Shown here: positions 1-64,000 of the stretch, piece by piece
How the letters are laid out: every line of letters begins with the position of its first letter
How positions within the stretch are numbered: position 1 is the stretch's first letter
Source: Rhodothermales bacterium
GTDB taxonomy: Bacteria > Bacteroidota > Rhodothermia > Rhodothermales > Bin80
Direction: 5' to 3'
Assembly: GCA_965200955.1 (NCBI GenBank)
Contig: OZ241742.1
Coordinates: 3,446,070-3,510,069, forward strand
DNA length: 64,000 nucleotides
Notes under the pieces: model-generated
Told to the model about the DNA's origin: nothing
Database searches by the model: none
The model's input: only the letters and a program-made list of their open reading frames with translations
Made by a program: the position numbers and the translations under genes

Positions 1-357
1 TGGACGGTTGAAACGGACCCCAAAAATCTACAACCCAATGTGGATCGGATCAATCGTGACATTGCCGAATTAATACGACAGCATCCTCCCTTAGAAAGGG
101 ATAAAAAGCAACGGCAATTAGCACTTGACATTTTAGAATCGCCTTGGCCTCGACGCGAACAAACTGAACTACGAAAAATATTTAATCAGTCTGTAGATGA
201 TGTGGCTGTACCCAGAACAACCCTTTCTAATGACCTTGTTCAGTATATCCTTTCCACCGGATTGGAACCCAGCCAAATTCCTCCTCCCCTCCCTGAGATC
301 ATATTAGATGATATCAAGCTCATGTGTTGGATGGCGATTGAGCCAGAAATCAACTAA
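1..357 (+). CDS. C-terminal fragment of a protein running in from the window edge; resembles the tail of PLD/SNF2-type helicases of DUF499/DUF1156 restriction-like defence loci
   Basis: Frame is open from base 1 to TAA at 355-357. The ending PPLPEIILDDIKLMCWMAI recalls that family from memory only. Confidence 0.4.
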   Translation, partial: WTVETDPKNLQPNVDRINRDIAELIRQHPPLERDKKQRQLALDILESPWPRREQTELRKIFNQSVDDVAVPRTTLSNDLVQYILSTGLEPSQIPPPLPEIILDDIKLMCWMAIEPEIN

Positions 358-1104
358 ATAGGCTATATCAAATTGATCTCCATATTTTCATAATGACCCT
401 ATTTGGTGTACCATCACTTCTACTTTTCATCTGTATTGGGTAGATCGTAACCACAAGTGGGCATACTTTGAGATTTCTTTTTTTTTCAAGAAATGATGAG
501 TAGCGTTATTTCTATGAGGGGGCTTTTAACTCTGATTCATTTGGGGTAAAATAAATCCAAAATCGCTCTAAAAATGACTGCAAATCATATTCAAAACCCC
601 CACTCTGATTTAGTTGAAGGTAGCATTAATTTTGCTTCCCCCGTTGTAATGTTGTCCAGATAGTATTTATGTCGTACTGAACAATAATACTCGCAATCAA
701 GATAGAAAAAAAAATGCGTTGAGAATTTTGTTGATCTTTGGCGCTGTTCACGAACCTAAACTGTGTGATTACACATCATGGGAATACTTGTCAACAAGAT
801 ATAATACTGTCACACTCAAGACTGAACTTACCCCCTAAATTTCCTCAAAATAGGATTTTTGCACCTTAACTCTCTCATTTCGTCTCGAAATCTGGCTTAT
901 TTCGGGCCTGATTTCGTCCTTTTTTCGTGATTTCCCCCGTTTTCCGCAGAATCTTCACCTTTTTTCGTGAACACTGTGCAGTTTTAAGCGATTTTTATCC
1001 TGTCCATGTAATTTTTTTCTAATTTGCGTTCAAAATTTGGTTTTTTTCGTTTTATATTGTATATTACCCATGTTTTCAACCTTTAACCAGATATTTTCCT
1101 GTCC

Positions 1105-2835
1105 ATGTTTGTTGAACGGATTCCAAACCGAAACTCCAACCCCACTTTCCTGATCCGTGAGTCCAAATGGGTCAATGGCAGTGCAGTCAAACGCACCCTT
1201 GCCAATATCACCAAACTCCCCGATGCCATCATTGAACAGATCCGCCTGCTCCTCAAGGGAGGAACCGTGGTCCAAGAGTTTAAAGATATGTTTGACACCC
1301 AGAGCAACCTCCCCCACGGCCATGTCGCCGCCGTCCTGGGCACCATGGAGCAACTCAAGATCCCCGAACTCATTGCTCCCCAAAATTCACGCTTCCGCCG
1401 ACTGGTCCTTGGCATGATTGCCGCCCGCGTGCTCAGACCTGTCAGTAAACTGGCCACGGGATCCATGATGGATTCCGAGTGTCCTTCCTCTACCCTGAAC
1501 GAAGAACTGGCTCTCAAACGCGTGGATCAGGACGATCTGTATGAGGCGATGGATGCATTGGTCAAGCAGAAAACCAGCATTGAATGCCGATTAGCCAAGC
1601 GCCATCTCAAAGAAGGTGCTCTCGTACTCTACGACGTGACCAGCAGCTATGTTGAGGGAGAACAGAATGAACTTGCAGACTTTGGATACAACAAAGACAA
1701 GAAACGCAATAAAAAGCAAATCGTGATCGGGCTGATGACCGATGAGGATGGGTGTCCTGTGGGGGTGGAGGTGTTCAAGGGCAATACCGCTGATGTGAGT
1801 ACGCTCAGTACGCAGATTGTCAAACTTCAAACCACCTTCGGGCTTGAAAATGTGGTTCTGGTGGGAGATCGTGGCATCCTGAAGCAGAAGCAGCTCCATG
1901 AAGAGATCATGCCCGTAGGACTGGACTGGGTGACGGCAATGCAGAAGAGTCAGATTCGGGACATTGTGGATCAGCAAGAGGTGCAGATGAGCCTCTTTGA
2001 TGAGCAGAATCTCACCGAAATCTACAGTGATCTGTATCCAGAGGACCGGTTGATCTTGTGCAAAAATCCCATTCTGGCCGTCGCCAAGAAAAAGAAACGC
2101 GAACAATTATTGCGTCTGACCGAGAAGGAACTGGATCCCATCGTCAAGGCAACCAAGCGTGCATCCCACCCCCTCAAGGGAAAAGATAGAATGGCGGAGC
2201 GGGTTGGGAAAGTGATCCACAAGTACAAAATGGCGAAGTTCTTTGACCGGAAGTATGAAGAGGACTCCTTCTCCTATTCGCGCAAAAAGGAGTTGATTGA
2301 GAAAGCAGAACTGCTTGACGGCGTGTATGCTATCCGTTCCAGTTTGAAGGAGCATCCAGAGGCCAAGCAGTTGGTGGCCAACTATAAGCGTCTGTCGACC
2401 GTAGAGATTGCTTTCCGTACGATGAAAACCATGTCTTTACAGGTGCGTCCGATTTATCACCGTAAAGAACACCGTGTCATTGCACATGTCTTTTTGTGTA
2501 TGCTGGCCTATTATGTTGAATATCACATGCGCCTGAAATTAGCACCGATATTGTTTGCCGAAGAGAACCCCTTGCAGAGACGTGCACAGCGTGAGGATGT
2601 CGTTGCACCTTCCCAACCCTCAGAGACCGCGAAAAAGAAAGCCAGTAAGAAAAAGACAGAAACAGGGGAGGATGTGTTGAGCTTCGCCAGCGTACTTGAA
2701 AAACTGTCGGGAGTATGCAGGATGGTTGTCATTCCGAAAATTAGTGCAAAGAAGAAACCCACAGTGGTCATGGTCCGCAAGGTCGGTAATACGCAAAAAC
2801 GAGCTTTCGATCTTCTGGGCGTGAAATACTCCTGA
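1105..2835 (+). CDS. IS1634-family DDE transposase
   Basis: 576 aa with the family motifs LYDVTSSYVEG, FGYNKD, VGDRG, YKRLSTVEIAFRTMK and RPIYH...RVIAHVFLCMLAY. Confidence 0.92.
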   Translation: MFVERIPNRNSNPTFLIRESKWVNGSAVKRTLANITKLPDAIIEQIRLLLKGGTVVQEFKDMFDTQSNLPHGHVAAVLGTMEQLKIPELIAPQNSRFRRLVLGMIAARVLRPVSKLATGSMMDSECPSSTLNEELALKRVDQDDLYEAMDALVKQKTSIECRLAKRHLKEGALVLYDVTSSYVEGEQNELADFGYNKDKKRNKKQIVIGLMTDEDGCPVGVEVFKGNTADVSTLSTQIVKLQTTFGLENVVLVGDRGILKQKQLHEEIMPVGLDWVTAMQKSQIRDIVDQQEVQMSLFDEQNLTEIYSDLYPEDRLILCKNPILAVAKKKKREQLLRLTEKELDPIVKATKRASHPLKGKDRMAERVGKVIHKYKMAKFFDRKYEEDSFSYSRKKELIEKAELLDGVYAIRSSLKEHPEAKQLVANYKRLSTVEIAFRTMKTMSLQVRPIYHRKEHRVIAHVFLCMLAYYVEYHMRLKLAPILFAEENPLQRRAQREDVVAPSQPSETAKKKASKKKTETGEDVLSFASVLEKLSGVCRMVVIPKISAKKKPTVVMVRKVGNTQKRAFDLLGVKYS

Positions 2836-2864
2836 CATAGATCGTCCAAGTCTATAATTTTCCC

Positions 2865-2897
2865 AAGACTGCACCCTTTGCTGCAGTCTTTTTTTTT
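2865..2897 (+). terminator. Intrinsic terminator inside the IS right end
   Basis: Stem AAGACTGCA/TGCAGTCTT followed by a T run, 30 bp after the transposase stop. Confidence 0.75.
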
Positions 2898-3062
2898 GTC
2901 CCAAAAAGGAGGAGATTCTGTAGATTTTTGTACACCTAATAATTTTGAAAAGGGGGTAAGTTCAGTCAAGAACTGTCAGGGGATCTGATCCAGACCTATG
3001 TGGGATTAATGCCAAGAACGATAGTTCATAAAAAATCTGTGATCCACACCTAAAATTCAATG

Positions 3063-3764
3063 TCAGGATTCAGTTTCTGACATGGTGCTGATCAGTTTGT
3101 CTCTAAGTTCCAATGCGAGTACTCGGTGTACTTCGTCTTCGTAAAGACCATTTTCAAAAGCAACATGACGAATTAACCTATGTTCTTCATCGGTATATTG
3201 ATTCTTATCACTCATGTAGTCAAAACTAAACGATTGAATTTGATACGCATCTTTGCCTTTGACCTGATCATGTACCATACTGGCGACTCTTTCAACCCAA
3301 GCAACTGCATCCAACTGTTCGGAAATATTTTTACCCTTGTCAGTTAGATGAATAGGACTACGCTTAGATTCAATTTCTGAAAATAGACGGTAATAAATTC
3401 GAGAATTACTATCTTTGAGTTCTTGAATTTTTTCCTGATTATCGCGGATCAATTGCTGATTTTCTCGGATCTCTTTCCGAATTTCTCGGATCTCTTGCTG
3501 ATTTTCTCGGATTTCTTTCCGAATTTCTCGGATCTCTTGCTGATTCTTCTCAATCAATAGCTGATTCTTCTCAATCCGCAGCTGATTTTCATGCATCATC
3601 TGCAGTTGCCTTGAGCTTTGATCCTTGAAATCTTTCATAAATTCCCTGAAGCCAGACCGATCCTTGTTGACCGATCCTATCCAAATTCCTATGGCAACGA
3701 GAGCCGGCACAATGGCAATAACAAGTGCAATGATGATTTCAGTAATTGGAATCCAGTCAGGCAT
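3063..3764 (-). CDS. Hypothetical membrane-anchored coiled-coil protein with internal tandem repeats
   Basis: N-terminal hydrophobic helix, then NQQEIREIRKEIRE twice plus degenerate NQ-heptads. Confidence 0.7.
   Translation of the reverse strand: MPDWIPITEIIIALVIAIVPALVAIGIWIGSVNKDRSGFREFMKDFKDQSSRQLQMMHENQLRIEKNQLLIEKNQQEIREIRKEIRENQQEIREIRKEIRENQQLIRDNQEKIQELKDSNSRIYYRLFSEIESKRSPIHLTDKGKNISEQLDAVAWVERVASMVHDQVKGKDAYQIQSFSFDYMSDKNQYTDEEHRLIRHVAFENGLYEDEVHRVLALELRDKLISTMSETES
3454..3548. repeat. 42-bp in-frame tandem repeat (about 2.2 copies)
   Basis: TGCTGATTTTCTCGGAT(C/T)TCTTTCCGAATTTCTCGGATCTCT repeated head-to-tail. Confidence 0.8.
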
Positions 3765-4094
3765 ATGTCCTAATTGATCGCAAGAGTGAACGGATTAATT
3801 CAACTAAAATCAGTAAACGATTGCTTTCAAATGTGGTTCCATGTGAATGATATGGAAAACCAAACAGGTCACATGTTTACATGGTGTACTTTTTGGGCTG
3901 AATGTTCATTGATGCTGACAGCAATTCTTAGTTTACGTTGACCGGTGATGATGTCAATAATCCATTTCGTTGTATATTTAATGAATATCCATCCTAACTG
4001 ATCTGGATAGCAAGTGCGTTGTTGATTCACTCTCGTTGCCTCTTTTCGTCTCCTTCATCCTATAATCAAATCTATCTTTCAACTTTTAAAAGAT

Positions 4095-5957
4095 ATGCTT
4101 TCCTACGTGATCCGACCTTCCTTCTCCATAATTATCCTGCTCATTGCTCTGTTAATCCCGAATATTCTTTCAGCACAGTCACAATGGGAATTAGTCTGGA
4201 GCGACGAGTTTGATTATACTGGAATTCCTAACCCTGACTTGTGGTCCTATGATGTTGGAGGAAATGGCTGGGGTAATCAGGAAGAACAATATTATACAGA
4301 TGCCCGATCTGAAAATGCAAGAGTAGACGGTGATCATCTCATCATTGAGGCCCGAAAAGAATCATGGGGTGGGCGTAATTACACCTCTGCCCGACTGGTT
4401 TCCAAGGGAAAAGGAGATTGGACCTACGGACGAATTGAAGTTCGTGCCCAAGTCCCCAAAGCCAGAGGTACATGGCCCGCGATTTGGATGCTTCCCACCA
4501 ATAGTTTTTACGGTAATCGTGGCTGGCCTGATACTGGCGAGATTGATATCATGGAACATCTTGGTCATACCCCAGGGCGGATACATGCCACCATACATAC
4601 CGACGCATTCAATCACCAGCAAAACACTCAGCGCGGTGGATCCATTGAAGTTGCTGATGCAACCGATGCACTTCATGTATATGCCGTCGAGTGGACCCCT
4701 ACCCGTATGAAATTTTCGGTTGACGGTAACACTTTTTGGACCTACAACAAAGGGGTAGGAAATTGGACTGCCTGGCCCTTTGACACACATTTTCATCTCA
4801 TTCTTAATGTTGCCATTGGAGGGACTTGGGGGGGACAGCAAGGTATAGATCCAAATCTTTCCTCTGAAAAAATGCTGATTGATTATGTCAGAGTCTATCA
4901 ATATGTTGGTGTGCCTTCCATTACCTATGAATTCCCAACCAATATTCAAGTCGGCGGCAATGCTACCTTCACTGGAACCTCATCCGATCCAGATGGTCGC
5001 GTCCAAAGAGTAGAGTTTTATCAGGGAGATGGTCTCGTTGACAGAATTGTCAGAGGAGTTGAGCAATGGACGGTCACCGTCGATAACCTTTCTGAAGGAT
5101 GTTATAATGTGCGTGCGAAGGTGATTGATGATGGCGGCTGGTCGTTTGATTCGCCAGTTACTCCATTTAATGTAGGTGCTACTTGTGGACAAGCTCCCTA
5201 TCTTATGAGCCCCCACCCCATTGAACGGAGAATTGAAGCCGAGTATTTCGACTTGGGTGGGCCACGAGTCGCATACCGAGACCTCTCATCCACCAATGAC
5301 GGCAATGGTATACGATTGGATGAAGGCGTTGACATATACCCTACGACTGATGGCACTGGCTATCATATTGGGAATACATCTCGACGGGAGTGGGTTAACT
5401 ATACCGTCCATGTTGACCGAGCTGGAATCTATGATGTACAGGTGAGAATGGCAAGTCAGGCTCGGAGTGTCTCATTCTCGTTAGAATTTGATGGCGTTGA
5501 TAAAACTGGCTTGATTGAGCATCCCACTCCGACCAACACCTTTCGAACGGCCCGCATCAATTTAGATGATGGCATACAATTGGACGAAGGGACACAAGTC
5601 ATGAAATTAACCATAGGCGGTGGCGTTCCAAGTATCAACTGGTTTCAATTTCGTTTGAGATCTCCCACCAATCGTGAAGAAACCCCTGACACTGGTGAAA
5701 CAGCTCTGATGGGCAACTACCCGAACCCTTTTACATCTTCAACCATCATAGATTATTATATTGCAACATCTGGGCATTTTGAACTTGACCTATTTAACAC
5801 TTTGGGCCAACATGTCCGTACGTTAGCAAATCACCATCATCAGGCAGGGAATTATACCGCCACAGTATACGCACAAGGCCTCAGCCCTGGCACATACGTT
5901 TATCGATTGTCTGGCAGAGTGACCACTCACGGAATACTCCAGTATGTAAGAGAGTAA
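4095..5957 (+). CDS. Secreted GH16 beta-1,3-glucanase (laminarinase-like) with Ig-like domain, CBM6-like module and T9SS C-terminal domain
   Basis: Signal peptide; WSDEFD, WGNQE, WPAIWMLP and catalytic GEIDIME; IEAEYFDLGG (CBM); GNYPNPF...LSPGTYVYRL (T9SS CTD). Confidence 0.9.
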   Translation: MLSYVIRPSFSIIILLIALLIPNILSAQSQWELVWSDEFDYTGIPNPDLWSYDVGGNGWGNQEEQYYTDARSENARVDGDHLIIEARKESWGGRNYTSARLVSKGKGDWTYGRIEVRAQVPKARGTWPAIWMLPTNSFYGNRGWPDTGEIDIMEHLGHTPGRIHATIHTDAFNHQQNTQRGGSIEVADATDALHVYAVEWTPTRMKFSVDGNTFWTYNKGVGNWTAWPFDTHFHLILNVAIGGTWGGQQGIDPNLSSEKMLIDYVRVYQYVGVPSITYEFPTNIQVGGNATFTGTSSDPDGRVQRVEFYQGDGLVDRIVRGVEQWTVTVDNLSEGCYNVRAKVIDDGGWSFDSPVTPFNVGATCGQAPYLMSPHPIERRIEAEYFDLGGPRVAYRDLSSTNDGNGIRLDEGVDIYPTTDGTGYHIGNTSRREWVNYTVHVDRAGIYDVQVRMASQARSVSFSLEFDGVDKTGLIEHPTPTNTFRTARINLDDGIQLDEGTQVMKLTIGGGVPSINWFQFRLRSPTNREETPDTGETALMGNYPNPFTSSTIIDYYIATSGHFELDLFNTLGQHVRTLANHHHQAGNYTATVYAQGLSPGTYVYRLSGRVTTHGILQYVRE

Positions 5958-6327
5958 CCAGATATGTCTGCGGATTACGAGTCAATTCATTTTTTGAAGA
6001 ACTTCATTGCATGATCAATACTCCATACTCAATGAATCCTAATTAGCTCATTAATCTACCCATCCTCATATATTTCCATATCTAATGGATTTGTATAACC
6101 TCCGCGTTTTAGTCTCAATAATGCCAGACATGATTGGTGGATTCCTTGGAATTAATGGCAAATTCATCCAGTTTTAGCATGAACCCTGGTGATGAAACCT
6201 TCATCCATCACCCTTCATTGATGAATTTTTCACATTTTAAACAAATAGATCTCAATACCATAAGTCATTCTTCATTTGTTGCTGGAGTAAACTTCCATTC
6301 ACTTAAAACTCTCTGAGGTAGACCACC

Positions 6328-6371
6328 AGAACGCCTCCTGATCCCAACGTATCAGGGGGCGTTCTTTTATT
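6328..6371 (+). terminator. Strong hairpin, likely intrinsic terminator
   Basis: 15-bp stem AGAACGCCTCCTGAT/ATCAGGGGGCGTTCT followed by TTTATT. Confidence 0.65.
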
Positions 6372-6850
6372 GTGACTACTATTGTATTCGTACTTGAGCA
6401 GCATCATCCATCCAGTCTTTACATAATGGCTCTTTGTACCAGTAGCGATGATTCTGTACAGATAGGTTCCACTGGCCAAATTCGTTGCATTGAGTTCAAT
6501 ACTCCGAGATTGGCACCCGCCTTAAAATCCTTGGCTGGTAAAGTCATTAATTGCCGTCTAACAGGTCAATCAATTGCAGCTGAACCAGTGCAGACTCTGG
6601 AAGATCAAACTGGATCCGCGTGGATAGATTGAATGGATTGGATCATTGCCATGCAAAGTAAACTCCGTAGGAATCTTGGAATTGTCCACACCGCAACCGT
6701 CGTTGCAAGATTCACCGGTCCATGTTCATCTACTGCAAAGATTTCCAAGTTGTTGGCGGTGTTGGACAAGTGTAGAATGAAGGCCTTACCATAATATCCT
6801 TGCAGATTAATGTCAAATATGTTTTTTGAATCCTTTCCCACAACCTCAAT
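6370..6850 (-). pseudogene. Frameshifted relic of a T9SS cargo protein (C-terminal sorting domain)
   Basis: Reading across frames on the minus strand gives IPTEFTLHGN / NPFNLSTRIQFDLPESALVQLQLIDLL / MTLPAKDFKAGAN / RSIELNATNLASGTYLYRIIATG. The 5' boundary is approximate. Confidence 0.75.
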
Positions 6851-7075
6851 TCTGTGGAATTCAGGAGAGAGCTTGAGATACCGATTGTTGACCTGATCAA
6901 ATAACTGTGGGGAAATTTCATGTTTTTCTTGAAAACCTACTATCTTCTCAAGAGATTTTCAATTTTTCCTGTAAAAAAATCAAGGTTTTTAGTAAATTCC
7001 CGAACTTTTTCTTTTGTGCATGGTTCAACGCTATTCATTCACTTTATATTCACTTACGAATCCTTTTCTTTTCTT

Positions 7076-9268
7076 ATGAGCAATCAACCTCACAATCTTA
7101 CTGCGGCTACAAAGTATCGCTTGAATCATATTGAGTCGATCACCCCTCCCGATATGGAGGAGGATTTTGGTGTCAATACGTTTAGCATTGATGAGATGCG
7201 CAAGCGACTGCCAAAAGCTGTCTTACAGGGTATGATCAATTGCATTACCAAAAGTGCACCCATTGATACCCAGCACGCTGAAATCGTGGCACTTACGATG
7301 AAGGAGTGGGCTTTAGAGCGCGGTGCGACCCACTTTGTCCATTGGTTCCAACCTCTCACCGGTGGAACTGCTGGAAAACATGATAGCTTCATCAACCCTA
7401 CCAATGTTGGCAAAGCGATTACGACCCTACGAGGCTCTGATTTAATTCAGGGAGAGCCTGATGCATCCAGCTTCCCCAATGGTGGACTACGTGCAACTCA
7501 TGAAGCTCGAGGATATACGGTCTGGGATCCATCATCCCCCGCATTCCTCGTCGAAAATGAAAACGGAAGTTTCCTTGCGATCCCAACATGTTTTGTTTCA
7601 TGGACTGGTGAGGCACTTGACCACAAAACTCCCCTGCTTCGCTCTATTGATGCCCTCGACCGTCAAGCCCGTCGTGTCCTTCGGATGCTTGGAGAAAATG
7701 TGGACCGAGTTCAGACAACCGTTGGCGCTGAACAGGAGTATTTCCTGATTGATGAAGAGTATTATTACCGTCGCCCTGACCTGTACAATACTGGACGAAC
7801 ACTTCTGGGGGCAGCTCCTCCGAAGGGACAGCAACTTGATGATCACTACTTCGGAGAAATCCCAAGCCGACAGCTTGCCTGCATGCTGGATATCGAAAAA
7901 GAACTTTATCGGCTTGGAATTCCAGTAAAGACTCGGCATAACGAAGTTGCTCCCAGCCAGTATGAACTAGCTCCCGTGTTTGAAACCAGTGGAATCGCAT
8001 CAGATCATCAGCAATTGATTATGATTACGATCAAGCGAATTGCACGTAAACATGGGCTTGTTGCTCTCTTGCATGAGAAGCCATTCGCCAACCTGAACGG
8101 ATCTGGCAAGCATATCAACTGGTCTATCTCAACCGATTCCGGTGAAAACCTACTTGATCCAGGATCTACACCTCATGAAAATCTTACATTCTTGATTTTC
8201 TGTACCGCAGTGATTCGCTCTGTCTATCGCCATCAAGATCTCCTGCGCATTTCCGTGAGTTCTGCTGGCAATGACCATCGACTTGGTGCTAATGAAGCTC
8301 CACCTGCCATTCTAAGTGTTTTCCTGGGATCCCAACTCTCCGGTCTCTATCAGAAACTGATCAACGGCGAAGAACTGAGCTCAGAAAAAGATACAGATCT
8401 GTTCCTTGGGGTGAGCATGTTGCCATTGGTTCCCAAACATGCTGGCGACCGTAACCGTACGTCTCCATTTGCATTTACTGGTAACAAGTTTGAATTCCGT
8501 GCAGCAGGGTCAAATCAATCTCTTGCTTTTCCAAATGTTGTCTTGAATGCTGCTGTTGCTGAATCTCTTCGGGACTTTGCTAACAAGCTGAGAGATGCAC
8601 TTCGAGATAAAGATAAAAGCGACCCAGATGTTTTCAAAAATACCGTTTTGGACATCCTTAAAGCCGATGCCAAAGAATTTGAAACCATTTTATTTGAGGG
8701 TGATAACTACTCTGAGACATGGCATAGAGAAGCTAAAAAACGAGGATTACTGAATCTCCGTACGACCGCTGATGCTCTCGTAGGCTTTGATTCCACCAAG
8801 AATACTGATCTCTTTTCATCCTTTGGTATTCTTACCGCTGCTGAACTCAAAGCCCGTAAAGAAATTGCACTTGAGCAGTATGAGATGGCCATTGACATTG
8901 AAGCAGAGACTCTGGAAAATCTCGTTCGAACACAGATTATGCCTGCCGCTTTTGACTATCTGAATTCGCTGACTCAGATTGCATCTCAATTTAGGTCCAT
9001 CGGTATGAGTGTTTCAGCTACAACTCCATCTGTGCGGACTGCTACTGTCGTTCAGTCGCATCTCAATGAATTAATTGACGCAACGGATGACCTATCTAAG
9101 CTGCTTGGTACCCATGCAGAAGATTTGGAGGAGAATGTCCAGTTCAGAAAAGACTCGGTCGTTCCTGCCATGCTGAAAGTCCGTGACTCTGTAGATACAC
9201 TTGAAGGACTTATTCCACACGCGAAGTGGCCACTACCAAATTATAGCGAAATCCTCTTTATTCATTGA
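7076..9268 (+). CDS. glnA: Glutamine synthetase type III
   Basis: HWFQPLTG, GEPDASSFPNGG, EQEYFL, HNEVAP, NGSGKHINWS, DRNRTSPFAFTGNKFEFRA. ATG 7076 is preferred over the ORF-track start at 6920. Confidence 0.95.
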   Translation: MSNQPHNLTAATKYRLNHIESITPPDMEEDFGVNTFSIDEMRKRLPKAVLQGMINCITKSAPIDTQHAEIVALTMKEWALERGATHFVHWFQPLTGGTAGKHDSFINPTNVGKAITTLRGSDLIQGEPDASSFPNGGLRATHEARGYTVWDPSSPAFLVENENGSFLAIPTCFVSWTGEALDHKTPLLRSIDALDRQARRVLRMLGENVDRVQTTVGAEQEYFLIDEEYYYRRPDLYNTGRTLLGAAPPKGQQLDDHYFGEIPSRQLACMLDIEKELYRLGIPVKTRHNEVAPSQYELAPVFETSGIASDHQQLIMITIKRIARKHGLVALLHEKPFANLNGSGKHINWSISTDSGENLLDPGSTPHENLTFLIFCTAVIRSVYRHQDLLRISVSSAGNDHRLGANEAPPAILSVFLGSQLSGLYQKLINGEELSSEKDTDLFLGVSMLPLVPKHAGDRNRTSPFAFTGNKFEFRAAGSNQSLAFPNVVLNAAVAESLRDFANKLRDALRDKDKSDPDVFKNTVLDILKADAKEFETILFEGDNYSETWHREAKKRGLLNLRTTADALVGFDSTKNTDLFSSFGILTAAELKARKEIALEQYEMAIDIEAETLENLVRTQIMPAAFDYLNSLTQIASQFRSIGMSVSATTPSVRTATVVQSHLNELIDATDDLSKLLGTHAEDLEENVQFRKDSVVPAMLKVRDSVDTLEGLIPHAKWPLPNYSEILFIH

Positions 9269-9283
9269 TAAGGACTGCTGTTT

Positions 9284-9308
9284 GAGACTTCATCATCCGT
9301 GAGGTCTC
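9284..9308. terminator. Hairpin between convergent genes
   Basis: Stem GAGACTTCA/TGAGGTCTC between the glnA and nitroreductase stop codons. Confidence 0.5.
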
Positions 9309-9318
9309 TTGATTCTTC

Positions 9319-9987
9319 TCACAAACTCTTTTCAACCCAGGTCATGAGCTGATCTGGGTTTTTTCGTTTTAAATCAGGAACGGTTGCATCCTCTGCAGGA
9401 TACCCCACTGGAAAAAGAATGTAGGGTCTCTCATTGGAAGGTCTCTCTAAAATCTCAGATAGAAATCGCATGGGACTAGGGGTGTGCGTCAACGTCACTA
9501 AACCTAAATGATGAATCGCCGCAATGAAAAATCCACATGCAATGCCGCAACTTTCTTGTACATAATAATTCTTAGCACCGTCGTCACCGATATTTTTGGC
9601 AAAACATACCACTAGCCAGGGGGCGGTTTCGAGAAATGGTTTCTTCCAGTCCGTACCAATCGGGGACAGTGCGTCAAGCCATTGCTTGGACATTCGTCTT
9701 TCATAACTTTCACGCTCCTCTTTTTCGGCCGCAATTCGGATCTGCGACTGAATGTCTGCATTGCTGACAGCTACAAAATGCCATGGTTGTCGATGTGCAC
9801 CACTTGGTGCCGTTCCAGCCGTAAGAATCGCTTGTTCAATCAATTGACGGGGAACAGGTTGAGAACTGAACGACCGTACCGATCGACGATTCTGCATCAA
9901 CCTGTAAAATCCCTGTGCCCGGGTTAGCATCTCTTTCTCGGAGTGCTCTGTATACTGTAAGGGATGCTTTGGTAAACGATGTGTCAT
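9319..9987 (-). CDS. Nitroreductase-family flavoprotein, iodotyrosine deiodinase (IYD)-like
   Basis: RRSVRSFS, AGTAPSGAHRQPWHF, lid AAEKEERESYERRM...W...GTDWKKPFLETAP, TLTHTPSPM. The start is set at ATG 9987, next to the asnS stop. Confidence 0.85.
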   Translation of the reverse strand: MTHRLPKHPLQYTEHSEKEMLTRAQGFYRLMQNRRSVRSFSSQPVPRQLIEQAILTAGTAPSGAHRQPWHFVAVSNADIQSQIRIAAEKEERESYERRMSKQWLDALSPIGTDWKKPFLETAPWLVVCFAKNIGDDGAKNYYVQESCGIACGFFIAAIHHLGLVTLTHTPSPMRFLSEILERPSNERPYILFPVGYPAEDATVPDLKRKNPDQLMTWVEKSL

Positions 9988-9989
9988 CT

Positions 9990-11480
9990 CTATGGAGAAA
10001 GTCTTCCAAGCATTCGGGGAAAAGGAATCGCTTCTCGGATATGTTCTAGTCCACAAATCCATGCAACCGTACGTTCAAGCCCCAGTCCAAACCCACTATG
10101 TGGAACCGTTCCGTAGCGGCGTAGATCAAAATACCACTCAAAGGCATCTTGTGGAAGACGATGTCTCTGAACCTGCTCCTCTAAAAATGTAAGATCATCC
10201 GCACGCTGTCCACCGCCAATGATTTCCCCAAAACCTTCGGGAGCCAGAATATCCATACCCAAAGCCAACCGATCGTCTTCTGGATCTCTTTTCATATAAA
10301 AAGCCTTGACTGATTCTGGGTATCGATGAACAATGATTGGCCGATCAAAATGCCATGTCAGTAATGTTTCATCACTCCCTCCAAAATCTCCACCCCATTC
10401 AAACTGCTCTGCTGACTTCCCCCACTGCGGAAGATTTCTCAGTTCTTCGTCAATTTGATCCATTCGGATGTTGATTTCAATCTCGCGTGCATCAATGCGA
10501 CGCTTTTTCCACTCCTTCAGTTGTCCATAATTCTGCCGATTAGCAGTGCGTTCCTGTTCAAGATCCGATCTTTCCTGCTGAAGTTGTTCTATGTGTTTTT
10601 GCACCATTACCTGAGTCTGATCACTATGAAGAAGTTCAACCGCATCGGTATAGGTGATCCGCGGGAATGGTGGCTGTACTCTACGAAGCCAATCTAGATC
10701 TCGTCCAAGTAGATCAAGCTCTTCATGGCAATCTTCAATGGCATCGGATGCAATTCGGATGAGAAAATCCTCGGCTAACGTCATATTCATATCCAAGTCA
10801 TAGAACGCCATTTCGGGTTCTATCATCCAAAATTCGGTAAGATGTCTACGGGTTTTAGATTTTTCAGCACGAAAGACAGGGCCGAACGTATAGATCTTGT
10901 TGAACGCCATGGCCATTACTTCGCCATGCAGTTGTCCACTTTGTGTCAAATAGGCTGAACTTCCAAAGTAATCAATTTCAAAAAGTGTGCTCGTGCCTTC
11001 AACGGCATTCTTTGTCAGTAGTGGAGCATCCATCTGTAAGAAACCACGCTCTTGGAAAAAATTGTGGATGCTCATGATGATACGGTTACGGACTCTCATG
11101 ATTGCCCATGGACGCCGACTTCTCAACCATAGATGGCGATGATCCATCAAAAAGTCTATACCATGTGATTTGGGGGTAATTGGGTAGTCTTTTACAATTT
11201 GGAACACTTCTATTTGGGAAGCTTGTATTTCTATGCCTCCGATCTGACGTTCATCTTTAAGGATTTCGCCCGTGACAATCAGTGAAGATTCTTGTGTTGT
11301 ACTTGATGCGTTGTCCCATGATGTAGCATCTACTTTTCCCTGATTAACGACACACTGTATCATGCCGGTTCCGTCTCGGAGAACCATAAAGAAGAGCCCC
11401 TTGGATACTCGTTTTTGATGTAGCCAACCTTTCAGGGTTACAGTCTCCCCAATGTGCTGAACAAGAGAATCAATTGTCAT
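9990..11480 (-). CDS. asnS: Asparagine--tRNA ligase
   Basis: OB-fold start, YLTQSGQL, FRAEKSKTRRHLTEFWMIEPE, GEIIGGGQR, RRYGTVPHSGFGLGLER. Start codon uncertain. Confidence 0.95.
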   Translation of the reverse strand: MTIDSLVQHIGETVTLKGWLHQKRVSKGLFFMVLRDGTGMIQCVVNQGKVDATSWDNASSTTQESSLIVTGEILKDERQIGGIEIQASQIEVFQIVKDYPITPKSHGIDFLMDHRHLWLRSRRPWAIMRVRNRIIMSIHNFFQERGFLQMDAPLLTKNAVEGTSTLFEIDYFGSSAYLTQSGQLHGEVMAMAFNKIYTFGPVFRAEKSKTRRHLTEFWMIEPEMAFYDLDMNMTLAEDFLIRIASDAIEDCHEELDLLGRDLDWLRRVQPPFPRITYTDAVELLHSDQTQVMVQKHIEQLQQERSDLEQERTANRQNYGQLKEWKKRRIDAREIEINIRMDQIDEELRNLPQWGKSAEQFEWGGDFGGSDETLLTWHFDRPIIVHRYPESVKAFYMKRDPEDDRLALGMDILAPEGFGEIIGGGQRADDLTFLEEQVQRHRLPQDAFEWYFDLRRYGTVPHSGFGLGLERTVAWICGLEHIREAIPFPRMLGRLSP

Positions 11481-11490
11481 TGAGCGTATA

Positions 11491-12906
11491 TCAGTATTGT
11501 TCTGAAATTCGTTGATACCAGTCATGAAGTTTGCGTTCACCAGTCACAGATGAATGCAGGAGTTTGAATTCTCCAAACCCGCTTGTATCTGCAAAAATAA
11601 ATTCGGATTCACCTTCGTCTGGAATCCTGTTATATCTCCAGATCTCGTAGGGATGATGCCCCCTTTCGTACGGATATCTTTCTTTTTCCGTTGGTCTGCC
11701 ATACTTCAACAGAATTCTTCCACGATCTGATTGCCATCCTTCAATTCTCTGAAACGAGAAATGCTCATTTGCATACTCTACTAACGCAATATAATCCTCT
11801 CGGAATTCATTGATCTGCGTTTGAGGTGTTAAATCACGAACATCCCAGAGTTCCTTTAAGAGTCGTCTGCGTTGTTCTTCACTCTTGGCCTGTTTTATCC
11901 GATTCAATTCTTGATGAGTTGTAATCTGTTGAATCAGATTAAGTTCATGATCTATTTGATCGGAAGGCATGAAAGCGTAAATGCTTTCTTCATAAATCGT
12001 ACCCTCTGTCTCTGAATTCTCTGATGGTAAAACAATCAATGGATTGTAGCGAAAAAATTTGTGCGATTGATCTGCAATCATCACATTCGTTTCATCTATC
12101 ACCTCAATATGAAAAGCATAGCTGCCTGATGATAGATTATGTAAGTCAAATGAACCTGCAATGAAATCAAGAGGAGGTTCTACACGACCAAAATGAATCT
12201 GTATATCTTCAATGGGATCTGGTGTATTGGCATCTCGAATATACGCATGCCAAGTATAGTTGCCGGTCTTGGAGGTGGTGTCAGTCACAGCATACATTTC
12301 CAGATAATAGAACAGTTGATTGATCTGTTCATCAAAAAGTTGATCAACCTTTGGGAAGATCGACAGTCCATTTTTGTTGAATGGTGCATCATGATCAGTG
12401 GAATCGACAATACTTGATGCTAAAATAACATCCGAAATAGCCACCCCTTCAAACTGGTTAAAATTTGGAATTCTGAGGGTTTTCATGATATGAACTGGTT
12501 TCAGATCTTGCATCATTAGATCCGCATGCATTTCATATTCACCAGGAGCAGCCAGTAGAGATCGTTTTTGCAGAAACACCTGATCTTTTTGAATTGCGGA
12601 TGTATCGCGAACAGTGAAGTACAGTTCAGAGTCTTGGGATATATCACTGAGAACCGTTTCCTTTGACTTATGCGAAGTCAGCATCTTCATTTGTAATGGC
12701 ACAACTGCTGAATACGTAGAGTCGGACAACACAAAAGTCAATGCATCCGCTTCAACTGAAAAATACAGATCTACCAGCGACTCATGATCATCGTGAGCAA
12801 AAGAAGCGTGACTGATTTTGATCTGTGCGTTTGATTGCTGTGGAACTGATACGAGTAGCCCACATAACTGAATCAATACAATCAGCGAACGTAAAATGTG
12901 ATCCAT
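11491..12906 (-). CDS. GWxTD domain-containing protein
   Basis: Signal peptide; GWQSDRGRILLKYGRP and PYEIWRY motifs. Confidence 0.85.
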   Translation of the reverse strand: MDHILRSLIVLIQLCGLLVSVPQQSNAQIKISHASFAHDDHESLVDLYFSVEADALTFVLSDSTYSAVVPLQMKMLTSHKSKETVLSDISQDSELYFTVRDTSAIQKDQVFLQKRSLLAAPGEYEMHADLMMQDLKPVHIMKTLRIPNFNQFEGVAISDVILASSIVDSTDHDAPFNKNGLSIFPKVDQLFDEQINQLFYYLEMYAVTDTTSKTGNYTWHAYIRDANTPDPIEDIQIHFGRVEPPLDFIAGSFDLHNLSSGSYAFHIEVIDETNVMIADQSHKFFRYNPLIVLPSENSETEGTIYEESIYAFMPSDQIDHELNLIQQITTHQELNRIKQAKSEEQRRRLLKELWDVRDLTPQTQINEFREDYIALVEYANEHFSFQRIEGWQSDRGRILLKYGRPTEKERYPYERGHHPYEIWRYNRIPDEGESEFIFADTSGFGEFKLLHSSVTGERKLHDWYQRISEQY

Positions 12907-13022
12907 CTGAAGCTCTGCGGATTCAAATTAATCTTCGCACGATGTGTAAAATCGGTGATTGCTATGAAAGGTTTTGATGAATGAGTCAATGAATGATATC
13001 CACTTCACCATAGAAATCAGAT

Positions 13023-13466
13023 TCATGATTGAGATTTCAGTACACCTGCAATATCTGGCGGAGTCCAATCAGGGGGTTTCATCCATTTGCCATCCTCTCG
13101 GGCATAGCCTCCTGGTCCAAACTTCCGTAGATTGGCTTGATCTACCTCTTCAAGCAATTTTTCGTCATCAATCCCAAATGCAATCAGAGTTCCTATGGTA
13201 ACTACAGAAATATCTGCACAACCATCTGCAACCCCTTCCACATCAACAGGCTTATTGGAAGAAAATTCACACGCATCAATGGTCACATCTTCCTTGTTCA
13301 GTTGAACAGAAATGCCCAAGGCATGAACTGTTTCCAATGCTTCTTCAAGAATCAGACGAGCACGGAGAACCCGCGTATCATCATCGGGAATAGTGACCTT
13401 TGTGGGGGTTGGCTGGCCAGCATTTTCCATAAATGCTTTGACCCGTTTATAGTGATTGGTTGACAT
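13023..13466 (-). CDS. MazG-like/PRA-PH nucleoside triphosphate pyrophosphohydrolase
   Basis: LRARLILEEALE, DGCAD, EVDQANLRK, REDGKWMKPPDWTPPD. Confidence 0.8.
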   Translation of the reverse strand: MSTNHYKRVKAFMENAGQPTPTKVTIPDDDTRVLRARLILEEALETVHALGISVQLNKEDVTIDACEFSSNKPVDVEGVADGCADISVVTIGTLIAFGIDDEKLLEEVDQANLRKFGPGGYAREDGKWMKPPDWTPPDIAGVLKSQS

Positions 13467-13897
13467 GAAAATGATTGGAATGATCTAAATATAATGAAAA
13501 CTGTGTATGATGAATAACCAGTATACTTATAAAATTGTTCTTGGCCATCCATCCCAAATCAAGCGTTTAGTTCATTATACCCGAAACTATTGCTCAAGTT
13601 AGTTGAATTAATACAATTCTGATCTTTGCAAGCCAATTATTTCAAACAATTTTATCAACTGCCGTTTTAGTATTAAGCCAAATGGACATGACATGTGTAC
13701 ATTACTGTCTCAGAACTCATACATCCATGTTGATTATGTTGCATCAAACATGTCCTGGGAATTATTTCACTCAAGTTACTCCCGTATCTGGCAAAATCAT
13801 CAAATGAAAGACGAGTATATCATTTTCTGCAAATTTATACCCTAAACCTTATCTTTGATCAAATCATTCTCATTCTGGTATTTTTGTTGTTGACAAA

Positions 13898-15370
13898 ATG
13901 ACTGTACAAATCAATCTTGAAGATCTTGTAAGGCAGTTACTCGTCCACCCAATCGAAACAGAATAGCTTGAATTCAAGTCAAATGATGCCGATCCTAAGA
14001 TCATTGGACAAAATATCTCAGCACTTGCTAATGCTGCTGCACTCTTAAATAGAACCAATGGTTATATTATTTGGGGAATCTATGACGACACACATCAGAT
14101 CATCGGTACCAAGTTTAACCCCGAAACTCAAAGAGTACAAAATCAAGATCTTCGTTTCTGGCTTCAACGCAATTTAGAACCAAAAATAGATTTTACTTTC
14201 CATAAAGTAGAGTTAGATGGCCACCCTATCGTAGTTCTCATTATTCCCAGTGCATTTGATCGACCAATTAGATTCAATAACGAGGCATACATTCGTATAG
14301 GTTCTCACACTACTCATCTTAGAAATTATCCTGAAAGTGAAAAGCAGCTCTGGAAGTTATCGGATACTAGTTCCTTTGAAACAAGTATTGGACTTGAAGG
14401 CTTACAAAGTGAAGATGTCTTAAATCTATTAGATTATCAGTCATACTTTGATCTGTCTAAAACACCCATTCCCCCAAATGCATCAGCTATCTTAAGTGTG
14501 TTGAAACATGAGAAATTTATTGATCAGAGAGATGACAAACGATGGAATATCCTCAACTTAGGATTGATTACATTTGCCCGAAATCTTACAGATGCTGGGC
14601 CATTAGGTCGTAAACCTGTTAGGATTGCTAAGTACTTGGGTCCATATAAAAGCAATAGCCGCCAAGAAGAAGTATCTGTAGGTTATGCCGCTGGCTTTTC
14701 AAATATTCTAAGTCGTATTCAATCTTTAGCTGCTACGGACGAAACTTTCAATGGCGGAATTAGAAAAGAGGAGCCTCGGTTTCCACTCATTGCAATTCGT
14801 GAAATTGTTGCAAATGCACTGATTCATCAGGATTTTACTATACGTGGATCTGGACCTATCATTGAAATTTTTGAGAATCGGATCGAAATTACCAATATAG
14901 GGGCACCTCTTGTGGAAGCCAAGATGTTCATTAACTCTTCACCTAAATCACGAAATGATTCTTTATCCTCACTTCTTCGCAGAATTGGAATTTGCGAAGA
15001 ACTCGGTAGCGGCTGGGATAATATTGTTTCTGAAATTGAAAAGCGTCATTTACCAGCTCCCAAAATTGAAGTACTCGACAACAGTACTCGCATCACTCTT
15101 TACGCAAGAAAACCGCTCTCCGAAATGAATTCTTTCGAGCGTATTCAAGCAATCTACCTTCATGCTTGCTTGAGATATACTGATGGACAAAGTATCAACA
15201 ACTCTAGCGTTCGCAAACGATTTGGAATGGATCATACACAAACAGCGAAAGCATCTCGATTTTTAGCAGAAGCCTTGGCGGCAGAACAAATTGTAATCGT
15301 AGATCCTAACGCCAGCCGAAAATACATGCGATATTTTCCACATTGGGCTTTTGCATCAGTATCTAAATAG
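13898..15370 (+). pseudogene. AlbA_2 (Schlafen-like) plus HATPase_c_4 'RecG-like' protein with a premature stop
   Basis: ATG 13898 reads ...IETE*LEFKSN, with TAG at 13964-13966 where the family has Trp. The same frame then stays open to 15370 with AIREIVANALIHQDF and CEELGSGWD. Confidence 0.8.
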
Positions 15371-15408
15371 AGCTACTACTGAAATGAATATAATTAAGAG
15401 ATCCTTGT

Positions 15409-15507
15409 GAGCCTTTTGCAAAACCTCTCAGTCTACTCTAAAAAAATACGTCACAGGTGCTTCAGAGTAATATTCCTACGAAAACTCTGAGGTTTTGCAA
15501 AAGCTTC
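15409..15507. mobile_element. ~100-bp MITE-like element with IS5-family-like ends (copy 1); a more degenerate copy follows to about 15582
   Basis: Ends GAGCCTTTTGCAAAACCTC and GAGGTTTTGCAAAAGCTTC. A related copy lies at 56710-56807. Confidence 0.65.
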
Positions 15508-15789
15508 TTGTAAAACCTATTTGGATCTCAGACGCAATAGATCTATATTTCTACCAAAATGTAGGGGTTTTCAAAAGCCTCTCAACAAAGTGTCAGAAAT
15601 TCGTTTTGGGTTGTGAAATTTTTCTGCTTTTCAGAGTTAACGGGGATTGAGTGTATATTTGCTTCATTAGAAGATGTTATTTCGTGTCACTCAGTAATAC
15701 GAAGATTTAGATTGATGTCCCATTGTCTTTGGATTTGATGCATTCAACGATTGGAGAATCCAGATTATGGCTACCGTAGACCACTCATC

Positions 15790-16272
15790 GCTTATTTCCT
15801 TATTTGACACTTATTTTCACTTTGGGGTGTTGCTACTCTTAATCACTGGAAAATCCCAGAAGTGATCCACCTGTGTTCAGATTCATGTTGACCGCTCTTG
15901 AAAGAAGGGACGTTCGGAGATCGCTATCGCTTATTTTCTTTATTTGATGGTTATTTTCACTCTTGGGCTTTTTCAATACTCCATTGCCTGAAAATCTGCC
16001 CTGAGAGACGTTAAACGCTAATTTCCTTATTTGACGCTTATTTTCACTTTGGGGTGTTTTTCTCTTCATTGCTGCAAATTCCCAATATGATCCATCTGTT
16101 CAGATTCATGTTGGCACCCTTGAAGGGGGTTGTTCGGAGATTATCATTGCTTATTTTCTTTATTTGCTGGTTATTTTCACTCTTGGGCTTTTTCAATACT
16201 CCATTGCCTGAAAATCTGCCCTGAGAGATGCTCAACGCTTATTTCTTTATTTGACGCTTATTTTCACTCTTG
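15790..16272. repeat. Array of five ~35-bp direct repeats with alternating long/short interspaces (about 2.2 copies of a ~225-bp unit)
   Basis: Core GCTTATTT(T)CYTTATTTGNNNSTTATTTTCACTYTKG starts at 15790, 15929, 16017, 16149 and 16237. Confidence 0.85.
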
Positions 16273-16398
16273 CATGATTTGAACTCAATACTGCGGTGAT
16301 TCCCACAGTGTCACCTAATGATTCCAATGATATTGACAGATTCGGGGAATCAGTAGAATTGAATCAACCGCTACTGACCTTACAGCCAATACCTATGA

Positions 16399-17517
16399 CT
16401 AGGTGAGTGAGTCAAGTAATGCATCGTACTGTTCTATATGAACACCCCAGTCAAGGCGATCAACAATCCCACGAAGCGTATCAGGAGGCAATGGACGCTC
16501 TTCTTCCATAAGCATAGCCTTTAATATGGAAAAGAGCTCCTCTTCATTTTCATACAGAACCGGAGCATGCAAAAGTGGGCGATGCAAATTAGACGGAATC
16601 AATTCTGGGTAACTCAGACGGTTGGGTAAAAGAGGGTGACAGCCACAATAAATGGCCTCTAGCATAGCAATTCCAAAAAATTCATGAATGGCCGTGGAAA
16701 CCACAATATCTGCACGATGCAATAACTTGCTGTACTCTTCAAAGTTTTCAGCATAGCCATAATGAAGAATCCTTTCAGCATAGCGCTCAAAAGCTATATC
16801 AAACTCTGACGGTTGCTCCTCAAATCGTTTTCCCGCAAGAATTAAACGAAATCTACACCCCGAATCGTCAAGACGATTCATCAATCTGAAAAACGCCTCC
16901 GGATTTTTATCATACTCCCACCGCTGATTCCATAAAACAACTGGTGGAGAATCTTTTCCCAGTTCGGTCTGGGCATACTGGGCATGAGACTGTAGATCCA
17001 TCCCAAGGTGGATCACCCTGCTTTTTGCCCGTATCTCCGATACCGTATGAAGGTGGGTATAATCTGGGAAAACTCGTAGCAAACTAGGAAGTGCATGAAT
17101 AAATTCCTTATAGTGATATTCAGAATTAAACACCACTTGATCCGAAGCAAGGCACGAAAGATAGTTGATGTATGAATAGGAGAGATCACGCTTAACCTCT
17201 GAAGCTAGCGGATAGGTTAACTGATTTTCGTGAAGATAGTAGACAACTGGTATATCTCCTATTTCCCTACGGACCAACGCAAGAAAAGCTGGAACATTGA
17301 CCATGCTTGAAGCCAGAATAATATCCGGCTTAAATCCATTTTTGATTGCCTGTCTGGATTTTCGTGCAAGTGTCTGTGCTCCACCCTGAAGCCTCCACTT
17401 CCAAAATCTGGCAGACATGGTAATCAGATGATACTCATGGCGACTACTGCGAATGAGTCCATCTACAAAATTCCTATGAGATCCCCCATACCATGGCTCT
17501 AAAGCCAGTACCTTCAT
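16399..17517 (-). CDS. DUF3524 / GT4 glycosyltransferase (GTDC1/QTMAN-like)
   Basis: LEPWYGGSH, ARFWKWR, YLHENQLTYP, WNQRWEYDKNPE, STAIHEFFG, LPNRLSYPE. Confidence 0.85.
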   Translation of the reverse strand: MKVLALEPWYGGSHRNFVDGLIRSSRHEYHLITMSARFWKWRLQGGAQTLARKSRQAIKNGFKPDIILASSMVNVPAFLALVRREIGDIPVVYYLHENQLTYPLASEVKRDLSYSYINYLSCLASDQVVFNSEYHYKEFIHALPSLLRVFPDYTHLHTVSEIRAKSRVIHLGMDLQSHAQYAQTELGKDSPPVVLWNQRWEYDKNPEAFFRLMNRLDDSGCRFRLILAGKRFEEQPSEFDIAFERYAERILHYGYAENFEEYSKLLHRADIVVSTAIHEFFGIAMLEAIYCGCHPLLPNRLSYPELIPSNLHRPLLHAPVLYENEEELFSILKAMLMEEERPLPPDTLRGIVDRLDWGVHIEQYDALLDSLT

Positions 17518-17780
17518 CAGCGCTTCTTGGGCTTAGATTTTCGAGCCTTGGATCCAAATTTCTTCTGGACCTCCTTGTTCTCATCGTCCGTCAATGGACG
17601 CACAATGGCTAAATCTCGGACTTGAAGCAGATCCCGTAAAGCATTGTCCATCACCTCATCAGCGGTGACTGAAACCTGCTCTCCCGGTTGAATGTCTAAC
17701 TTCCTCCCATCAAGCTTGACGGAAATCGTCTTCTTATTCGTGTTTTTGATGATCATACCCTTGCGATTGCGAGGTATCAT
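17517..17780 (-). CDS. Small basic hypothetical protein
   Basis: 87-aa ORF whose stop overlaps the start of the glycosyltransferase. Confidence 0.6.
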   Translation of the reverse strand: MIPRNRKGMIIKNTNKKTISVKLDGRKLDIQPGEQVSVTADEVMDNALRDLLQVRDLAIVRPLTDDENKEVQKKFGSKARKSKPKKR

Positions 17781-17837
17781 AGATTCAGATGTTTGATTTC
17801 AATAAGTATACGAATTATTCACTGAATACGCTATATA

Positions 17838-18476
17838 TCATATTGAATTTGGTCCAAAATCCTCAATACAAATGGATTGATGAGCTAAGTCAATATCATC
17901 TTCAAGATTTGAAGCAATCACTGTCACATGACCAGATGTTTGCATTTGATCAACAATTCCCCTCACTATATCCCTCCCCTCCCTGTCCAAGCCCAAGGTC
18001 GGTTCATCCATTAGAATAACCTTGGGCTCATGATATAAAGCAGCTACCAGCCTCGCACGCTGGTGCATTCCTGTGGAGTAGGTTCTAACAAATGAATCCA
18101 TATCGGACTCTAACCCTATTCTCGATACAATGGATTGAATTCTATCGTCATCTATTTTCACAGATCTGACCTTTGCGATAAATTCTAGATTTTCAGTTAG
18201 GGTGAGATCCTCATATAAATTCACATAAGGTGCGACCAGTCCAACATACAACGGATACTGATCTCGCGGAATTGTTTTCTGTGAGATCGTCAATTTGACA
18301 CTGCCATACGACGGTTGAAGTACCCCCGCTAAGATCTTGAGCAATGTTGACTTACCAGAACCATTTGCACCTGTAATGGCTAAGACATCTCCTGAAGTAA
18401 GTTCCAGTTCAACTTCATGGAATATCTTTCTGTATCCATACTGATGGCCTCCGCCACTTACAGATAATGTGGTCAT
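17838..18476 (-). CDS. ABC transporter ATP-binding protein (CcmA-like)
   Basis: Walker A GANGSGKST, signature YSTGM, Walker B ILMDEP. Confidence 0.85.
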   Translation of the reverse strand: MTTLSVSGGGHQYGYRKIFHEVELELTSGDVLAITGANGSGKSTLLKILAGVLQPSYGSVKLTISQKTIPRDQYPLYVGLVAPYVNLYEDLTLTENLEFIAKVRSVKIDDDRIQSIVSRIGLESDMDSFVRTYSTGMHQRARLVAALYHEPKVILMDEPTLGLDREGRDIVRGIVDQMQTSGHVTVIASNLEDDIDLAHQSICIEDFGPNSI

Positions 18477-18907
18477 TGATCAAAAATAGTCATGTGCACC
18501 TATTCATTTCAACCATTGGATTTTATAGATGTTGAGTCAATGAATGTGTATGGTTTGGGATCAATCGTCTCAATGTTCATGCGATTACATCTGTCCATGT
18601 TCATCTTTTCATCGGGATCAAAGATAGATGGAAGATCAACATTGAAGAATACGCTCCTTTTATCGTGGATTCTATTCTACCGTATTCATGCCTGAGTAGC
18701 AAGCATCTCTCTAACTTGTAATCATTAGGTCTATTCCATTCAAATCGGCTATTCATTGCACCTCATTGAAAATAACCCACAAATGACTGTCCATCAAACC
18801 TCTACGATTCATATCTGTTAATTACATCGGTTGATTTGAAGAAGAATCCAAAGGCAAACATTCTTCTGGACATGCACTGAGTTCAGTGTCTCAGGTTTTC
18901 ATCACTG

Positions 18908-19654
18908 CTATATGATTCCTAAGATTCTCAATGCCATCATCAGGACTGCAATCATCAAGACAATTTTGATAATCTTTTCACCGCGTTGGATTGCCATTTT
19001 TGCAGCAATGTATGCTCCTATTGCATTCCCAGTGGCCAGCACGAACCCCAACGCCCAATCTATCTTCCCCATGACTGCATAAAGAAATAATGCTGGTATC
19101 ATATAGATAAGTACAATCGTGATTTTATGAACCGTTGTGGTCAGCAAGTCTAACCTCATGAGATGGACCAATACAGCCATGAGCAAAAAACCTACCCCGA
19201 CCTGAATAAATCCACCATAAAACCCAATCGCTAATAGAGATGGCCCTGTCCATAAAGATTGTCTCTCACCTTGCTCTTCTGGATTACTGTTCCGTGGAAT
19301 GAGCATACTCAATACGATCAAAATTAATAGACCACCAAGTATTTTTTCAAATACAGCGTCATCAATTCTTGTAGCAACCAGAGCTCCCGTAATGGCTCCT
19401 GGTATAGTCCACAATGCCAAGGTAAAACTCGTGCGGAGCCGAGTCTTTTTCTCGTGTGAAAAGGTAAGAACTGCCGATATGTTCTGAACAAGTATCGCCA
19501 CACGATTGGTTCCGTTGGCAACCCCTGCATCCAAGCCAAGAAGAATCAGCAAAGGCAATGTAATGCTAGACCCACCACCAGCCATCACATTGACCACCCC
19601 AGCAATCACACCTGCGAGAAATAAAAGTAGCCACAGAGCGTGAAACTCAAACAT
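18908..19654 (-). CDS. Sulfite exporter TauE/SafE family membrane protein
   Basis: AGGGSSITLP, ANGTNR, GFYGGFIQVGVG; multiple TM helices. Confidence 0.88.
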   Translation of the reverse strand: MFEFHALWLLLFLAGVIAGVVNVMAGGGSSITLPLLILLGLDAGVANGTNRVAILVQNISAVLTFSHEKKTRLRTSFTLALWTIPGAITGALVATRIDDAVFEKILGGLLILIVLSMLIPRNSNPEEQGERQSLWTGPSLLAIGFYGGFIQVGVGFLLMAVLVHLMRLDLLTTTVHKITIVLIYMIPALFLYAVMGKIDWALGFVLATGNAIGAYIAAKMAIQRGEKIIKIVLMIAVLMMALRILGII

Positions 19655-19663
19655 TAGACCGCC

Positions 19664-20437
19664 TCAGCGGCGGATAAAGGCAATAGACTTGATCTTGCCA
19701 TCCAGTTCTGACTTACGACGAGATAATTTGAAGCCTGAAGAAGGCTTCCAAGTCTCTAATGCTTCTGGTTCTGTCGCAGGACCACGAACAATAAAATTCA
19801 TCAGTTGACCACGATATACCGTATCATCACTCACCGGCTTTCCATCTGGATTATAAAAACATACCGTAGCACGACCAGCATGAGAGTCATTATCATCCCA
19901 TGCAACTCTGTAGAGCTCTGGAAGTAAGTCCCATACAAATTTATTCCTTACAGTCTTATTGAGAAATGGACTTATAAGTGGTCTCCAATACGTTGTGAGG
20001 AGTCCAACACCGGGAACAGTAGCTGCCATGCTCAAGGTATGTTCTGGAATGAGATCGTCTGGACGCAATAAACCAAAAAGGCCACTCAGGATGACACTGT
20101 TTTCCAAAAGCCGACGCTGTGCCCCAGTGGGGAGTCCATCAAAATCTACTGCACTGTAAAAAGGATCAGGAGCAAAACGCTTACGGGCAGCCATGAGTGG
20201 GGCATTATAAACAGAAGTCGTGATGTCCGCACATTCTTCAACATCTCCATCTCCAAAAATCTCATGAAGAATCTCGGTTTTATCACCCCGGATTATATCA
20301 AGAAGTTTGTCGAGAATTTCCCGGCGATTGGGAATCAACTGATGGAAATAGTTAAATGTCGTTCTAGATCGGTAGTCAAATACATCTGGGGCAAACGGAT
20401 TTCCTCCGCTCGCCATGTAAGTTGCCGATCCAACCAA
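19664..20437 (-). CDS. YaaA (DUF328)-like peroxide stress protein
   Basis: ILSGLFGLLRPDDLIPEHTLSM, YWRP and DLLPELY motifs. Start uncertain (see findings). Confidence 0.75.
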   Translation of the reverse strand: MVGSATYMASGGNPFAPDVFDYRSRTTFNYFHQLIPNRREILDKLLDIIRGDKTEILHEIFGDGDVEECADITTSVYNAPLMAARKRFAPDPFYSAVDFDGLPTGAQRRLLENSVILSGLFGLLRPDDLIPEHTLSMAATVPGVGLLTTYWRPLISPFLNKTVRNKFVWDLLPELYRVAWDDNDSHAGRATVCFYNPDGKPVSDDTVYRGQLMNFIVRGPATEPEALETWKPSSGFKLSRRKSELDGKIKSIAFIRR

Positions 20438-20469
20438 TACTGCAAAACGGTCGTCGATGGTTTCGCCCC

Positions 20470-20796
20470 CTACTCAGATTCTGAAGACGGAGTAGACTTG
20501 GAATCCATAATCTCTTCCATCTGTGAATTGATCTCCTGAGCCCGCTTGTGTGCATCAGCAACAATGGCTTCCGCGTCAGACTTTGCTCCTTCCTGTTCAG
20601 AGGAAGTTTTTAGATTTTCAGCTAGGTTTCCTACTTGTTTAGCTAACTCCTCAAGATGAAACTTGACTCGACGACGCATCTGACTTCCTTCTTCGGGAGC
20701 AAGAAGGAGTCCCAATGCAAATCCAACTCCACCTCCCATGAGGAGTCCCCATCCTAAGGCACGGGTGATATCTCCTAAGTCGCTGTTCTTGGCCAT
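20470..20796 (-). CDS. YtxH domain-containing protein
   Basis: GLLMGGGVGFALGLLLAPEEGSQMR. Confidence 0.85.
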   Translation of the reverse strand: MAKNSDLGDITRALGWGLLMGGGVGFALGLLLAPEEGSQMRRRVKFHLEELAKQVGNLAENLKTSSEQEGAKSDAEAIVADAHKRAQEINSQMEEIMDSKSTPSSESE

Positions 20797-21033
20797 TTAT
20801 TTTGAATCAATGAATAATGAAGATCAGAACACAACTGCTGATCATGATAGAGTAAAAATACACCAAAACTGAATGCAAAACAATCAGTTTCGTTTCTTAT
20901 GACGATTTTTGCGTAATCTCTTCTTACGCTTGTGAGTTGAAATTTTGTGACGCTTCCGTTTTTTGCCACAGGGCATGAGAAATCAATTATTAAGGTGATA
21001 GAAAAGCTGTTACCAGCACAAAAATGATTTTAC

Positions 21034-21939
21034 GTGATACCACTCATTTTGGTTCCTTCATCAGATTCCGTTCATTTGAGTCAAAAATCTTATATTGTAT
21101 GGATACAAACGGTACATATCATTTACGATCACAATAAACCTGTTCCTGAGAATCTTCATCTAATTGAGTCTAAAGAATTCAAGTATGTTGATTCTGGCGA
21201 GAGTATTCATGCCACTCCAATCATCTTTTTACATGGACTTTTAGGTAATCCAGAGGGTTGGTATGATGCTGCATCATCCATCGTCGACCATGGATATCGT
21301 GCACTTGTCCCACGCATACCGATTGACAGTATGCCCCAAAGAGATGCCAATGTTCAAGGAATTGCCAATTATGTACATTCATTTGCACATTATCTGAATC
21401 TTGATCAAATCGTGTTAGTTGGTAATTCTCTTGGTGGACAAATTGCGGTGAGATACGTATCTGATCATCCCATGTCGGTGGTTGCTCTATTGCTGTCTGG
21501 TTCATCAGGAATCTATGAGACCGAGATTGGTACCTCAACGTTTCGTCGTCGCGATCGAAATTTTATTAGACAGCAGGCCGAAAAATCATTCTATAACCCT
21601 GCCATGGTCAATGATGGTTTGATTGATCGAATTTTCAAAATCACTGCAAACAGATTTCATGCACTCCGTATCGTATGGACTGCTCGCAGTTCCATGAATG
21701 ACCTGATTGTTGACGAACTCCAAGATCTTGATCTACCTACTTATTTGATCTGGGGAACATACGATCAAATTACTCCACCTTATGTTGGTCATGAATTTCA
21801 AAAACTGCTTCCGAACGCTCAGTTACATTTTATTGACGAGTGTGGTCATGCTCCGATGATGGAATATCCGAACGTATTTAACGAATTGATGATCAACTTT
21901 CTCAATTGTGTATTCAAAAATTCTGGTGTCTCAGCATAA
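21034..21939 (+). CDS. Alpha/beta hydrolase
   Basis: FLHGLLG, nucleophile GNSLGG, WGTYDQITP, CGHAPMME. The true start is probably downstream. Confidence 0.88.
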   Translation: MIPLILVPSSDSVHLSQKSYIVWIQTVHIIYDHNKPVPENLHLIESKEFKYVDSGESIHATPIIFLHGLLGNPEGWYDAASSIVDHGYRALVPRIPIDSMPQRDANVQGIANYVHSFAHYLNLDQIVLVGNSLGGQIAVRYVSDHPMSVVALLLSGSSGIYETEIGTSTFRRRDRNFIRQQAEKSFYNPAMVNDGLIDRIFKITANRFHALRIVWTARSSMNDLIVDELQDLDLPTYLIWGTYDQITPPYVGHEFQKLLPNAQLHFIDECGHAPMMEYPNVFNELMINFLNCVFKNSGVSA

Positions 21940-22369
21940 TAGAGCTTCACTCCCCACATTTCTGTTTGGCATTCTGTTACTGGCGTTTACATCCACTGGT
22001 TGTTCTCCGTCATTACGTCCCCTATACAAGGACTATCAACATCACTTTGATGGGCACATTCCTATTGAACTGATTGAGAAGACGTTGATTGAATCTGGGT
22101 GGGAAATTGTGGATTCTCCATCATTGAATACCATTACAACCGCAGAGCGCACAATCAGAAACTGGCTCCTGTACAAAGTCACTGTCTATGTAGAAGTCGT
22201 CCCTATCAGCCCGAAGCATGCTCGCCTTCTGATTCATCCATATCGAGTCTTCATTACCGGTTCACGAAGTAAAATTCCTTTTCTTCAACGAGGTATCCGC
22301 CGTAGTATCATCAGGGATCTTGATCGGGCTTTTGAATCACATACTATGATCACAGTTCGCCCAGAATGA
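21908..22369 (+). CDS. Hypothetical lipoprotein
   Basis: Hydrophobic stretch ending STGC; PLYKDY follows the Cys. Confidence 0.6.
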   Translation: MYSKILVSQHNRASLPTFLFGILLLAFTSTGCSPSLRPLYKDYQHHFDGHIPIELIEKTLIESGWEIVDSPSLNTITTAERTIRNWLLYKVTVYVEVVPISPKHARLLIHPYRVFITGSRSKIPFLQRGIRRSIIRDLDRAFESHTMITVRPE

Positions 22370-22467
22370 CTCAATGTTCATGAATGACACCTTACGTATC
22401 AATGGACTTGAATGTGTATAACCTGTCAAATGTAACTTTACGGTTACTGCACCGTATTAATAAACAT

Positions 22468-22835
22468 GGGGATGATCAGGTCTCGACGAATTGCATCGTG
22501 CAACAAGTTGCGTGTCGAGCCAATCTGACTTGGGCTCGTAAATCACGTCAGAAAACCTGTAACTGCGAACGACTATTCGTACGCGATGGCGGCATAAACC
22601 CGCTATCTGTCTTCTATACATGCCCTGCTCACTGGCACAATAGAAGGCATCGACTTTTGTGAGCGCCCTATATGGGATACCGGCTGAATGCCATATAGGA
22701 TATCAACCAGCCTTTGCCAACACCCGGTTTGGGTCACATGCCAAGGGTTCGGCGAGACATAAGATGTGACCTACACATGTAGACGCTTGTGTGTTCATCC
22801 TTTCGGACCCGGGTTCAATTCCCGGCATCTCCACC
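22468..22835 (+). ncRNA. ssrA: tmRNA; tag peptide ANDYSYAMAA* (22565-22597)
   Basis: 5' GGGGATGAT..TCGAC; 3' T-arm CCGGGTTCAATTCCCGG and acceptor CATCTCCACC; internal tag ORF ending AA-stop. Confidence 0.95.
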
Positions 22836-22837
22836 TC

Positions 22838-22868
22838 AAAACGCTCGCATATGCGGGCGTTTTTTTTT
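22838..22868 (+). terminator. Intrinsic terminator after ssrA
   Basis: AAAACGCTCGCATATGCGGGCGTTTTTTTTT. Confidence 0.85.
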
Positions 22869-22885
22869 GTTTCTGATTTATGACC

Positions 22886-23767
22886 CTATTTTTCAATGGT
22901 TAATTGAAGGAGTGCCTCAAAGAGAGTACGCTGATGCTTTAATGCAGCGACTCTATCGGGTGGTTCCGTTCGTGCTTCCAATAAAATCCAGCCTGCGTAA
23001 TCTGAGGTGACAAATAAGTCAAACAGTTCTCGGTAAGGATATGGATGACTATCCAATTCACGAATATGTGCCGTATCCCCAAAATCTGCACGGACTAAAT
23101 CAAAGTTCTTCGCCAGACCAGGTTCGTTCAGATCAGCTTCATTACAATTCCAGCATACTCGTACATTTTGATGATTCGTAGCATCCATAATGTTTCGGAT
23201 CACCGATAGTTGATCTGTACGATAGCCGTGAACTTCCAAACGAATTTCCTGTCCATACCCCTCACCAAATTGCCCTAATGTGCGAAGTGACCGGGCGATC
23301 TGTGCAATCGTTTGCTCCTCTGGTATATCATCAGGAAGAGCATCCGGCTTCACTTTGATTCCACTTCCTCCTACATCATGCGAAAGGATGATGGATGCTT
23401 TGGCTTGACTGATCGCATGGGCAAGCCGCGCGGCATCCTGATAATGAAATGACCAGTTTGTACCTAAACCAACAAGCACTACATCACTATCTGAAAATTG
23501 TCTCTGAACGGCAACCCGCTCCATTCGGGAAAGGTGAATCTCTACCCCATGTGCATGTTCGGTCCTTAACTCTACCCCACCAACTCCCGTTTCCTGACAA
23601 TGTTGAATGAGCGTGGGAAGATCCCAGTCTCGGCCCCAGAGATAGGTTACTAGACCAAATCTCAGAGATTGGTGATCTTGAGATTGTGATGTGAGCAATC
23701 CACCAAAAGGGCGTTGAAAAAACTGTCGGCGAGACGAGCGCATGGAGTATTTTGCTGAATCTTCCAT
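22886..23767 (-). CDS. Sugar phosphate isomerase/epimerase (xylose isomerase-like TIM barrel)
   Basis: GLVTYLWG, GVELRTEHAHGVE, RLEVHG, GWILLE; twin-Arg-like SRRQFF N-terminus. Confidence 0.8.
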   Translation of the reverse strand: MEDSAKYSMRSSRRQFFQRPFGGLLTSQSQDHQSLRFGLVTYLWGRDWDLPTLIQHCQETGVGGVELRTEHAHGVEIHLSRMERVAVQRQFSDSDVVLVGLGTNWSFHYQDAARLAHAISQAKASIILSHDVGGSGIKVKPDALPDDIPEEQTIAQIARSLRTLGQFGEGYGQEIRLEVHGYRTDQLSVIRNIMDATNHQNVRVCWNCNEADLNEPGLAKNFDLVRADFGDTAHIRELDSHPYPYRELFDLFVTSDYAGWILLEARTEPPDRVAALKHQRTLFEALLQLTIEK

Positions 23768-23827
23768 TGTCTAAAAATCAGGTAATGGTTTGAAAAAATG
23801 AAGTTGAATCACTTGACCTTGATGCAA

Positions 23828-24631
23828 TCAATGGAATGCACTATTGACCTTGAAGGGGCCTGCCGTGCGATAGAGCCTCTCAATCACTTCAATGATATCA
23901 TCAGGAAGAAATTCTTTTGTTTTCTCAATCAGATCATTTGGAATGCCATGCAACGCTTCCGCAATAGATCCTGCAATAGCAGCGAGTGTATCCGAATCTC
24001 CTCCAAGTGAAACTGCATTCCGAATGGCATCTTCATAACTGTCCGATTCAAGTGCACATGTGATCGCTTCAGGAACAGTTTTCTGACAGGTTTCATCAAA
24101 CACATAAGTAGGTCTGATACCATCTACAGATCTGGAGAGATCGTATTGATATTCGCACGCTATGGTCTTACGAATCAACTCAGGCTCTTCCCCCTGAAAT
24201 GCAAGCCAAATAGCATGTGTCGTAGCTCGCGCACCCTTGATTCCCTCTGGATGGTTATGAGAAATTTCGGTAATCCAATCGGAAATTTCAAGTACTCTTT
24301 GAATGGGGCGGCTACAATTCAAGAAAGCCACTGGAGAAATCCGCATGGCTGATCCATTGCCAAAGCTCCCATATGGCCCCATGTAGTCATTGTGAATCCA
24401 CTGTTCAAAGTATCCACCATATCCACCGTCAGGATGATGTCTACACCACTGTCGCATCACATTGGCTACTGATGGCAAATTACCGAGGAGTACATCTGCT
24501 ACGGCTGCGGTACACACCGAATCATCAGTATAGTGGCAGTGATCCTGAAAAAGATCAAAATCTTTGGTTTTAATGCGGTTCCATTCGTAGATAGAACCCA
24601 CAACATCCCCAATGATAGCTCCATATGACAT
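23828..24631 (-). CDS. ADP-ribosylglycohydrolase family protein
   Basis: GAIIGDVVGS, YTDDS, SFGNGSAMR, LGGDSDTLAAIAG. Confidence 0.9.
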   Translation of the reverse strand: MSYGAIIGDVVGSIYEWNRIKTKDFDLFQDHCHYTDDSVCTAAVADVLLGNLPSVANVMRQWCRHHPDGGYGGYFEQWIHNDYMGPYGSFGNGSAMRISPVAFLNCSRPIQRVLEISDWITEISHNHPEGIKGARATTHAIWLAFQGEEPELIRKTIACEYQYDLSRSVDGIRPTYVFDETCQKTVPEAITCALESDSYEDAIRNAVSLGGDSDTLAAIAGSIAEALHGIPNDLIEKTKEFLPDDIIEVIERLYRTAGPFKVNSAFH

Positions 24632-25319
24632 GTAACTACCTCCTGTAAGTGTTCATTGGTATAAGGAAAACGCCTGAGTGAATGAGCCTTGACCACCAAA
24701 CATGTATTTTTTGATCTGGCGTATGAAGATCGGATGTCAACGCCGATTCAATACTGGGCATGATGTTTGTACTTTTTAGGGCGTTTTATGTTTGATGCTA
24801 CGCTGAATTACCCTCATTGGATATTTATCACTTCCATTGGAGTGGATTTCTCTGGCGACAGTTGTTGTACTCAATTGAAGGGTGAGAAATGTTCTTGGTC
24901 ATATTGGCAAAGGACTACAGTAGCAGTTTCACTGGGTTCTATGACAATACGGAGAAGGCTTCTAAGATGATACTGCGGTTTTGGAGGGCTGATCAATGAA
25001 GGCGTGGGGCCAACTTTGAGTGTACCGGTTCCCTGTTCTTGCAATTGCTGAACACATCAACGACTACTGTTCATTTGATCAATGGATGAGTATCAGGTAC
25101 TGTCTTACGTGACAATGTTTAGAATTGATACATCAAAACAATAGATACAAGAACATTCTAAGCAAAAGGAAAACCAACTGTGATCCGAAGACCAGCTGAT
25201 CATGGTGGAAAAATGTTCAACCATTCTCAAGCACATGAGAAGAATTGAAATTTCTGCACATCCTACAAAACCAAGAAATCAATCTTCTCGGTTTCAATAA
25301 AATTCATATCAAGCAACAA

Positions 25320-26423
25320 TTAACTTGTTGGTTGATCCTTCTCGTTGTCAGGTAGATTGGACTCAGAGGTATCGCCAGAATCCTCCTCTGCAGGGGGTGT
25401 CGTTTCATCAGCTGTAATCTCGTCTGCATCGGACTTCTCAGCAGGCTGCGACTCATCAACATCTTTAGAAGATGATGGTTCTTCTGCTACAGTCTCTACT
25501 GATTCTTCGGTCACATTTCCGTCCAAAGATGGATCACTTGACACACCTTCTTCAATGGTATCTGTAACCTCAGGCACTTCCTCACTTGGATTTTCATCAT
25601 CGGGTTCACTCTCCTCCTTTACATCATCAACAACGTCATCAGTAACCACTTCAACTTCTTCCTCATCATTCGGGGCTTCATCATCGGATTCAATCTCCTT
25701 TACATCATCAGCAACGTCATCAGTAGCCTCCACAACCTCTTCACCAGTGGGTTCACCCTCCTTTACTTCATTTGGCTCATCAATAGCAGTGGATGCATCT
25801 ACAACATCTTTTTCATCATCAGGCACTTCAGATGGAGAATGATCTATGGGATCTTCAGATGATGGATTACTGAGTTCAGAATCTTGATCAAGATTCTCCT
25901 CTTGATCCGCAGAAATACTCTCAAGTAGATCCTCATCCAGTTCAAGGTCAAGAGTTGAATCTATCTGTGATGTAGATGTGGCTGCTGGCACCGGTGCAGA
26001 ACCACGACGGCGACGACTACGACGGGTGCGGCGACGGCCAGTAGATCCCTCTTCACGAACAGATTCATTGTAATCTACAAGTTCAATCACGGCCATCTCG
26101 GCCGCATCACCGTAGCGTTTTCCCATGCGTACAACACGAGTATACCCACCCGGACGATCGCCAACCTTCTGAGAAATCTCATTAAACAACTCGGTAACTG
26201 CCGCCTTGTCCTGGAGATGACGAAACACCTCTCGCCGATTGTGACTGGTGTCCGTACGTGCCCGAGTAATCAATGGCTCAACAAAGATTCGGAGGGCCTT
26301 CGCCTTCGTGATGGTCGTTTTGATTTTCTTGTGCTGAATCAAAGCAACCGAAAGCGAGGCTAATGTAGCCTTGCGATGTGCGGCAGTACGGCCTAACTTG
26401 TATCTCTTCTTGGCGTGTCTCAT
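25320..26423 (-). CDS. rplQ: 50S ribosomal protein L17 with a very long acidic C-terminal extension
   Basis: [17 protein letters not shown]...RPGGYTR...[12 protein letters not shown]; the frame stays open about 250 aa further. Confidence 0.95.
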
Positions 26424-26436
26424 TCCAGTGAATCCA

Positions 26437-27423
26437 TTAAGACTCAGAGATTGCCCCTTCAATCTCCGAAATATCCATATCAAAACTTAAGCCTGATGCC
26501 TCCAGAACCACACGAAGCTCATCCAACGATTTACTTCCAAAATTGCGGAACTTAAGCATGGTCTGCTCATCACGGATAACCAAGTCCCGAATCGTTTTAA
26601 TATTCGCTGCCTTGAGACAGTTCTTGGCTCGGACAGATAGATCAAGTGTATCAACGGATTGATTGATTCTCTCCAGAAGATGATGCTGGTCAGAATCCTG
26701 TTCAACCGTCTGATCTGTAGAGGACTGCACCATCTCCATTTCCATAAACGGATCAATATGATCATTCAGGATACGAGCCGCTTCCTTCAAGGCATTTTGC
26801 GGAATGATGGATCCGTCTGTGGCAACCTCCAGTTCAAGTCGCTCATAGTCAACCCTCTGCCCCACTCTGGTCGGCTTGACGGTAACCCGAACGCTCTTGA
26901 TGGGAGTAAAGACCGAATCTAGTGCGATCACTCCAATCTGATCAGTTTCCAGTTTATTTTCACTGGCAGGAACATAGCGGCGGCCCGTCTGAACGCGTAG
27001 ATCAACCCCAAACTCTACTCCCTCAGAGAGCGTAGCAATGTGGTGATCTGGATTGAGCACCTCATAGTCGTTGGTCGCACCCTGAATATCCTTGGCAGTC
27101 CATGTACCAGGCCCCTTGACCTTAAGACTCACACCACCGCTAGAAAAGTCCATAGGCTTGAACCGAACACCCTTGAGATTCAGGATGATATCAGAGACAT
27201 CTTCAGCAACGCCTTCAATCGTGGAGAATTCATGCTGGACTCCATCAATCTTGACCGAGGTAATCACCGTCCCTTCAAGAGAGGAAAGTAAAACCCGCCG
27301 AAGAGAGTTTCCAATGGTCTGTCCAAATCCACGCTCCAGTGGTTGAATCACAAACCGTGTAAATGTGGGGGTTACCTCTTCAGCCAAAACCCCCGTTGGC
27401 ATTTGAATTCCGTGTTTGCTCAT
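26437..27423 (-). CDS. rpoA: RNA polymerase alpha subunit
   Basis: [21 protein letters not shown]; LSVRAKNCL; FRNFGSKSL. Confidence 0.97.
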
Positions 27424-27455
27424 ATCAGCAATTGAGTTCAAAATTGTACAGTTGA

Positions 27456-28058
27456 CTACTTGGAATAGAGTTCTACAATCAACTGCTCTCGAATATTTTC
27501 AGGGATATCAGAACGCTCAGGAAAATCTAGAAACTTTCCGCTCAACGATCGCCGATCCACTTCAAGCCATGAAAAAACGCGCCGATTGTTTTTCACATTC
27601 TCGATAAAGACTGGATTGTTCCTGCTACGAGGACGTACAGCAATCATATCACCAGGACGTAACTGATAGGATGGAATGTCAACAACATGACCATTGACCA
27701 GAATATGTCCGTGATTGACCATCTGACGCGCCTGCCGTCGAGTAGCTCCCAACCCGAGTCGGAAAACAGTATTATCTAGGCGTGATTCAAGAAATCGTAA
27801 CAGGTTCTCACCCGTAACACCCTTCTTGCGTGCTGCTTTTTCAAATAGATTTCTGAACTGCCGCTCCAGAACCCCATAAATGTATTTGGCTTTTTGCTTT
27901 TCCTTTAACTGAACCGCATACTCACTCTCACGCCGACGGCGCTTCTGACCATGCTGCCCAGGCGGATTGGGCTTGCGCTCCAAGGATTTGCTTGGGCCAA
28001 AAAGCGGCTCATTAAACCGCCGGGCTATCTTCTGTTTAGGTCCTCTGTAACGGGCCAT
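27456..28058 (-). CDS. rpsD: 30S ribosomal protein S4
   Basis: MARYRGPK, PPGQHG, LESRLDN. Confidence 0.97.
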   Translation of the reverse strand: MARYRGPKQKIARRFNEPLFGPSKSLERKPNPPGQHGQKRRRRESEYAVQLKEKQKAKYIYGVLERQFRNLFEKAARKKGVTGENLLRFLESRLDNTVFRLGLGATRRQARQMVNHGHILVNGHVVDIPSYQLRPGDMIAVRPRSRNNPVFIENVKNNRRVFSWLEVDRRSLSGKFLDFPERSDIPENIREQLIVELYSK

Positions 28059-28082
28059 GATCGTTATCGTCAAGTTCAAGTA

Positions 28083-28487
28083 TCAAACACGCCGTCTCTT
28101 GGGTGGACGACAGCCATTATGCGGGATCGGAGTCACATCTCGGATGGTTGTGATATCTAATCCAGAAGTATTCAAGGCACGAATGGCAGATTCTCGCCCT
28201 GAGCCAGGCCCCTTGACAAATACATCTACGCGTTTCAACCCCATGTTTACAGCCTCCGTGGCAGCCGTCGTAGATGCGACCTGAGCTGCATACGGGGTGC
28301 TCTTGCGACTTCCCTTGAATCCCTCCTTGCCAGAAGAAGACCAAGAAATACAATTACCGTATTGATCTGTAATGGTCACAATAACATTATTGAAGGTCGC
28401 TCGAATGAACGCCATTCCATTGGACTCTACCACGACCTTTTTCTTGCCTGAGCGTCCAGTACCCTTACGAGCCTGTTTTTTAGCCAT
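28083..28487 (-). CDS. rpsK: 30S ribosomal protein S11
   Basis: [12 protein letters not shown]; [13 protein letters not shown]. Confidence 0.97.
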
Positions 28488-28502
28488 TGATCAGTCTAAA
28501 AA

Positions 28503-28883
28503 TTATTTGCGAGGTGCTTTCTTTTTGCCAGCCACCGTCCTCTTACGACCTTTACGGGTTCTGGCATTGGTTTGTGTTCTCTGTCCCCGTACGGGCAACC
28601 CCCTGCGATGACGCAACCCGCGATAACAGCCAATATCCATCAACCGTTTCACGTTCATCTGCACCTCCGATCGCAGTTGACCCTCAACTACATAATGATC
28701 TTCAATCAAACGGCGAACTTTTTTGGTCTGCTCTTCCGTCCATGTGTCTGGACGTGCGTTAGGATCTATCCCAACTCGTTTGAGAATTTCCTGTGCACGA
28801 GAACGACCCACACCATAAATGGAGGAGAGAGCAATCTCTCCGCGCTTGTTTGACGGTACGTCAACTCCAGCTATTCGAGGCAT
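28503..28883 (-). CDS. rpsM: 30S ribosomal protein S13
   Basis: MPRIAGVD; [18 protein letters not shown]. Confidence 0.97.
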
Positions 28884-28889
28884 ACAATC

Positions 28890-29006
28890 CTAACCCTGCC
28901 GTTGCTTGTGCTTGGGGTTCTTTTTGTTGATGATATAGAGCCGACCCTTACGCCGAACAATCTTATCATCCGAACTCCGTTTCTTAATGCTTGCACGCAC
29001 TTTCAT
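28890..29006 (-). CDS. rpmJ: 50S ribosomal protein L36 (Cys-free form)
   Basis: [38 protein letters not shown]. Confidence 0.95.
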
Positions 29007-29084
29007 GTGTCTAAAAATAAAAATTTCCCAAGAATCTGTGAAATATAGCCCATTGATACGTTCACGATGTGAAAAGGTTCCCAC

Positions 29085-29303
29085 CTACTTATATCGATAG
29101 ACAATACGCCCTTTTGAGAGATCAAAAGGCGAAATCTCAACCTTGACACGATCGCCAGGAAGAATCTTAATGTGATACATCCTCATCTTACCAGCGAGAA
29201 GCCCCAAGATGGAATGTCCATTCTCTAAACGGACTCTAAATTGTGCGTTCGGTAAAGCATCCGTCACTTCACCATCCAACTCAATTGGTTTCTGTTTAGC
29301 CAT
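29085..29303 (-). CDS. infA: Translation initiation factor IF-1
   Basis: [15 protein letters not shown]; GKMRM..IKILPGD. Confidence 0.97.
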
Positions 29304-30129
29304 AGGCAAATGTATTCATCTGTTGTTGATAGGGGGGAGTAATGATTTGTTCAATGTAATCAAAGGTCGTAAGGATGTCAGACTCCGCAGACCCGATACA
29401 GATCATGTGCTCATAATGTGCAGATGAAGATCCATCAGCGGATCGAACCGTCCAGCCATCTTCGGTATCAATCATCACGTCGGCAGTGCCCAAATTGATC
29501 ATGGGCTCAATACACATCGTCATACCAGTTCGGAGCCTGCGCCCTTTACGAGCTTTGCCAAAATTGGGGACTTGCGGTGACTCATGTAACTGAGTTCCAA
29601 TTCCGTGTCCTACTAATTCACGCACAACGCCCATGCCCTGAGCCTCACAATAGTGCTGAACGGCATGGCCAATGTCACCAACGGTACCATGGGATGTTGC
29701 TGCATTAATTCCGATATGTAAGGCCTCGTAAGTTGTTCTGCAGAGCCGAATGTTTTCCTCAGTCAACTCACCAACTCCAAAGGTATAAGCACTATCTCCA
29801 TAATATCCATTCACGAATACGCCACAGTCAATGGATACTAGATCGCCCTCACGAAGAGGATCATCCGTAGGAAATCCATGAACGACTGCATCATTGACGG
29901 AGGTGCACAGCGTGTAGGGAAATGCAGGATGATTCTTGTCCATCCGGTAACCTTTGAATGCTGGCTCAGCATCATAACTGCGAATAAAATCCTCAGCAAT
30001 GCGATCAAGCTCCTTCGTTGTCTGCCCAGCAACAATGTGCCGAGCTACTTCTGCCAGTGTCAGTGACACCAATTCCGCACTCTCACGGAGCAGAGCAATC
30101 TCATGTGGCGTTTTTAACATTCCCATCAA
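29296..30129 (-). CDS. map: Methionine aminopeptidase type I
   Basis: [34 protein letters not shown]. Confidence 0.95.
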
Positions 30130-31445
30130 CGAGTTCTACCTCGCATCCGACCACTCTTCATAAACCCATCATAATGACGCATCAACAGATGACTCTCAAC
30201 CTGTTTGAGCGTGTCCAGCGTCACCCCTACCATAATCAAGAGGCTGGTTCCCCCAAAGAACTGAGCAAACTGCTGTGTTTCAGTTAAACCCAACTGTACC
30301 GCAAAGGCAGGTAAAATGGCAGCAAATCCAATGAAGAGCGACCCTGGAAGGGTGACCCGAGTCAGAATTGAGTCAATAAATTCACTGGTCTGCTTTCCAG
30401 GCCGAATGCCGGGAATAAATCCACCCTGACGTTTCATGGTGTCTGCCATCTCCTTTGGATTCACGGCAATTGCTGTATAGAAGTAGGTGAAAAATACACA
30501 GACAAAAAAGAAGATGATAGAATACCCCCAACTGGTAAAATCAAGAAACAGTGCTCCGAAACTCTGCATGAACTGATTGTTCGGGGCAAACTGTGCAACC
30601 GTTCCCGGAACGAACATAATGGACTGTGCAAAGATGATGGGCATTACACCCGCGGCATTCACCCGAATAGGCAAGTACTGCGTAGACCCACCATACACCT
30701 TCCGACCAACCACTCGCTTGGCATACTGCACTGGAATCCTGCGCGTACCCTGGGTCATCAAGACGACAAATGCAGTGACAAGCACTAGAATTCCTATTTC
30801 GAAAATCACCAGAAACCAGTTGGCTGACTGGCGAATTTCATTGATCAACGCCTGAGGCAGAAATGCAATAATCCCTACCGTAATGATCAGCGAGATCCCA
30901 TTGCCAATTCCACTCTCGGTAATGCGCTCTCCGAGCCACATCACAAACATCGTTCCAGCCGTCAAAACGATGACCGTAGAAATGGTAAAAAATCCCTGCG
31001 AAATCACGATAGCAGACGGGACTGTCCCCCATAAAAACAGGCTGTATCCAATGGACTGCAGCATTGTAATGCCAGCAGTTCCATAACGGGTTAACTGGGT
31101 AATTTTCCGTCGTCCTTCTTCACCTTCACGCTGGAGCTTCTGGAAATAGGGAACAGCAGCTCCCAGAAGCTGAATGATAATGGATGCGGTGATATACGGC
31201 ATAATGCCAAGGGCAAATACGCCAGCCTGCAGGAAGGCTCCTCCAACAAAAAGATTAAAGAAGCCAAAAAGATTATTCGGATCTCCTTGTGCAAAAGCGT
31301 TGGTCAGAGCCGCAGCATCAATGCCGGGCAAAGATACATAGGCACCTACACGATAGACAATGAGAATACCAAGCGTGTAAATAATACGCTTTCGCAGCTC
31401 CTCAATTTTCCAGATACTGCGTAAACTGTCGGCAAATCCCGCCAT
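30126..31445 (-). CDS. secY: Preprotein translocase SecY
   Basis: FALGIMPYITASII; GFIPGIRPG; GGTSLLI. Confidence 0.97.
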   Translation of the reverse strand: MAGFADSLRSIWKIEELRKRIIYTLGILIVYRVGAYVSLPGIDAAALTNAFAQGDPNNLFGFFNLFVGGAFLQAGVFALGIMPYITASIIIQLLGAAVPYFQKLQREGEEGRRKITQLTRYGTAGITMLQSIGYSLFLWGTVPSAIVISQGFFTISTVIVLTAGTMFVMWLGERITESGIGNGISLIITVGIIAFLPQALINEIRQSANWFLVIFEIGILVLVTAFVVLMTQGTRRIPVQYAKRVVGRKVYGGSTQYLPIRVNAAGVMPIIFAQSIMFVPGTVAQFAPNNQFMQSFGALFLDFTSWGYSIIFFFVCVFFTYFYTAIAVNPKEMADTMKRQGGFIPGIRPGKQTSEFIDSILTRVTLPGSLFIGFAAILPAFAVQLGLTETQQFAQFFGGTSLLIMVGVTLDTLKQVESHLLMRHYDGFMKSGRMRGRTR

Positions 31446-31461
31446 TCAAAGGTGATTGATA

Positions 31462-31935
31462 CTATGAGTGAGCTGGTACTTTCTGGATGGATCCACCAGC
31501 TGCATTAATTTTCTCTTGTGCAGACCGGCTGAAAGCATGAACTTGAAGATTCAGGGCAATACCCAGATCGCCGTCTCCAAGAATTTTGACACGTGCATTC
31601 TTTCGAATCAATCCAGATTCAACAAGGGAGTCAACCGTAATGGGATCACTTGCGTTGATCCTGCCAGATTCTACCATTGCATGAAGCTGCCCCACATTGA
31701 AGACGCTATACGCAATGCGATTCGGATTCTTGAATCCAAACTTGGGGACACGACGCTGAAGTGGCATCTGCCCCCCTTCAAACCATGCGGGCATTCTATG
31801 ATTTCCCGTTCGGCTTTTTTGCCCCTTATTACCGCGAGTAGAGCTGTGACCTCCTTTTCCCGATCCGACTCCACGTCCAAGACGCTTGTTCGGACGCGTT
31901 GATCCTTTGGCAGGTTTTAGTGTGGATAAATTCAT
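31462..31935 (-). CDS. rplO: 50S ribosomal protein L15
   Basis: GRGVGSGKG; [17 protein letters not shown]. Confidence 0.97.
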
Positions 31936-32144
31936 TCGCTTGATTCTTTGGTCTGCTCAGTAGATGGGATCTCCTGCACTTCAACCAGATGGGAAACAAC
32001 ACGAATCATCCCCCGAATAACGGGAGTGTCACTACGTACAACACTGTGATGAATTTTCCGAAGGCCTAAGGCCTGAATCGTCTTGCGCTGGCGAGACGAT
32101 GAACCAATCAGACTTCGTGATTGAGTGATCTTAAGAGATGTCAT
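31932..32144 (-). CDS. rpmD: 50S ribosomal protein L30
   Basis: [10 protein letters not shown]; ALGLRK; operon position. Confidence 0.93.
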
Positions 32145-32147
32145 GTC

Positions 32148-32681
32148 CTATCCTTCAAATACGCGGCGAAGCGGAATGCCTCTACGTTTGGCAACTTCCA
32201 GTGGATCTTCCAAACTTTTGAGTGCATTCAGAGTGGCCGCAACCTGATTGTGTGGATTACTGGTCCCTAATGACTTGGACAACACATTGGTAATTCCGAC
32301 GCATTCCAATACTGCACGTACACCACCACCGGCAATGACTCCAGTTCCTGGTGAAGCCGGCTTGAGAAGCACTCGACCGGCATCCTTTTTTCCAATGACT
32401 TGATGGGGAATCGTGCCATCCTTGGTAACAGGTACAGAAATTAAACGTTTTTTTGCATCTTCTGTACCCTTCTTGATGGCATCAGACACTTCATTGGCTT
32501 TACCAAGGCCTGCACCAACATGACCTTGTCCATCCCCAACAACGACAACGGCATTAAACGAGAACCTGCGTCCACCTTTGACCACCTTAGCCACACGCTT
32601 GACCTTGACAAGCCGATCTATCCACTCGGTCTGGTCGGCAGATTCGTTCCGATTCTTCTGTTGATTCTGTGTCGATTTCAT
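32148..32681 (-). CDS. rpsE: 30S ribosomal protein S5
   Basis: [14 protein letters not shown]; PGTGVIAGG. Confidence 0.97.
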
Positions 32682-32700
32682 TCACTAATGTATTTTATCC

Positions 32701-33066
32701 TCAAAACTGCAAACCGCCTTTACGTGCACCCTCTGCTAGCGAGCGGACACGTCCATGATACCGATAACCGTTGCGGTCAAAGACGGCCTTCGAAATTCCA
32801 TGTTCAGCGGCACGCTGGGCAAGTCGCTCACCTACCACCTCACCAGCCTGGATAGGAGAATCAGATTGATGGCCTTCATCCAAGGTGGAAGCTGCAACCA
32901 AAGTCCGTTGCTCTCGATCGTCAATCAATTGTGCATAAATATTTCGATTGCTTCGAAATACCGTCAATCGAGGACGGTCAGCAGTTCCCTGAACCTTGCG
33001 ACGTATGCTACGCTTGGTGCGGAATCTACGAACAGATTTTGCAGATTTGAACTTCCGAGTGCTCAT
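32701..33066 (-). CDS. rplR: 50S ribosomal protein L18
   Basis: [10 protein letters not shown]; [12 protein letters not shown]. Confidence 0.97.
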
Positions 33067-33078
33067 ATGGACTTCAAA

Positions 33079-33636
33079 TTATTTTGAGGCTGTTTTGCCA
33101 GCTTTTCTACGAACATATTCGTTCACATAGCGAATCCCCTTCCCTTTGTAGGGCTCTGGTGGACGGATGGAACGGATTTTTGCGGCAACCTGACCTACTG
33201 CCTGCTTGTCAATACCCGAGATGGTCACCACTGGATTTCGTCCTCTACCACCGCCTTCAGCAACGAGTTGAACGCCCTCAGGAGGGACAAAATAAATGGG
33301 ATGCGAAAATCCAACAGACAGCTCCAGAACGCCATTTTTCACCTCAGCACGGGTACCGACCCCAATGATCTCCAGCTGCTTCTGGAACCCATCACTGACA
33401 CCAATGACCATGTTGGCCAACAATGAACGGTACAAGCCATGCATCGCCTTGTGTCGCTTTTGATCCGTAGGACGACTCACCTGCAATTGGTCATCACCGT
33501 GAGACAGTGATAGCTCGGGAGATACCTGTAATTCCAAGGTTCCTTTCGGACCCGTAATCGTTACAAGGTTTCCAGAGGAAACATCAACTTGAACTCCCTC
33601 GCGAACCACAATGGCCTGTTTTCCTATTCTTGACAT
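33079..33636 (-). CDS. rplF: 50S ribosomal protein L6
   Basis: MSRIGK; RPPEPYKGKGIRY. Confidence 0.97.
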   Translation of the reverse strand: MSRIGKQAIVVREGVQVDVSSGNLVTITGPKGTLELQVSPELSLSHGDDQLQVSRPTDQKRHKAMHGLYRSLLANMVIGVSDGFQKQLEIIGVGTRAEVKNGVLELSVGFSHPIYFVPPEGVQLVAEGGGRGRNPVVTISGIDKQAVGQVAAKIRSIRPPEPYKGKGIRYVNEYVRRKAGKTASK

Positions 33637-33637
33637 C

Positions 33638-34039
33638 TTAAAATATGTGTGCAAGGACTTCCCCGCCAACATGGATTCGGGTAGCTTCTTTATCGGTCAT
33701 GACTCCTCGCGATGTGGACAAAATAGCAACACCAAGGCCATTTTGTACTCTCGGCAATTGATCCGCTCTGGCATACACTCGTAGTCCAGGCTTGGAGATG
33801 CGCTTCAGAGATCGGATCGCACCATTGCCATGACGATCATACTTCAGATAAATTCGCAATCGCCCCTGTCCCTGATCATCTACATTGAGAAATCGAGTGA
33901 TATACCCTTTATCCATGAGGATCTGGGTGATGGCCCGCTTAATGCGAGATGCCGGAATATCGGTATACGTATGTCCTGCCATCTGTGCATTACGGAGTCT
34001 GGCAAGATAGTCTCCAACTGGATCTGTAATCACTCCCAT
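33638..34039 (-). CDS. rpsH: 30S ribosomal protein S8
   Basis: TDPVGDYLARLRNA; RISKPGLRVY; GGEVL. Confidence 0.97.
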   Translation of the reverse strand: MGVITDPVGDYLARLRNAQMAGHTYTDIPASRIKRAITQILMDKGYITRFLNVDDQGQGRLRIYLKYDRHGNGAIRSLKRISKPGLRVYARADQLPRVQNGLGVAILSTSRGVMTDKEATRIHVGGEVLAHIF

Positions 34040-34040
34040 T

Positions 34041-34310
34041 TTACCAACTTGATTTTCGGATTCCAGGAATCTTGCCCGCACGAGCCATGTCCCGAAATGC
34101 AATTCGTGAAAGACCGTAGACACGAATATAACCACGCCCACGGCCGGTCAGCTGACACCGATTCCTCAGTCTGGAAGGACTGGAGTCGCGAGGAAGTGCC
34201 TGCAAGGCAACATAATTCCCCTCTGCTTTCAATTCAGCCCGACGTTCAGCATACTGAGCAACTAAACGCTCACGCTTTTTCTGACGGGCAATGACACTTT
34301 TTTTAGCCAT
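34041..34310 (-). CDS. rpsN: 30S ribosomal protein S14 (89-aa zinc-independent type)
   Basis: MAKKSVIAR; [11 protein letters not shown]; PGIRKSSW. Confidence 0.97.
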
Positions 34311-34342
34311 CTAAGGTATGGTTAATCTGAATCAGGCGTTGG

Positions 34343-34906
34343 TTACTGTCTACGAACAAACGGCATTCCCAGTTCTTGCAGTAAAGAGAAGGCCTCTTCA
34401 TCCGAAGATGCACTGGTGACAAACGTCAGCCCTAAACCGGAAATGCGCTCAATCTGATCTACATTAATTTCAGGGAAGATAATCTGCTCCTTGATCCCTA
34501 ATGAATAATTTCCGCGACCGTCGAAACTCTTGTCGGGGACACCGCGAAAATCGCGAACCCGTGGCAAGGCCAATGTGATGAGACGATCCAAAAACTCCCA
34601 CATCCGATTCCCTCGTAAGGTCACGCTTGCACCAATGGGCATTCCCTCTCGCAACTTAAAGTTGGAGACGCTTTTGCGTGCACGACGTATCGTGGGCTGC
34701 TGACCCGTAATGCGGCGCAGTTCATCCACAGCACCATCAAGTAATTTCTGATTCTGCGTTGCATCACCAACACCCTTGTTAACCGTGATCTTGATCAAAC
34801 GCGGAACCTGCATGCGATTTTTGTAGGAAAACTTCTTGATCAACTGATCAACAATTTCAGAACGATACCGCGATTTCAGGCGCGGTTCATAGGTTGACTT
34901 GGCCAT
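34343..34906 (-). CDS. rplE: 50S ribosomal protein L5
   Basis: ITGQQP; LPRVRDFRG; FDGRGNY. Confidence 0.97.
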
Positions 34907-35286
34907 TATTCAAGTTCTTCTCCAGTGTTTTTTGCGTAACGAACCCATTGTCCACGACCCGTCTCCACATCCTGAATGCGTTTGCGTCCAATTCGCGTTC
35001 CTTCACCGTTGCTGTCTAGGGGCAGTACATTGGAAATGTGAATGGAACTCTCACGCTGGACTCGACCTCCTTGAGGATACACTTGATTGGGACGGGTATG
35101 ACGGATGCGAATATTCACTCCTTCCACAATCACGCGGTTCGTCTCTGGAAACACCCGCAGTACTTTGCCGACATACCCCCGCTCGCGATCGGGACTGCCT
35201 TTGCAGGCCGTGATGGCCTTGGTCAACATCACTCTGTCACCTTTCTTGACATGAGTTTTCTTTGTTTTACGCCGAGACTGAGACAT
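34906..35286 (-). CDS. rplX: 50S ribosomal protein L24
   Basis: HVKKGDRV; VIVEGVN; IHISNV. Confidence 0.93.
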
Positions 35287-35301
35287 ATCTGAATACAATG
35301 A

Positions 35302-35670
35302 TTAAATGACTTCAGGTGCAAGGGATACGATACGCATGTACTGTTTCTCACGGAGCTCCCGTGCAACAGGGCCAAAAATACGCGTCCCACGAGGCTCGTC
35401 CTGAGCATTCAGGAGGACAGCCGCATTTTCATCAAATCGGATATAGGATCCATCAGTGCGTCGCAGTTCCTTGCGCGTTCGTACGACAACAGCACGAGAC
35501 ACATCACCCTTCTTTACATTTCCTCCAGGGATGGCAGACTTCACCGTCACCACAATACGATCGCCAATCCGCGCATAGCGTCGTCCACTTCCGCCTAGAA
35601 CACGGATGCACAGAACTTCTTTCGCACCGCTGTTATCGGCAACCGTCAATCTGGATTCCTGCTGTATCAT
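35302..35670 (-). CDS. rplN: 50S ribosomal protein L14
   Basis: VADNSGAK; [12 protein letters not shown]. Confidence 0.97.
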
Positions 35671-35680
35671 GATTCAGTCC

Positions 35681-35944
35681 TTATTTAGCACGCTCGGTAA
35701 CCTCTACCAAACGCCACCGCTTTTTCTTGCTCACAGGCCGTATTTCAGCAACACGAACCGTATCCCCCTCATGGGCCTGCTCAAGCTCATCGTGTGCATA
35801 CAGGCGACTCGTTTTCTTGATAAACTTCCCATAGATGGGATGTCTGACCTGCCGTTGGATGCCTACCACAATGGTTTTCTGCATCTTATTGCTGATCACA
35901 ATTCCAGTCCGTTCTTTGCGGGTCGATTGTCTTGTTTCACTCAT
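35681..35944 (-). CDS. rpsQ: 30S ribosomal protein S17
   Basis: SNKMQKTIVV; HPIYGK; RPVSKKKRW. Confidence 0.97.
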   Translation of the reverse strand: MSETRQSTRKERTGIVISNKMQKTIVVGIQRQVRHPIYGKFIKKTSRLYAHDELEQAHEGDTVRVAEIRPVSKKKRWRLVEVTERAK

Positions 35945-36135
35945 GAGTCGCCGACCATTTGAAGATGAATGGTTTTCAGGCGAGCAAGAAACCGCCGTTT
36001 TTCTCGGAGAATCATTGGATTTTCCAACTGAGCAATGGCATGTCTGAATTTCAGCTCAGACAGCTGCTCCTGCTCCTCTCGGATACGCTCTTGAACTTCT
36101 TCTATACTTAGGGCACGCACTTCAGGGGCTTTCAT
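35941..36135 (-). CDS. rpmC: 50S ribosomal protein L29
   Basis: LKFRHAIAQLENP; ARLKT; operon position. Confidence 0.93.
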   Translation of the reverse strand: MKAPEVRALSIEEVQERIREEQEQLSELKFRHAIAQLENPMILREKRRFLARLKTIHLQMVGDS

Positions 36136-36140
36136 ATCGT

Positions 36141-36566
36141 CTATTCCTCCACATAGTCTGGCCGCACAACAAATTTTGTCTTGATGGGCAGTTTTTGCTG
36201 TGCGAGTCGCATGGACTCTTTGGCGAGATCCATGGGGACACCACCGCCAACTTCAAACAGGATGCGGCCCGGGTGAATGGAAGCAGCCCAGTGATCAATC
36301 GCACCTTTTCCTTTCCCCATTCGAACTTCAGCGGGTTTACTGGTAATCGGTTTGTCGGGAAAGATTCGGATATATACTTTCCCTATTCGCTTCATGCGAC
36401 GCGTCATGGCAATTCGTGCAGCTTCAATCTGTCGACTTGAGATACGTCCAGGTTCAAGAGCCTTGATCCCAAAGTCCCCAAAATCAACACGCGTACCGCG
36501 CGTTGCATTGCCTTTAATCCTGCCTTTTTGTTGTTTGCGGTACTTAGTCCGCTTGGGCATCAACAT
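36141..36566 (-). CDS. rplP: 50S ribosomal protein L16
   Basis: [12 protein letters not shown]; EVRMGKGKG. Confidence 0.97.
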
Positions 36567-36600
36567 GATGTGATATCGTTTATCGCGTTATGAAGGCTGT

Positions 36601-37389
36601 TTATTGTTTGGAACCGCGACCTGCTCTCTGTGTATTGCCTCTGCGTCTTCGTCCACCACGACGGCGGTCACGGGCTTTGCTACTTTCACTTCCGCGGCTG
36701 CCCGACTGCATCTGGCGTAACTGTTGCCGCTGGGCTTGCACATTCGGACTCAGGTCTGGGCGCCCAAGAATTTCACCACGATAGACCCATACCTTGACAC
36801 CCGTCGTCCCATAAATGGAAAATGCAGTCGCCTCCGCATAATCAATGTCAGCACGGATCGTGTGCAGTGGTACCCGGCCTTCAAGGTATTGTTCTACGCG
36901 GCCCATTTCAGCACCGCCCAATCGGCCACTGACTCGAATGCGAATACCCTGTGCTCCCATCCGCATTGCACCCTGCAGAGCCTGTTTCATTGCACGACGA
37001 AATGCCACGCGACCTTCCAACTGCTGAGCGACATTCTGGGCGACCAGACTGGCATCCAGCTCGGGTCGCTTGATCTCGTTGATATTGATCTGGATCTCTT
37101 TGGTCGTGATCCGCTTGAGCTCTTCGCGTAGCTTCTCCACCTCCTGTCCACCACGTCCAATGACCACACCAGGTCGACTGGTATGTAATGTGAGGATGAT
37201 TCGCTTGGGGGTTCTCTCAATCACGACTCGACTGAGTCCAGCACGTTTGAGGCGAACCGTCAGATAGCGACGCAACTCTTCGTCTTCCAGAAGCTTTTCG
37301 GCAATTTCTTTTTTTCGGGCATACCAATTGGAGTCCCAGCCTCGGATGGTTCCAAGACGAAAACCTATTGGATGTGTTTTCTGACCCAT
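36601..37389 (-). CDS. rpsC: 30S ribosomal protein S3
   Basis: [13 protein letters not shown]; [14 protein letters not shown]. Confidence 0.97.
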
Positions 37390-37401
37390 TCTTCTACAGT
37401 A

Positions 37402-37749
37402 CTATGCTTGTTGAGCTTGAACAATGACGGTAAGGTGACTCATCCGCTTGCGTATTGGATGTGCACGCCCTCGAGAAACGGGCCTATGGCGTTTCAGCAT
37501 CGGTCCTTCATCAACCTTAATTTCCTTGATCCAGAGATCCTCTTCATCAAATCGCTCCGTTGGATTTAAATCCATCAAGTTATGGATAGCCGACTTGATC
37601 GTATGAGCAACGGGGTCCGTTGCCTGCTGAGGCAAGAAATGCAGCGTATTGAGGGCTTCGGTGACCGGCAACCCACGAACCACATTGACCACGCGTCTCA
37701 TCTTACGCGGAGAACTTCGGATATATTTTCGAACTGCCCGTGCTTCCAT
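37402..37749 (-). CDS. rplV: 50S ribosomal protein L22
   Basis: SSPRKMR; VDEGPMLKR; GRAHPIRKR. Confidence 0.97.
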   Translation of the reverse strand: MEARAVRKYIRSSPRKMRRVVNVVRGLPVTEALNTLHFLPQQATDPVAHTIKSAIHNLMDLNPTERFDEEDLWIKEIKVDEGPMLKRHRPVSRGRAHPIRKRMSHLTVIVQAQQA

Positions 37750-37755
37750 GATTCT

Positions 37756-38037
37756 TTATTTTGCTCGTCGATCTTTCTTGGTTCCTGGATGACCACGAAA
37801 ATTTCGGGTCGGAGAAAATTCACCCAAACGATGGCCAACCATGTTTTCCGTCACATAAACGGGAATGAACTGCCTCCCATTATGCACTGCAAAGGTATGC
37901 CCGACAAAATCGGGGGTAATCATGGAGGCACGGCTCCATGTCTTGAGCACCTTTTTCTTGTCCGTTTGATTCAGCCGATCCACCTTGCGCTGGAGCTTGT
38001 GATGGACAAATGGACCTTTCTTAAGTGATCGTGCCAT
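37756..38037 (-). CDS. rpsS: 30S ribosomal protein S19
   Basis: [10 protein letters not shown]; [13 protein letters not shown]. Start is ATG 38037. Confidence 0.97.
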
Positions 38038-38039
38038 GA

Positions 38040-38873
38040 TTATCTCCGTTTGGTGCCTCTTGGACGTACGATATACTTGTTGGACGCGGCATTGCGTTTC
38101 CGAGTCTTGTATCCCTTGGCAGGAACACCCGATGGCGATCGAGGATGTCCTCCACTGGCCTTGCCCTCTCCACCACCCATGGGGTGATCCACAGGGTTCA
38201 TGGCTACGCCTCTCACTTTGGGGCGAACCCCCATCCAACGACGCCGACCAGCTTTTCCCAAGTCAATGTTCATATGGTCAGGATTGCTGGTCGTACCAAT
38301 GGTTGCTCTGCATTCAGCAAGAATCCGGCGCACCTCGCCGCTCGGGAGCTTGAGGGTTACATACTTTCCTTCACGGGCGGTCAATTGAGCGAATGTACCT
38401 GCAGATCGTGCCAACTGAGCGCCTTTACCGGGCTTCATCTCAATGGCATGGACAAACGTTCCGAGAGGAATTTTACCGAGCGGCAGACAATTGCCGATTT
38501 CGGGTGGAGCATCGGGTCCATTCTGAACCTGATGATCTACGGCGATCTGGTCAGGGGCAAGGATATATCGCTTGTCTCCATCTGCATACACCAGTAGTGC
38601 AATTCTTGCAGATCGATTCGGGTCATATTGAATGCTTGCAACGCGTGCTGGAACGCCATCCTTGCGCCGCCGAAAGTCAATCACCCGATAGCGACGCTTG
38701 TGCCGACCTCCCTGATGACGCACCATGATGCGTCCAGTGGAGTTGCGTCCACCGCGACGTTTCACGGGGCGGAGCAGGCTTTTCTCTGGAGTCTTCTCGG
38801 TGATCTGGTCAAACGAAGAGACCGATCGCTGACGTTGCCCAGGGGTCACAGGATTTAAATTGCGAATCGCCAT
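38040..38873 (-). CDS. rplB: 50S ribosomal protein L2
   Basis: [11 protein letters not shown]; [17 protein letters not shown]. Confidence 0.97.
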
Positions 38874-38876
38874 GGC

Positions 38877-39176
38877 TTAAATGTCCTCGTAGAAGTCTAT
38901 CCGTTCACTCTCAGGCTTCAGGGTCACAATGGCTTTCTTGTATCCCGACTTGCGCCCGATTCTCACTCCCTGCCGCGTCATCTGGCGACGATGCTTGCCT
39001 CGCACATTCATAGTGCGGATCTCCTTGATGTCAACATCAGGAAAGCGTTTCTTGATCTCATGCCTAATTTCAATTTTGTTGGCACGAGAATCCACAATAA
39101 ACGCGTAATGCCCCTCTTCCATCTGAGCGGTCAGTTTCTCGGTCACCAGTGGACGTATTAAAATGTTTCGACTCAT
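38877..39176 (-). CDS. rplW: 50S ribosomal protein L23
   Basis: RPLVTEK; KKAIVTL. Confidence 0.95.
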   Translation of the reverse strand: MSRNILIRPLVTEKLTAQMEEGHYAFIVDSRANKIEIRHEIKKRFPDVDIKEIRTMNVRGKHRRQMTRQGVRIGRKSGYKKAIVTLKPESERIDFYEDI

Positions 39177-39182
39177 GTAGAA

Positions 39183-39833
39183 TTAGGCTTGAACCTTTGG
39201 TGTAGAAGCCCACAAATGACTCCATATGGAAAGTGCATCTTCTTCACAAACAAGAATACGGGCACGAAGGATATCTTCAGCACTTACATTGCGTGCTTCA
39301 CGCACGATGACGCGATGAAGGTTTTGGCTGGAGCGATAGACTTTAGGCTGATGGGAAGCCGTCACAATCAACACTGGCTGTCCTTCCAGTTCAAGATCTC
39401 CTAAAATGGTACGAAGATTTTGTGTGCTTGGTTGCTCAAAATCAAGGGCATCAATGACTCGGATCGCCTGATGCTGTGCTTTATAGGTCAGGGCTGATCG
39501 GCGGGCATTGCTCTTCACTTTTTTGCTGAGTCTCACATCATACGAGTGGGGACGAGGCCCGAAGGTGCGACCTCCTCCTCGACGCAAAGGAGACGCGGCA
39601 TTGCCAACGCGTGCTAGTCCAGTACCCTTCTGGCGATAGAGTTTACGGTTGGACCCTTTCACCTCTCCACGTTCTTTCGTTTTGTGGGTACCTTGGCGAG
39701 TGGCAGCCTGTGTCCGTCGAACATCCAGCCAAAGGACATGATCATTGGGAGTAACACCAAAAATCGCTTCATCCAATTGGACGGTACGACCGGCCGGGGA
39801 TCCGTTCAACTGCAATACCTCCAATTCCATCAT
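39183..39833 (-). CDS. rplD: 50S ribosomal protein L4
   Basis: RQGTHKTK; RQKGTGLAR; GGGRTFGPRP. Confidence 0.97.
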   Translation of the reverse strand: MMELEVLQLNGSPAGRTVQLDEAIFGVTPNDHVLWLDVRRTQAATRQGTHKTKERGEVKGSNRKLYRQKGTGLARVGNAASPLRRGGGRTFGPRPHSYDVRLSKKVKSNARRSALTYKAQHQAIRVIDALDFEQPSTQNLRTILGDLELEGQPVLIVTASHQPKVYRSSQNLHRVIVREARNVSAEDILRARILVCEEDALSIWSHLWASTPKVQA

Positions 39834-40468
39834 CTTTGTTCACCTTGTTTGAACAACTCAACAATTCCCTGATTGGGACCAGGAACAGCACCACGAACCA
39901 ACAGGAGATTGTGTTCAGCAATAATACGGACCACATCAAGATTTTTAACAGTGACCCTCGCATTGCCCATTTGTCCCGCCATGCGCATTCCCTTGATGAC
40001 ACGAGACGGATCACTGGAGGCTCCAATGGAACCTGGTGCACGCTGACGGTCATGCTGACCATGGGTTTGATCATTGACACCGTGAAAACCATGTCGGCGA
40101 ACCACTCCCTGAAATCCTTTCCCCTTGCTCGTGCCCGAAACGTCAATCATTTCCTGTTCTTCAAAAACACTCTCTACTCGAATCTCATGACCAATATCAG
40201 GCATCTCACCCAACCATTCAAATTCTTTCAAGACGTTCTGTGGAGGCACATCCGCACGATCAAAATGCCCCGTCATTGCTTTGGTAACCCGACGCGGCTT
40301 GCGCAATCCATACCCAAGTTGAACCGCATCATACCCATCTTTACCCTCCTTGTGCTTGATTTGCACCACTCGATTGGGTCCTACTTCAAGGACGGTGCAG
40401 GGAACATTGTTGCCAGCATCATCAAAAATGCTGGTCATCCCAATTTTCTTGCCAATCATTCCGCTCAT
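39830..40468 (-). CDS. rplC: 50S ribosomal protein L3
   Basis: GKKIGMT; SKGKGFQG; RAPGSIG. Confidence 0.97.
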   Translation of the reverse strand: MSGMIGKKIGMTSIFDDAGNNVPCTVLEVGPNRVVQIKHKEGKDGYDAVQLGYGLRKPRRVTKAMTGHFDRADVPPQNVLKEFEWLGEMPDIGHEIRVESVFEEQEMIDVSGTSKGKGFQGVVRRHGFHGVNDQTHGQHDRQRAPGSIGASSDPSRVIKGMRMAGQMGNARVTVKNLDVVRIIAEHNLLLVRGAVPGPNQGIVELFKQGEQR

Positions 40469-40486
40469 GGTATTGATGCCGTATCG

Positions 40487-40795
40487 TTATACTTTAATCT
40501 CTACATCAACTCCACTTGGGAGCTCCAACTTAAGTAACGCATCCACCGTTTTCGTACTCGTCGACAAAATGTCAATCAATCGATTATGGCTACGGCTTTC
40601 AAATTGCTCTCTACTTTTCTTATTGACATGGGGGCTGCGCAAGACCGTATATATGGATTTCTGCGTCGGCAGTGGAATTGGCCCACTGACCATGGCACCC
40701 GTCGCTTTCACGGTCTTGATAATTTTCTCCGCACTCTTGTCAATCAGCGTATGATCGTAGGACTTGAGGCGAATACGGATTTTCTGCCCGGTCAT
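40487..40795 (-). CDS. rpsJ: 30S ribosomal protein S10
   Basis: IRIRLKSYD; GPIPLPT; [14 protein letters not shown]. Confidence 0.97.
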
Positions 40796-40804
40796 CGTAG
40801 AGCG

Positions 40805-41995
40805 TTAGTCAAGAATACTCGAAACAACACCTGCCCCAACGGTCCGTCCACCTTCTCGGATCGCAAAACGCAAGCCCTGCTCCATCGCCACCGGCTGGAT
40901 TAACTTCACCTTGAACTGCGTGTTATCCCCCGGCATGACCATCTCCGTATTCTCAGGTAACTCAATGTCACCCGTCACATCCGTCGTACGGAAGTAAAAC
41001 TGCGGGCGATACCCCTTGAAAAACGGTGTGTGCCGTCCCCCCTCCTCTTTGCTGAGTACATACACCTCACAGGTAAATTCCTTGTGCGGCGTGATGGAGC
41101 CCGGATGGACAATCACCTGACCACGCTCCACCTCATCCTTCGCCACACCACGCAACAGTAGCCCAACATTGTCACCCGCCTGACCTTCATCCAGAATCTT
41201 CCTGAACATCTCCACACCCGTAACCGTCGTGCTTGACTTCTCTTCTCGGATGCCGACAATCTCCACCTTCTCCCCCGTACGAACGATCCCACGCTCTACA
41301 CGTCCAGTGGCAACAGTGCCACGACCGGTTATCGAGAAGACATCCTCCACAGGCATCAAAAACGGCTTGTCTTTATCGCGATCGGGAGTCGGAATGTATT
41401 CATCCACCGATTCCATCAACGAAATCACCGTCTCCTCCCACTGCGATTCTCCGTTGAGTGCACCCAGTGCAGACCCCTGCACAATCGGTATGTCGTCACC
41501 GGGGAACTCATACGCATCCAGCAACTCGCGGATCTCCATCTCTACCAGCTCCAGCAACTCCTCATCATCCACCTTGTCGACCTTGTTCATGAAAACCACG
41601 ATGTAAGGGACACCCACCTGACGAGCCAGCAAGATGTGCTCCCGCGTCTGTGGCATCGGACCATCTGATGCATCCACCACCAAGATCGCCCCATCCATCT
41701 GGGCCGCACCCGTTACCATGTTCTTCACATAGTCCGCATGACCCGGACAGTCTACATGGGCATAATGACGATGCTCCGTCTCATACTCCACATGTGCTGT
41801 CGCAATCGTGATCCCACGCTCACGCTCCTCGGGAGCGTTATCAATCGAATCAAACGAACGGATCTCCGTCCCGCCAAAACGATCATTCAGAACCCGCGTG
41901 ATCGCCGCCGTCAATGTCGTCTTCCCATGATCCACATGGCCAATCGTGCCAACGTTGACATGGGGCTTGGTTCGCTGGAAAACTTCCTTTGCCAT
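40805..41995 (-). CDS. tuf: Elongation factor Tu
   Basis: GHVDHGKTT; [12 protein letters not shown]; [11 protein letters not shown]. Confidence 0.98.
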
Positions 41996-42036
41996 AATGT
42001 TATGATAAACTAAAAAGTTAGGTTCGTTTTTCTGAT

Positions 42037-44160
42037 TTAACCTGCTTTACCGTAGCTGGAAAGAATAATCTTATCAGCAACAGATTTAGGAGCAGGCTCA
42101 TACGATTCAAACTGCATCGTAAAGATCGCCCGTCCCTGTGTCAGAGATCGCATGTCCGTAGAATACCCGAACATTTCTGAGAGGGGAACAAAGGCCTTGA
42201 CTACACGGGCACCCTGACGTTCATCCATCGATAGAATGCGTCCTCTACGACTGTTCAAATCACCAATCACATCGCCCATATACTCTTCAGGAGTCACCAC
42301 TTCCACTTTCATGACTGGCTCCTTGAGCACGGGAGCCGCCCGCCGTGCTGCACTGCGAAACGCCATCTGTCCAGCAATTTCAAAAGCATTCTGATCGGAG
42401 TCCACTTCGTGATGCTTCCCATCAAGCAGTTTCACCTGGATCCCTTCAACCGGGTATCCAGCTAATGGGCCATGACTGGTGGCACTCTTGATTCCTTTCT
42501 GGACACTGGGGATGTACTCTTTGGGAATGGCTCCACCAACGACTTCGCTGACAAACTCAAATCCAACACCACTTTCATTGGGTCCAATTTCCATCTCAAC
42601 GACTGCAAATTGTCCACGACCACCCGTCTGCTTCTTGTGCGTATAGCGTTCGTGAACCATTTTACTGAAGGCTTCACGATAGGCGACCTGAGGTGTGCCT
42701 ATATTCGCTTCCACCTTGAATTCTCTGCGCAGACGGTCAACGATGATCTCTAGGTACAGCTCGCCCATCCCTGCAATGATGGTTTGTCCCGTCTCAGAAT
42801 CAATGGATACCTTGAACGTGGGATCTTCTTCGGCGAGTTTCTGCAAGCCCGTAGACAGTTTGTCACTGTCTGCTTTGGTCTTTGGCTCAATGGCAATACG
42901 GATCACTGGATCGGGAAAATCCATCTGCTCCAGAATGACTGGGTGACGAGGGTCTGACAGCGTGTCACCGGTCTTGACATTTTTGAGTCCAACCGCGGCG
43001 GCAATATCACCAGCCTTAACCTGTTCCACATCCTCGCGATCCTTGGCGTGCATGAACAACAAGCGTCCTACGCGTTCTTTACGACCCGTAGTTGAATTGA
43101 AAACCTGTGCTCCTTTCTTCAGCAGACCACTATACACCCTAAAGAAGGTCAGCTTACCTACATAGGGATCCGTGGCAATCTTGAAGGCAATGGCAGAAAA
43201 CGGCGTATCGTCCTCAGGGGAACGAACCACTTCTTTTCCACTGGAAAAATCAACCCCAGCGACGGAAGAAATATCCGCAGGGCTTGGCAAGTAATCAATG
43301 ACTCCATCAAGCATGCGTTGCACTCCCTTGTTCTTGAAGGCAGAGCCGCAGAAAACGGGAGTAATATCCAGATTGAGCGTTGCTGATCGAACTGTAGATC
43401 GGATCTCATCAGCGGTAATTTCTTCGCCTTCAAGATATTTCAATAGCAAATTGTCATTGTGCTCGGCAACCGACTCCAGAAGAAGAATTCGCCAGTGGCG
43501 GGCCTCTTTCTGGAGGTCCTTCGGAATATCAATCACATCCCATGTAGCTCCCTGCGTCTCGTCATGCCATATGATCGCCTTATTGGTAATCAGGTCAATG
43601 ACTCCCCGAAACATTGCACCTGTTCCGATTGGAATCTGAACGGGCACGGGGTTCGCACTGAGGCGCTCTTTCATAGAGTTGAGTGCATTTTCAAAATCGG
43701 CACCGGTGCGATCCATCTTGTTGATGAAAGCAATGCGGGGAACATGATACTTGTTCGCCTGCCTCCAGACCGTCTCGGACTGCGGTTCAACGCCGCCGAC
43801 AGCACAAAACAGTGCTACTGCACCATCCAAGATTCGCAGGGAACGCTCCACCTCAACGGTGAAGTCCACATGACCGGGAGTATCAATAATGTTGATCCGA
43901 TACTGCTGATCATCTTTTTTCCAGAAACAGGTGGTCGCAGCACTGGTAATGGTAATGCCACGCTCTTTTTCCTGCTCCATCCAATCCATGGTCGCACCAC
44001 CATCATGTACCTCTCCCATCCGGTGCAAACGACCAGTATAGAAAAGAATTCGCTCTGTAGTGGTGGTCTTGCCAGCGTCAATATGGGCCATGATCCCAAT
44101 ATTTCGCATACGGCGAAGTTTAGAATCCTTGAGTGTACTCATGGGAATCACTGTCGTCAT
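42037..44160 (-). CDS. fusA: Elongation factor G
   Basis: AHIDAGKTT; DTPGHVDF; NKMD. The start may be 44142. Confidence 0.98.
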
Positions 44161-44627
44161 TACAGTCTAAAATGGGCAAATGCTTTGTTGGACTCTGCCA
44201 TCCTGTGGGTATCGTCCTTCTTCTTCACGGCAGCACCCTCCCCCCGTGAGGCAGCGTAGAGTTCACCTGCCAGTCGCTGTGCCATGGACTGATCCGATCG
44301 GTTGGACGCATTTTGAATGATCCATCGAAAGGCAAGAGCAGTCCTGCGTTCGGCACGAACTTCAATGGGCACCTGATAGGTGGCACCACCCACGCGGCGG
44401 CTTCGGACTTCAACCAGAGGAGCAACATTTTCAATAGCACGTCGAAAAATTTCAAGTCCCGGCTCGCCAGCACGCTCTTCAATGAGTGCAATGGCTTGAT
44501 AGACAATCCTGCGAGCTGTACTTTTCTTGCCATGAAGCATGACATAATTAACGAATTGTGCCACCTGCTGATCGCCGTATTTGGGATCGGGGGCAATGAT
44601 TCGCCGTTCTGCTGATTTCCTACGCAT
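44160..44627 (-). CDS. rpsG: 30S ribosomal protein S7
   Basis: [15 protein letters not shown]; [11 protein letters not shown]. Confidence 0.97.
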
Positions 44628-44661
44628 CGCTTATCTCAGGGTGATCACTTCAATCAGGGAG

Positions 44662-45033
44662 TTATTTCGGCCGCTTGGCTCCATACTTTGAGCGGGACTG
44701 GGTTCGATCTTCGACACCAGATGTGTCCAGTGCCCCACGAACGATATGATACTTCACACCTGGAAGATCTTTCACACGCCCTCCCCGAACCAGTACAATG
44801 GAATGCTCCTGAAGATTATGCCCTTCACCAGGGATGTAGGCTATCACTTCAATCTGATTGGTCAATCGCACTTTGGCGACCTTGCGCAAGGCGGAGTTCG
44901 GTTTTTTTGGGGTTGTGGTGTACACACGCGTACAGACTCCCCGTCGTTGCGGGTTTCCCTGCAACGCAGCCGCCTTGGTCTTTTTGACCTTTGGATGGCG
45001 TCCAGTCCGAATAAGTTGTTGTATCGTAGGCAC
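44662..45033 (-). CDS. rpsL: 30S ribosomal protein S12 (GTG start)
   Basis: [10 protein letters not shown]; [10 protein letters not shown]. Confidence 0.98.
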
Positions 45034-45186
45034 GAATTATTTATATTTTGTGCCCCCTGTCCATAGTCATCTACTAATTATGACAAGAGCACGATTCTTG
45101 TACAGCCTCACAATATACGAATTATTTTTAAAAGGCTGTACATTTTACCCCAACTTTTTTTGAAAGTTTCACAAAAATGGAGAAAA

Positions 45187-47262
45187 TCACGTAGTTATTT
45201 CTGTTTCTTTACTTTTTTCGAAGACTTCGGAGGCTTCGGACTCTGGTGGATGCTCCTTTGAAGTTCCATTGAGTGAAACATATTCTCCGAATGGACGCTC
45301 ACCTAAAACGCCGACCAGATCTCTGGGACCGAGAACCTCTTTGGTCAACAGCAACTGTGCAAGCTCTTCAAGGCGATCGTTTTTGTCGCTCAGCAAGTTC
45401 CACGCACGCTGGCGAACTTCTTCAATCAACTCTCGGACTTCTTGATCAATGGTCGCCGCCATGGTCTCTGAATAAGGCTTGTCAAACAAGGGGCTTTGAT
45501 CTTTACGGCGAGACATATTAAAGCTGACATGACCAACTTTGCTGCTCATCCCGAAGTCAACCACCATTGCATAGGCCGTCTTCGTGATTCGCTCCAGATC
45601 ATTCTGTGCTCCCGTGGACAGTTGCCCAAACTTGATTTCTTCAGCCACTCTCCCCCCCATCATCATGGTCATCTGGTCCAAAAATGCCTCACGTGTCGTA
45701 ATGTATCGTTCATCGGGCAGGGACTGTGCGTATCCCAAAGCCGCAAGTCCACGTGGAACGATGGACACCTTGATCACAGGATCCGTATTCGGCAAGTACC
45801 AGCCGGCAATGGCATGACCTGCTTCATGGTAGGCGACAATACGTTTCTCCTCTGGCTTGATCAGTTTATTTTTCTTCTCCAATCCTCCAATCACTCGTTC
45901 AATGGCTTTCTCAAAGTCATTCATTCCGATCGCCTCCTTATCAAAACGAGCTGCCAGGAGAGCAGCCTCATTGCACACATTAGCAATTTCAGCGCCGGCA
46001 AACCCAGGTGTCTGTGAGGCTAATACTTCGGTCTCCACATCCTTGTCCAGTACAAGATTGCGGGTGTGTACCTTGAAGATGAGGGCCCGATCAAGCCGAT
46101 CAGGACGATCAATGAGAATTTGACGATCAAAACGACCGGGACGCAGCAGAGCGACATCAAGGACATCCGGGCGGTTCGTAGCTGCCATAATGATAACTCC
46201 CTTGTCGGTATTGAAGCCATCCATTTCAACCAGAAGTTGATTCAGGGTGTTTTCGCGTTCATCATTGCCGCCCATCATCATCGTCCGCCCTCGGCTACGC
46301 CCGATGGCATCAATCTCATCGATAAAGATGATGCAGGGAGCTTTTTCCTTGGCCTTTTTGAACAGATCTCGTACCCGTGCTGCACCAACGCCAACAAACA
46401 TCTCCACAAAATCACTGCCACTGATAGAAAAGAAAGGCACACCGGCTTCACCAGCGACTGCTTTGCCCATGAGGGTTTTACCGGTTCCTGGGGGGCCTAC
46501 CAAAAGGACTCCCTTGGGGAGAACGCCTCCAAGTTTGGTAAATTTCTTGGGATTCTTTAGAAACTCTACGACTTCAGAAACTTCCTCTTTTGCTTCAGCT
46601 AGGCCAGCAACGTCTTCAAATGTTACGGTAGGAGTTCCCTTGGATTCAAAGAGCACAGCACGATTCTTTCCAATATTGAGTACCTGTGATCCAGGGCCGG
46701 CACGCCGGAGAATCAGGATCCATAGAATGATAATGATGCCCAGTGGCAGCAGCCATGCGAGTGCACCACCTAACCAGTTCTCTTGATATCGAACTTCATA
46801 ACTAGGAACGGATGCTGCGTTTTCCTGTGAGCGCTGTTCTTCCAGAAAAGCAATCAGGTCATGGTTGGCAGTCTTTACCGTAGAAAAACGACCACGATCG
46901 GGAGTATCATTAAAAAAACTGGACTGTGGCTGAGAAGGGATGCCTGCGGACTCAACCGCAGAGTCATAAAGCGTGCCTGTGACACGGCGATCATTTTGAA
47001 TCAGAATGGATTCGACGTAGCCCTGCTCCACATAGTCCAGGAATGTACTATAGGCAATCGTAGGTGATTGATCACGCCCGACAGTAAAGATCAGGTTAAA
47101 TAACAGAAATCCCAGTAAGACTACATAAATCCACATATAGCGTCCGCGACGCTTGGGCTGCGTAGCTCCACGGTCGGGCTTGGCTTCATCAGATTTCTGA
47201 TGAGTGGGTTGGGTCTCTTGAGAATTTTGCGTCTCTTGAGGACTTGATGAATCCTGCATCAA
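45187..47262 (-). CDS. ftsH: ATP-dependent zinc metalloprotease FtsH
   Basis: Two TM helices, [26 protein letters not shown]. Confidence 0.97.
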
Positions 47263-47322
47263 AGGATGTCCATGATCAATGAAGAATCCCGTTTTATGAT
47301 CTAAGTGCGGAACTGTTTCTAT

Positions 47323-50300
47323 TTATGGATCAAGGTCCTGCTGTGCACGGATTCTGGAAATGTTCGCATCTTGGGGAAGTCGTCCCTGAAGTTGTTGCAT
47401 CACAAGTTCAGCAGCCTGGAGGGTTTCAAACAGCCCAAGTCCAACTCTGAACTCAATCGTTCCCTGAACCTGAGCACCATAAATGTCCAATGGATCTGAA
47501 ACATCTGACAGTGTTCTTGAAAAATTGGACACAAACGCTTTGGCCATTTCGTGATTGTCATAGGATATGAGGTGAATGGTATATCCTCCCTGAGACCAGT
47601 CTAGATTTCCCATACTCGGATCGGTCAATTCGGTCATTGCTGGTGACTCGTTATTGCTTAGAGTTGAGAGCGGTTCATCGGTCAAGAGCGAGTCCAGTGT
47701 TGGGGGTTGATCAAGTTCTGGGTTCTCTTGATCGGGTAATGGATCAAACCCCATGAAGGCGGTTGTATCGGCGATGGTCATGGAGTCTACGACCATTTCC
47801 GTATTCAATAGGGAAATCTGTTGATCTATTTGCAGGAGGTCCAGAGAATCTAAGGGTGCAGTGACAGTAAGAGAGTCTTGGACGATATCAGCAATTCGTA
47901 GAGAGTCAACCATAGACGAATCCTTGATCACCAGAGAGTCCTGAACCAACGAATCAACCATAGCTACGGACTGCATCGTGAGTGAATCAGCAGCGGCTTG
48001 AAGAGAATCCTGAATTGCCTGTCGGCGATCGCGTTCTTCGGTCAGTGCATTCAGCATGCGCTGTGCCCGACTGGCTTGAGGAGAGTCCTCAAAGGATGTC
48101 TGGATATGAGCAAGGAGCAGTGGAAGCGTCAGCAAGCTGTCAGACGCGGTTGCAGTAGAATCTAAGTCCGAATAAAAACCAGCAGTTTGCAATTCGTTGG
48201 GATGGATGTCAACAGGAAGTTGACCCAATACATCTAGACTGTCCTGACTGGCGAGCTCCAGATAGGCTTTCGTAGTCGCCAGGAATGCTTTGGGTGCTGT
48301 AGGGGTCTGGTGCCATTGGAGACCAAGATGAAACAGGTGATCAATGATCTGGTCAGATGATCCCATTTCCCACTGGATCTGGTGCTCCTGATACTGCTGT
48401 TCAGCGATGGCCGTTGAATCCAGTACGACGACCCCTGTGCTGGATCGTCCGAGTCTCGAATAGGCCTGAGACGTGAGTTCGGATGCAGGAAATTCGGAAA
48501 TCAAAAGTTCATACAGCCGATGGGCAGCAAGAGTATCTCCCAACGCCTGCTGTACTTCCGCAAGTGCATAATAGGCACGCTCGACCACTTCCTCTTCGCT
48601 GTCTTCTTCAATGACTATTCGATACCATACCGCCGCTGAGTCAGGCATATCCATAGAAAGAAATAGAACATTCGCCAATTCATAACGAGCATTGGCTCTT
48701 TCGGTGAGCATCTCATCAAACTGCTGCTGGGTTCGGGGAACAGCGGACACATCCACTCGGGGCAAGTTAATGGTAGGGTTATTGGACTCGGCAGAATTTT
48801 CTTCCACCCCCGCTTCTTCAACCAGCGAGGCCTCAATCGCTGCAATGCGCCTCCAGTTGGGGGCAAGGGGGCGGTCACCCCAGACGGACACAAAATCCTC
48901 CCGTGCATACATCATCTGCTGCGAGTCTTTATGATACAGGAATCCAGCCTCTCCTTCTGACCCCGCCACCACAGCCGTTTCTCCAAATCCTACATCATCA
49001 AACCCTGGCGTATTCCTGCGAAATCCAGACTCCGACTGGAGTTGACGCATCTCCTCCCGCATTTTTTCCAACTCTTCTGCTCTCTGTTGACGAAGTTGCA
49101 AAACCACTGCAGCAAAGCTACTGTCATCAAGCGTTCCCAGGTACAGCAGTGAATCCATCAGGACAATTTGATCAAGCACATCTGAAAAACTGCCAAATAC
49201 CTGTGCCTGCTGATCACCATCAATGATCGCACTTGGGGAAGGGATGAGCGTCGTCGTCATGGACTGACTGCTTCGTGAGCGATTTCCAACGGTTTTGATT
49301 GCACTTGACGCGGTGTCAAAATGAGCGGCTGCGTAGGGATAATCCACGAGAACATCCCGATAATAGGTTCCCAAGACATAGTGCACGCGGCCACGGACTC
49401 TTGAACCACCTGATTGGGGGTCATAGAGCAGTTCATCATATTCAGCAAGAGCTTCATCATACTCCCCCAATGCCATCAGGACTCGTCCACGGAGGTAGCC
49501 AAGTTCTGCACGATACTCATAATTTTTATCATCTCTTTCCATGCGACGCAAGCGTCTGAGTCCCTCCGATGGATCCAGATGCTCGGACTGAACCTGTACT
49601 GCATTAAATTGTGCGGCAAACGACAGTTCGTAAAAAGGTTTGTAGTCCTGAACTCGATCGTACGCTTCCACCGCATCCATATATCTTTCAAGATACTCAA
49701 GAACCTGACCGTATAAAAACTGTGCTCTTGATGCACGAACATTGCCACGAATCTGCTCCATGGCTCGTTCCAACTCCATTGCTGCTGGTTCTATATTCTG
49801 ATTTTGAACATAGAGTTCAGCGAGGGTTAATCGGTATTCGACTTCCCATCGGGTTGAAAGATCGTCACGGCTTAGAATAGCTTGCAAATGTGTAGAGGCT
49901 TCTTCGTAGGCACCGCTGGCAATCAGCGTACGTGCTAGCCAGAAATTGGCCTCATCCTTCAGCGGGGAGTCCAGTTCAAGAATTTCCTTAAACTTTTCTT
50001 CTGCACCCACATAATTGAGCGTATAAAACCATGCTTTTCCGATGATCAGAATCGCATCATCCACCCATTTGGAATTCGGATGTTCTCGTACAACATCGGC
50101 ACTCTTTGCAATCGCATCCTCAAAGGGTTGCTGCTGACCCGTGAGTTGATCATTTCTTCCGAACACCGAAATGAACACATCTCGATCGATCGGCTGGTCA
50201 GCAAGGCGTTCCTCAATGGTTTTGCCCCCTTGTTTGAAGGATCGTTGAGCATTGTAAAATGTATTGTAATAGGCCGAAAAATTATTGAATCTGGATCCAA

Positions 50301-50373
50301 TAAAGGAGGTGCTACTACATCCCGACAGACATAGCAGTAGTATGCTTAGTACACAGATTCGTACGCTTCTCAT
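47323..50373 (-). CDS. TPR lipoprotein, SprE/PorW-like, with C-terminal SPOR-like domain
   Basis: Lipobox LSGC; FSAYYNTFYNA; SKWVDDA; WGDRPLAPNWRR; C-terminal YTIHLIS...FRVGLGLF. Confidence 0.7.
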   Translation of the reverse strand: MRSVRICVLSILLLCLSGCSSTSFIGSRFNNFSAYYNTFYNAQRSFKQGGKTIEERLADQPIDRDVFISVFGRNDQLTGQQQPFEDAIAKSADVVREHPNSKWVDDAILIIGKAWFYTLNYVGAEEKFKEILELDSPLKDEANFWLARTLIASGAYEEASTHLQAILSRDDLSTRWEVEYRLTLAELYVQNQNIEPAAMELERAMEQIRGNVRASRAQFLYGQVLEYLERYMDAVEAYDRVQDYKPFYELSFAAQFNAVQVQSEHLDPSEGLRRLRRMERDDKNYEYRAELGYLRGRVLMALGEYDEALAEYDELLYDPQSGGSRVRGRVHYVLGTYYRDVLVDYPYAAAHFDTASSAIKTVGNRSRSSQSMTTTLIPSPSAIIDGDQQAQVFGSFSDVLDQIVLMDSLLYLGTLDDSSFAAVVLQLRQQRAEELEKMREEMRQLQSESGFRRNTPGFDDVGFGETAVVAGSEGEAGFLYHKDSQQMMYAREDFVSVWGDRPLAPNWRRIAAIEASLVEEAGVEENSAESNNPTINLPRVDVSAVPRTQQQFDEMLTERANARYELANVLFLSMDMPDSAAVWYRIVIEEDSEEEVVERAYYALAEVQQALGDTLAAHRLYELLISEFPASELTSQAYSRLGRSSTGVVVLDSTAIAEQQYQEHQIQWEMGSSDQIIDHLFHLGLQWHQTPTAPKAFLATTKAYLELASQDSLDVLGQLPVDIHPNELQTAGFYSDLDSTATASDSLLTLPLLLAHIQTSFEDSPQASRAQRMLNALTEERDRRQAIQDSLQAAADSLTMQSVAMVDSLVQDSLVIKDSSMVDSLRIADIVQDSLTVTAPLDSLDLLQIDQQISLLNTEMVVDSMTIADTTAFMGFDPLPDQENPELDQPPTLDSLLTDEPLSTLSNNESPAMTELTDPSMGNLDWSQGGYTIHLISYDNHEMAKAFVSNFSRTLSDVSDPLDIYGAQVQGTIEFRVGLGLFETLQAAELVMQQLQGRLPQDANISRIRAQQDLDP

Positions 50374-50374
50374 T

Positions 50375-51841
50375 TCAATCTACATAGCTCACATGAACCA
50401 GATTGGTGCGTCCCTTTCGGGGGAGGGGCATTCCAGCACAAATAACGATGGTATCACCGCTTCTGATATACCCTTTACTCACCAATGTCTGCTGAACCAA
50501 TCTGACACCGGCATCGGTATCACTTTGGAAGGGAATCTTGAATGCTTTGGTTCCCCACAAGACACCGACCTGCCCAATCACCGCAGGTGAATCGGTAAAC
50601 GCATACACGGGCATGCGTGGCCGATGTTTCGCAAGGGCTCTGGCAGTTGCTCCAGAAGCGGTCAGACATACCAGTGCACGTGCACCCACATTTTTCGCCA
50701 GTTCGCAGGCCGTCAGACTGACGGCATCGGTAACATCCTGAGAATCCTCTACTGCACTGAGTCCTTCTGGAAGCCCGCGGCTTCGCTCTGGTAGGGCATA
50801 CCAGTGCTCTTCTGCAGCCGTAATGATTCGTGCCATAGCATTGACCACATGAGCTGGATGTTGCCCGACTGCAGTTTCTCCGCTAAGCATCACGGCATCA
50901 GTTCCATCAAGTACGGCATTGGCAACGTCACTGGCTTCGGCCCTTGTGGGGACATGATCTTCAATCATGCTTTCCAGCATCTGTGTGGCTGTGATGACAG
51001 GTTTTCCAGCTAAAAGACATTTGTGGATGATTGTCTTTTGAGCATGTGGAATGGACGACATGGGCATCTCAATACCCAGATCTCCACGTGCAACCATGAT
51101 CCCATCGCTGACAGCAAGGATGTGATCAATCGTCTCAAATGCTTCAGGTTTTTCAATTTTTGAGATCACCCCTGCACGGTGCCCAGCGGCTTTCAGATGT
51201 TTACGCAGGTGAACAACATCGGTCTCGTTACGCACAAAAGAAAGGGCGATCCAGTCCACATTTAAATCAATACCCACTTCAAGATCGGCGAGATCCTTTT
51301 CTGTTAATGCAGGTCCACTGGTGCGTACATGGGGCAGGTTCACTCCCTTCCTTGACTTCAAAATACCTCCCACATCCACGCGTGCACGAATATCATCTCC
51401 CTTGATGGATAAAACCGTAAGGGCAAGCCTGCCATCATCCATCAAAATTTTCCCTCCAAGTGCAATATCTTGGGCAAGGGCTTTATAACTGATATAAATA
51501 TGTTCACCCGTAGAAAGATCTTCACTTGAACTGGATGCAGAAATCATCACTTCGGATCCTTCATTCAACATGACCGAGTTCCCTTCAACGGGGCTCACTC
51601 GTATTCGAGGACCTTGCAGATCTTGCAGGATCGTGACTGTTTTGTCTAACTTATCGGCCTCTTCACGAACCAGAGCCACCACCTTGCGATGCGTCTCATG
51701 TTCGCCATGAGAAAAATTGAGTCTGACGACATCCGTTCCAGCCTCAATCAGTGCTGCAATCGTTTCACGATCACTTGAGGCTGGCCCCAACGTTGAGATA
51801 ATTTTGGTGTGACGGGGTATGGACTGTGAAAACATATTCAA
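50375..51841 (-). CDS. pyk: Pyruvate kinase
   Basis: TKIISTLGPAS; RLNFSHG; MVARGDLG; ATQMLESM; MLSGETA. Confidence 0.97.
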   Translation of the reverse strand: MNMFSQSIPRHTKIISTLGPASSDRETIAALIEAGTDVVRLNFSHGEHETHRKVVALVREEADKLDKTVTILQDLQGPRIRVSPVEGNSVMLNEGSEVMISASSSSEDLSTGEHIYISYKALAQDIALGGKILMDDGRLALTVLSIKGDDIRARVDVGGILKSRKGVNLPHVRTSGPALTEKDLADLEVGIDLNVDWIALSFVRNETDVVHLRKHLKAAGHRAGVISKIEKPEAFETIDHILAVSDGIMVARGDLGIEMPMSSIPHAQKTIIHKCLLAGKPVITATQMLESMIEDHVPTRAEASDVANAVLDGTDAVMLSGETAVGQHPAHVVNAMARIITAAEEHWYALPERSRGLPEGLSAVEDSQDVTDAVSLTACELAKNVGARALVCLTASGATARALAKHRPRMPVYAFTDSPAVIGQVGVLWGTKAFKIPFQSDTDAGVRLVQQTLVSKGYIRSGDTIVICAGMPLPRKGRTNLVHVSYVD

Positions 51842-51913
51842 TTCTTAGGGAAATTGTTCTTATTATTGGGTTAAACCACTATATCGCTGGTGTGCTTCCA
51901 AATTTTGAAAACT

Positions 51914-53038
51914 ATGCGCTCTGCTCTGACTCTCTTTCCACTTTTGTTGATTTCCCTGACCGCCACTGCACAGGATCATCGCCCCATTGAGTTTCCAGAT
52001 GTACCTGGATATCATACTGTGGTTTGTGATCTGCACACACATAGTGTTTTCTCTGATGGAAGTGTATGGCCCAATATTCGAATTGAGGAATCTCACCGTG
52101 ATCATCTTGATGCTATTGCCATCACCGAGCATTTGGAGTACCTTCCTTATCGGTCTGATATTCCCCTGCCCGATCATAATCGATCGTATGAAGTGGCCAA
52201 GCGGGTCAACCGTGACCATCCACTCATCGTCATTCCGGGTGCAGAAATTACCAGAGGTATGCCTCTAGGACATGTGAATGCCATCTTCATTACCGATGCC
52301 AATGCACTGGTTGCTCCACAGGGCGAAGAGTTCATGGATGTCATGCAGGTATTTGAAGCCGTAGAGCAACAGGGAGCCTTTGCATTTTGGAACCATCCAG
52401 CCTGGACTCCACAGCGTTCAGATGGCGTAGCCACACTCACGGATCTCCATCATACGCTCATAGATGCCAATTTGCTTCAAGGCATTGAGGTTGCCAATCA
52501 ATATACGTACTCAGATGAGGCTTTACAGATTGCTCTCGACCATCATCTTGCGATTATTGGAACCAGTGACATTCATGGATTGATTGACTGGGATTATGAC
52601 ATTGCAGATGGCGGACATCGGCCCGTCACTCTTATCTTTGCCCAACAAAAGACCGCAGAAAGTATCCACGAGGCACTCCGCAATCGTCGCACGGTCGCAT
52701 GGCATCGCAATACCCTGATTGGGCGTGAGTCAGAACTGCTCCCCCTCATTGACGCGTCCCTTGAAGTTGTGAATGCTGAATTTAGACCTAGAACTTCCGT
52801 ACTGGACATTCAACTGGAAAACCATTCAGATGCTCGTTTTCTACTACGAAATATTTCAAAGTATACCTTCCATGAAGATGCGAACATTGTGGAGGTCATG
52901 CCCCATACAGTGACGGAATTTACCTTAAAGACCGTTGATGAAGAAGGCCCCTACTTCGTTGCGTTTGAAGTTCTCAATGCGGTGATTGCACCGAATACGC
53001 ATCCTGAAATCACACTGGACATACAACCTACCCAATAG
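51914..53038 (+). CDS. Secreted PHP-domain phosphoesterase (Sb-PDE-like)
   Basis: Signal peptide; DLHTHSVFSDG, AITEH, WNHP, GTSDIH. Confidence 0.85.
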   Translation: MRSALTLFPLLLISLTATAQDHRPIEFPDVPGYHTVVCDLHTHSVFSDGSVWPNIRIEESHRDHLDAIAITEHLEYLPYRSDIPLPDHNRSYEVAKRVNRDHPLIVIPGAEITRGMPLGHVNAIFITDANALVAPQGEEFMDVMQVFEAVEQQGAFAFWNHPAWTPQRSDGVATLTDLHHTLIDANLLQGIEVANQYTYSDEALQIALDHHLAIIGTSDIHGLIDWDYDIADGGHRPVTLIFAQQKTAESIHEALRNRRTVAWHRNTLIGRESELLPLIDASLEVVNAEFRPRTSVLDIQLENHSDARFLLRNISKYTFHEDANIVEVMPHTVTEFTLKTVDEEGPYFVAFEVLNAVIAPNTHPEITLDIQPTQ

Positions 53039-53108
53039 ATCTAACTTGCGATTTTGTGACTTTACCGCCGTTGAGTGCGACAGAGCAAATACCATTATCA
53101 CCTTTTTG

Positions 53109-53561
53109 ATGAAATACTATCCATTACTTTTACTTTTACTGACTGGCTGTGTCTCGACTCAAAGCCTATCTGTTACAGAGCGTTCCCGTGTATATGATTT
53201 GGACTATGATCGCGTTTTTGATGCGACCGTTCTGGTGCTCGCAGAACATGGATATGCAGTAATTGACGCTGAAAAAGACGAGGGGATCATCAACACCGAT
53301 TACCGTGCTCATGACCGACTTTTCTCGTTCCTTAGTGGCCCTACGCGCCGCAAGATCTCCGCATTGATCTCTACAACTCCGATCGGAACGCAGGTCCTTC
53401 TCAATTTAGACATTCAAGAGTTATCAGATGGATCCCCAATATCTGGAATATTAGGAGGAGACAGCGGCAACTATACCTCCAAGCAGGTTTCTCCGCGCCA
53501 AGCCCGACGATACTACAACGAGTTATTTGAGAATCTTGAAAATTATCTCCTGCTATATTGA
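53109..53561 (+). CDS. Hypothetical lipoprotein
   Basis: MKYYPLLLLLLTGC lipobox. Confidence 0.7.
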   Translation: MKYYPLLLLLLTGCVSTQSLSVTERSRVYDLDYDRVFDATVLVLAEHGYAVIDAEKDEGIINTDYRAHDRLFSFLSGPTRRKISALISTTPIGTQVLLNLDIQELSDGSPISGILGGDSGNYTSKQVSPRQARRYYNELFENLENYLLLY

Positions 53562-54655
53562 TCCCTAACGATCTTGACTCCCACATGAGGTGATCCATCC
53601 TCTGATCATTGCGTCAGAGTGTTGAGATCTATGGTCATTCCCGAGACATTGAGTCATGTCCTCGGACCCGTAATGGCTAAGGTCAATCCGTCATGCTGAA
53701 TATTGACAAACAGCGTGGTGCCATCTGGTGAAAACGTTGCACCGGCCAGCTCGGAGTAACTCACGGCGTTCCGAGCAAATTTGTACAGTTCTCCTTGTGG
53801 AGTGACTCCAACTAGGAATTGCTCATTGGATCCATCCTCACAAACAATGAGATTTCCCCAAGGCGTGACGGTCAGGTTGTCCGCATTTTCTATCAGGCCT
53901 GGATCATTAGGCTCAATAAACAGCTCCAGGGTATCTTCGGCGGGGTTGAGTTTCCAGATCTGTCTGCACTTTGCGTTTCCTCCATTGGTGCAGGCAAAAT
54001 ACTCTGCATGATTACCATACCACATGCCTTCCCCTCGTGCAAACATAGCTGCTCCCTGATCAAATCACCGAAGTCGTTAATCCCCCATTGGGGCTTCCAC
54101 ATCGTCCATATCAATCCAGGTGATGTTCATGGTCTCACCTACGTTGACCATTTGGGAATCCCAGTTACGAGTATCGAGACTCGGCATTCCGACAATCTGC
54201 AATGCCTGCAATTGCCCCCCACCTCTACATCTTCTGGATTCTCAGGAATATATCGGTAGATTAAACTATCATGCTCATCTTCGGTCTGATAAATGATATT
54301 CGTATTTGGATCTACGGCAACCGCTTCATGATTGAACCTTCCCATTGCACGAATGGGCACGGGGGGCGTGACTTGGGGGATATCGTCTCAGGGACTTGAA
54401 AGATATACCCGTGGTCTTTTGCAAACCCATCTCCTGCTAATACCGTAATTTCTTCACAGGTGATCCAAGTGTTTCAGGGGGTTGGGCCACCCGCACAGTT
54501 GCGCAGTGTACCAGTAAGGCTCAGAAACTGCGAAACCAACTTCTGATTTTGCGTATCGTAGATCAGGGTTGTGGTACCACCAAGTGCAGGAGATCCATCT
54601 GTGCCAGCATCATAGAAATAACTTGTATCAAGGCGATTAAGGAGATTATTGTTTT

Positions 54656-56058
54656 GGGAATTATATACGTGAGTAACCATGTTAGACAGCCACTCCAACC
54701 GTATCCATTTCACGGCTCATAGGAGTCTCTAATGAGAACGCTCCTCCACGTGCAGATGCCCCAATCCCGAAGGCCAAGAGTATATTCGCAGATGCATTCA
54801 GATCTGCGTGATCCGTATGCCCACAGGACATACACTGAAACTTGCTTTGTGTCTTCCGATTCTTCTTGCTGGTATGTCCACACTGGTTACACCGTTGACT
54901 GGTATACTTAGGATCTACAAGGACTACGTTACCAAACTTGTAATCGCAGTAGAAATTAAATCTGCTCCATCCAGCATTCTGAATCACGCGGTTCAATCCT
55001 GCTTTGGCTTTTACATTCTTGCCAGGATCTTCAATCGTACCCTTGGCTGACTTGGACATGTTCTTGATCTTCAAGTCTTCACGCTTCAAAGTGTAAGCTT
55101 TCGCAGACAATTGACGGCTGTGCTGATGTGCCGCATTGACGCGGCAGTTCTTCTGTTTCCGCTTCCACTTGTTGATCTTCCGTTTGGTTCGCTTGTACCG
55201 TCCAGATCCTTTCTGTTGACGAGCTAACTTACGTTGATACCTGCGAATCCTTATTTCTTTATCCGTTAGATCAGGTAAAGGATACATGCCTCGTTCACCA
55301 TCAGATGAGGAATAAGAAATATTGTACGTGTTCAAATCAATGCCTATCTCTTTGCCATCATCCTCTCTTTCTGGCAGATCAAAGACTTTATAGAGTACGG
55401 ACATCTTCCAATAACGTCCGTCCTTCTTCACAGTCACTTCAATTGGCTCAGCGTTTGGATAAGGATTACCCCCTTTTCTACGCATCTTCATCCAGCCTAC
55501 CTTTTGAATATAGATATTGTCGTCTACAATCGTAAAAGCACTTTTCGGAGCTGTAAACGATTTATGCTTGTATTTATTATGGAATGTAGGGTGATCACGT
55601 AATCCTTTGAAAAACGCTTGCCATGCCTCTGCCTGCCCTTTTAAGGTATAACGTACAATATGAGATGAGTACTTAGATAACCAACCTGTTTCTTTACGTA
55701 AAGACGGGTAACGCTTGATTAACGAATAAAAGGATAACGAAGGGTTTTCCATATCCTCATGTTTGAATTCACTGTTAATCTGTTTTAGGATCACATTCCA
55801 CACAAACAGACATGCACCAACCAATCCATGCAATAACATGGCTTTATATTGGGTGCCCGGTAGTAATCGGTACTCTATTCCACGATAAGCAGTGGAACAG
55901 GAATGATCCGAAGAGTTAGAAGCCTTAACAGGCATGGTATCAAGGTTGATTGATAGTATGATAAGCAATGGGCAGGTTGGCTGACCTGTTCCATTGTGTC
56001 TGTTAAACACAACCAAATAAAAAGGTTCCGTTTGTGGTTACTCACGTATATAATTCCC
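54656..56058 (-). mobile_element. Non-autonomous TIR/TSD transposon (IS1595-like ends) carrying only tnpB
   Basis: Perfect 24-bp TIR GGGAATTATATACGTGAGTAACCA (54656-54679; reverse complement at 56035-56058). 8-bp direct repeat ATTGTTTT at 54648-54655 and 56059-56066. No transposase inside. Confidence 0.92.
54682..55935 (-). CDS. tnpB: RNA-guided endonuclease TnpB
   Basis: N-terminal YRLLP...FVWN, RuvC-I IGIDLN, RuvC-II REDLKIKNM, KAGLNR, YTSQRCNQCG..CMSCG zinc finger, RuvC-III HADLNASANI. ATG 55935 is the preferred start. Confidence 0.93.
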   Translation of the reverse strand: MPVKASNSSDHSCSTAYRGIEYRLLPGTQYKAMLLHGLVGACLFVWNVILKQINSEFKHEDMENPSLSFYSLIKRYPSLRKETGWLSKYSSHIVRYTLKGQAEAWQAFFKGLRDHPTFHNKYKHKSFTAPKSAFTIVDDNIYIQKVGWMKMRRKGGNPYPNAEPIEVTVKKDGRYWKMSVLYKVFDLPEREDDGKEIGIDLNTYNISYSSSDGERGMYPLPDLTDKEIRIRRYQRKLARQQKGSGRYKRTKRKINKWKRKQKNCRVNAAHQHSRQLSAKAYTLKREDLKIKNMSKSAKGTIEDPGKNVKAKAGLNRVIQNAGWSRFNFYCDYKFGNVVLVDPKYTSQRCNQCGHTSKKNRKTQSKFQCMSCGHTDHADLNASANILLAFGIGASARGGAFSLETPMSREMDTVGVAV

Positions 56059-56709
56059 ATTGTTTTCCCCTAAGGCACCCATCGTTGGATTTGCATCGGG
56101 GTTAACTTCATGATTTCGAATCAGGATGGTTTCTCCCTGTGGGCCTGAAAACGTCGCCATGCCATCAGCTGCCCCTGGAACATAGAAACCATCATCCATC
56201 CTATCTCCCATGCGAGATATGACTTTGTAACTAAAATTTTCAGGTAAATCCATGATCTCTTTGGGATCAGAGATGAGTGGACCAAATCTGTCCTTTGCCT
56301 GAGCGGTAAAGTTTTGGCATCCAACAAGTAAGTGAAGCCCCACAAAACCGAGTGCAAATGCACCCGAGGTCTGTAAAAACTGCCTACGAGATGTGGGAGA
56401 ATTGTGTAAATGAAGATCTTTCATTGAGAGTCATAAGTGGAAAATGGTACCAAATGTACACCAGTCTACTTGAACATGTTAATCTGAATATTGCAAATAT
56501 TCGGCATATTGCTCTTTCCGCGAAGACCCACCAACGAAATGAATACGTGACTCATATAAGGCAATGTTGTTATATCCGTTGATCATAGATGAGTTTACGA
56601 TGAAATGTCTGCTATTCATCAATGGATCATAGCTCATTGGATTATCATGTACAGACCTATAACTTGTCAAATCTCGCAGAAATGGATCTACTTGAAAATA
56701 CATACCCTC

Positions 56710-56807
56710 GAGGCTTTTGCAAAACCTCAGGATCAACTCCCAAAAACGCACCAGAAGTGCTTCAGTGCATTATTTTTTCTAAAACGCAGAAGTTTTGCAA
56801 ACGCCTT
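56710..56807. mobile_element. ~100-bp MITE-like element (copy 2)
   Basis: Ends GAGGCTTTTGCAAAACCTC and GAAGTTTTGCAAACGCCTT. It shares the internal GTGCTTCAG with 15409-15507. Confidence 0.65.
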
Positions 56808-56881
56808 CCTCAATAATAATAGAAACATTTCTATCACTTTAAAGTTGTATTGTTTTGATCATCATAGATTCCCAATAAATC

Positions 56882-57160
56882 ATGAAACAGAAAAAAGAAA
56901 TGGATATTCCCTTATCGGATAAAGTTAGCCAAAGGAAGTTGGAACTTCTTGCTAAGTTGCAGCGCCTGGATGTACCGGATGAGGTGTGGTTTGAAATATC
57001 TTCCATCATTGCAGATTACCTTTCTGACCGAACCATTTCAAAGGCTAATCAAGTGGTGGATGAAAAAGGTTGGACTGACGATGATTTTCATCGTATGGCT
57101 CATACTCACATGCGGACTCCCTACCAACCTCAATCTCATGGATCTTCGGGTGGTCCTTGA
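56882..57160 (+). CDS. Putative antitoxin (small protein upstream of a PIN toxin)
   Basis: 92 aa; LELL...EISSIIADYL...HTHMRTPY; overlaps the PIN gene start. Confidence 0.65.
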   Translation: MKQKKEMDIPLSDKVSQRKLELLAKLQRLDVPDEVWFEISSIIADYLSDRTISKANQVVDEKGWTDDDFHRMAHTHMRTPYQPQSHGSSGGP

Positions 57161-57482
57161 TACAAATATTTTTCTCGTTTCAATTTCTAATAGATCACCA
57201 TATCATTGGATCTATTGTAGTCTGAAATTGAGGATGTATTCTATGTTGATCTCCACAGAAATCATTCTAGAATATGAAGAGGTCATTGGGCGACACATGG
57301 GACTTGACATAACCAATGATGTGCTCAGCGATCTTGATCAATTTCATAATGTCTCTTTAATCAATCTATACTACAGGTGGAACTTGATTCACAATGACTG
57401 GGATGACAACAAATTCATAGATTGTGCAATCGCGGGGAATGCTGATTGTATTGTGACCAATGACAAGCATTTACTTGGGTAA
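57138..57482 (+). CDS. PIN-domain toxin, probably C-terminally truncated
   Basis: RVVLDTN, ILEYEEV, DWDDNKFIDCAIAGNADCIVTNDKH; the ORF stops three residues after the last motif. Confidence 0.8.
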   Translation: MDLRVVLDTNIFLVSISNRSPYHWIYCSLKLRMYSMLISTEIILEYEEVIGRHMGLDITNDVLSDLDQFHNVSLINLYYRWNLIHNDWDDNKFIDCAIAGNADCIVTNDKHLLG

Positions 57483-57620
57483 AAACCCATTCTTGTTGAT
57501 CCATGGGTTATTTTGATAATTTTGAAATAAAGGGGACTTTGCTGATTGCCATTGTATCAAATCTACCGAGCCGCATGCGTCAAAGAGTTTGCGATCTATG
57601 GTCATTCCCTACACATTGAG

Positions 57621-58982
57621 TCATGTCCACGGACCCATAATGGCTAAGGTCAATCCGTCATGCTGAATATTGACAAACAGCGTGGTGCCATCTGGTGAAA
57701 ACGTTGCACCGGCCAGCTCGGAGTGACTCACGGCATTCCGTGCAAATTTGTACAGTTCTCCTTGTGGAGTGACTCCAACTAGGAATTGCTCATTGGATCC
57801 ATCCTCACAAACAATGAGATCCCCCCAAGGCGTGACGGTCAGGTTGTCCGCATTTTCTATCAGGCCTGGATCATTAGGCTCAATAAACAGCTCCAAGGTA
57901 TCTTCGGTGGGGTTGAGTTTCCAGATCTGTCCGCGCTTTGCGTTTCCACCATTGGTGCAGGCAAAATACACTGCATGATTGCCATACCACATGCCTTCCC
58001 CTCGTGCAAACATAGCTGCTCCCTGATCAAATCCCCGAAGTCGTAAATCCCCCATTGGTGCTTCTCCATCGTCCATGTTGATCCAAGTAACGTTCATGAT
58101 CTCTCCCACATTGACGTTTTGTGCATCCCAGTTACGGGTATCAAGACTCGGCATTCCGACCACCTGCAATGCCTGCAATTGCCCCCCCGCCTCTACATCT
58201 TCTGGATTCTCAGGAATATATCGGTAGATTAAGCTATCATGTTCATCTTCGGTCTGGTAAATAATATTCGTGATTGGATCAACGGCTACCGCTTCATGAT
58301 TGAACCTTCCCATTGCACGAATCGGCACTGCAGGGGTAACCTGAGGTGAAATCGTAGCAGGTACCTGAAAAACATAGCCATGATCTTTTGCAAACCTATC
58401 TCCTGCCAAGACCGTGATTTCTTCACAGGTCATCCAAGTATTCCAAGGAGTTGGTCCACCTGCACAGTTGCGCAGTGTGCCAGCTAAACTCAGAAATTGC
58501 GATACCAGCTGCTGATTGTGCGTATCGTAGACTAAGGTTGTTGTTCCGCCAAGTGCAGGAGATCCATCGGTGCCCGCATCGTAGAAAAAATTTGAGTCAA
58601 GGCGATCAAGAAGATCATTCTTTTCCCCAAAGGCACCCATCATTGGGTCCGCATCGGGGTTGACTTCATGATTGCGGATCAGGATGGTTTCTCCCTGTGG
58701 GCCTGAAAACGTCGCCATGCCATCAGCTGCCCCTGGAACATAGAAACCATCATCCATCCTATCTCCCATGCGAGAGATGACTTTGTAACTAAAATTTTTA
58801 GGTAAATCCATGATCCCTTCTGGATCAGAGATGAGTGGACCAAATCTGTCCTTTGCCTGAGCGGTGAAGTTTTGGCATCCAACAAGTGAGTGGAGCCCCA
58901 CAAAACCTAAGGCAAAAGCACCTGAGGTGTGTAGAAATTGCCTCCGTGAAGTACGTGAATCCTGCAAGAGAAGATCTTTCAT
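57621..58982 (-). CDS. PhoX/DUF839-family alkaline phosphatase, Tat-exported lipoprotein (intact copy)
   Basis: SRRQFL twin-Arg plus LVGC; DGM, RNHE, RNCAGGPTPWNTWMTCEE, MGRFNHEA, ARGEG, DNL, CEDG, ELAGATFSPDGTTLFVNIQH. Confidence 0.9.
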   Translation of the reverse strand: MKDLLLQDSRTSRRQFLHTSGAFALGFVGLHSLVGCQNFTAQAKDRFGPLISDPEGIMDLPKNFSYKVISRMGDRMDDGFYVPGAADGMATFSGPQGETILIRNHEVNPDADPMMGAFGEKNDLLDRLDSNFFYDAGTDGSPALGGTTTLVYDTHNQQLVSQFLSLAGTLRNCAGGPTPWNTWMTCEEITVLAGDRFAKDHGYVFQVPATISPQVTPAVPIRAMGRFNHEAVAVDPITNIIYQTEDEHDSLIYRYIPENPEDVEAGGQLQALQVVGMPSLDTRNWDAQNVNVGEIMNVTWINMDDGEAPMGDLRLRGFDQGAAMFARGEGMWYGNHAVYFACTNGGNAKRGQIWKLNPTEDTLELFIEPNDPGLIENADNLTVTPWGDLIVCEDGSNEQFLVGVTPQGELYKFARNAVSHSELAGATFSPDGTTLFVNIQHDGLTLAIMGPWT

Positions 58983-59254
58983 TGACGAGTCATTTAGTGG
59001 AAAAGGGTGCACATTGTGGATGAGTCTACTCATCATGTTTCTTTTTTTCGGGGTATCTTCACTACTATAGATCTCTCACGAAGATCCGCCTTAAATCGCA
59101 TTTGTGGTCGACTCAATAACATTAACTTATATCCGTTGACCACAGATCTGTTTAAAATAATCAGAAGATTGATGATCGGTATCCTTACAAATGGATCACA
59201 CCCTGTGGAATTTTTGTTTAGATACAATAATTTGACATATTGATGTGATGAAGA

Positions 59255-59677
59255 TTGATTGATACGACTTTTCTTCGCTTGTGCATTGCTACTCTTGAAC
59301 ATGCAGTTCAGGAGATCCAACACTTTGATTCGAAAGATGACCCCTTAAATCAAATCTACCGAGCTGCATGCGTAAAGGAATTTGAGATCATACTTGAACA
59401 GAGTGGCAAGCTTCTACGCAAGCGTTTGAGACCATACTTGTCCAGTAATAAAGCGGCAGATCGCTTGCATTTTAAGGATCTATTCCGTCATGCTAATCGT
59501 CATGACTTAATGGATGCCGTCGCTACTGAACGATGGATGGACTACCGTGATCATCGTAATTTTACCGTGCATGATTATGGTGAAGACTTCGCAGAAGCTA
59601 CACTGGAACTATTGCCAACCTTCATCATTGATGCTAAAGCATTAGCCGAAATCATTGAAACAGCTTCCTATGAGTGA
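59255..59677 (+). CDS. HEPN-domain protein (nucleotidyltransferase substrate-binding, HI0074 type); putative toxin
   Basis: YRAACVKEFEIILEQSGKLL; R-X4-H motif RNFTVH followed by DY. Confidence 0.85.
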   Translation: MIDTTFLRLCIATLEHAVQEIQHFDSKDDPLNQIYRAACVKEFEIILEQSGKLLRKRLRPYLSSNKAADRLHFKDLFRHANRHDLMDAVATERWMDYRDHRNFTVHDYGEDFAEATLELLPTFIIDAKALAEIIETASYE

Positions 59678-60032
59678 ATCCTTAGATCTTTTACCCAGGC
59701 ACCATAAAGAACTCGTTGCTCTATTCCGGGATCATCTCCCAGATGTTGAGGTGTGGGCCTATGGTAGCCGTACGAATGGGCAAAGCCATGATGGTAGTGA
59801 CCTTGATCTTGTTGTACGCGGTCCAAATCTTCAAAAAATTCCGATTGATCAGTTGGTTGAATTCAAGGATGCAATTCGAGAGTCAAGAATACCATTTCTC
59901 GTAGAAGTGGTTGATTGGGCACGCATCCCTGAAGGATTTCACTCTCAAATTAATCAACATCATGTTGTGCTCCTATCACCTGATCTCACTCAAACCAATA
60001 AATTGAAAATCCTTAACCAAAACAATCTTTAA
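59670..60032 (+). CDS. Minimal nucleotidyltransferase (MNT), putative antitoxin
   Basis: YGSRTNGQSHDGSDLDL (GS-X10-DXD); overlaps the HEPN stop. Confidence 0.88.
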   Translation: MSESLDLLPRHHKELVALFRDHLPDVEVWAYGSRTNGQSHDGSDLDLVVRGPNLQKIPIDQLVEFKDAIRESRIPFLVEVVDWARIPEGFHSQINQHHVVLLSPDLTQTNKLKILNQNNL

Positions 60033-60105
60033 TTACATGACCAATCATCCAATCTTCATCTCTTATTTTGGCAAAACTCACTAACGAAGTCTTTCATATT
60101 TGGAG

Positions 60106-63090
60106 TTAGAGTGTATCTGTAATATCTGAGAGATTTTTTGCTAACTTCAATTCTGTACCTAATTCTTTAAAATGACTTTGACCACAATTGTATTTTGCCT
60201 TTTCTACGGGTCTTAAATCATCTTCTTTGTTACTTCCTTTGGACTCCACCACGAAATAGATTTTTTCATCATTTTCTTGTTTCCAAGAAACGACCCAGTC
60301 GGGGTTGTAAGTCCCAAGAGGAGTATCTATCTTAAACCAACTTGGAAGTTTCGCATAGACAGAAATATGTTCGGACTGTTCAAACTCTTTGGAGAGATCT
60401 GATTCAACTTTCGAATCGCATAATACATAATCATATGGGGACTTTTTGCTATCATTGAAGTGCCCTCCTATATATCCAAACAGTTCTTCATTTTGAAATA
60501 ATTCCTGACTGAAGAACTCATTCTCGCCAATTTTCTGATACTTTATGCCGTCAACGATGTGTAGTCTCATTTGAATCCTAATCGTATCAATACATGCCTC
60601 AATAAACTTTTGAGGATTTCTTCTGAAGTAGTCTAACTTGGATATACCAGTCAGTATTTTGACAATTGATTTTCTGGTTAAATGGGTCTCATTTTGAAGA
60701 TATGTCACTATATCTGGTAAACTTTTTACCTGCTCATCCATGCTATGTGTTTGGGTTTGAGTCGTTGAATCATCTTGAATTAATCCTCCAATACTGTATT
60801 GAACATTACTTTTTACATAATGAATCTTGCCTTTGCTACTGATTAAGTTGCGATCTAACTTTTTGATGCACTTTTTGACCAGTGAATCAGAATCAAATCT
60901 CACAGAGAAAGTTGTTTTGTGCTTGACACGTTCCCACAATTCTTTGAATTCTAAACTATGCAGAATTTTTGTATTTGGATGTACTTTTTTCTTATGATCT
61001 TTGTTTTTGATCTCATATTTTCCTGCCACAGAGGTAAGCCTGTTCAGGATCTGTTTTGATACATGCTCACCATATTCATGGAATGTTGGAGGAATCTGTA
61101 CGTTACTTTCTCTTAGATGTAACCTCAATAAGTCCTGAACCTTTCCCCTTTGATCAAAATAACCCATATGGAAAAAATATCCATATAAGTCCTTTGATCT
61201 CTCATGTCCTACATATACTGGGTTATTCCCGTCCTTTTTTATCACGATATCAGAAAAAATAGTTTCATTTCCATATCCAAATTTGATACCAGACTCTGCC
61301 TCAATTTCCTTTTGCAGTTCTTGTACAAACAGCTCCCATGATTCATTTGCAATTACTGAGAGAGTATTGACTTGATGACCATGTACTCTTTTTCCATTTT
61401 GATCAACACATAACCTTAACCCTCTTCCTATTTGTTGGCGAGGAGTAATGTTTGATGTCCCCCTTTCTTTAAGAGTACAAATCTGGAAAACGTTAGGATT
61501 ATCCCATCCTTCTCTCAGGGCTGAATGTGAAAAAATGAACCGAATTTTTGAATCAAAACTGAGCAACTTTTCTTTATCTCTCATGATGAGGTTATAGGTA
61601 TCCTCATCATCTTTGGAGTTTCCTCTTGTGTCTTTATACTTGTTCGCTCTTTTATCAATTGAGAAGTATCCCGAATGTACAAGTGTTGCATCCTGATAGT
61701 GTGATTGGTTATGAAGCTCTTGATACTTTGGTTTTTGAATCAACTTTTTATATTCCTTCTCAAAAATATCAGCATATTCGCCATTAAGTTTATTTCCCTT
61801 TTGATCGTATTGCCTGTAATTGGCAACTTTATCAATAAAAAACAAGCTGAGAACTTTAATGCCTTGATGATTGAGTCTCATCTGTTTATCCAGATGCTCT
61901 TCAATGGTTTTGGAAATCATAACCTTTTTGACTTGTAGATCATCTACATCTCCAATGGCTTCCCCCAATTTGATATACCCCTCTCTACTGGTGAAATCAA
62001 TATACTCATTCCCTTCAAAACCATAAATATCCTTGATGATATAACCCTCGTACTCAGGTCTTCTGGTTAACTCCTCTAAATCTGTATTTTGCCTAACAGT
62101 TACCCGTTTTCTTTTAATCTTATGGTTCTCTAAGACATCTATTTCTATCTTTGCTTTGGGTAAACCATCACCAATGATTACCTTCAAAAGCTTGATGTAT
62201 GCCTGATGATGAACCCCATCTGCAACGACTGAACCCACTTCGATTTGCTTAACCAACTTTTGTGTATATGCATCTACAGCATTGAGTTTATACATCACAT
62301 TAACCTTTTCTTTGTGGGTGGCAGAATAACGAATGATCATCAACGGATTGAGACTGTCTACTGCAGATTTTCTCAAGAGAGTACTCATGGTTGTTTGAGG
62401 TTCATCCACAATCACAATTGGATTCGTACTCCTGAGTAAATCCAGTGGTTGACACCCTAATTGATCATTATATCTATGAATGATATTGGCTTTCTTGGGA
62501 CTTGTAGGATCAGTAAAACTTTTACTAAAAGCATCAATATTGATAACCATGATTTTCAATTGATTATTTGTAGCAAAATCTCTTACTTGACTGAGCCTAC
62601 CACTGTTATAAACTGAAAAATCATATGAAATATTTTCGTAAATCTCCTTGAAATGACCCTCAGTAATCTGGAGTGACTTGAGGACACCTTCTTTGATGGA
62701 TATAGAAGGAACCACTATGATGTGTTTAGAGAACCCATACCTTAGATACAATTGTAGAATCGTTTTTAGATACACATAGGTTTTCCCTGTCCCGGTTTCC
62801 ATTTCAATTGAAAAATCCAGACCACTGGTGTTGATTTCCTTGGGCGAGGAAAGTTTCAATGCATTATTTAGTTGAACTTGATGGACATTCTCTAAAATCT
62901 TACTGTTGGACAACTTCAAGTGATTTGTGTAACCCATGAGATCATCATTAATGACTCCCTGATGATTGATATGCTCAGGGGAGTAAACCGTGAAGGTGGA
63001 TTCAAAAACTTCTTGACCATCAAATATATTGACGATGGAAGCAATGGCATCATTTTGAAATTGAAGATCACTTTCGAATTGTATTCTCAT
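60106..63090 (-). CDS. res: Type III restriction enzyme Res subunit
   Basis: EMETGTGKT, IVDEPQ, YSATH, FSHSALREGWDNPNVFQIC, QQIGRGLRL; nuclease motif YNPDW...VESKG. Confidence 0.93.
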   Translation of the reverse strand: MRIQFESDLQFQNDAIASIVNIFDGQEVFESTFTVYSPEHINHQGVINDDLMGYTNHLKLSNSKILENVHQVQLNNALKLSSPKEINTSGLDFSIEMETGTGKTYVYLKTILQLYLRYGFSKHIIVVPSISIKEGVLKSLQITEGHFKEIYENISYDFSVYNSGRLSQVRDFATNNQLKIMVINIDAFSKSFTDPTSPKKANIIHRYNDQLGCQPLDLLRSTNPIVIVDEPQTTMSTLLRKSAVDSLNPLMIIRYSATHKEKVNVMYKLNAVDAYTQKLVKQIEVGSVVADGVHHQAYIKLLKVIIGDGLPKAKIEIDVLENHKIKRKRVTVRQNTDLEELTRRPEYEGYIIKDIYGFEGNEYIDFTSREGYIKLGEAIGDVDDLQVKKVMISKTIEEHLDKQMRLNHQGIKVLSLFFIDKVANYRQYDQKGNKLNGEYADIFEKEYKKLIQKPKYQELHNQSHYQDATLVHSGYFSIDKRANKYKDTRGNSKDDEDTYNLIMRDKEKLLSFDSKIRFIFSHSALREGWDNPNVFQICTLKERGTSNITPRQQIGRGLRLCVDQNGKRVHGHQVNTLSVIANESWELFVQELQKEIEAESGIKFGYGNETIFSDIVIKKDGNNPVYVGHERSKDLYGYFFHMGYFDQRGKVQDLLRLHLRESNVQIPPTFHEYGEHVSKQILNRLTSVAGKYEIKNKDHKKKVHPNTKILHSLEFKELWERVKHKTTFSVRFDSDSLVKKCIKKLDRNLISSKGKIHYVKSNVQYSIGGLIQDDSTTQTQTHSMDEQVKSLPDIVTYLQNETHLTRKSIVKILTGISKLDYFRRNPQKFIEACIDTIRIQMRLHIVDGIKYQKIGENEFFSQELFQNEELFGYIGGHFNDSKKSPYDYVLCDSKVESDLSKEFEQSEHISVYAKLPSWFKIDTPLGTYNPDWVVSWKQENDEKIYFVVESKGSNKEDDLRPVEKAKYNCGQSHFKELGTELKLAKNLSDITDTL

Positions 63091-63096
63091 TTTCTC

Positions 63097-63999
63097 TCAA
63101 ATGCTTCTGGCTTCGTGAATGCCATATCTTTTCAGGATCTGAAATGAGTTCACCTTTTCAACGTCGGTAAACCCGCTGTCTTTAAATACAACTCTGCATG
63201 TTTCTGGATTACACTCTTGCTTCCATTTTCCAATCCCATCGGAGACTGAACTATCAATTGCATCTCCAAGACATACGAAAAGTGCACCAGCCCCCACATT
63301 GAAGACTTTTTGATTTGCAATAGTGCGTTCCTCAATCGGAAGACTAAGATCCAAGCCATACTTTAGGAGGATTTCATACAATACATCTTCTTGTGTTCTA
63401 TCCTCTTTGATATTCTCAACAGAATCATAAAGAGACTCCTCAATGTTATCAAGACTCCCATCCCAGCTCTTGATATTTGAGCTATCCAACTTAAACACTC
63501 TGAAGCCCAGATCCATATTTTGGGAACCGATCGGATCTTCTTGTCTAATTTTCTTAGCTACTCTTCGGATACGCTCTTTTCCTATGTCACCAACTGTCTC
63601 AAAGCCATTTCTATATGCCTTAGAGTGAACATCAATTTTTTCTGGCCACTGAACTAAAATGAACCTGCGATTACCGCTATCCTCTGAGTTTAGATACAAC
63701 ATTGATTCTGCAGTTGTTGAAGAACCAGCGAAGAAATCTAAAACGATTTCATTGTGCTTTTTAGTGAACAATGTAGCTCCCAAGATTAATTCCTTGATCA
63801 ATGAAACTGGCTTTGGATAGTTGAAATACTCACTCAAATCATACTTCCTCAGATCTTCAACCCCAGTTTTATTCAGGTGCTTGATAATGCTATAAAATTT
63901 TGATCCATCTTCATCTAACGCTCTATACCTTCCTACAATATGGTTATCTCCTTTTTTGATTAATACATATTGACCATCTCTGATCCCGATATCAATCTC
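63097..63999 (-). CDS. mod: Type III R-M methyltransferase Mod subunit (5' part outside the window)
   Basis: FNYPKPVSLI, VLDFFAGSSTT, RFILVQ, DLGFRVFKLDSSN. The frame is open to the window edge. Confidence 0.92.
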   Translation of the reverse strand, partial: EIDIGIRDGQYVLIKKGDNHIVGRYRALDEDGSKFYSIIKHLNKTGVEDLRKYDLSEYFNYPKPVSLIKELILGATLFTKKHNEIVLDFFAGSSTTAESMLYLNSEDSGNRRFILVQWPEKIDVHSKAYRNGFETVGDIGKERIRRVAKKIRQEDPIGSQNMDLGFRVFKLDSSNIKSWDGSLDNIEESLYDSVENIKEDRTQEDVLYEILLKYGLDLSLPIEERTIANQKVFNVGAGALFVCLGDAIDSSVSDGIGKWKQECNPETCRVVFKDSGFTDVEKVNSFQILKRYGIHEARSI

Positions 64000-64000
64000 T

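What the first reader, a model, noticed from the sequence alone, without database searches (positions are those of the whole stretch)
54648..56066. TnpB nuclease packaged between DDE-type (IS1595-like) terminal inverted repeats with an 8-bp TSD and no transposase
Seen: a 1,403-bp insert with perfect 24-bp TIRs (GGGAATTATATACGTGAGTAACCA) and an exact 8-bp duplication (ATTGTTTT). Its only gene is a TnpB with all three RuvC acidic motifs and the zinc finger. Removing the insert plus one TSD restores the phosphatase frame (GENNNL, versus GEKNDL in the intact paralog), so the boundaries are unambiguous. Established: canonical TnpB hosts (IS200/IS605 with HUH TnpA, IS607 with serine recombinase) lack TIRs and make no TSD. 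8-bp TSDs in AT-rich targets and ends like GGnnATTAT are features of IS1595-family (ISNwi1-group) DDE elements. Inference: TnpB has been captured by an IS1595-type element and moves as a non-autonomous cassette mobilised in trans. This would be a bacterial parallel to Fanzor capture by unrelated eukaryotic transposons. I do not know of a description of this arrangement, but could not search for one.
Basis: partly seen in the sequence, partly recalled or inferred. Interest (0 to 1): 0.92.

Follow-up and report, generated by a model that had tools for sequence, protein, structure and literature searches.

The report
TnpB cassette riding IS1595 transposon ends
A small mobile element whose only gene is an RNA-guided nuclease (TnpB) borrows the ends of an unrelated cut-and-paste transposon family and is probably moved by that family's transposase, a kind of arrangement already reported in outline but here seen in detail, with a likely guide RNA and target motif.

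Summary
Window 54648-56066 holds a 1,403-bp insert with perfect 24-nt terminal inverted repeats (TIRs), an exact 8-bp target-site duplication (TSD) and one intact tnpB gene.

It is one of about 13 full or near-full tnpB cassettes in this genome. TnpB matches occur in 20 of 23 other genomes of the genus. Of 90 loci examined, 64 gave a clean TIR-tnpB-TIR element with its own 8-bp TSD.

The same genomes hold IS1595-family transposase elements whose TIRs are up to 24/24 identical to the cassette TIRs. No resolved element carries both genes, and the genome has no IS605-type TnpA. Mobilisation in trans by IS1595 transposases is therefore well supported.

A covarying RNA structure spans the last ~155 nt of tnpB and runs through the right TIR. 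A TnpB-clade-specific motif lies at positions -11 to -8 on the upstream flank only, a candidate TAM (transposon-adjacent motif) abutting the TSD.

The novelty claim is overstated. Altae-Tran et al. 2023 reported DDE-transposase-linked TnpBs with inverted ends and solo copies moved in trans.

The parts
54636..54655 (-). Predicted guide segment read out of the right end: the TSD copy (54648-54655) plus about 12 nt of flank
   Evidence: Inference from the position of the RNA scaffold and from how TnpB guide RNAs are built. No RNA data were available. The length is not determined.
54648..54655 (.). Target-site duplication, copy on the right-end side of tnpB (ATTGTTTT on the + strand)
   Evidence: The paralog overlap agrees.
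54656..54679 (.). Right-end (RE) terminal inverted repeat, 24 nt, downstream of tnpB
   Evidence: It is 23/24 identical to the TIRs of transposase elements L161 and L175.
54656..54834 (-). Predicted omegaRNA scaffold of about 179 nt. It overlaps the last ~155 nt of tnpB and ends at the element's last base. Helix 8 pairs 54700-54704 with TIR bases 54665-54669.
   Evidence: RNAalifold on 29 copies gave 39 pairs. Of these cells 98% are paired, 14 pairs carry compensatory changes, and 0 of 500 shuffles reach the observed values. Synonymous variation is lower there. The 5' limit is approximate.
54682..55935 (-). tnpB coding sequence, 417 aa plus stop (54682-54684), with the RuvC D-E-D motifs and the zinc finger intact
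   Evidence: dN/dS is 0.03-0.23 between copies.
55936..56034 (-). Left-end untranslated region of about 100 nt, where a promoter is presumed to lie
   Evidence: The spacing is conserved at 117-129 nt from the left end to the start region in most copies. No sigma-70-like site was found there.
56035..56058 (.). Left-end (LE) terminal inverted repeat, 24 nt, upstream of tnpB
56059..56066 (.). Target-site duplication, copy on the left-end side
56066..56069 (-). Candidate TAM window, positions -11 to -8 relative to the left end. It reads GGGA on the tnpB strand: three flank bases plus the first TSD base.
   Evidence: G at -9 in 47 of 63 cassettes. These four positions cluster by TnpB clade and no other flank position does. 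The function is inferred.
53654..56448 (-). Interrupted PhoX-family phosphatase pseudogene, the insertion target. Its two parts are 56059-56448 and 53654-54655.
   Evidence: Pfam PhoX match for the paralog. tblastn and blastn against the paralog show extra frameshifts.

Best explanation
The insert is a non-autonomous member of an IS1595-family transposon lineage. Two IS1595-type TIRs enclose a single cargo, an intact RNA-guided nuclease gene (tnpB), together with its guide-RNA (omegaRNA) scaffold.

Movement (strongly supported). IS1595 DDE transposases encoded elsewhere in the genome recognise the shared TIRs and move the cassette by cut-and-paste into AT-rich 8-bp sites, which makes the 8-bp duplication.

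Guide RNA (structure shown, function inferred). The omegaRNA is transcribed with, or within, the 3' end of tnpB. Its scaffold ends with the right TIR, so the RNA reads out into the duplicated 8 bp and the flank, which supply the guide.

Retention (inferred). TnpB loaded with that RNA can recognise the vacant form of its own insertion site: left flank, a single 8-bp copy, then right flank. That is possible when the left flank ends in a suitable TAM, mostly ..RG followed by A/T, and T in one clade. Cutting the vacant site would force repair from a sister copy that still holds the cassette. Copies at TAM-flanked sites would be kept and would accumulate. The element's own right junction ends in CCC, which is not a TAM, so it would be spared.
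For: Shown:
- Anatomy in the window.
- Twenty TIR pairs with GGGAATTATAT-type ends and 8-bp TSDs in the genome, and 13 full or near-full tnpB cassettes at 75-99.9% identity.
- The 332-, 342- and 310-aa proteins of the TIR-sharing elements are IS1595 transposases.
- The left end of cassette subfamily C equals both ends of the transposase element L010 over 29 nt.
- Of 63 cassettes, 41 have a TIR at least 22/24 identical to one of 34 resolved transposase elements, and 18 left ends are 24/24.
- 0 of 36 transposase elements hold tnpB, 0 of 64 cassettes hold a transposase, and similarity is confined to 19-26 nt at the ends.
- No Y1 TnpA is found in the genome.
- TnpB matches in 20 of 23 other genomes of the genus and IS1595 transposase matches in 20 of 23. 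TnpB matches outnumber transposase matches in some genomes, for example 44 against 6, 40 against 6 and 33 against 3.
- Purifying selection on tnpB.
- A covarying RNA structure that includes TIR bases, with dS 3-9 times lower over it in seven of the eight pairs for which dS could be computed (1.3 times in the closest pair, L020 against L017).

Supporting the TAM reading:
- At -9, G occurs in 47 of 63 cassettes against 15 of 34 transposase elements (p=0.004). C occurs in 2 of 63 against 10 of 34 (p=0.0004).
- There is no mirror bias on the right side: G at -9 in 47 cassettes against C at +9 in 16 (p=5e-8).
- Flank bases at -11, -10, -9 and -8 cluster on the TnpB tree (33, 0, 0 and 0 of 2000 shuffles reach the observed value), and no other flank position does.
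- A clade of 10 copies has T at -9 in 10 of 10. Its sister group has G in 4 of 4, with TIRs that are the same or differ at one or two bases.
Against: - No transposition, RNA or cleavage was observed. No RNA run is listed for this organism.
- Transposase elements also show some enrichment at -9 (G 15 and C 10 of 34). Part of the signal may therefore be the transposase's own target preference.
- Clade-specific motifs could track different cognate transposases rather than TnpB.
- An informative window of only 3-4 nt straddling the TSD is unusual for a TAM.
- 26 of 90 loci gave no clean TIR plus TSD and were dropped, and one duplicate was removed.
- In this genome the closest intact transposase elements match this copy's TIR at only 18-20 of 24 positions. 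The 23/24 matches are in other species of the genus.
- This copy and its nearest relative differ by 1.6%, so it has not moved very recently.
- Two full-length copies lack matching TSDs.
Confidence: 0.8

Rival explanations
1. The flank motif at -11 to -8 is the target preference of the IS1595 transposases, read asymmetrically because the subterminal sequences of the two ends differ. TnpB plays no part in where copies are found.
For: Transposase elements are also enriched for G or C at -9 (25 of 34). Cassette clades often carry different TIR types, which could mean different transposases.
Against: C is common at -9 in transposase elements (10 of 34) but nearly absent in cassettes (2 of 63). The T-clade and its G-type sister group have TIRs that are the same or differ at one or two bases, and both occur in one genome, yet they differ 10/10 against 4/4. 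Cassettes whose two 24-nt TIRs are identical still show the one-sided bias.
Confidence: 0.35
2. tnpB sits with its own IS605- or IS607-type ends inside an older short TIR element (a MITE). The TIRs are then a coincidental outer shell.
For: Short elements with similar ends and no tnpB exist: 192 bp (L001) and 994 bp (L014).
Against: The stop codon is 2 nt from the TIR. Helix 8 of the conserved RNA pairs with TIR bases and shows compensatory changes in 4 of 5 pairs. The TIR-tnpB-TIR layout holds across TnpBs from 35% to 100% identity. The genome has no Y1 TnpA. NCBIfam IS200_TnpB and IS607_TnpB scores are far below their cut-offs.
Confidence: 0.03
3. TnpB here is a passive passenger, or a domesticated RNA-guided DNA binder such as a repressor, with no role in keeping the element.
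For: IS1595-family elements in these genomes carry other cargo, such as DNA methyltransferases. A subfamily with a frameshifted tnpB still moved to new sites.
Against: The catalytic D-E-D motifs and zinc finger are invariant in the six copies aligned. dN/dS is 0.03-0.23 across copies that sit at different sites. The RNA scaffold is conserved with covariation up to the element's last base. The flank motif is one-sided and clade-specific.
Confidence: 0.1

Closest known systems
DDE-transposase-associated TnpB branches (DDE-1 to DDE-6) of Altae-Tran et al. 2023, PNAS (PMC10691335; section 9 read in full, other passages by term search)
   Same: TnpB sits between inverted terminal repeats of a DDE transposon. 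The 3' end of tnpB lies close to the transposon end. Solo TnpBs lie between ends nearly identical to those of transposase-bearing elements, and mobilisation in trans is inferred.
   Different: The only family named in that main text is IS630 (DDE-6), where transposase, an HTH protein and TnpB are co-encoded. A 2026 review adds ISL2 and IS1031. IS1595 is named in neither text. Here no co-encoded form was found in 100 resolved elements. I could not see their supplements, which may list this family.
IS1595 family insertion sequences, including members with passenger genes (Siguier et al. 2009, as summarised in PMC8101967, passages)
   Same: 8-bp TSDs, ends beginning GG, and a transposase with an N-terminal zinc ribbon plus the DDE_Tnp_IS1595 domain in the autonomous partners. 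Many partners carry cargo genes.
   Different: The cassette has no transposase, and its cargo is an RNA-guided nuclease whose RNA uses the TIR. The match of GGGAATTAT to the ISNwi1-group end consensus is recalled from ISfinder and was not checked here.
Fanzor1 and Fanzor2* in eukaryotic cut-and-paste transposons (Yoon et al. 2023, PMC10711439, passages; Bao and Jurka 2013, PMC3627910, passages)
   Same: A TnpB-family nuclease captured by unrelated TIR/TSD transposons. Non-autonomous copies encode only the nuclease. The TIR, and there also the TSD, is predicted to be part of the guide-RNA scaffold.
   Different: Those are eukaryotic and viral hosts and different transposon superfamilies. Merlin, the eukaryotic relative of IS1595, has 0 occurrences in Bao and Jurka 2013. 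Here the protein is an ordinary-length bacterial TnpB with the canonical D-E-D.
IS200/IS605 family, IS1341 group (tnpB-only elements) and the TnpB homing model (review PMC13565253, passages; abstract of bioRxiv 10.1101/2023.11.20.567912 in the listing)
   Same: A solo tnpB with a 3' guide RNA that reads into the flank, mobilised in trans. The proposed role is cutting the vacant site so that the element is restored by recombination.
   Different: IS605-type elements have no TIRs, make no TSD and use a Y1 TnpA, which this genome lacks. Here the vacant site contains one TSD copy, so the TAM would abut or overlap the duplicated bases.

Membership tests
TnpB (RNA-guided nuclease, OMEGA system) | OrfB_IS605 / RuvC core plus the zinc-ribbon TNB domain | tested here: met
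   Pfam PF01385 at 50.7 bits and PF07282 at 59.2 bits, both above cut-off. NCBIfam guided_TnpB at 201 bits against a cut-off of 100.
TnpB (RNA-guided nuclease, OMEGA system) | Catalytic D, E, D and the CxxC...CxxC finger present | tested here: met
   GIDLN, REDLK and HADLNASANI align with the corresponding motifs of a designed nuclease that is similar to solved TnpB. The residues are invariant in the 6 copies aligned.
TnpB (RNA-guided nuclease, OMEGA system) | Structured guide RNA overlapping the 3' end of the gene and ending at the element boundary | tested here: met
   39 pairs, 14 with compensatory changes, and 0 of 500 shuffles reach the observed values. This shows a structure, not an RNA. 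No Rfam family matched.
TnpB (RNA-guided nuclease, OMEGA system) | RNA-guided, TAM-dependent DNA cleavage | not testable with these tools
   There is only indirect evidence, the one-sided clade-specific flank motif.
IS200/IS605 family element | No TIRs and no TSD; hairpin ends; Y1 (HUH) TnpA in cis or in trans | tested here: not met
   A perfect 24-nt TIR and an 8-bp TSD. PF01797 gives 0 matches in the genome, while the control rings in 6 of 14 known genomes. NCBIfam IS200_TnpB scores 155.8 against a cut-off of 425.
IS607 family element | Serine-recombinase TnpA; no TIRs and no TSD | tested here: not met
   TIR and TSD are present. NCBIfam IS607_TnpB scores 72.4 against a cut-off of 350. I did not search for a serine-recombinase TnpA.
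IS1595 family (as a non-autonomous derivative) | 8-bp TSD and TIRs beginning GG | tested here: met
   Family features are as stated in PMC8101967.
IS1595 family (as a non-autonomous derivative) | TIRs shared with elements that encode a Zn_ribbon_IS1595 plus DDE_Tnp_IS1595 transposase | tested here: met
   For this copy the best match is 23/24, to L161 and L175 of other species, and 20/24 to the 1,453-bp IS of the same genome.
IS1595 family (as a non-autonomous derivative) | Encodes its own transposase | tested here: not met
   0 of 64 cassettes hold a transposase match. I therefore file it as a non-autonomous derivative, not as an IS.
IS1595 family, ISNwi1 group | End consensus of the ggnnatTAT type and transposase phylogeny | not testable with these tools
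   The consensus is recalled from ISfinder. No ISfinder search was possible.
MITE | Short, non-coding, TIR-bounded, with TSD, mobilised in trans | tested here: not met
   It behaves like a MITE in copy number and in depending on a transposase in trans, but it is 1.4 kb and carries a conserved gene under selection.

The most novel reading that the evidence does not exclude
TnpB homing has been adapted to a TSD-making DDE transposon. The guide begins in the duplicated 8 bp. The TAM is a 3-4-nt motif that ends the left flank and may overlap the first TSD base. The element's terminal CCC acts as the non-TAM that protects the occupied site. Sister TnpB clades have switched the key TAM base from G to T. 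If so, a nuclease cargo turns a cut-and-paste MITE-like element into a self-retaining one. That would explain why, in several genomes, cassettes far outnumber their transposases. It would also be the first bacterial case in which TAM, TSD and TIR can be read together from natural insertions.
Probability: 0.45. Interest if true: 0.75.

Novelty: new member of a known kind. Interest (0 to 1): 0.58.

Why it matters
A 2026 review says the OMEGA system is only weakly associated with DDE transposases. It suggests the benefit may be small because excision already leaves a break.

This genus offers a natural test bed for that question. It has tens of intact TnpB matches per genome, several diverged clades and matching transposase lineages. 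It also yields a predicted guide-RNA scaffold that shares bases with the transposase's binding site, and a predicted TAM that switches between sister clades.

It could show how an RNA-guided nuclease and a TSD-forming transposase are made compatible, which is the same problem Fanzors solved in eukaryotes. The compact 417-aa nucleases with possibly G-ending TAMs may also interest tool builders.

Tried and rejected
- Rfam search of the element found no family at E up to 1.
- RNA evidence: no RNA holder was listed for this stretch.
- Laying the four DNA runs (contigs only) showed contigs crossing both occupied junctions and no joint that skips the element from TSD to TSD. The joints near 54675/56032 lie within the TIRs and are uninformative. 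The runs may be the window's own source, so this says nothing about fixation.
- The search for related loci in genome contigs returned one locus, because its peptide patterns were too specific.
- A metagenome scan with a conserved 18-mer of the RNA core gave 38 loci. Most had no TnpB, and none added a clean TIR plus TSD.
- The sigma-70 promoter scan found nothing in the left-end leader.
- A suspected transposase-plus-TnpB element (L113) turned out to be a cassette inserted into a transposase gene.
- Loci fetched with 1-1.5 kb flanks were too short to resolve most transposase elements. I re-fetched 20 with wider flanks.
- Dropped before the counts: 26 of 90 TnpB loci without a clean TIR plus TSD, and one duplicate (L083 duplicates L021).
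- I considered and rejected a 9-bp TSD or shifted boundary for the clade with GGT before the TSD, because two of its copies have unambiguous 8-bp TSDs.
- I did not run structure prediction, complex prediction or the large protein searches, because they would not change the reading.
Full report
THE OBSERVATION. On the + strand ATTGTTTT (54648-54655) is followed by GGGAATTATATACGTGAGTAACCA (54656-54679). The reverse complement of that 24-mer stands at 56035-56058, followed again by ATTGTTTT (56059-66). The 24-mer occurs twice in the window with up to 3 mismatches allowed, and 0 of 100 shuffles gave any match.

The only long ORF runs on the minus strand. From the conserved MPV start at 55935 it encodes 417 aa. 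Pfam matches OrfB_IS605 and the Cas12f1-like TNB zinc ribbon. NCBIfam guided_TnpB scores 201 bits against a cut-off of 100. The best solved relatives are TnpB and Cas12f structures, with GIDLN, REDLK, HADLNASANI and two CxxC pairs in place. The stop codon lies 2 nt from the TIR.

The intact PhoX paralog 3 kb away (57621-59036) aligns on both sides of the insert, and the two pieces overlap by 9 nt. This models the empty site and an 8-bp duplication. The interrupted copy has at least two further frameshifts, so it is a pseudogene in its own right.

A FAMILY, NOT A SINGLE COPY. In the whole genome (one contig of 4.19 Mb) the TIR or close variants occur dozens of times. Twenty pairs of GGGAATTATAT-type ends have a TSD with at most one mismatch. 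BLASTN with this element finds 13 full or near-full tnpB cassettes plus fragments. They fall into three subfamilies at 75-99.9% identity. The nearest relative of this copy is 98.4% identical, and two copies of another subfamily are 99.9% identical. Each sits at a different site with its own TSD. Two full-length copies lack matching TSDs.

THE TRANSPOSASE LINK. The other TIR-bounded elements encode proteins with Zn_ribbon_IS1595 plus DDE_Tnp_IS1595. They match NCBIfam's IS1595 family transposase model.
- Five copies of a 1,453-bp IS, of which three carry a TAG stop in the transposase gene.
- A 3,679-bp element with an N6 DNA methylase as cargo.
- A 2,772-bp element with another methylase as cargo.

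Both ends of the 3,679-bp element are identical over 29 nt to the left end of cassette subfamily C. The 1,453-bp IS shares the first 15 nt with this copy.

Across the genus I resolved 34 independent transposase elements, most of them 2.4-4.4 kb with cargo. Of 63 cassettes, 41 have a TIR at least 22/24 identical to one of them, and 18 left ends are 24/24. This copy is 23/24 to two of them, both in other species.

Similarity stops at the TIRs (19-26 nt). None of 36 resolved transposase elements holds tnpB, and none of 64 cassettes holds a transposase. One apparent pairing was a cassette inserted into a transposase gene. The genome has no Y1 TnpA (0 matches, while the control rings in 6 of 14 known genomes).

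SPREAD. TnpB matches at E<=1e-20 occur in 20 of 23 other genomes of the genus and in 1 of 17 genomes of other genera (16 from other families of the order and one from the same family). In a sample of 401 genomes of the phylum, 7 have a match. The four outside the genus are 28-33% identical and show no such ends. IS1595 transposase matches occur in 20 of 23 genomes of the genus.

In some genomes TnpB matches far outnumber transposase matches: 44 against 6, 40 against 6 and 33 against 3. The tool warns that matches are not copy numbers.

Of 90 TnpB loci examined, 64 gave a TIR pair (at least 18/24) with a TSD of at most one mismatch, which is 63 after removing a duplicate. These include TnpBs only 35-43% identical to this one. 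The layout is therefore old and stable in this genus.

THE GENE IS KEPT. Between copies at different sites dN/dS is 0.03-0.23 over the first 370 codon columns. One subfamily in another genome shares several frameshifts yet sits at different sites with good TSDs. Broken copies can therefore still be moved.

A GUIDE-RNA-LIKE STRUCTURE THAT USES THE TIR. Synonymous codon diversity falls from about 0.45-0.55 to 0.20-0.35 in the last ~50 codons. In seven of the eight pairs for which dS could be computed it is 3-9 times lower there; in the closest pair (L020 against L017) it is only 1.3 times lower.

I aligned the last 230 nt plus 20 nt of flank from 29 diverse copies. RNAalifold gives 39 pairs in 8 helices. 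On that structure 98% of cells pair, 14 pairs show changes on both sides (98 cells), and no shuffle of 500 reaches any observed measure. Sliding the 3' partners by 1-3 columns drops pairing to 25-50%.

Helix 8 pairs a segment just after the invariant GAAAUGGAU with bases 10-14 from the element's end, inside the right TIR. Four of its five pairs change on both sides as the TIR type changes. The right TIR therefore appears to serve two readers, the transposase and the RNA. This mirrors what Yoon et al. 2023 predicted for Fanzor RNAs (passages). It is a predicted structure. No RNA data exist for this organism in the runs offered, and no Rfam family matches.

A ONE-SIDED FLANK MOTIF. I oriented the 63 insertions by tnpB.
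- The base just 5' of the TSD on the upstream side (-9) is G in 47, T in 12, A in 2 and C in 2.
- Position -10 is G in 32.
- The first three TSD bases are A or T in 61, 62 and 58.
- The mirror position beyond the right end shows no bias.

In the 34 transposase elements -9 is G in 15 and C in 10. G against non-G gives p=0.004 and C against non-C gives p=0.0004.

Flank bases are drawn anew at each insertion, so clustering on the TnpB tree reports a property of the element. On a 70-leaf tree, positions -11, -10, -9 and -8 need far fewer changes than shuffled labels. Respectively 33, 0, 0 and 0 of 2000 shuffles are as low as observed. None of the other 12 left-side or 8 right-side positions shows this.

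The sharpest contrast is a clade of 10 copies with T at -9 in all 10. Its sister group has G in 4 of 4, with TIRs that are the same or differ at one or two bases. Four frameshifted relatives with good TSDs also have T.

HOW IT MOST LIKELY WORKS. Supported by the sequence evidence, though not observed directly: an IS1595-type, trans-mobilised cassette. Inferred: the RNA scaffold ends at the last base of the element, so the guide is the TSD plus the right flank. The vacant site is left flank plus one TSD plus right flank, and it presents that target preceded by the end of the left flank.

The motif at -11 to -8 is therefore where a TAM should be. In many copies it reads ..TGAT..GGAT or ..GGAA, and it may include the first TSD base or two. 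Those bases would then act as part of the scaffold, as proposed for IS607 and Fanzor RNAs.

C is the one base nearly excluded at -9, and C is the element's own last base. That would keep the occupied right junction from being a target.

Under the homing model for IS605 TnpB, cutting the vacant site restores the element from a sister copy (abstract in the listing; review passages). Copies at TAM-flanked sites would then persist and accumulate. I put this part at about even odds. The main rival is a transposase preference.

WHAT IS KNOWN. The review PMC13565253 states that IS200/IS605 and IS607 have neither TIRs nor TSDs. It also states that some prokaryotic TnpBs are encoded with DDE transposases (ISL2, IS630, IS1031) surrounded by TIRs (passages). 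Its source, Altae-Tran et al. [quoted passage not shown]

The text searches for TnpB together with IS1595, and related term sets, found nothing on this pairing. The word IS1595 is absent from that main text. Supplements were closed and ISfinder could not be queried. IS1595 family features were taken from passages of PMC8101967. The ISNwi1-group end consensus is recalled, not checked.

VERDICT. The element is real, active in evolutionary time and correctly interpreted, but the kind is already in print. What is new here:
- the IS1595 partner;
- the strict separation of nuclease cassettes from transposase elements;
- the covarying RNA that shares bases with the TIR;
- the candidate TAM next to the TSD, with a G/T switch between sister clades.

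Noticed in passing
window 53654-54655 and 56059-56448 (minus strand), compared with 57621-59036: Two tandem PhoX-family phosphatase paralogs about 90% identical in DNA. The one hit by the cassette also carries at least two frameshifts, so it is a decaying duplicate.
   Followed up: partly
L008 (G000:C1:1629833-1633202): A tnpB cassette is itself interrupted by a roughly 2-kb insertion encoding a DDE_Tnp_ISAZ013-type transposase (Pfam PF07592).
   Followed up: partly
L113 (G007:C1:1688987-1693419): A shortened tnpB cassette is inserted into an IS1595 transposase gene, with a 7/8 TSD and G at -9. The cassettes can therefore knock out the transposases they would depend on.
   Followed up: yes
L115 (G007:C1:647299-651784): Another IS1595 transposase gene is split by about 1.37 kb that has no TnpB match. 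The nature of the insert was not determined.
   Followed up: no
L203-L207 (G021): A cassette subfamily shares the same set of frameshifts in tnpB yet sits at different sites, four of five with good 8-bp TSDs and T at -9. It looks like a non-coding derivative that still moves and may borrow TnpB in trans.
   Followed up: partly
L010 (G000:C1:2913875-2917553), L018 (G000:C1:3745488-3748259), L012 (G000:C1:3311410-3313768): IS1595-type elements with cargo: an N6 DNA methylase with an HsdR N-terminal piece, an N4/N6 methylase plus an unknown 227-aa protein, and a transposase-less element carrying an AAA-ATPase-like 437-aa ORF.
   Followed up: partly
G000:C1:545669-547073 and 855781-857185: Two full-length cassettes whose flanking 8-mers do not match each other. 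This could reflect recombination between copies or loss of one flank. Simple exchange between these two copies does not explain it.
   Followed up: partly
G000:C1:1090446-1091441, 1819043-1820038, 1242682-1243677: Three of the five copies of the 1,453-bp IS1595 element carry a TAG stop inside the transposase frame, so only two copies look intact.
   Followed up: no
left ends of cassettes, about 25-45 nt inside (for example window 56000-56034): A conserved subterminal motif (..ATGGAACC.. followed by a T-rich stretch and TTTGG) is shared by diverged cassette subfamilies. It could be a transposase-binding or promoter element.
   Followed up: no

Follow-up and report, generated by a model that had tools for sequence, protein, structure and literature searches.

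A tnpB-bearing IS1595-type element with a covarying RNA structure across its coding end and right TIR, a probable omegaRNA scaffold

Introduction

The accepted view of TnpB pairs it with IS605 and IS607 elements, whose scarless excision takes place beside a fixed motif. ISDra2 (IS200/IS605) and ISXfa1 (IS607) share with the locus described here the fold family and catalytic residues of the nuclease; in them, as we propose for our element, the scaffold runs over the 3′ end of tnpB, a loop ~100-130 nt upstream forms a pseudoknot with the pre-guide bases, and the guide is taken from the flank (PMC10097598, PMC10711439). In the solved ISDra2 omegaRNA, pairing joins positions -105 to -103 to positions -5 to -3, immediately before the guide (PMC10097598). 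As these sources describe them, both elements have neither TIR nor TSD, use Y1 or serine recombinases and insert beside a fixed motif that is also the TAM (PMC10097598, PMC10711439), whereas our element has DDE-type TIR ends, a predicted scaffold made of coding sequence plus TIR, and loosely defined insertion sites.

TnpBs inside DDE transposons with inverted ends have also been reported (Altae-Tran 2023, PNAS, PMC10691335). As in our element, the TnpBs of branches DDE-1 to DDE-6 are prokaryotic, lie within inverted repeats with their 3′ end near the transposon end, and include 'solo' TnpBs whose ends are nearly identical to those of transposase-bearing elements. IS630 is the sole family that the main text of that study names in this connection, with no mention of 'IS1595'; a later review names ISL2, IS630 and IS1031 (PMC13565253). 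We also know of no omegaRNA structure, guide start or TAM given for these branches in the earlier study (PMC10691335), whereas here the predicted scaffold is mapped by covariation and the stop codon adjoins or enters the TIR. The review treats the rarity of TnpB with prokaryotic DDE transposons, and how it might work there, as an open question, and in its section 6.2 the benefit of a homing nuclease to a DDE cut-and-paste element is called unclear (PMC13565253).

A geometry in which the TIR is part of the scaffold has been described for Fanzors (Yoon 2023, NAR, PMC10711439). Fanzor2* and Fanzor1 resemble our element in being TnpB-family nucleases in cut-and-paste transposons that are often non-autonomous and encode the nuclease only, in making the TIR a portion of the RNA scaffold, as is proposed here, and, for Fanzor2*, in keeping the pseudoknot. 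According to the same source, they are eukaryotic or viral and have a short or fixed TSD that is assigned to both scaffold and TAM (PMC10711439); our element, by contrast, is bacterial and has a variable 8-bp TSD, a proposed guide that includes the TSD and a candidate TAM outside it.

Here we analyse a tnpB element in a 64,000-nucleotide stretch of a Rhodothermales bacterium genome (the window). The preliminary description of this locus held that it departs from IS605 logic, which stands; the departure has precedents, DDE-associated TnpBs and a Fanzor-like geometry being already published, and the element is a variant of a known theme. Members of the IS1595 family have TIRs, typically make 8-bp target duplications, and include elements with cargo besides or instead of a transposase. 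The family and its passenger genes were reportedly treated by Siguier, Gagnevin and Chandler in Res Microbiol in 2009. We are not aware that tnpB has been described as IS1595 cargo, and literature searches on TnpB and IS1595, covering titles and abstract openings, returned no such account.

Results and discussion

The element, its boundaries and its insertion site

The element and its parts lie as follows.

54656..56058, minus strand: whole element, 1403 bp, non-autonomous and IS1595-type, with tnpB as its sole gene
54656..54679: right TIR, 24 bp, reading GGGAATTATATACGTGAGTAACCA
56035..56058: left TIR, 24 bp, the perfect reverse complement of 54656-54679
56059..56066: TSD copy 5′ (left) of tnpB, AAAACAAT in tnpB sense, with the identical 8-mer at 54648-54655
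55939..56034, minus strand: 5′ leader from the left TIR to the tnpB ATG, strongly conserved at element positions 91-150
54685..55938, minus strand: 418-aa tnpB coding sequence when read from its first ATG; the open frame reaches back to a TTG at 56016
54682..54684, minus strand: tnpB stop TAA, 2 bp from the right TIR

The 8-bp TSD ATTGTTTT is read from the sequence at 54648-54655 and 56059-56066, and the bases 'tg' (54680-54681) separate the tnpB stop from the right TIR. This 2-bp spacing had been pointed out in the preliminary description, as had the GTTTG that precedes the opposite TIR, and both can be read directly. When the empty site is reconstructed by removing the element with exactly 8 bases, a disrupted PhoX-like frame reopens, and it aligns to a neighbouring paralog without gaps (158 of 180 columns identical); deleting 0, 7 or 9 bases with the element does not restore the frame. 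Assembled contigs from four DNA runs, compared with 54300-56400, cover both element-flank junctions, and the empty-site joint was not seen in them. Contigs of two of the four runs contain a joint of 54678 to 56036 with only 22 letters on one side, which we take to be an assembly effect of the inverted repeats. A scan for promoters and terminators gave nothing exceeding shuffles and, for the minus strand, no terminator-like site at the 3′ end of tnpB.

The gene had been assigned to the TnpB family from its sequence, and profile matches bear this out. Its product matches OrfB_IS605 (PF01385, 50.5 bits) and Cas12f1-like_TNB (PF07282, 59.1 bits) in Pfam and guided_TnpB in NCBIfam (201.3 bits, cut-off 100), and it falls below the cut-offs of IS200_TnpB (155.8 bits against 425) and IS607_TnpB (72.4 bits against 350). 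Amino acids 23-392 align to ISDra2 TnpB structures, with the RuvC D, E and D residues and two CxxC motifs present, and GIDLN, REDL and ADLNA align with the catalytic motifs of TnpB-type structures. In an alignment of 10 relatives that reaches down to 39% identity, neither the RuvC D/E/D residues nor the zinc-finger cysteines vary. To judge by these alignments, tnpB is intact, with intact catalytic residues.

Copies, relatives and the family of the ends

The genome contains 11 full-length copies of the element (78-100% identity), eight with a perfect TSD, one with a single mismatch and two with none; in all 11 the tnpB stop lies 25-27 nt from the element end. A search of 23 other genomes of the genus found the family present in 21, and relatives occur in Gammaproteobacteria MAGs and in metagenomes. 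The 57 copies for which both ends are present yield 42 distinct sites with a TSD at one mismatch or fewer. Many copies in one Rhodothermales-titled MAG have a common 10-nt deletion before the RuvC-III motif and keep the RNA region.

The same 11-16 terminal bases flank other elements of this genome that encode IS1595 transposases. All three of the transposases tested from such same-ended elements match Pfam DDE_Tnp_IS1595 and Zn_ribbon_IS1595, and one scores 177.6 bits against NCBIfam transpos_IS1595 (cut-off 75). A 3679-bp element at C1:2913875-2917553 carries at both ends a TIR in which 29 of 30 bases are those of TnpB subfamily B's left end. The terminal pattern GGnnATTAT is one that we take to mark the ISNwi1 subgroup of the IS1595 family.

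The element thus has the TIRs and the 8-bp target duplication of the IS1595 family, lacks an IS1595 transposase of its own and encodes only tnpB. No IS1595 transposase was found within 2.5 kb of 37 related loci in other genomes. Its 24-bp TIR and variable 8-bp TSD set it apart from IS200/IS605 (IS1341-type, tnpB-only) elements, which lack TIRs and a TSD, have subterminal hairpins and insert 3′ of a fixed tetra- or pentanucleotide (PMC13565253), and from IS607 elements, which have a serine recombinase and GG ends and neither TIR nor TSD; as in other DDE-associated cases, the inverted repeats that bound its TnpB are common to DDE-transposase elements. By its ends and target duplication, the element is a non-autonomous IS1595-family member of the DDE transposons. 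It is most likely moved in trans by the IS1595 transposases of its same-ended siblings, an assignment that we draw only from the shared ends.

A covarying RNA structure over the tnpB 3′ end and the right TIR

We modelled four helices over the last ~150 nt of the transcript.

54788..54807, minus strand: helix H1, GCAGAU...AUCUGC, on the RuvC-III motif codons, with both-sided changes in 4 of 6 pairs (48-sequence alignment)
54758..54774, minus strand: helix H2, GCC...GGC; GGGAUU in its loop (54763-54768) is proposed as the 5′ strand of a pseudoknot
54711..54752, minus strand: helix H3, with outer CACG/CGUG, middle GGAG/CUCC and inner UCUC/GAGA stems
54671..54695, minus strand: helix H4, the terminal hairpin, with the tnpB stop in its loop and a 3′ strand formed by the TIR's inner 9 nt

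An alignment of 48 relatives, drawn from Rhodothermales-titled MAGs, sponge-type Gammaproteobacteria MAGs and metagenome lineages, shows that this predicted structure is conserved and covaries. In it 94.5% of cells are paired and 20 of the 32 pairs have changed on both sides, against 11.4 +/- 1.4 in shuffles (none of 500 reaching the observed count) and 4-7 in slid controls; the alignment was fitted to the model's structure, which biases these counts in its favour. Among 37 close copies the figures are 7 pairs, 3.0 +/- 1.0 in shuffles (again 0 of 500) and 0-2 in slid controls. The shuffle statistics are inflated by the relatedness of copies within a genome. Covariance-model matches end exactly at the element end in 48 of 48 loci. 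Third-codon-position conservation climbs from ~0.75 to 0.90-0.99 at element positions 1261-1350. The single-sequence fold is unremarkable (MFE -45 kcal/mol, z = -0.64, with 49 of 200 shuffles folding equally well), and an Rfam scan of 54300-56400 at E <= 1 gave 0 matches. Support for the predicted scaffold is comparative, not thermodynamic.

The helices differ in how much they have changed. In H2, one stem pair goes from C:G to U:A in 2 of 37 sequences and from C:G to G:C in 1 of 45. H3 has both-sided changes in 9 of 12 pairs, with 98.9-100% of cells paired in the 48-sequence alignment; in the 37 close copies its outer stem has 5 unpaired cells and no both-sided change. All five modelled pairs of H4 have changed on both sides (87.8% of cells paired, 48 sequences), and a G.G mismatch occurs in 18 of the 37 close copies. 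H4 is specific to the right end; the mirrored left end folds less stably in 12 of 13 copies.

The nested hairpin drawn at 54711-54752 in the preliminary description is present, with compensatory changes in relatives. The terminal hairpin drawn there at 54681-54699 can be formed in this copy, but it falls in the most variable stretch, with indels between subfamilies, and the conserved terminal hairpin is a different one, H4 at 54671-54695.

Proposed pairing between the TIR terminus and an upstream loop

The final helix that we propose would join the H2 loop to the very end of the element.

54656-54662, minus strand: proposed 3′ strand of the pseudoknot, the last 7 TIR bases, AAUUCCC in RNA

This terminal AAUUCCC is complementary to the H2 loop GGGAUU, which lies ~110 nt upstream (-113 to -108 from the element end). 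The predicted pairing would resemble the pre-guide pseudoknot of solved TnpB RNAs as described for ISDra2 (PMC10097598). The loop is invariant at synonymous sites in Rhodothermales-type copies and reads GGGAAU, GGGACU, GGGAC or GGAAUU in other lineages. Loop and terminus combine as GGGAAU/AUUCCC in the gamma lineage, GGGACU/AGUCCC in L098, GGGAC/GUUCC in L087, GGGAUU/AAUCCC in L195 and L196 and, only after a one-base register shift, GGAAUU/AAUUCC in L074. In L098 and L087 the right terminus diverges from the left TIR and is still complementary to the loop; the left TIR of L098 was missed by simple matching and was located by eye from the 8-bp TSD AAAGGGTT. The tail that follows the last hairpin measures 12 nt in the gamma lineage, and in TIR-less relatives it runs 11 nt to the element end.

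Both-sided changes in this pairing occur at one position. Pair -5 is A:U in 15 distinct rows, C:G in 2 and U:A in 2, with L195 and L196 showing the change from U.U to U:A. Of the 45 distinct rows, 26 have U.U there, and the pseudoknot is imperfect in the lineage to which the window belongs. The other five of the six pairs are never altered on both sides, an invariance that could equally come from transposase recognition of the terminus and from the Gly-Ile/Asn-Gly codons.

Two other pairings were considered and set aside. The alifold pairing of GAAUAUA (element positions 1272-1278) with TIR UAUAAUUC meets a 3-nt deletion in other subfamilies, and a second GGGAA motif of the gamma lineage, CCUGGGAAG at ~-55, to which some MFE folds also pair UUCCC, lacks conservation, with GUGAA, AGGAA and GAGAA in its place. 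GGGAAU is also the sequence of the first six bases of the left TIR.

It is also possible, if quite unlikely in our judgement, that the structure is real and is no working guide RNA in this family, being instead an mRNA element for stability or translation, a DNA-level feature of the right end that the transposase uses, or the omegaRNA relic of a repurposed TnpB. Transposase contacts together with codon constraints could explain the five invariant pseudoknot pairs, the internal copy of the left-TIR hexamer could be a DNA site, and the MAG copies with the deletion before the RuvC-III motif have kept the RNA region. The covariation, however, tolerates G.U and occurs only on the tnpB-sense right end, which fits RNA better than duplex DNA; the stems, last hairpin, short tail and loop at ~-110 match, in order and spacing, TnpB RNAs that have been solved and tested, as far as the cited accounts describe them; and the catalytic residues are intact across lineages.

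The same structure bears on where a guide would begin, for which the preliminary description gave two options. In the first, the scaffold would stop before the TIR, and the TIR would be a fixed guide aimed at the opposite TIR and at the ends of the family. The two TIRs are identical here, so such a guide would match the left end, preceded by GTTTG, and cleavage ~20 bp from a GTTTG-type motif should land near the element boundary. Several observations make this arrangement very improbable. The inner TIR is paired in the covarying, right-end-specific hairpin, and its terminal bases are complementary to the loop at ~-110; the 8-15 nt directly 5′ of the TIR, which would then have to supply the pre-guide pseudoknot strand, are the most variable part of the 3′ region, with indels. 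The open frame enters the TIR in the gamma lineage, L071 and L195-197, with the stop 5 nt from the end. Left and right TIRs are unlike in subfamily B, L098 and L087, and in subfamily B there are 4 mismatches over the 24 positions, one of them at position 2, so that a guide made from the right TIR would not match the left one. Self-targeting of every copy would, moreover, be expected to be costly. The comparative evidence favours instead the second option, in which the TIR is part of the scaffold and the guide starts with the TSD.

A proposed scaffold and guide

We think it probable, though well short of certain, that an omegaRNA scaffold lies inside the coding sequence and the right TIR and ends at the element boundary, and that the guide is formed by the TSD copy and the flank. 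The scaffold would be the last ~150 nt of the transcript, consisting wholly of tnpB coding sequence and right TIR. The stretch that encodes the RuvC-III motif and the C-terminal tail would contain three helices, the terminal hairpin would borrow the inner TIR as its 3′ strand, and the pseudoknot would join the loop GGGAUU (~-110) to the terminal TIR bases AAUUCCC. Because the pseudoknot reaches these terminal bases, we place the end of the scaffold at the element boundary, and a guide that starts at the TSD would follow from that boundary. It would be read by read-through from the adjoining DNA, first the TSD copy and then the flank.

54636..54655, minus strand: proposed guide, read through from the TSD copy (54648-54655) into the ~12 flank bases that follow
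56067..56069, minus strand: candidate TAM, the 3 bases directly 5′ of the TSD in tnpB sense, GGG here

The matching target would be the unoccupied allele, in which the left flank precedes the TSD and flank; in the occupied allele, the target would be preceded by the TIR end CCC. We infer that the RNA is produced and bound by TnpB, and likewise the first base of the guide, the TAM and a benefit from homing.

In this way the element suggests a concrete solution to the placing of TnpB within a DDE transposon, with the scaffold in coding sequence and TIR, the TIR terminus as a pseudoknot strand, the guide at the TSD and the TAM outside the TSD. The family, with its many independent insertions, is a natural multi-copy test case, and it is a source of compact TnpB-RNA pairs with scaffold boundaries predicted from covariation.

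A flank bias on the left side of tnpB elements

The bases next to the TSD differ between the two sides of the element. Among the 42 distinct sites, C at -2 is found in 0 left flanks and 12 mirrored right flanks (Fisher p = 0.0002) and G at -1 in 26 left and 11 mirrored right flanks (p = 0.002), for a motif that was picked after inspection of the first 29 sites and is low in information. At 14 later-fetched sites the left and right counts are 0 and 6 for C at -2 and 12 and 4 for G at -1. TnpB-less elements with the same ends have no such bias (of 16 half-sites, 4 have G at -1 and 4 have C at -2). This left-flank-only motif may be the TAM. The loose TAM expected in the preliminary description is thereby refined to a motif with no C at -2 and with G at -1, on the left flank only. 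A left-flank bias that is specific to tnpB elements would be hard to explain without a directional, flank-reading activity, which also argues against a structure with no working guide RNA.

The TSDs themselves are strongly A/T-rich, vary in sequence between sites and have no clear strand asymmetry at their positions. Many TnpB TAMs are A/T-rich, and a boundary like that of Fanzors should be weighed, in which the TIR and the 3′ TSD would be non-guiding, the guide would start only beyond the 8-bp TSD, and the single TSD at the empty site would be the TAM or part of it. For Fanzor1 and Fanzor2*, TIR plus TSD is the predicted scaffold and RNAs extend ~15 nt beyond the TSD (PMC10711439), and section 6.2 of the review takes the 5′ TSD to be one part of the TAM (PMC13565253). 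We regard such a boundary as unlikely here. A TSD of 8 bp that varies would be ill suited to be a fixed part of a scaffold, and the pseudoknot that we propose reaches no further than the last TIR bases. A TAM wholly within the TSD would also adjoin the target in the occupied allele, so that the element should cut itself. The flank bias, finally, lies at -3 to -1, outside the TSD.

With the scaffold ending at the TIR, the left-flank bias (purine; not C; G or T) would be a possible TAM of the empty allele. A more far-reaching reading, which we find possible but somewhat doubtful, is that the end bases needed by the transposase double as the pseudoknot strand, that the guide begins with the TSD, and that the left-flank motif is the in-genome footprint of TnpB activity. 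Copies would then persist preferentially where the empty allele has the TAM, a motif that is the opposite of the TIR end CCC. If this reading is true, the family would provide the first evidence of RNA-guided homing or drive for a prokaryotic cut-and-paste transposon, with a rule for self and non-self set by the TIR end.

Other conserved regions

Conservation extends to the other end of the element. Column conservation in the leader is 0.92-0.95 at element positions 91-150 (35 copies), and in diverged copies from other genomes the matching remnants are the 3′ ~200-420 nt and element positions 1-136.

The element and its insertion site

The tnpB gene is the single long open frame of a 1403-bp element whose perfect 24-bp terminal inverted repeats (TIRs) are flanked by an 8-bp direct repeat, ATTGTTTT. 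Its stop codon leaves a gap of 2 bp before the TIR, as the preliminary description had claimed.

Features in the window
54656-56058: tnpB element
54682-56016, minus strand: tnpB open frame, stop at 54682-54684
54656-54679 and 56035-56058: TIRs
54648-55 and 56059-66: direct repeat (TSD)
53654-56424, minus strand: interrupted PhoX-like gene
57621-59036, minus strand: intact paralog with a Pfam PhoX match

In-silico loss of the element together with exactly 8 bases reopens the host frame, which then aligns with the PhoX paralog without gaps over 180 columns (158 identical); removal of 0, 7 or 9 bases with the element does not restore it. The boundaries are therefore firm. The element inserted into one member of a tandem pair of PhoX-type alkaline phosphatase paralogs; this interrupted copy, broken into several frames downstream apart from the insertion itself, seems to be a pseudogene in decay. 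In two DNA runs, contigs connect the inner TIR edges (54678/56036), skipping 1357 bases, with only 22 letters on one side. The inverted repeat probably produced this joint as an assembly effect; it may instead reflect a TIR-TIR miniature form.

TnpB as cargo of IS1595-type ends

The tnpB product carries OrfB_IS605 and TNB zinc-ribbon domains, passes the NCBIfam TnpB family model and fails both the IS200/IS605-specific and IS607-specific NCBIfam models. Residues 23-392 of its 418 can be aligned with ISDra2 TnpB structures, and the RuvC D, E and D residues and both CxxC pairs are present. An IS200/IS605 or IS607 identity for the element is ruled out because absence of TIR and TSD defines those families, and both are present here.

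The genome, one contig of 4.19 Mb (C1), holds 11 full-length copies (78-100% identity) plus fragments. The TSD is a perfect 8-bp repeat in 8 copies, has one mismatch in 1 and is missing in 2; an open frame of at least 434 codons is kept in 8/11, and in all 11 the distance from stop to element end is 25-27 nt. The first 11 TIR bases are common to the ends of further elements.

Own-genome elements with the same 11 terminal bases
1453-bp IS: five copies
3679-bp element (L198): C1:2913875-2917553
2772-bp element (L200): C1:3745488-3748259
Several elements without transposase

Transposases of all three same-ended elements tested match Pfam DDE_Tnp_IS1595 and Zn_ribbon_IS1595, and one also matches NCBIfam transpos_IS1595. 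The repeat at both ends of the 3679-bp element matches TnpB subfamily B's left end at 29/30 bases. On this evidence we class the tnpB element as a non-autonomous member of the IS1595 family with tnpB as cargo, and we infer that it was moved in trans.

Restriction-modification cargo also occurs between the same GGGAATTAT... ends as those of the tnpB element, DNA-targeting enzymes being recurrent cargo of IS1595-type ends in this genome: L199 (C1:979904-982856) encodes a complete MmeI-type enzyme without transposase, L198 an N6_Mtase/HSDR_N protein adjoining the IS1595 transposase, and L200 an N6_N4 methylase and a 227-aa protein without assignment, adjoining a transposase. Short MITE-like derivatives without any long gene share this TIR type: L202 (C1:3364414-3365407, 994 bp), C1:125185-125376 (192 bp) and C1:1373043-1373251 (209 bp, with a 76% identity match to the tnpB element's final ~100 nt).

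The main text of Altae-Tran et al. 2023 (PMC10691335) describes TnpBs within DDE transposons that have inverted ends, as well as solo TnpBs bounded by such ends, which our element resembles in both respects; that main text does not mention IS1595. In literature searches on TnpB with IS1595, DDE, TIR, TSD/TAM and pseudoknot, neither a TnpB carried by an IS1595 element nor the RNA geometry of any prokaryotic TnpB carried by a DDE transposon was found described.

Distribution and relatives

The element is present in 21 of 23 other genomes searched from the same genus and in 0 of 17 searched from other genera of the same family or order. A genome-collection scan yielded 37 related loci: 27 in records titled Rhodothermales bacterium MAGs (52-87% amino-acid identity) and 10 in Gammaproteobacteria-, Chromatiales- or Porisulfidus-titled MAGs (35-41%). 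These distant, gamma-type relatives likewise terminate in ...ATAATTCCC and show TSDs of 8 bp; in 9/10 the frame reads into the TIR, with its stop 5 nt from the end. Among 80 metagenome loci kept, the same kind of ends extends down to about 37% identity and includes the new lineages L071, L073, L074, L087 (= L122) and L098. The remoter loci L075-L078 and L081 (34-37%) have no TIR and terminate, as ordinary TnpB elements do, in a hairpin and short tail, here the 11-nt ...GAUGUCAAC, with the stop 15-78 nt from the end, either in this hairpin or shortly before it.

A conserved predicted RNA structure over the 3' end of tnpB

Third-codon-position conservation in 35 full copies is about 0.6-0.8 along tnpB and 0.90-0.99 at element positions 1261-1350 (window 54709-54798). 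The last ~150 nt of the tnpB-sense strand are predicted to fold into four helices, among which the nested hairpin first noticed in the sequence alone is recovered as H3.

Helices (window coordinates)
54788-54807: H1, on the RuvC-III codons
54758-54774: H2
54711-54752: H3
54671-54695: H4

On an alignment of 37 distinct close copies, this hand-drawn structure has 7 both-sided pair changes versus 3.0 ± 1.0 in shuffles (0/500 reached 7; slid controls 0-2). The covariance model built from that alignment matches full length in 48/48 searched TIR-clade loci and always ends at the element's last base. In the resulting 48 sequences (45 distinct rows), 94.5% of cells pair and 20/32 pairs show both-sided changes versus 11.4 ± 1.4 shuffled (0/500; slid controls 4-7), counts to be read with the alignment's fit to the model and the mutual relatedness of the copies in mind. 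The fold energy of the window's single sequence is ordinary (z = -0.64).

The stretch that begins just upstream of the tnpB start and extends across it (55909-55968, minus strand; element positions 91-150) is conserved at 0.92-0.95, equal to the 3' RNA region, and even diverged copies in other genomes match it. It may act as promoter, as leader or as a further RNA; a sigma-70 scan of it found no promoter.

Where the scaffold probably ends

The inner TIR supplies the 3' strand of H4, whose 5' strand varies in step with each lineage's TIR variant. Read outwards, the left-end TIR has no H4-like partner, and the right end is stabler than the mirrored left end in 12/13 copies (means -10.2 vs -5.1 kcal/mol). 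The TIR therefore lies within a structure specific to the right end. The H2 loop reads GGGAUU (-113 to -108 from the element end) and the terminus AAUUCCC, its proposed pairing partner.

Loop and terminus in other lineages
gamma: GGGAAU, AUUCCC
gamma, 2 rows: GGGAAU, GUUCCC
L098: GGGACU, AGUCCC
L087: GGGAC, GUUCC
L195, L196: GGGAUU, AAUCCC

The sole variable pair is A:U in 15 distinct rows, C:G in 2, U:A in 2 and U.U in 26, these U.U rows representing the lineage of the window itself; the remaining five pairs are nearly invariant, and L074 (GGAAUU) requires a one-base register shift. In L098, whose ends are confirmed by the TSD AAAGGGTT, and in L087, the right terminus departs from the left TIR yet agrees with the loop. 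In L195 and L196, the left TIR retains GGGAATT and the right terminus has AAATCCC in place of AATTCCC, a single change that makes the match to the loop perfect.

The solved ISDra2 RNA has a pseudoknot of -105 to -103 with -5 to -3, after the last stem and directly before the guide (PMC10097598), and ISXfa1 RNA pairs -130 with -3 (PMC10711439). By analogy with these pseudoknots, we propose that the scaffold quite likely ends at the last bases of the TIR, with the adjoining DNA as guide. One of the two earlier options, the TIR itself as a fixed guide, fails on H4, the loop-terminus pairing and this analogy, and also on the subfamily B TIRs, which are imperfect at 4/24 positions.

A candidate TAM beside the insertion site

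Among 57 copies with both ends, 42 distinct sites have a TSD, which is A/T-rich. On the left flank only, -3 is a purine in 33/42; C at -2 occurs in 0/42 versus 12/42 on the mirrored right (p = 0.0002) and G at -1 in 26/42 versus 11/42 (p = 0.002), a weak motif chosen post hoc on the first 29 sites. Fourteen sites added later repeat the bias (C at -2, 0 vs 6; G at -1, 12 vs 4), whereas 16 half-sites of elements that share these ends but lack TnpB do not show it. Such one-sidedness is not predicted by a symmetric DDE transpososome; a TAM immediately 5' of a target whose first bases are the TSD would predict it. In the occupied allele, the CCC of the TIR end takes the TAM position and would thereby shield the donor. 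In Fanzor RNAs the TIR is described as part of the scaffold (PMC10711439), as is proposed here. Less probably, the guide would, in a Fanzor-like arrangement, start after a TSD that serves as TAM; the variable 8-bp TSD fits this poorly.

A 10-nt deletion directly before the RuvC-III codons breaks tnpB in many copies of one Rhodothermales-titled MAG (L043-L045, L047, L050, L052, L053 and L057). These may be RNA-only copies served by the TnpB of intact ones; their 3' RNA region is almost unchanged, L053 scoring 185.9 bits with the covariance model.
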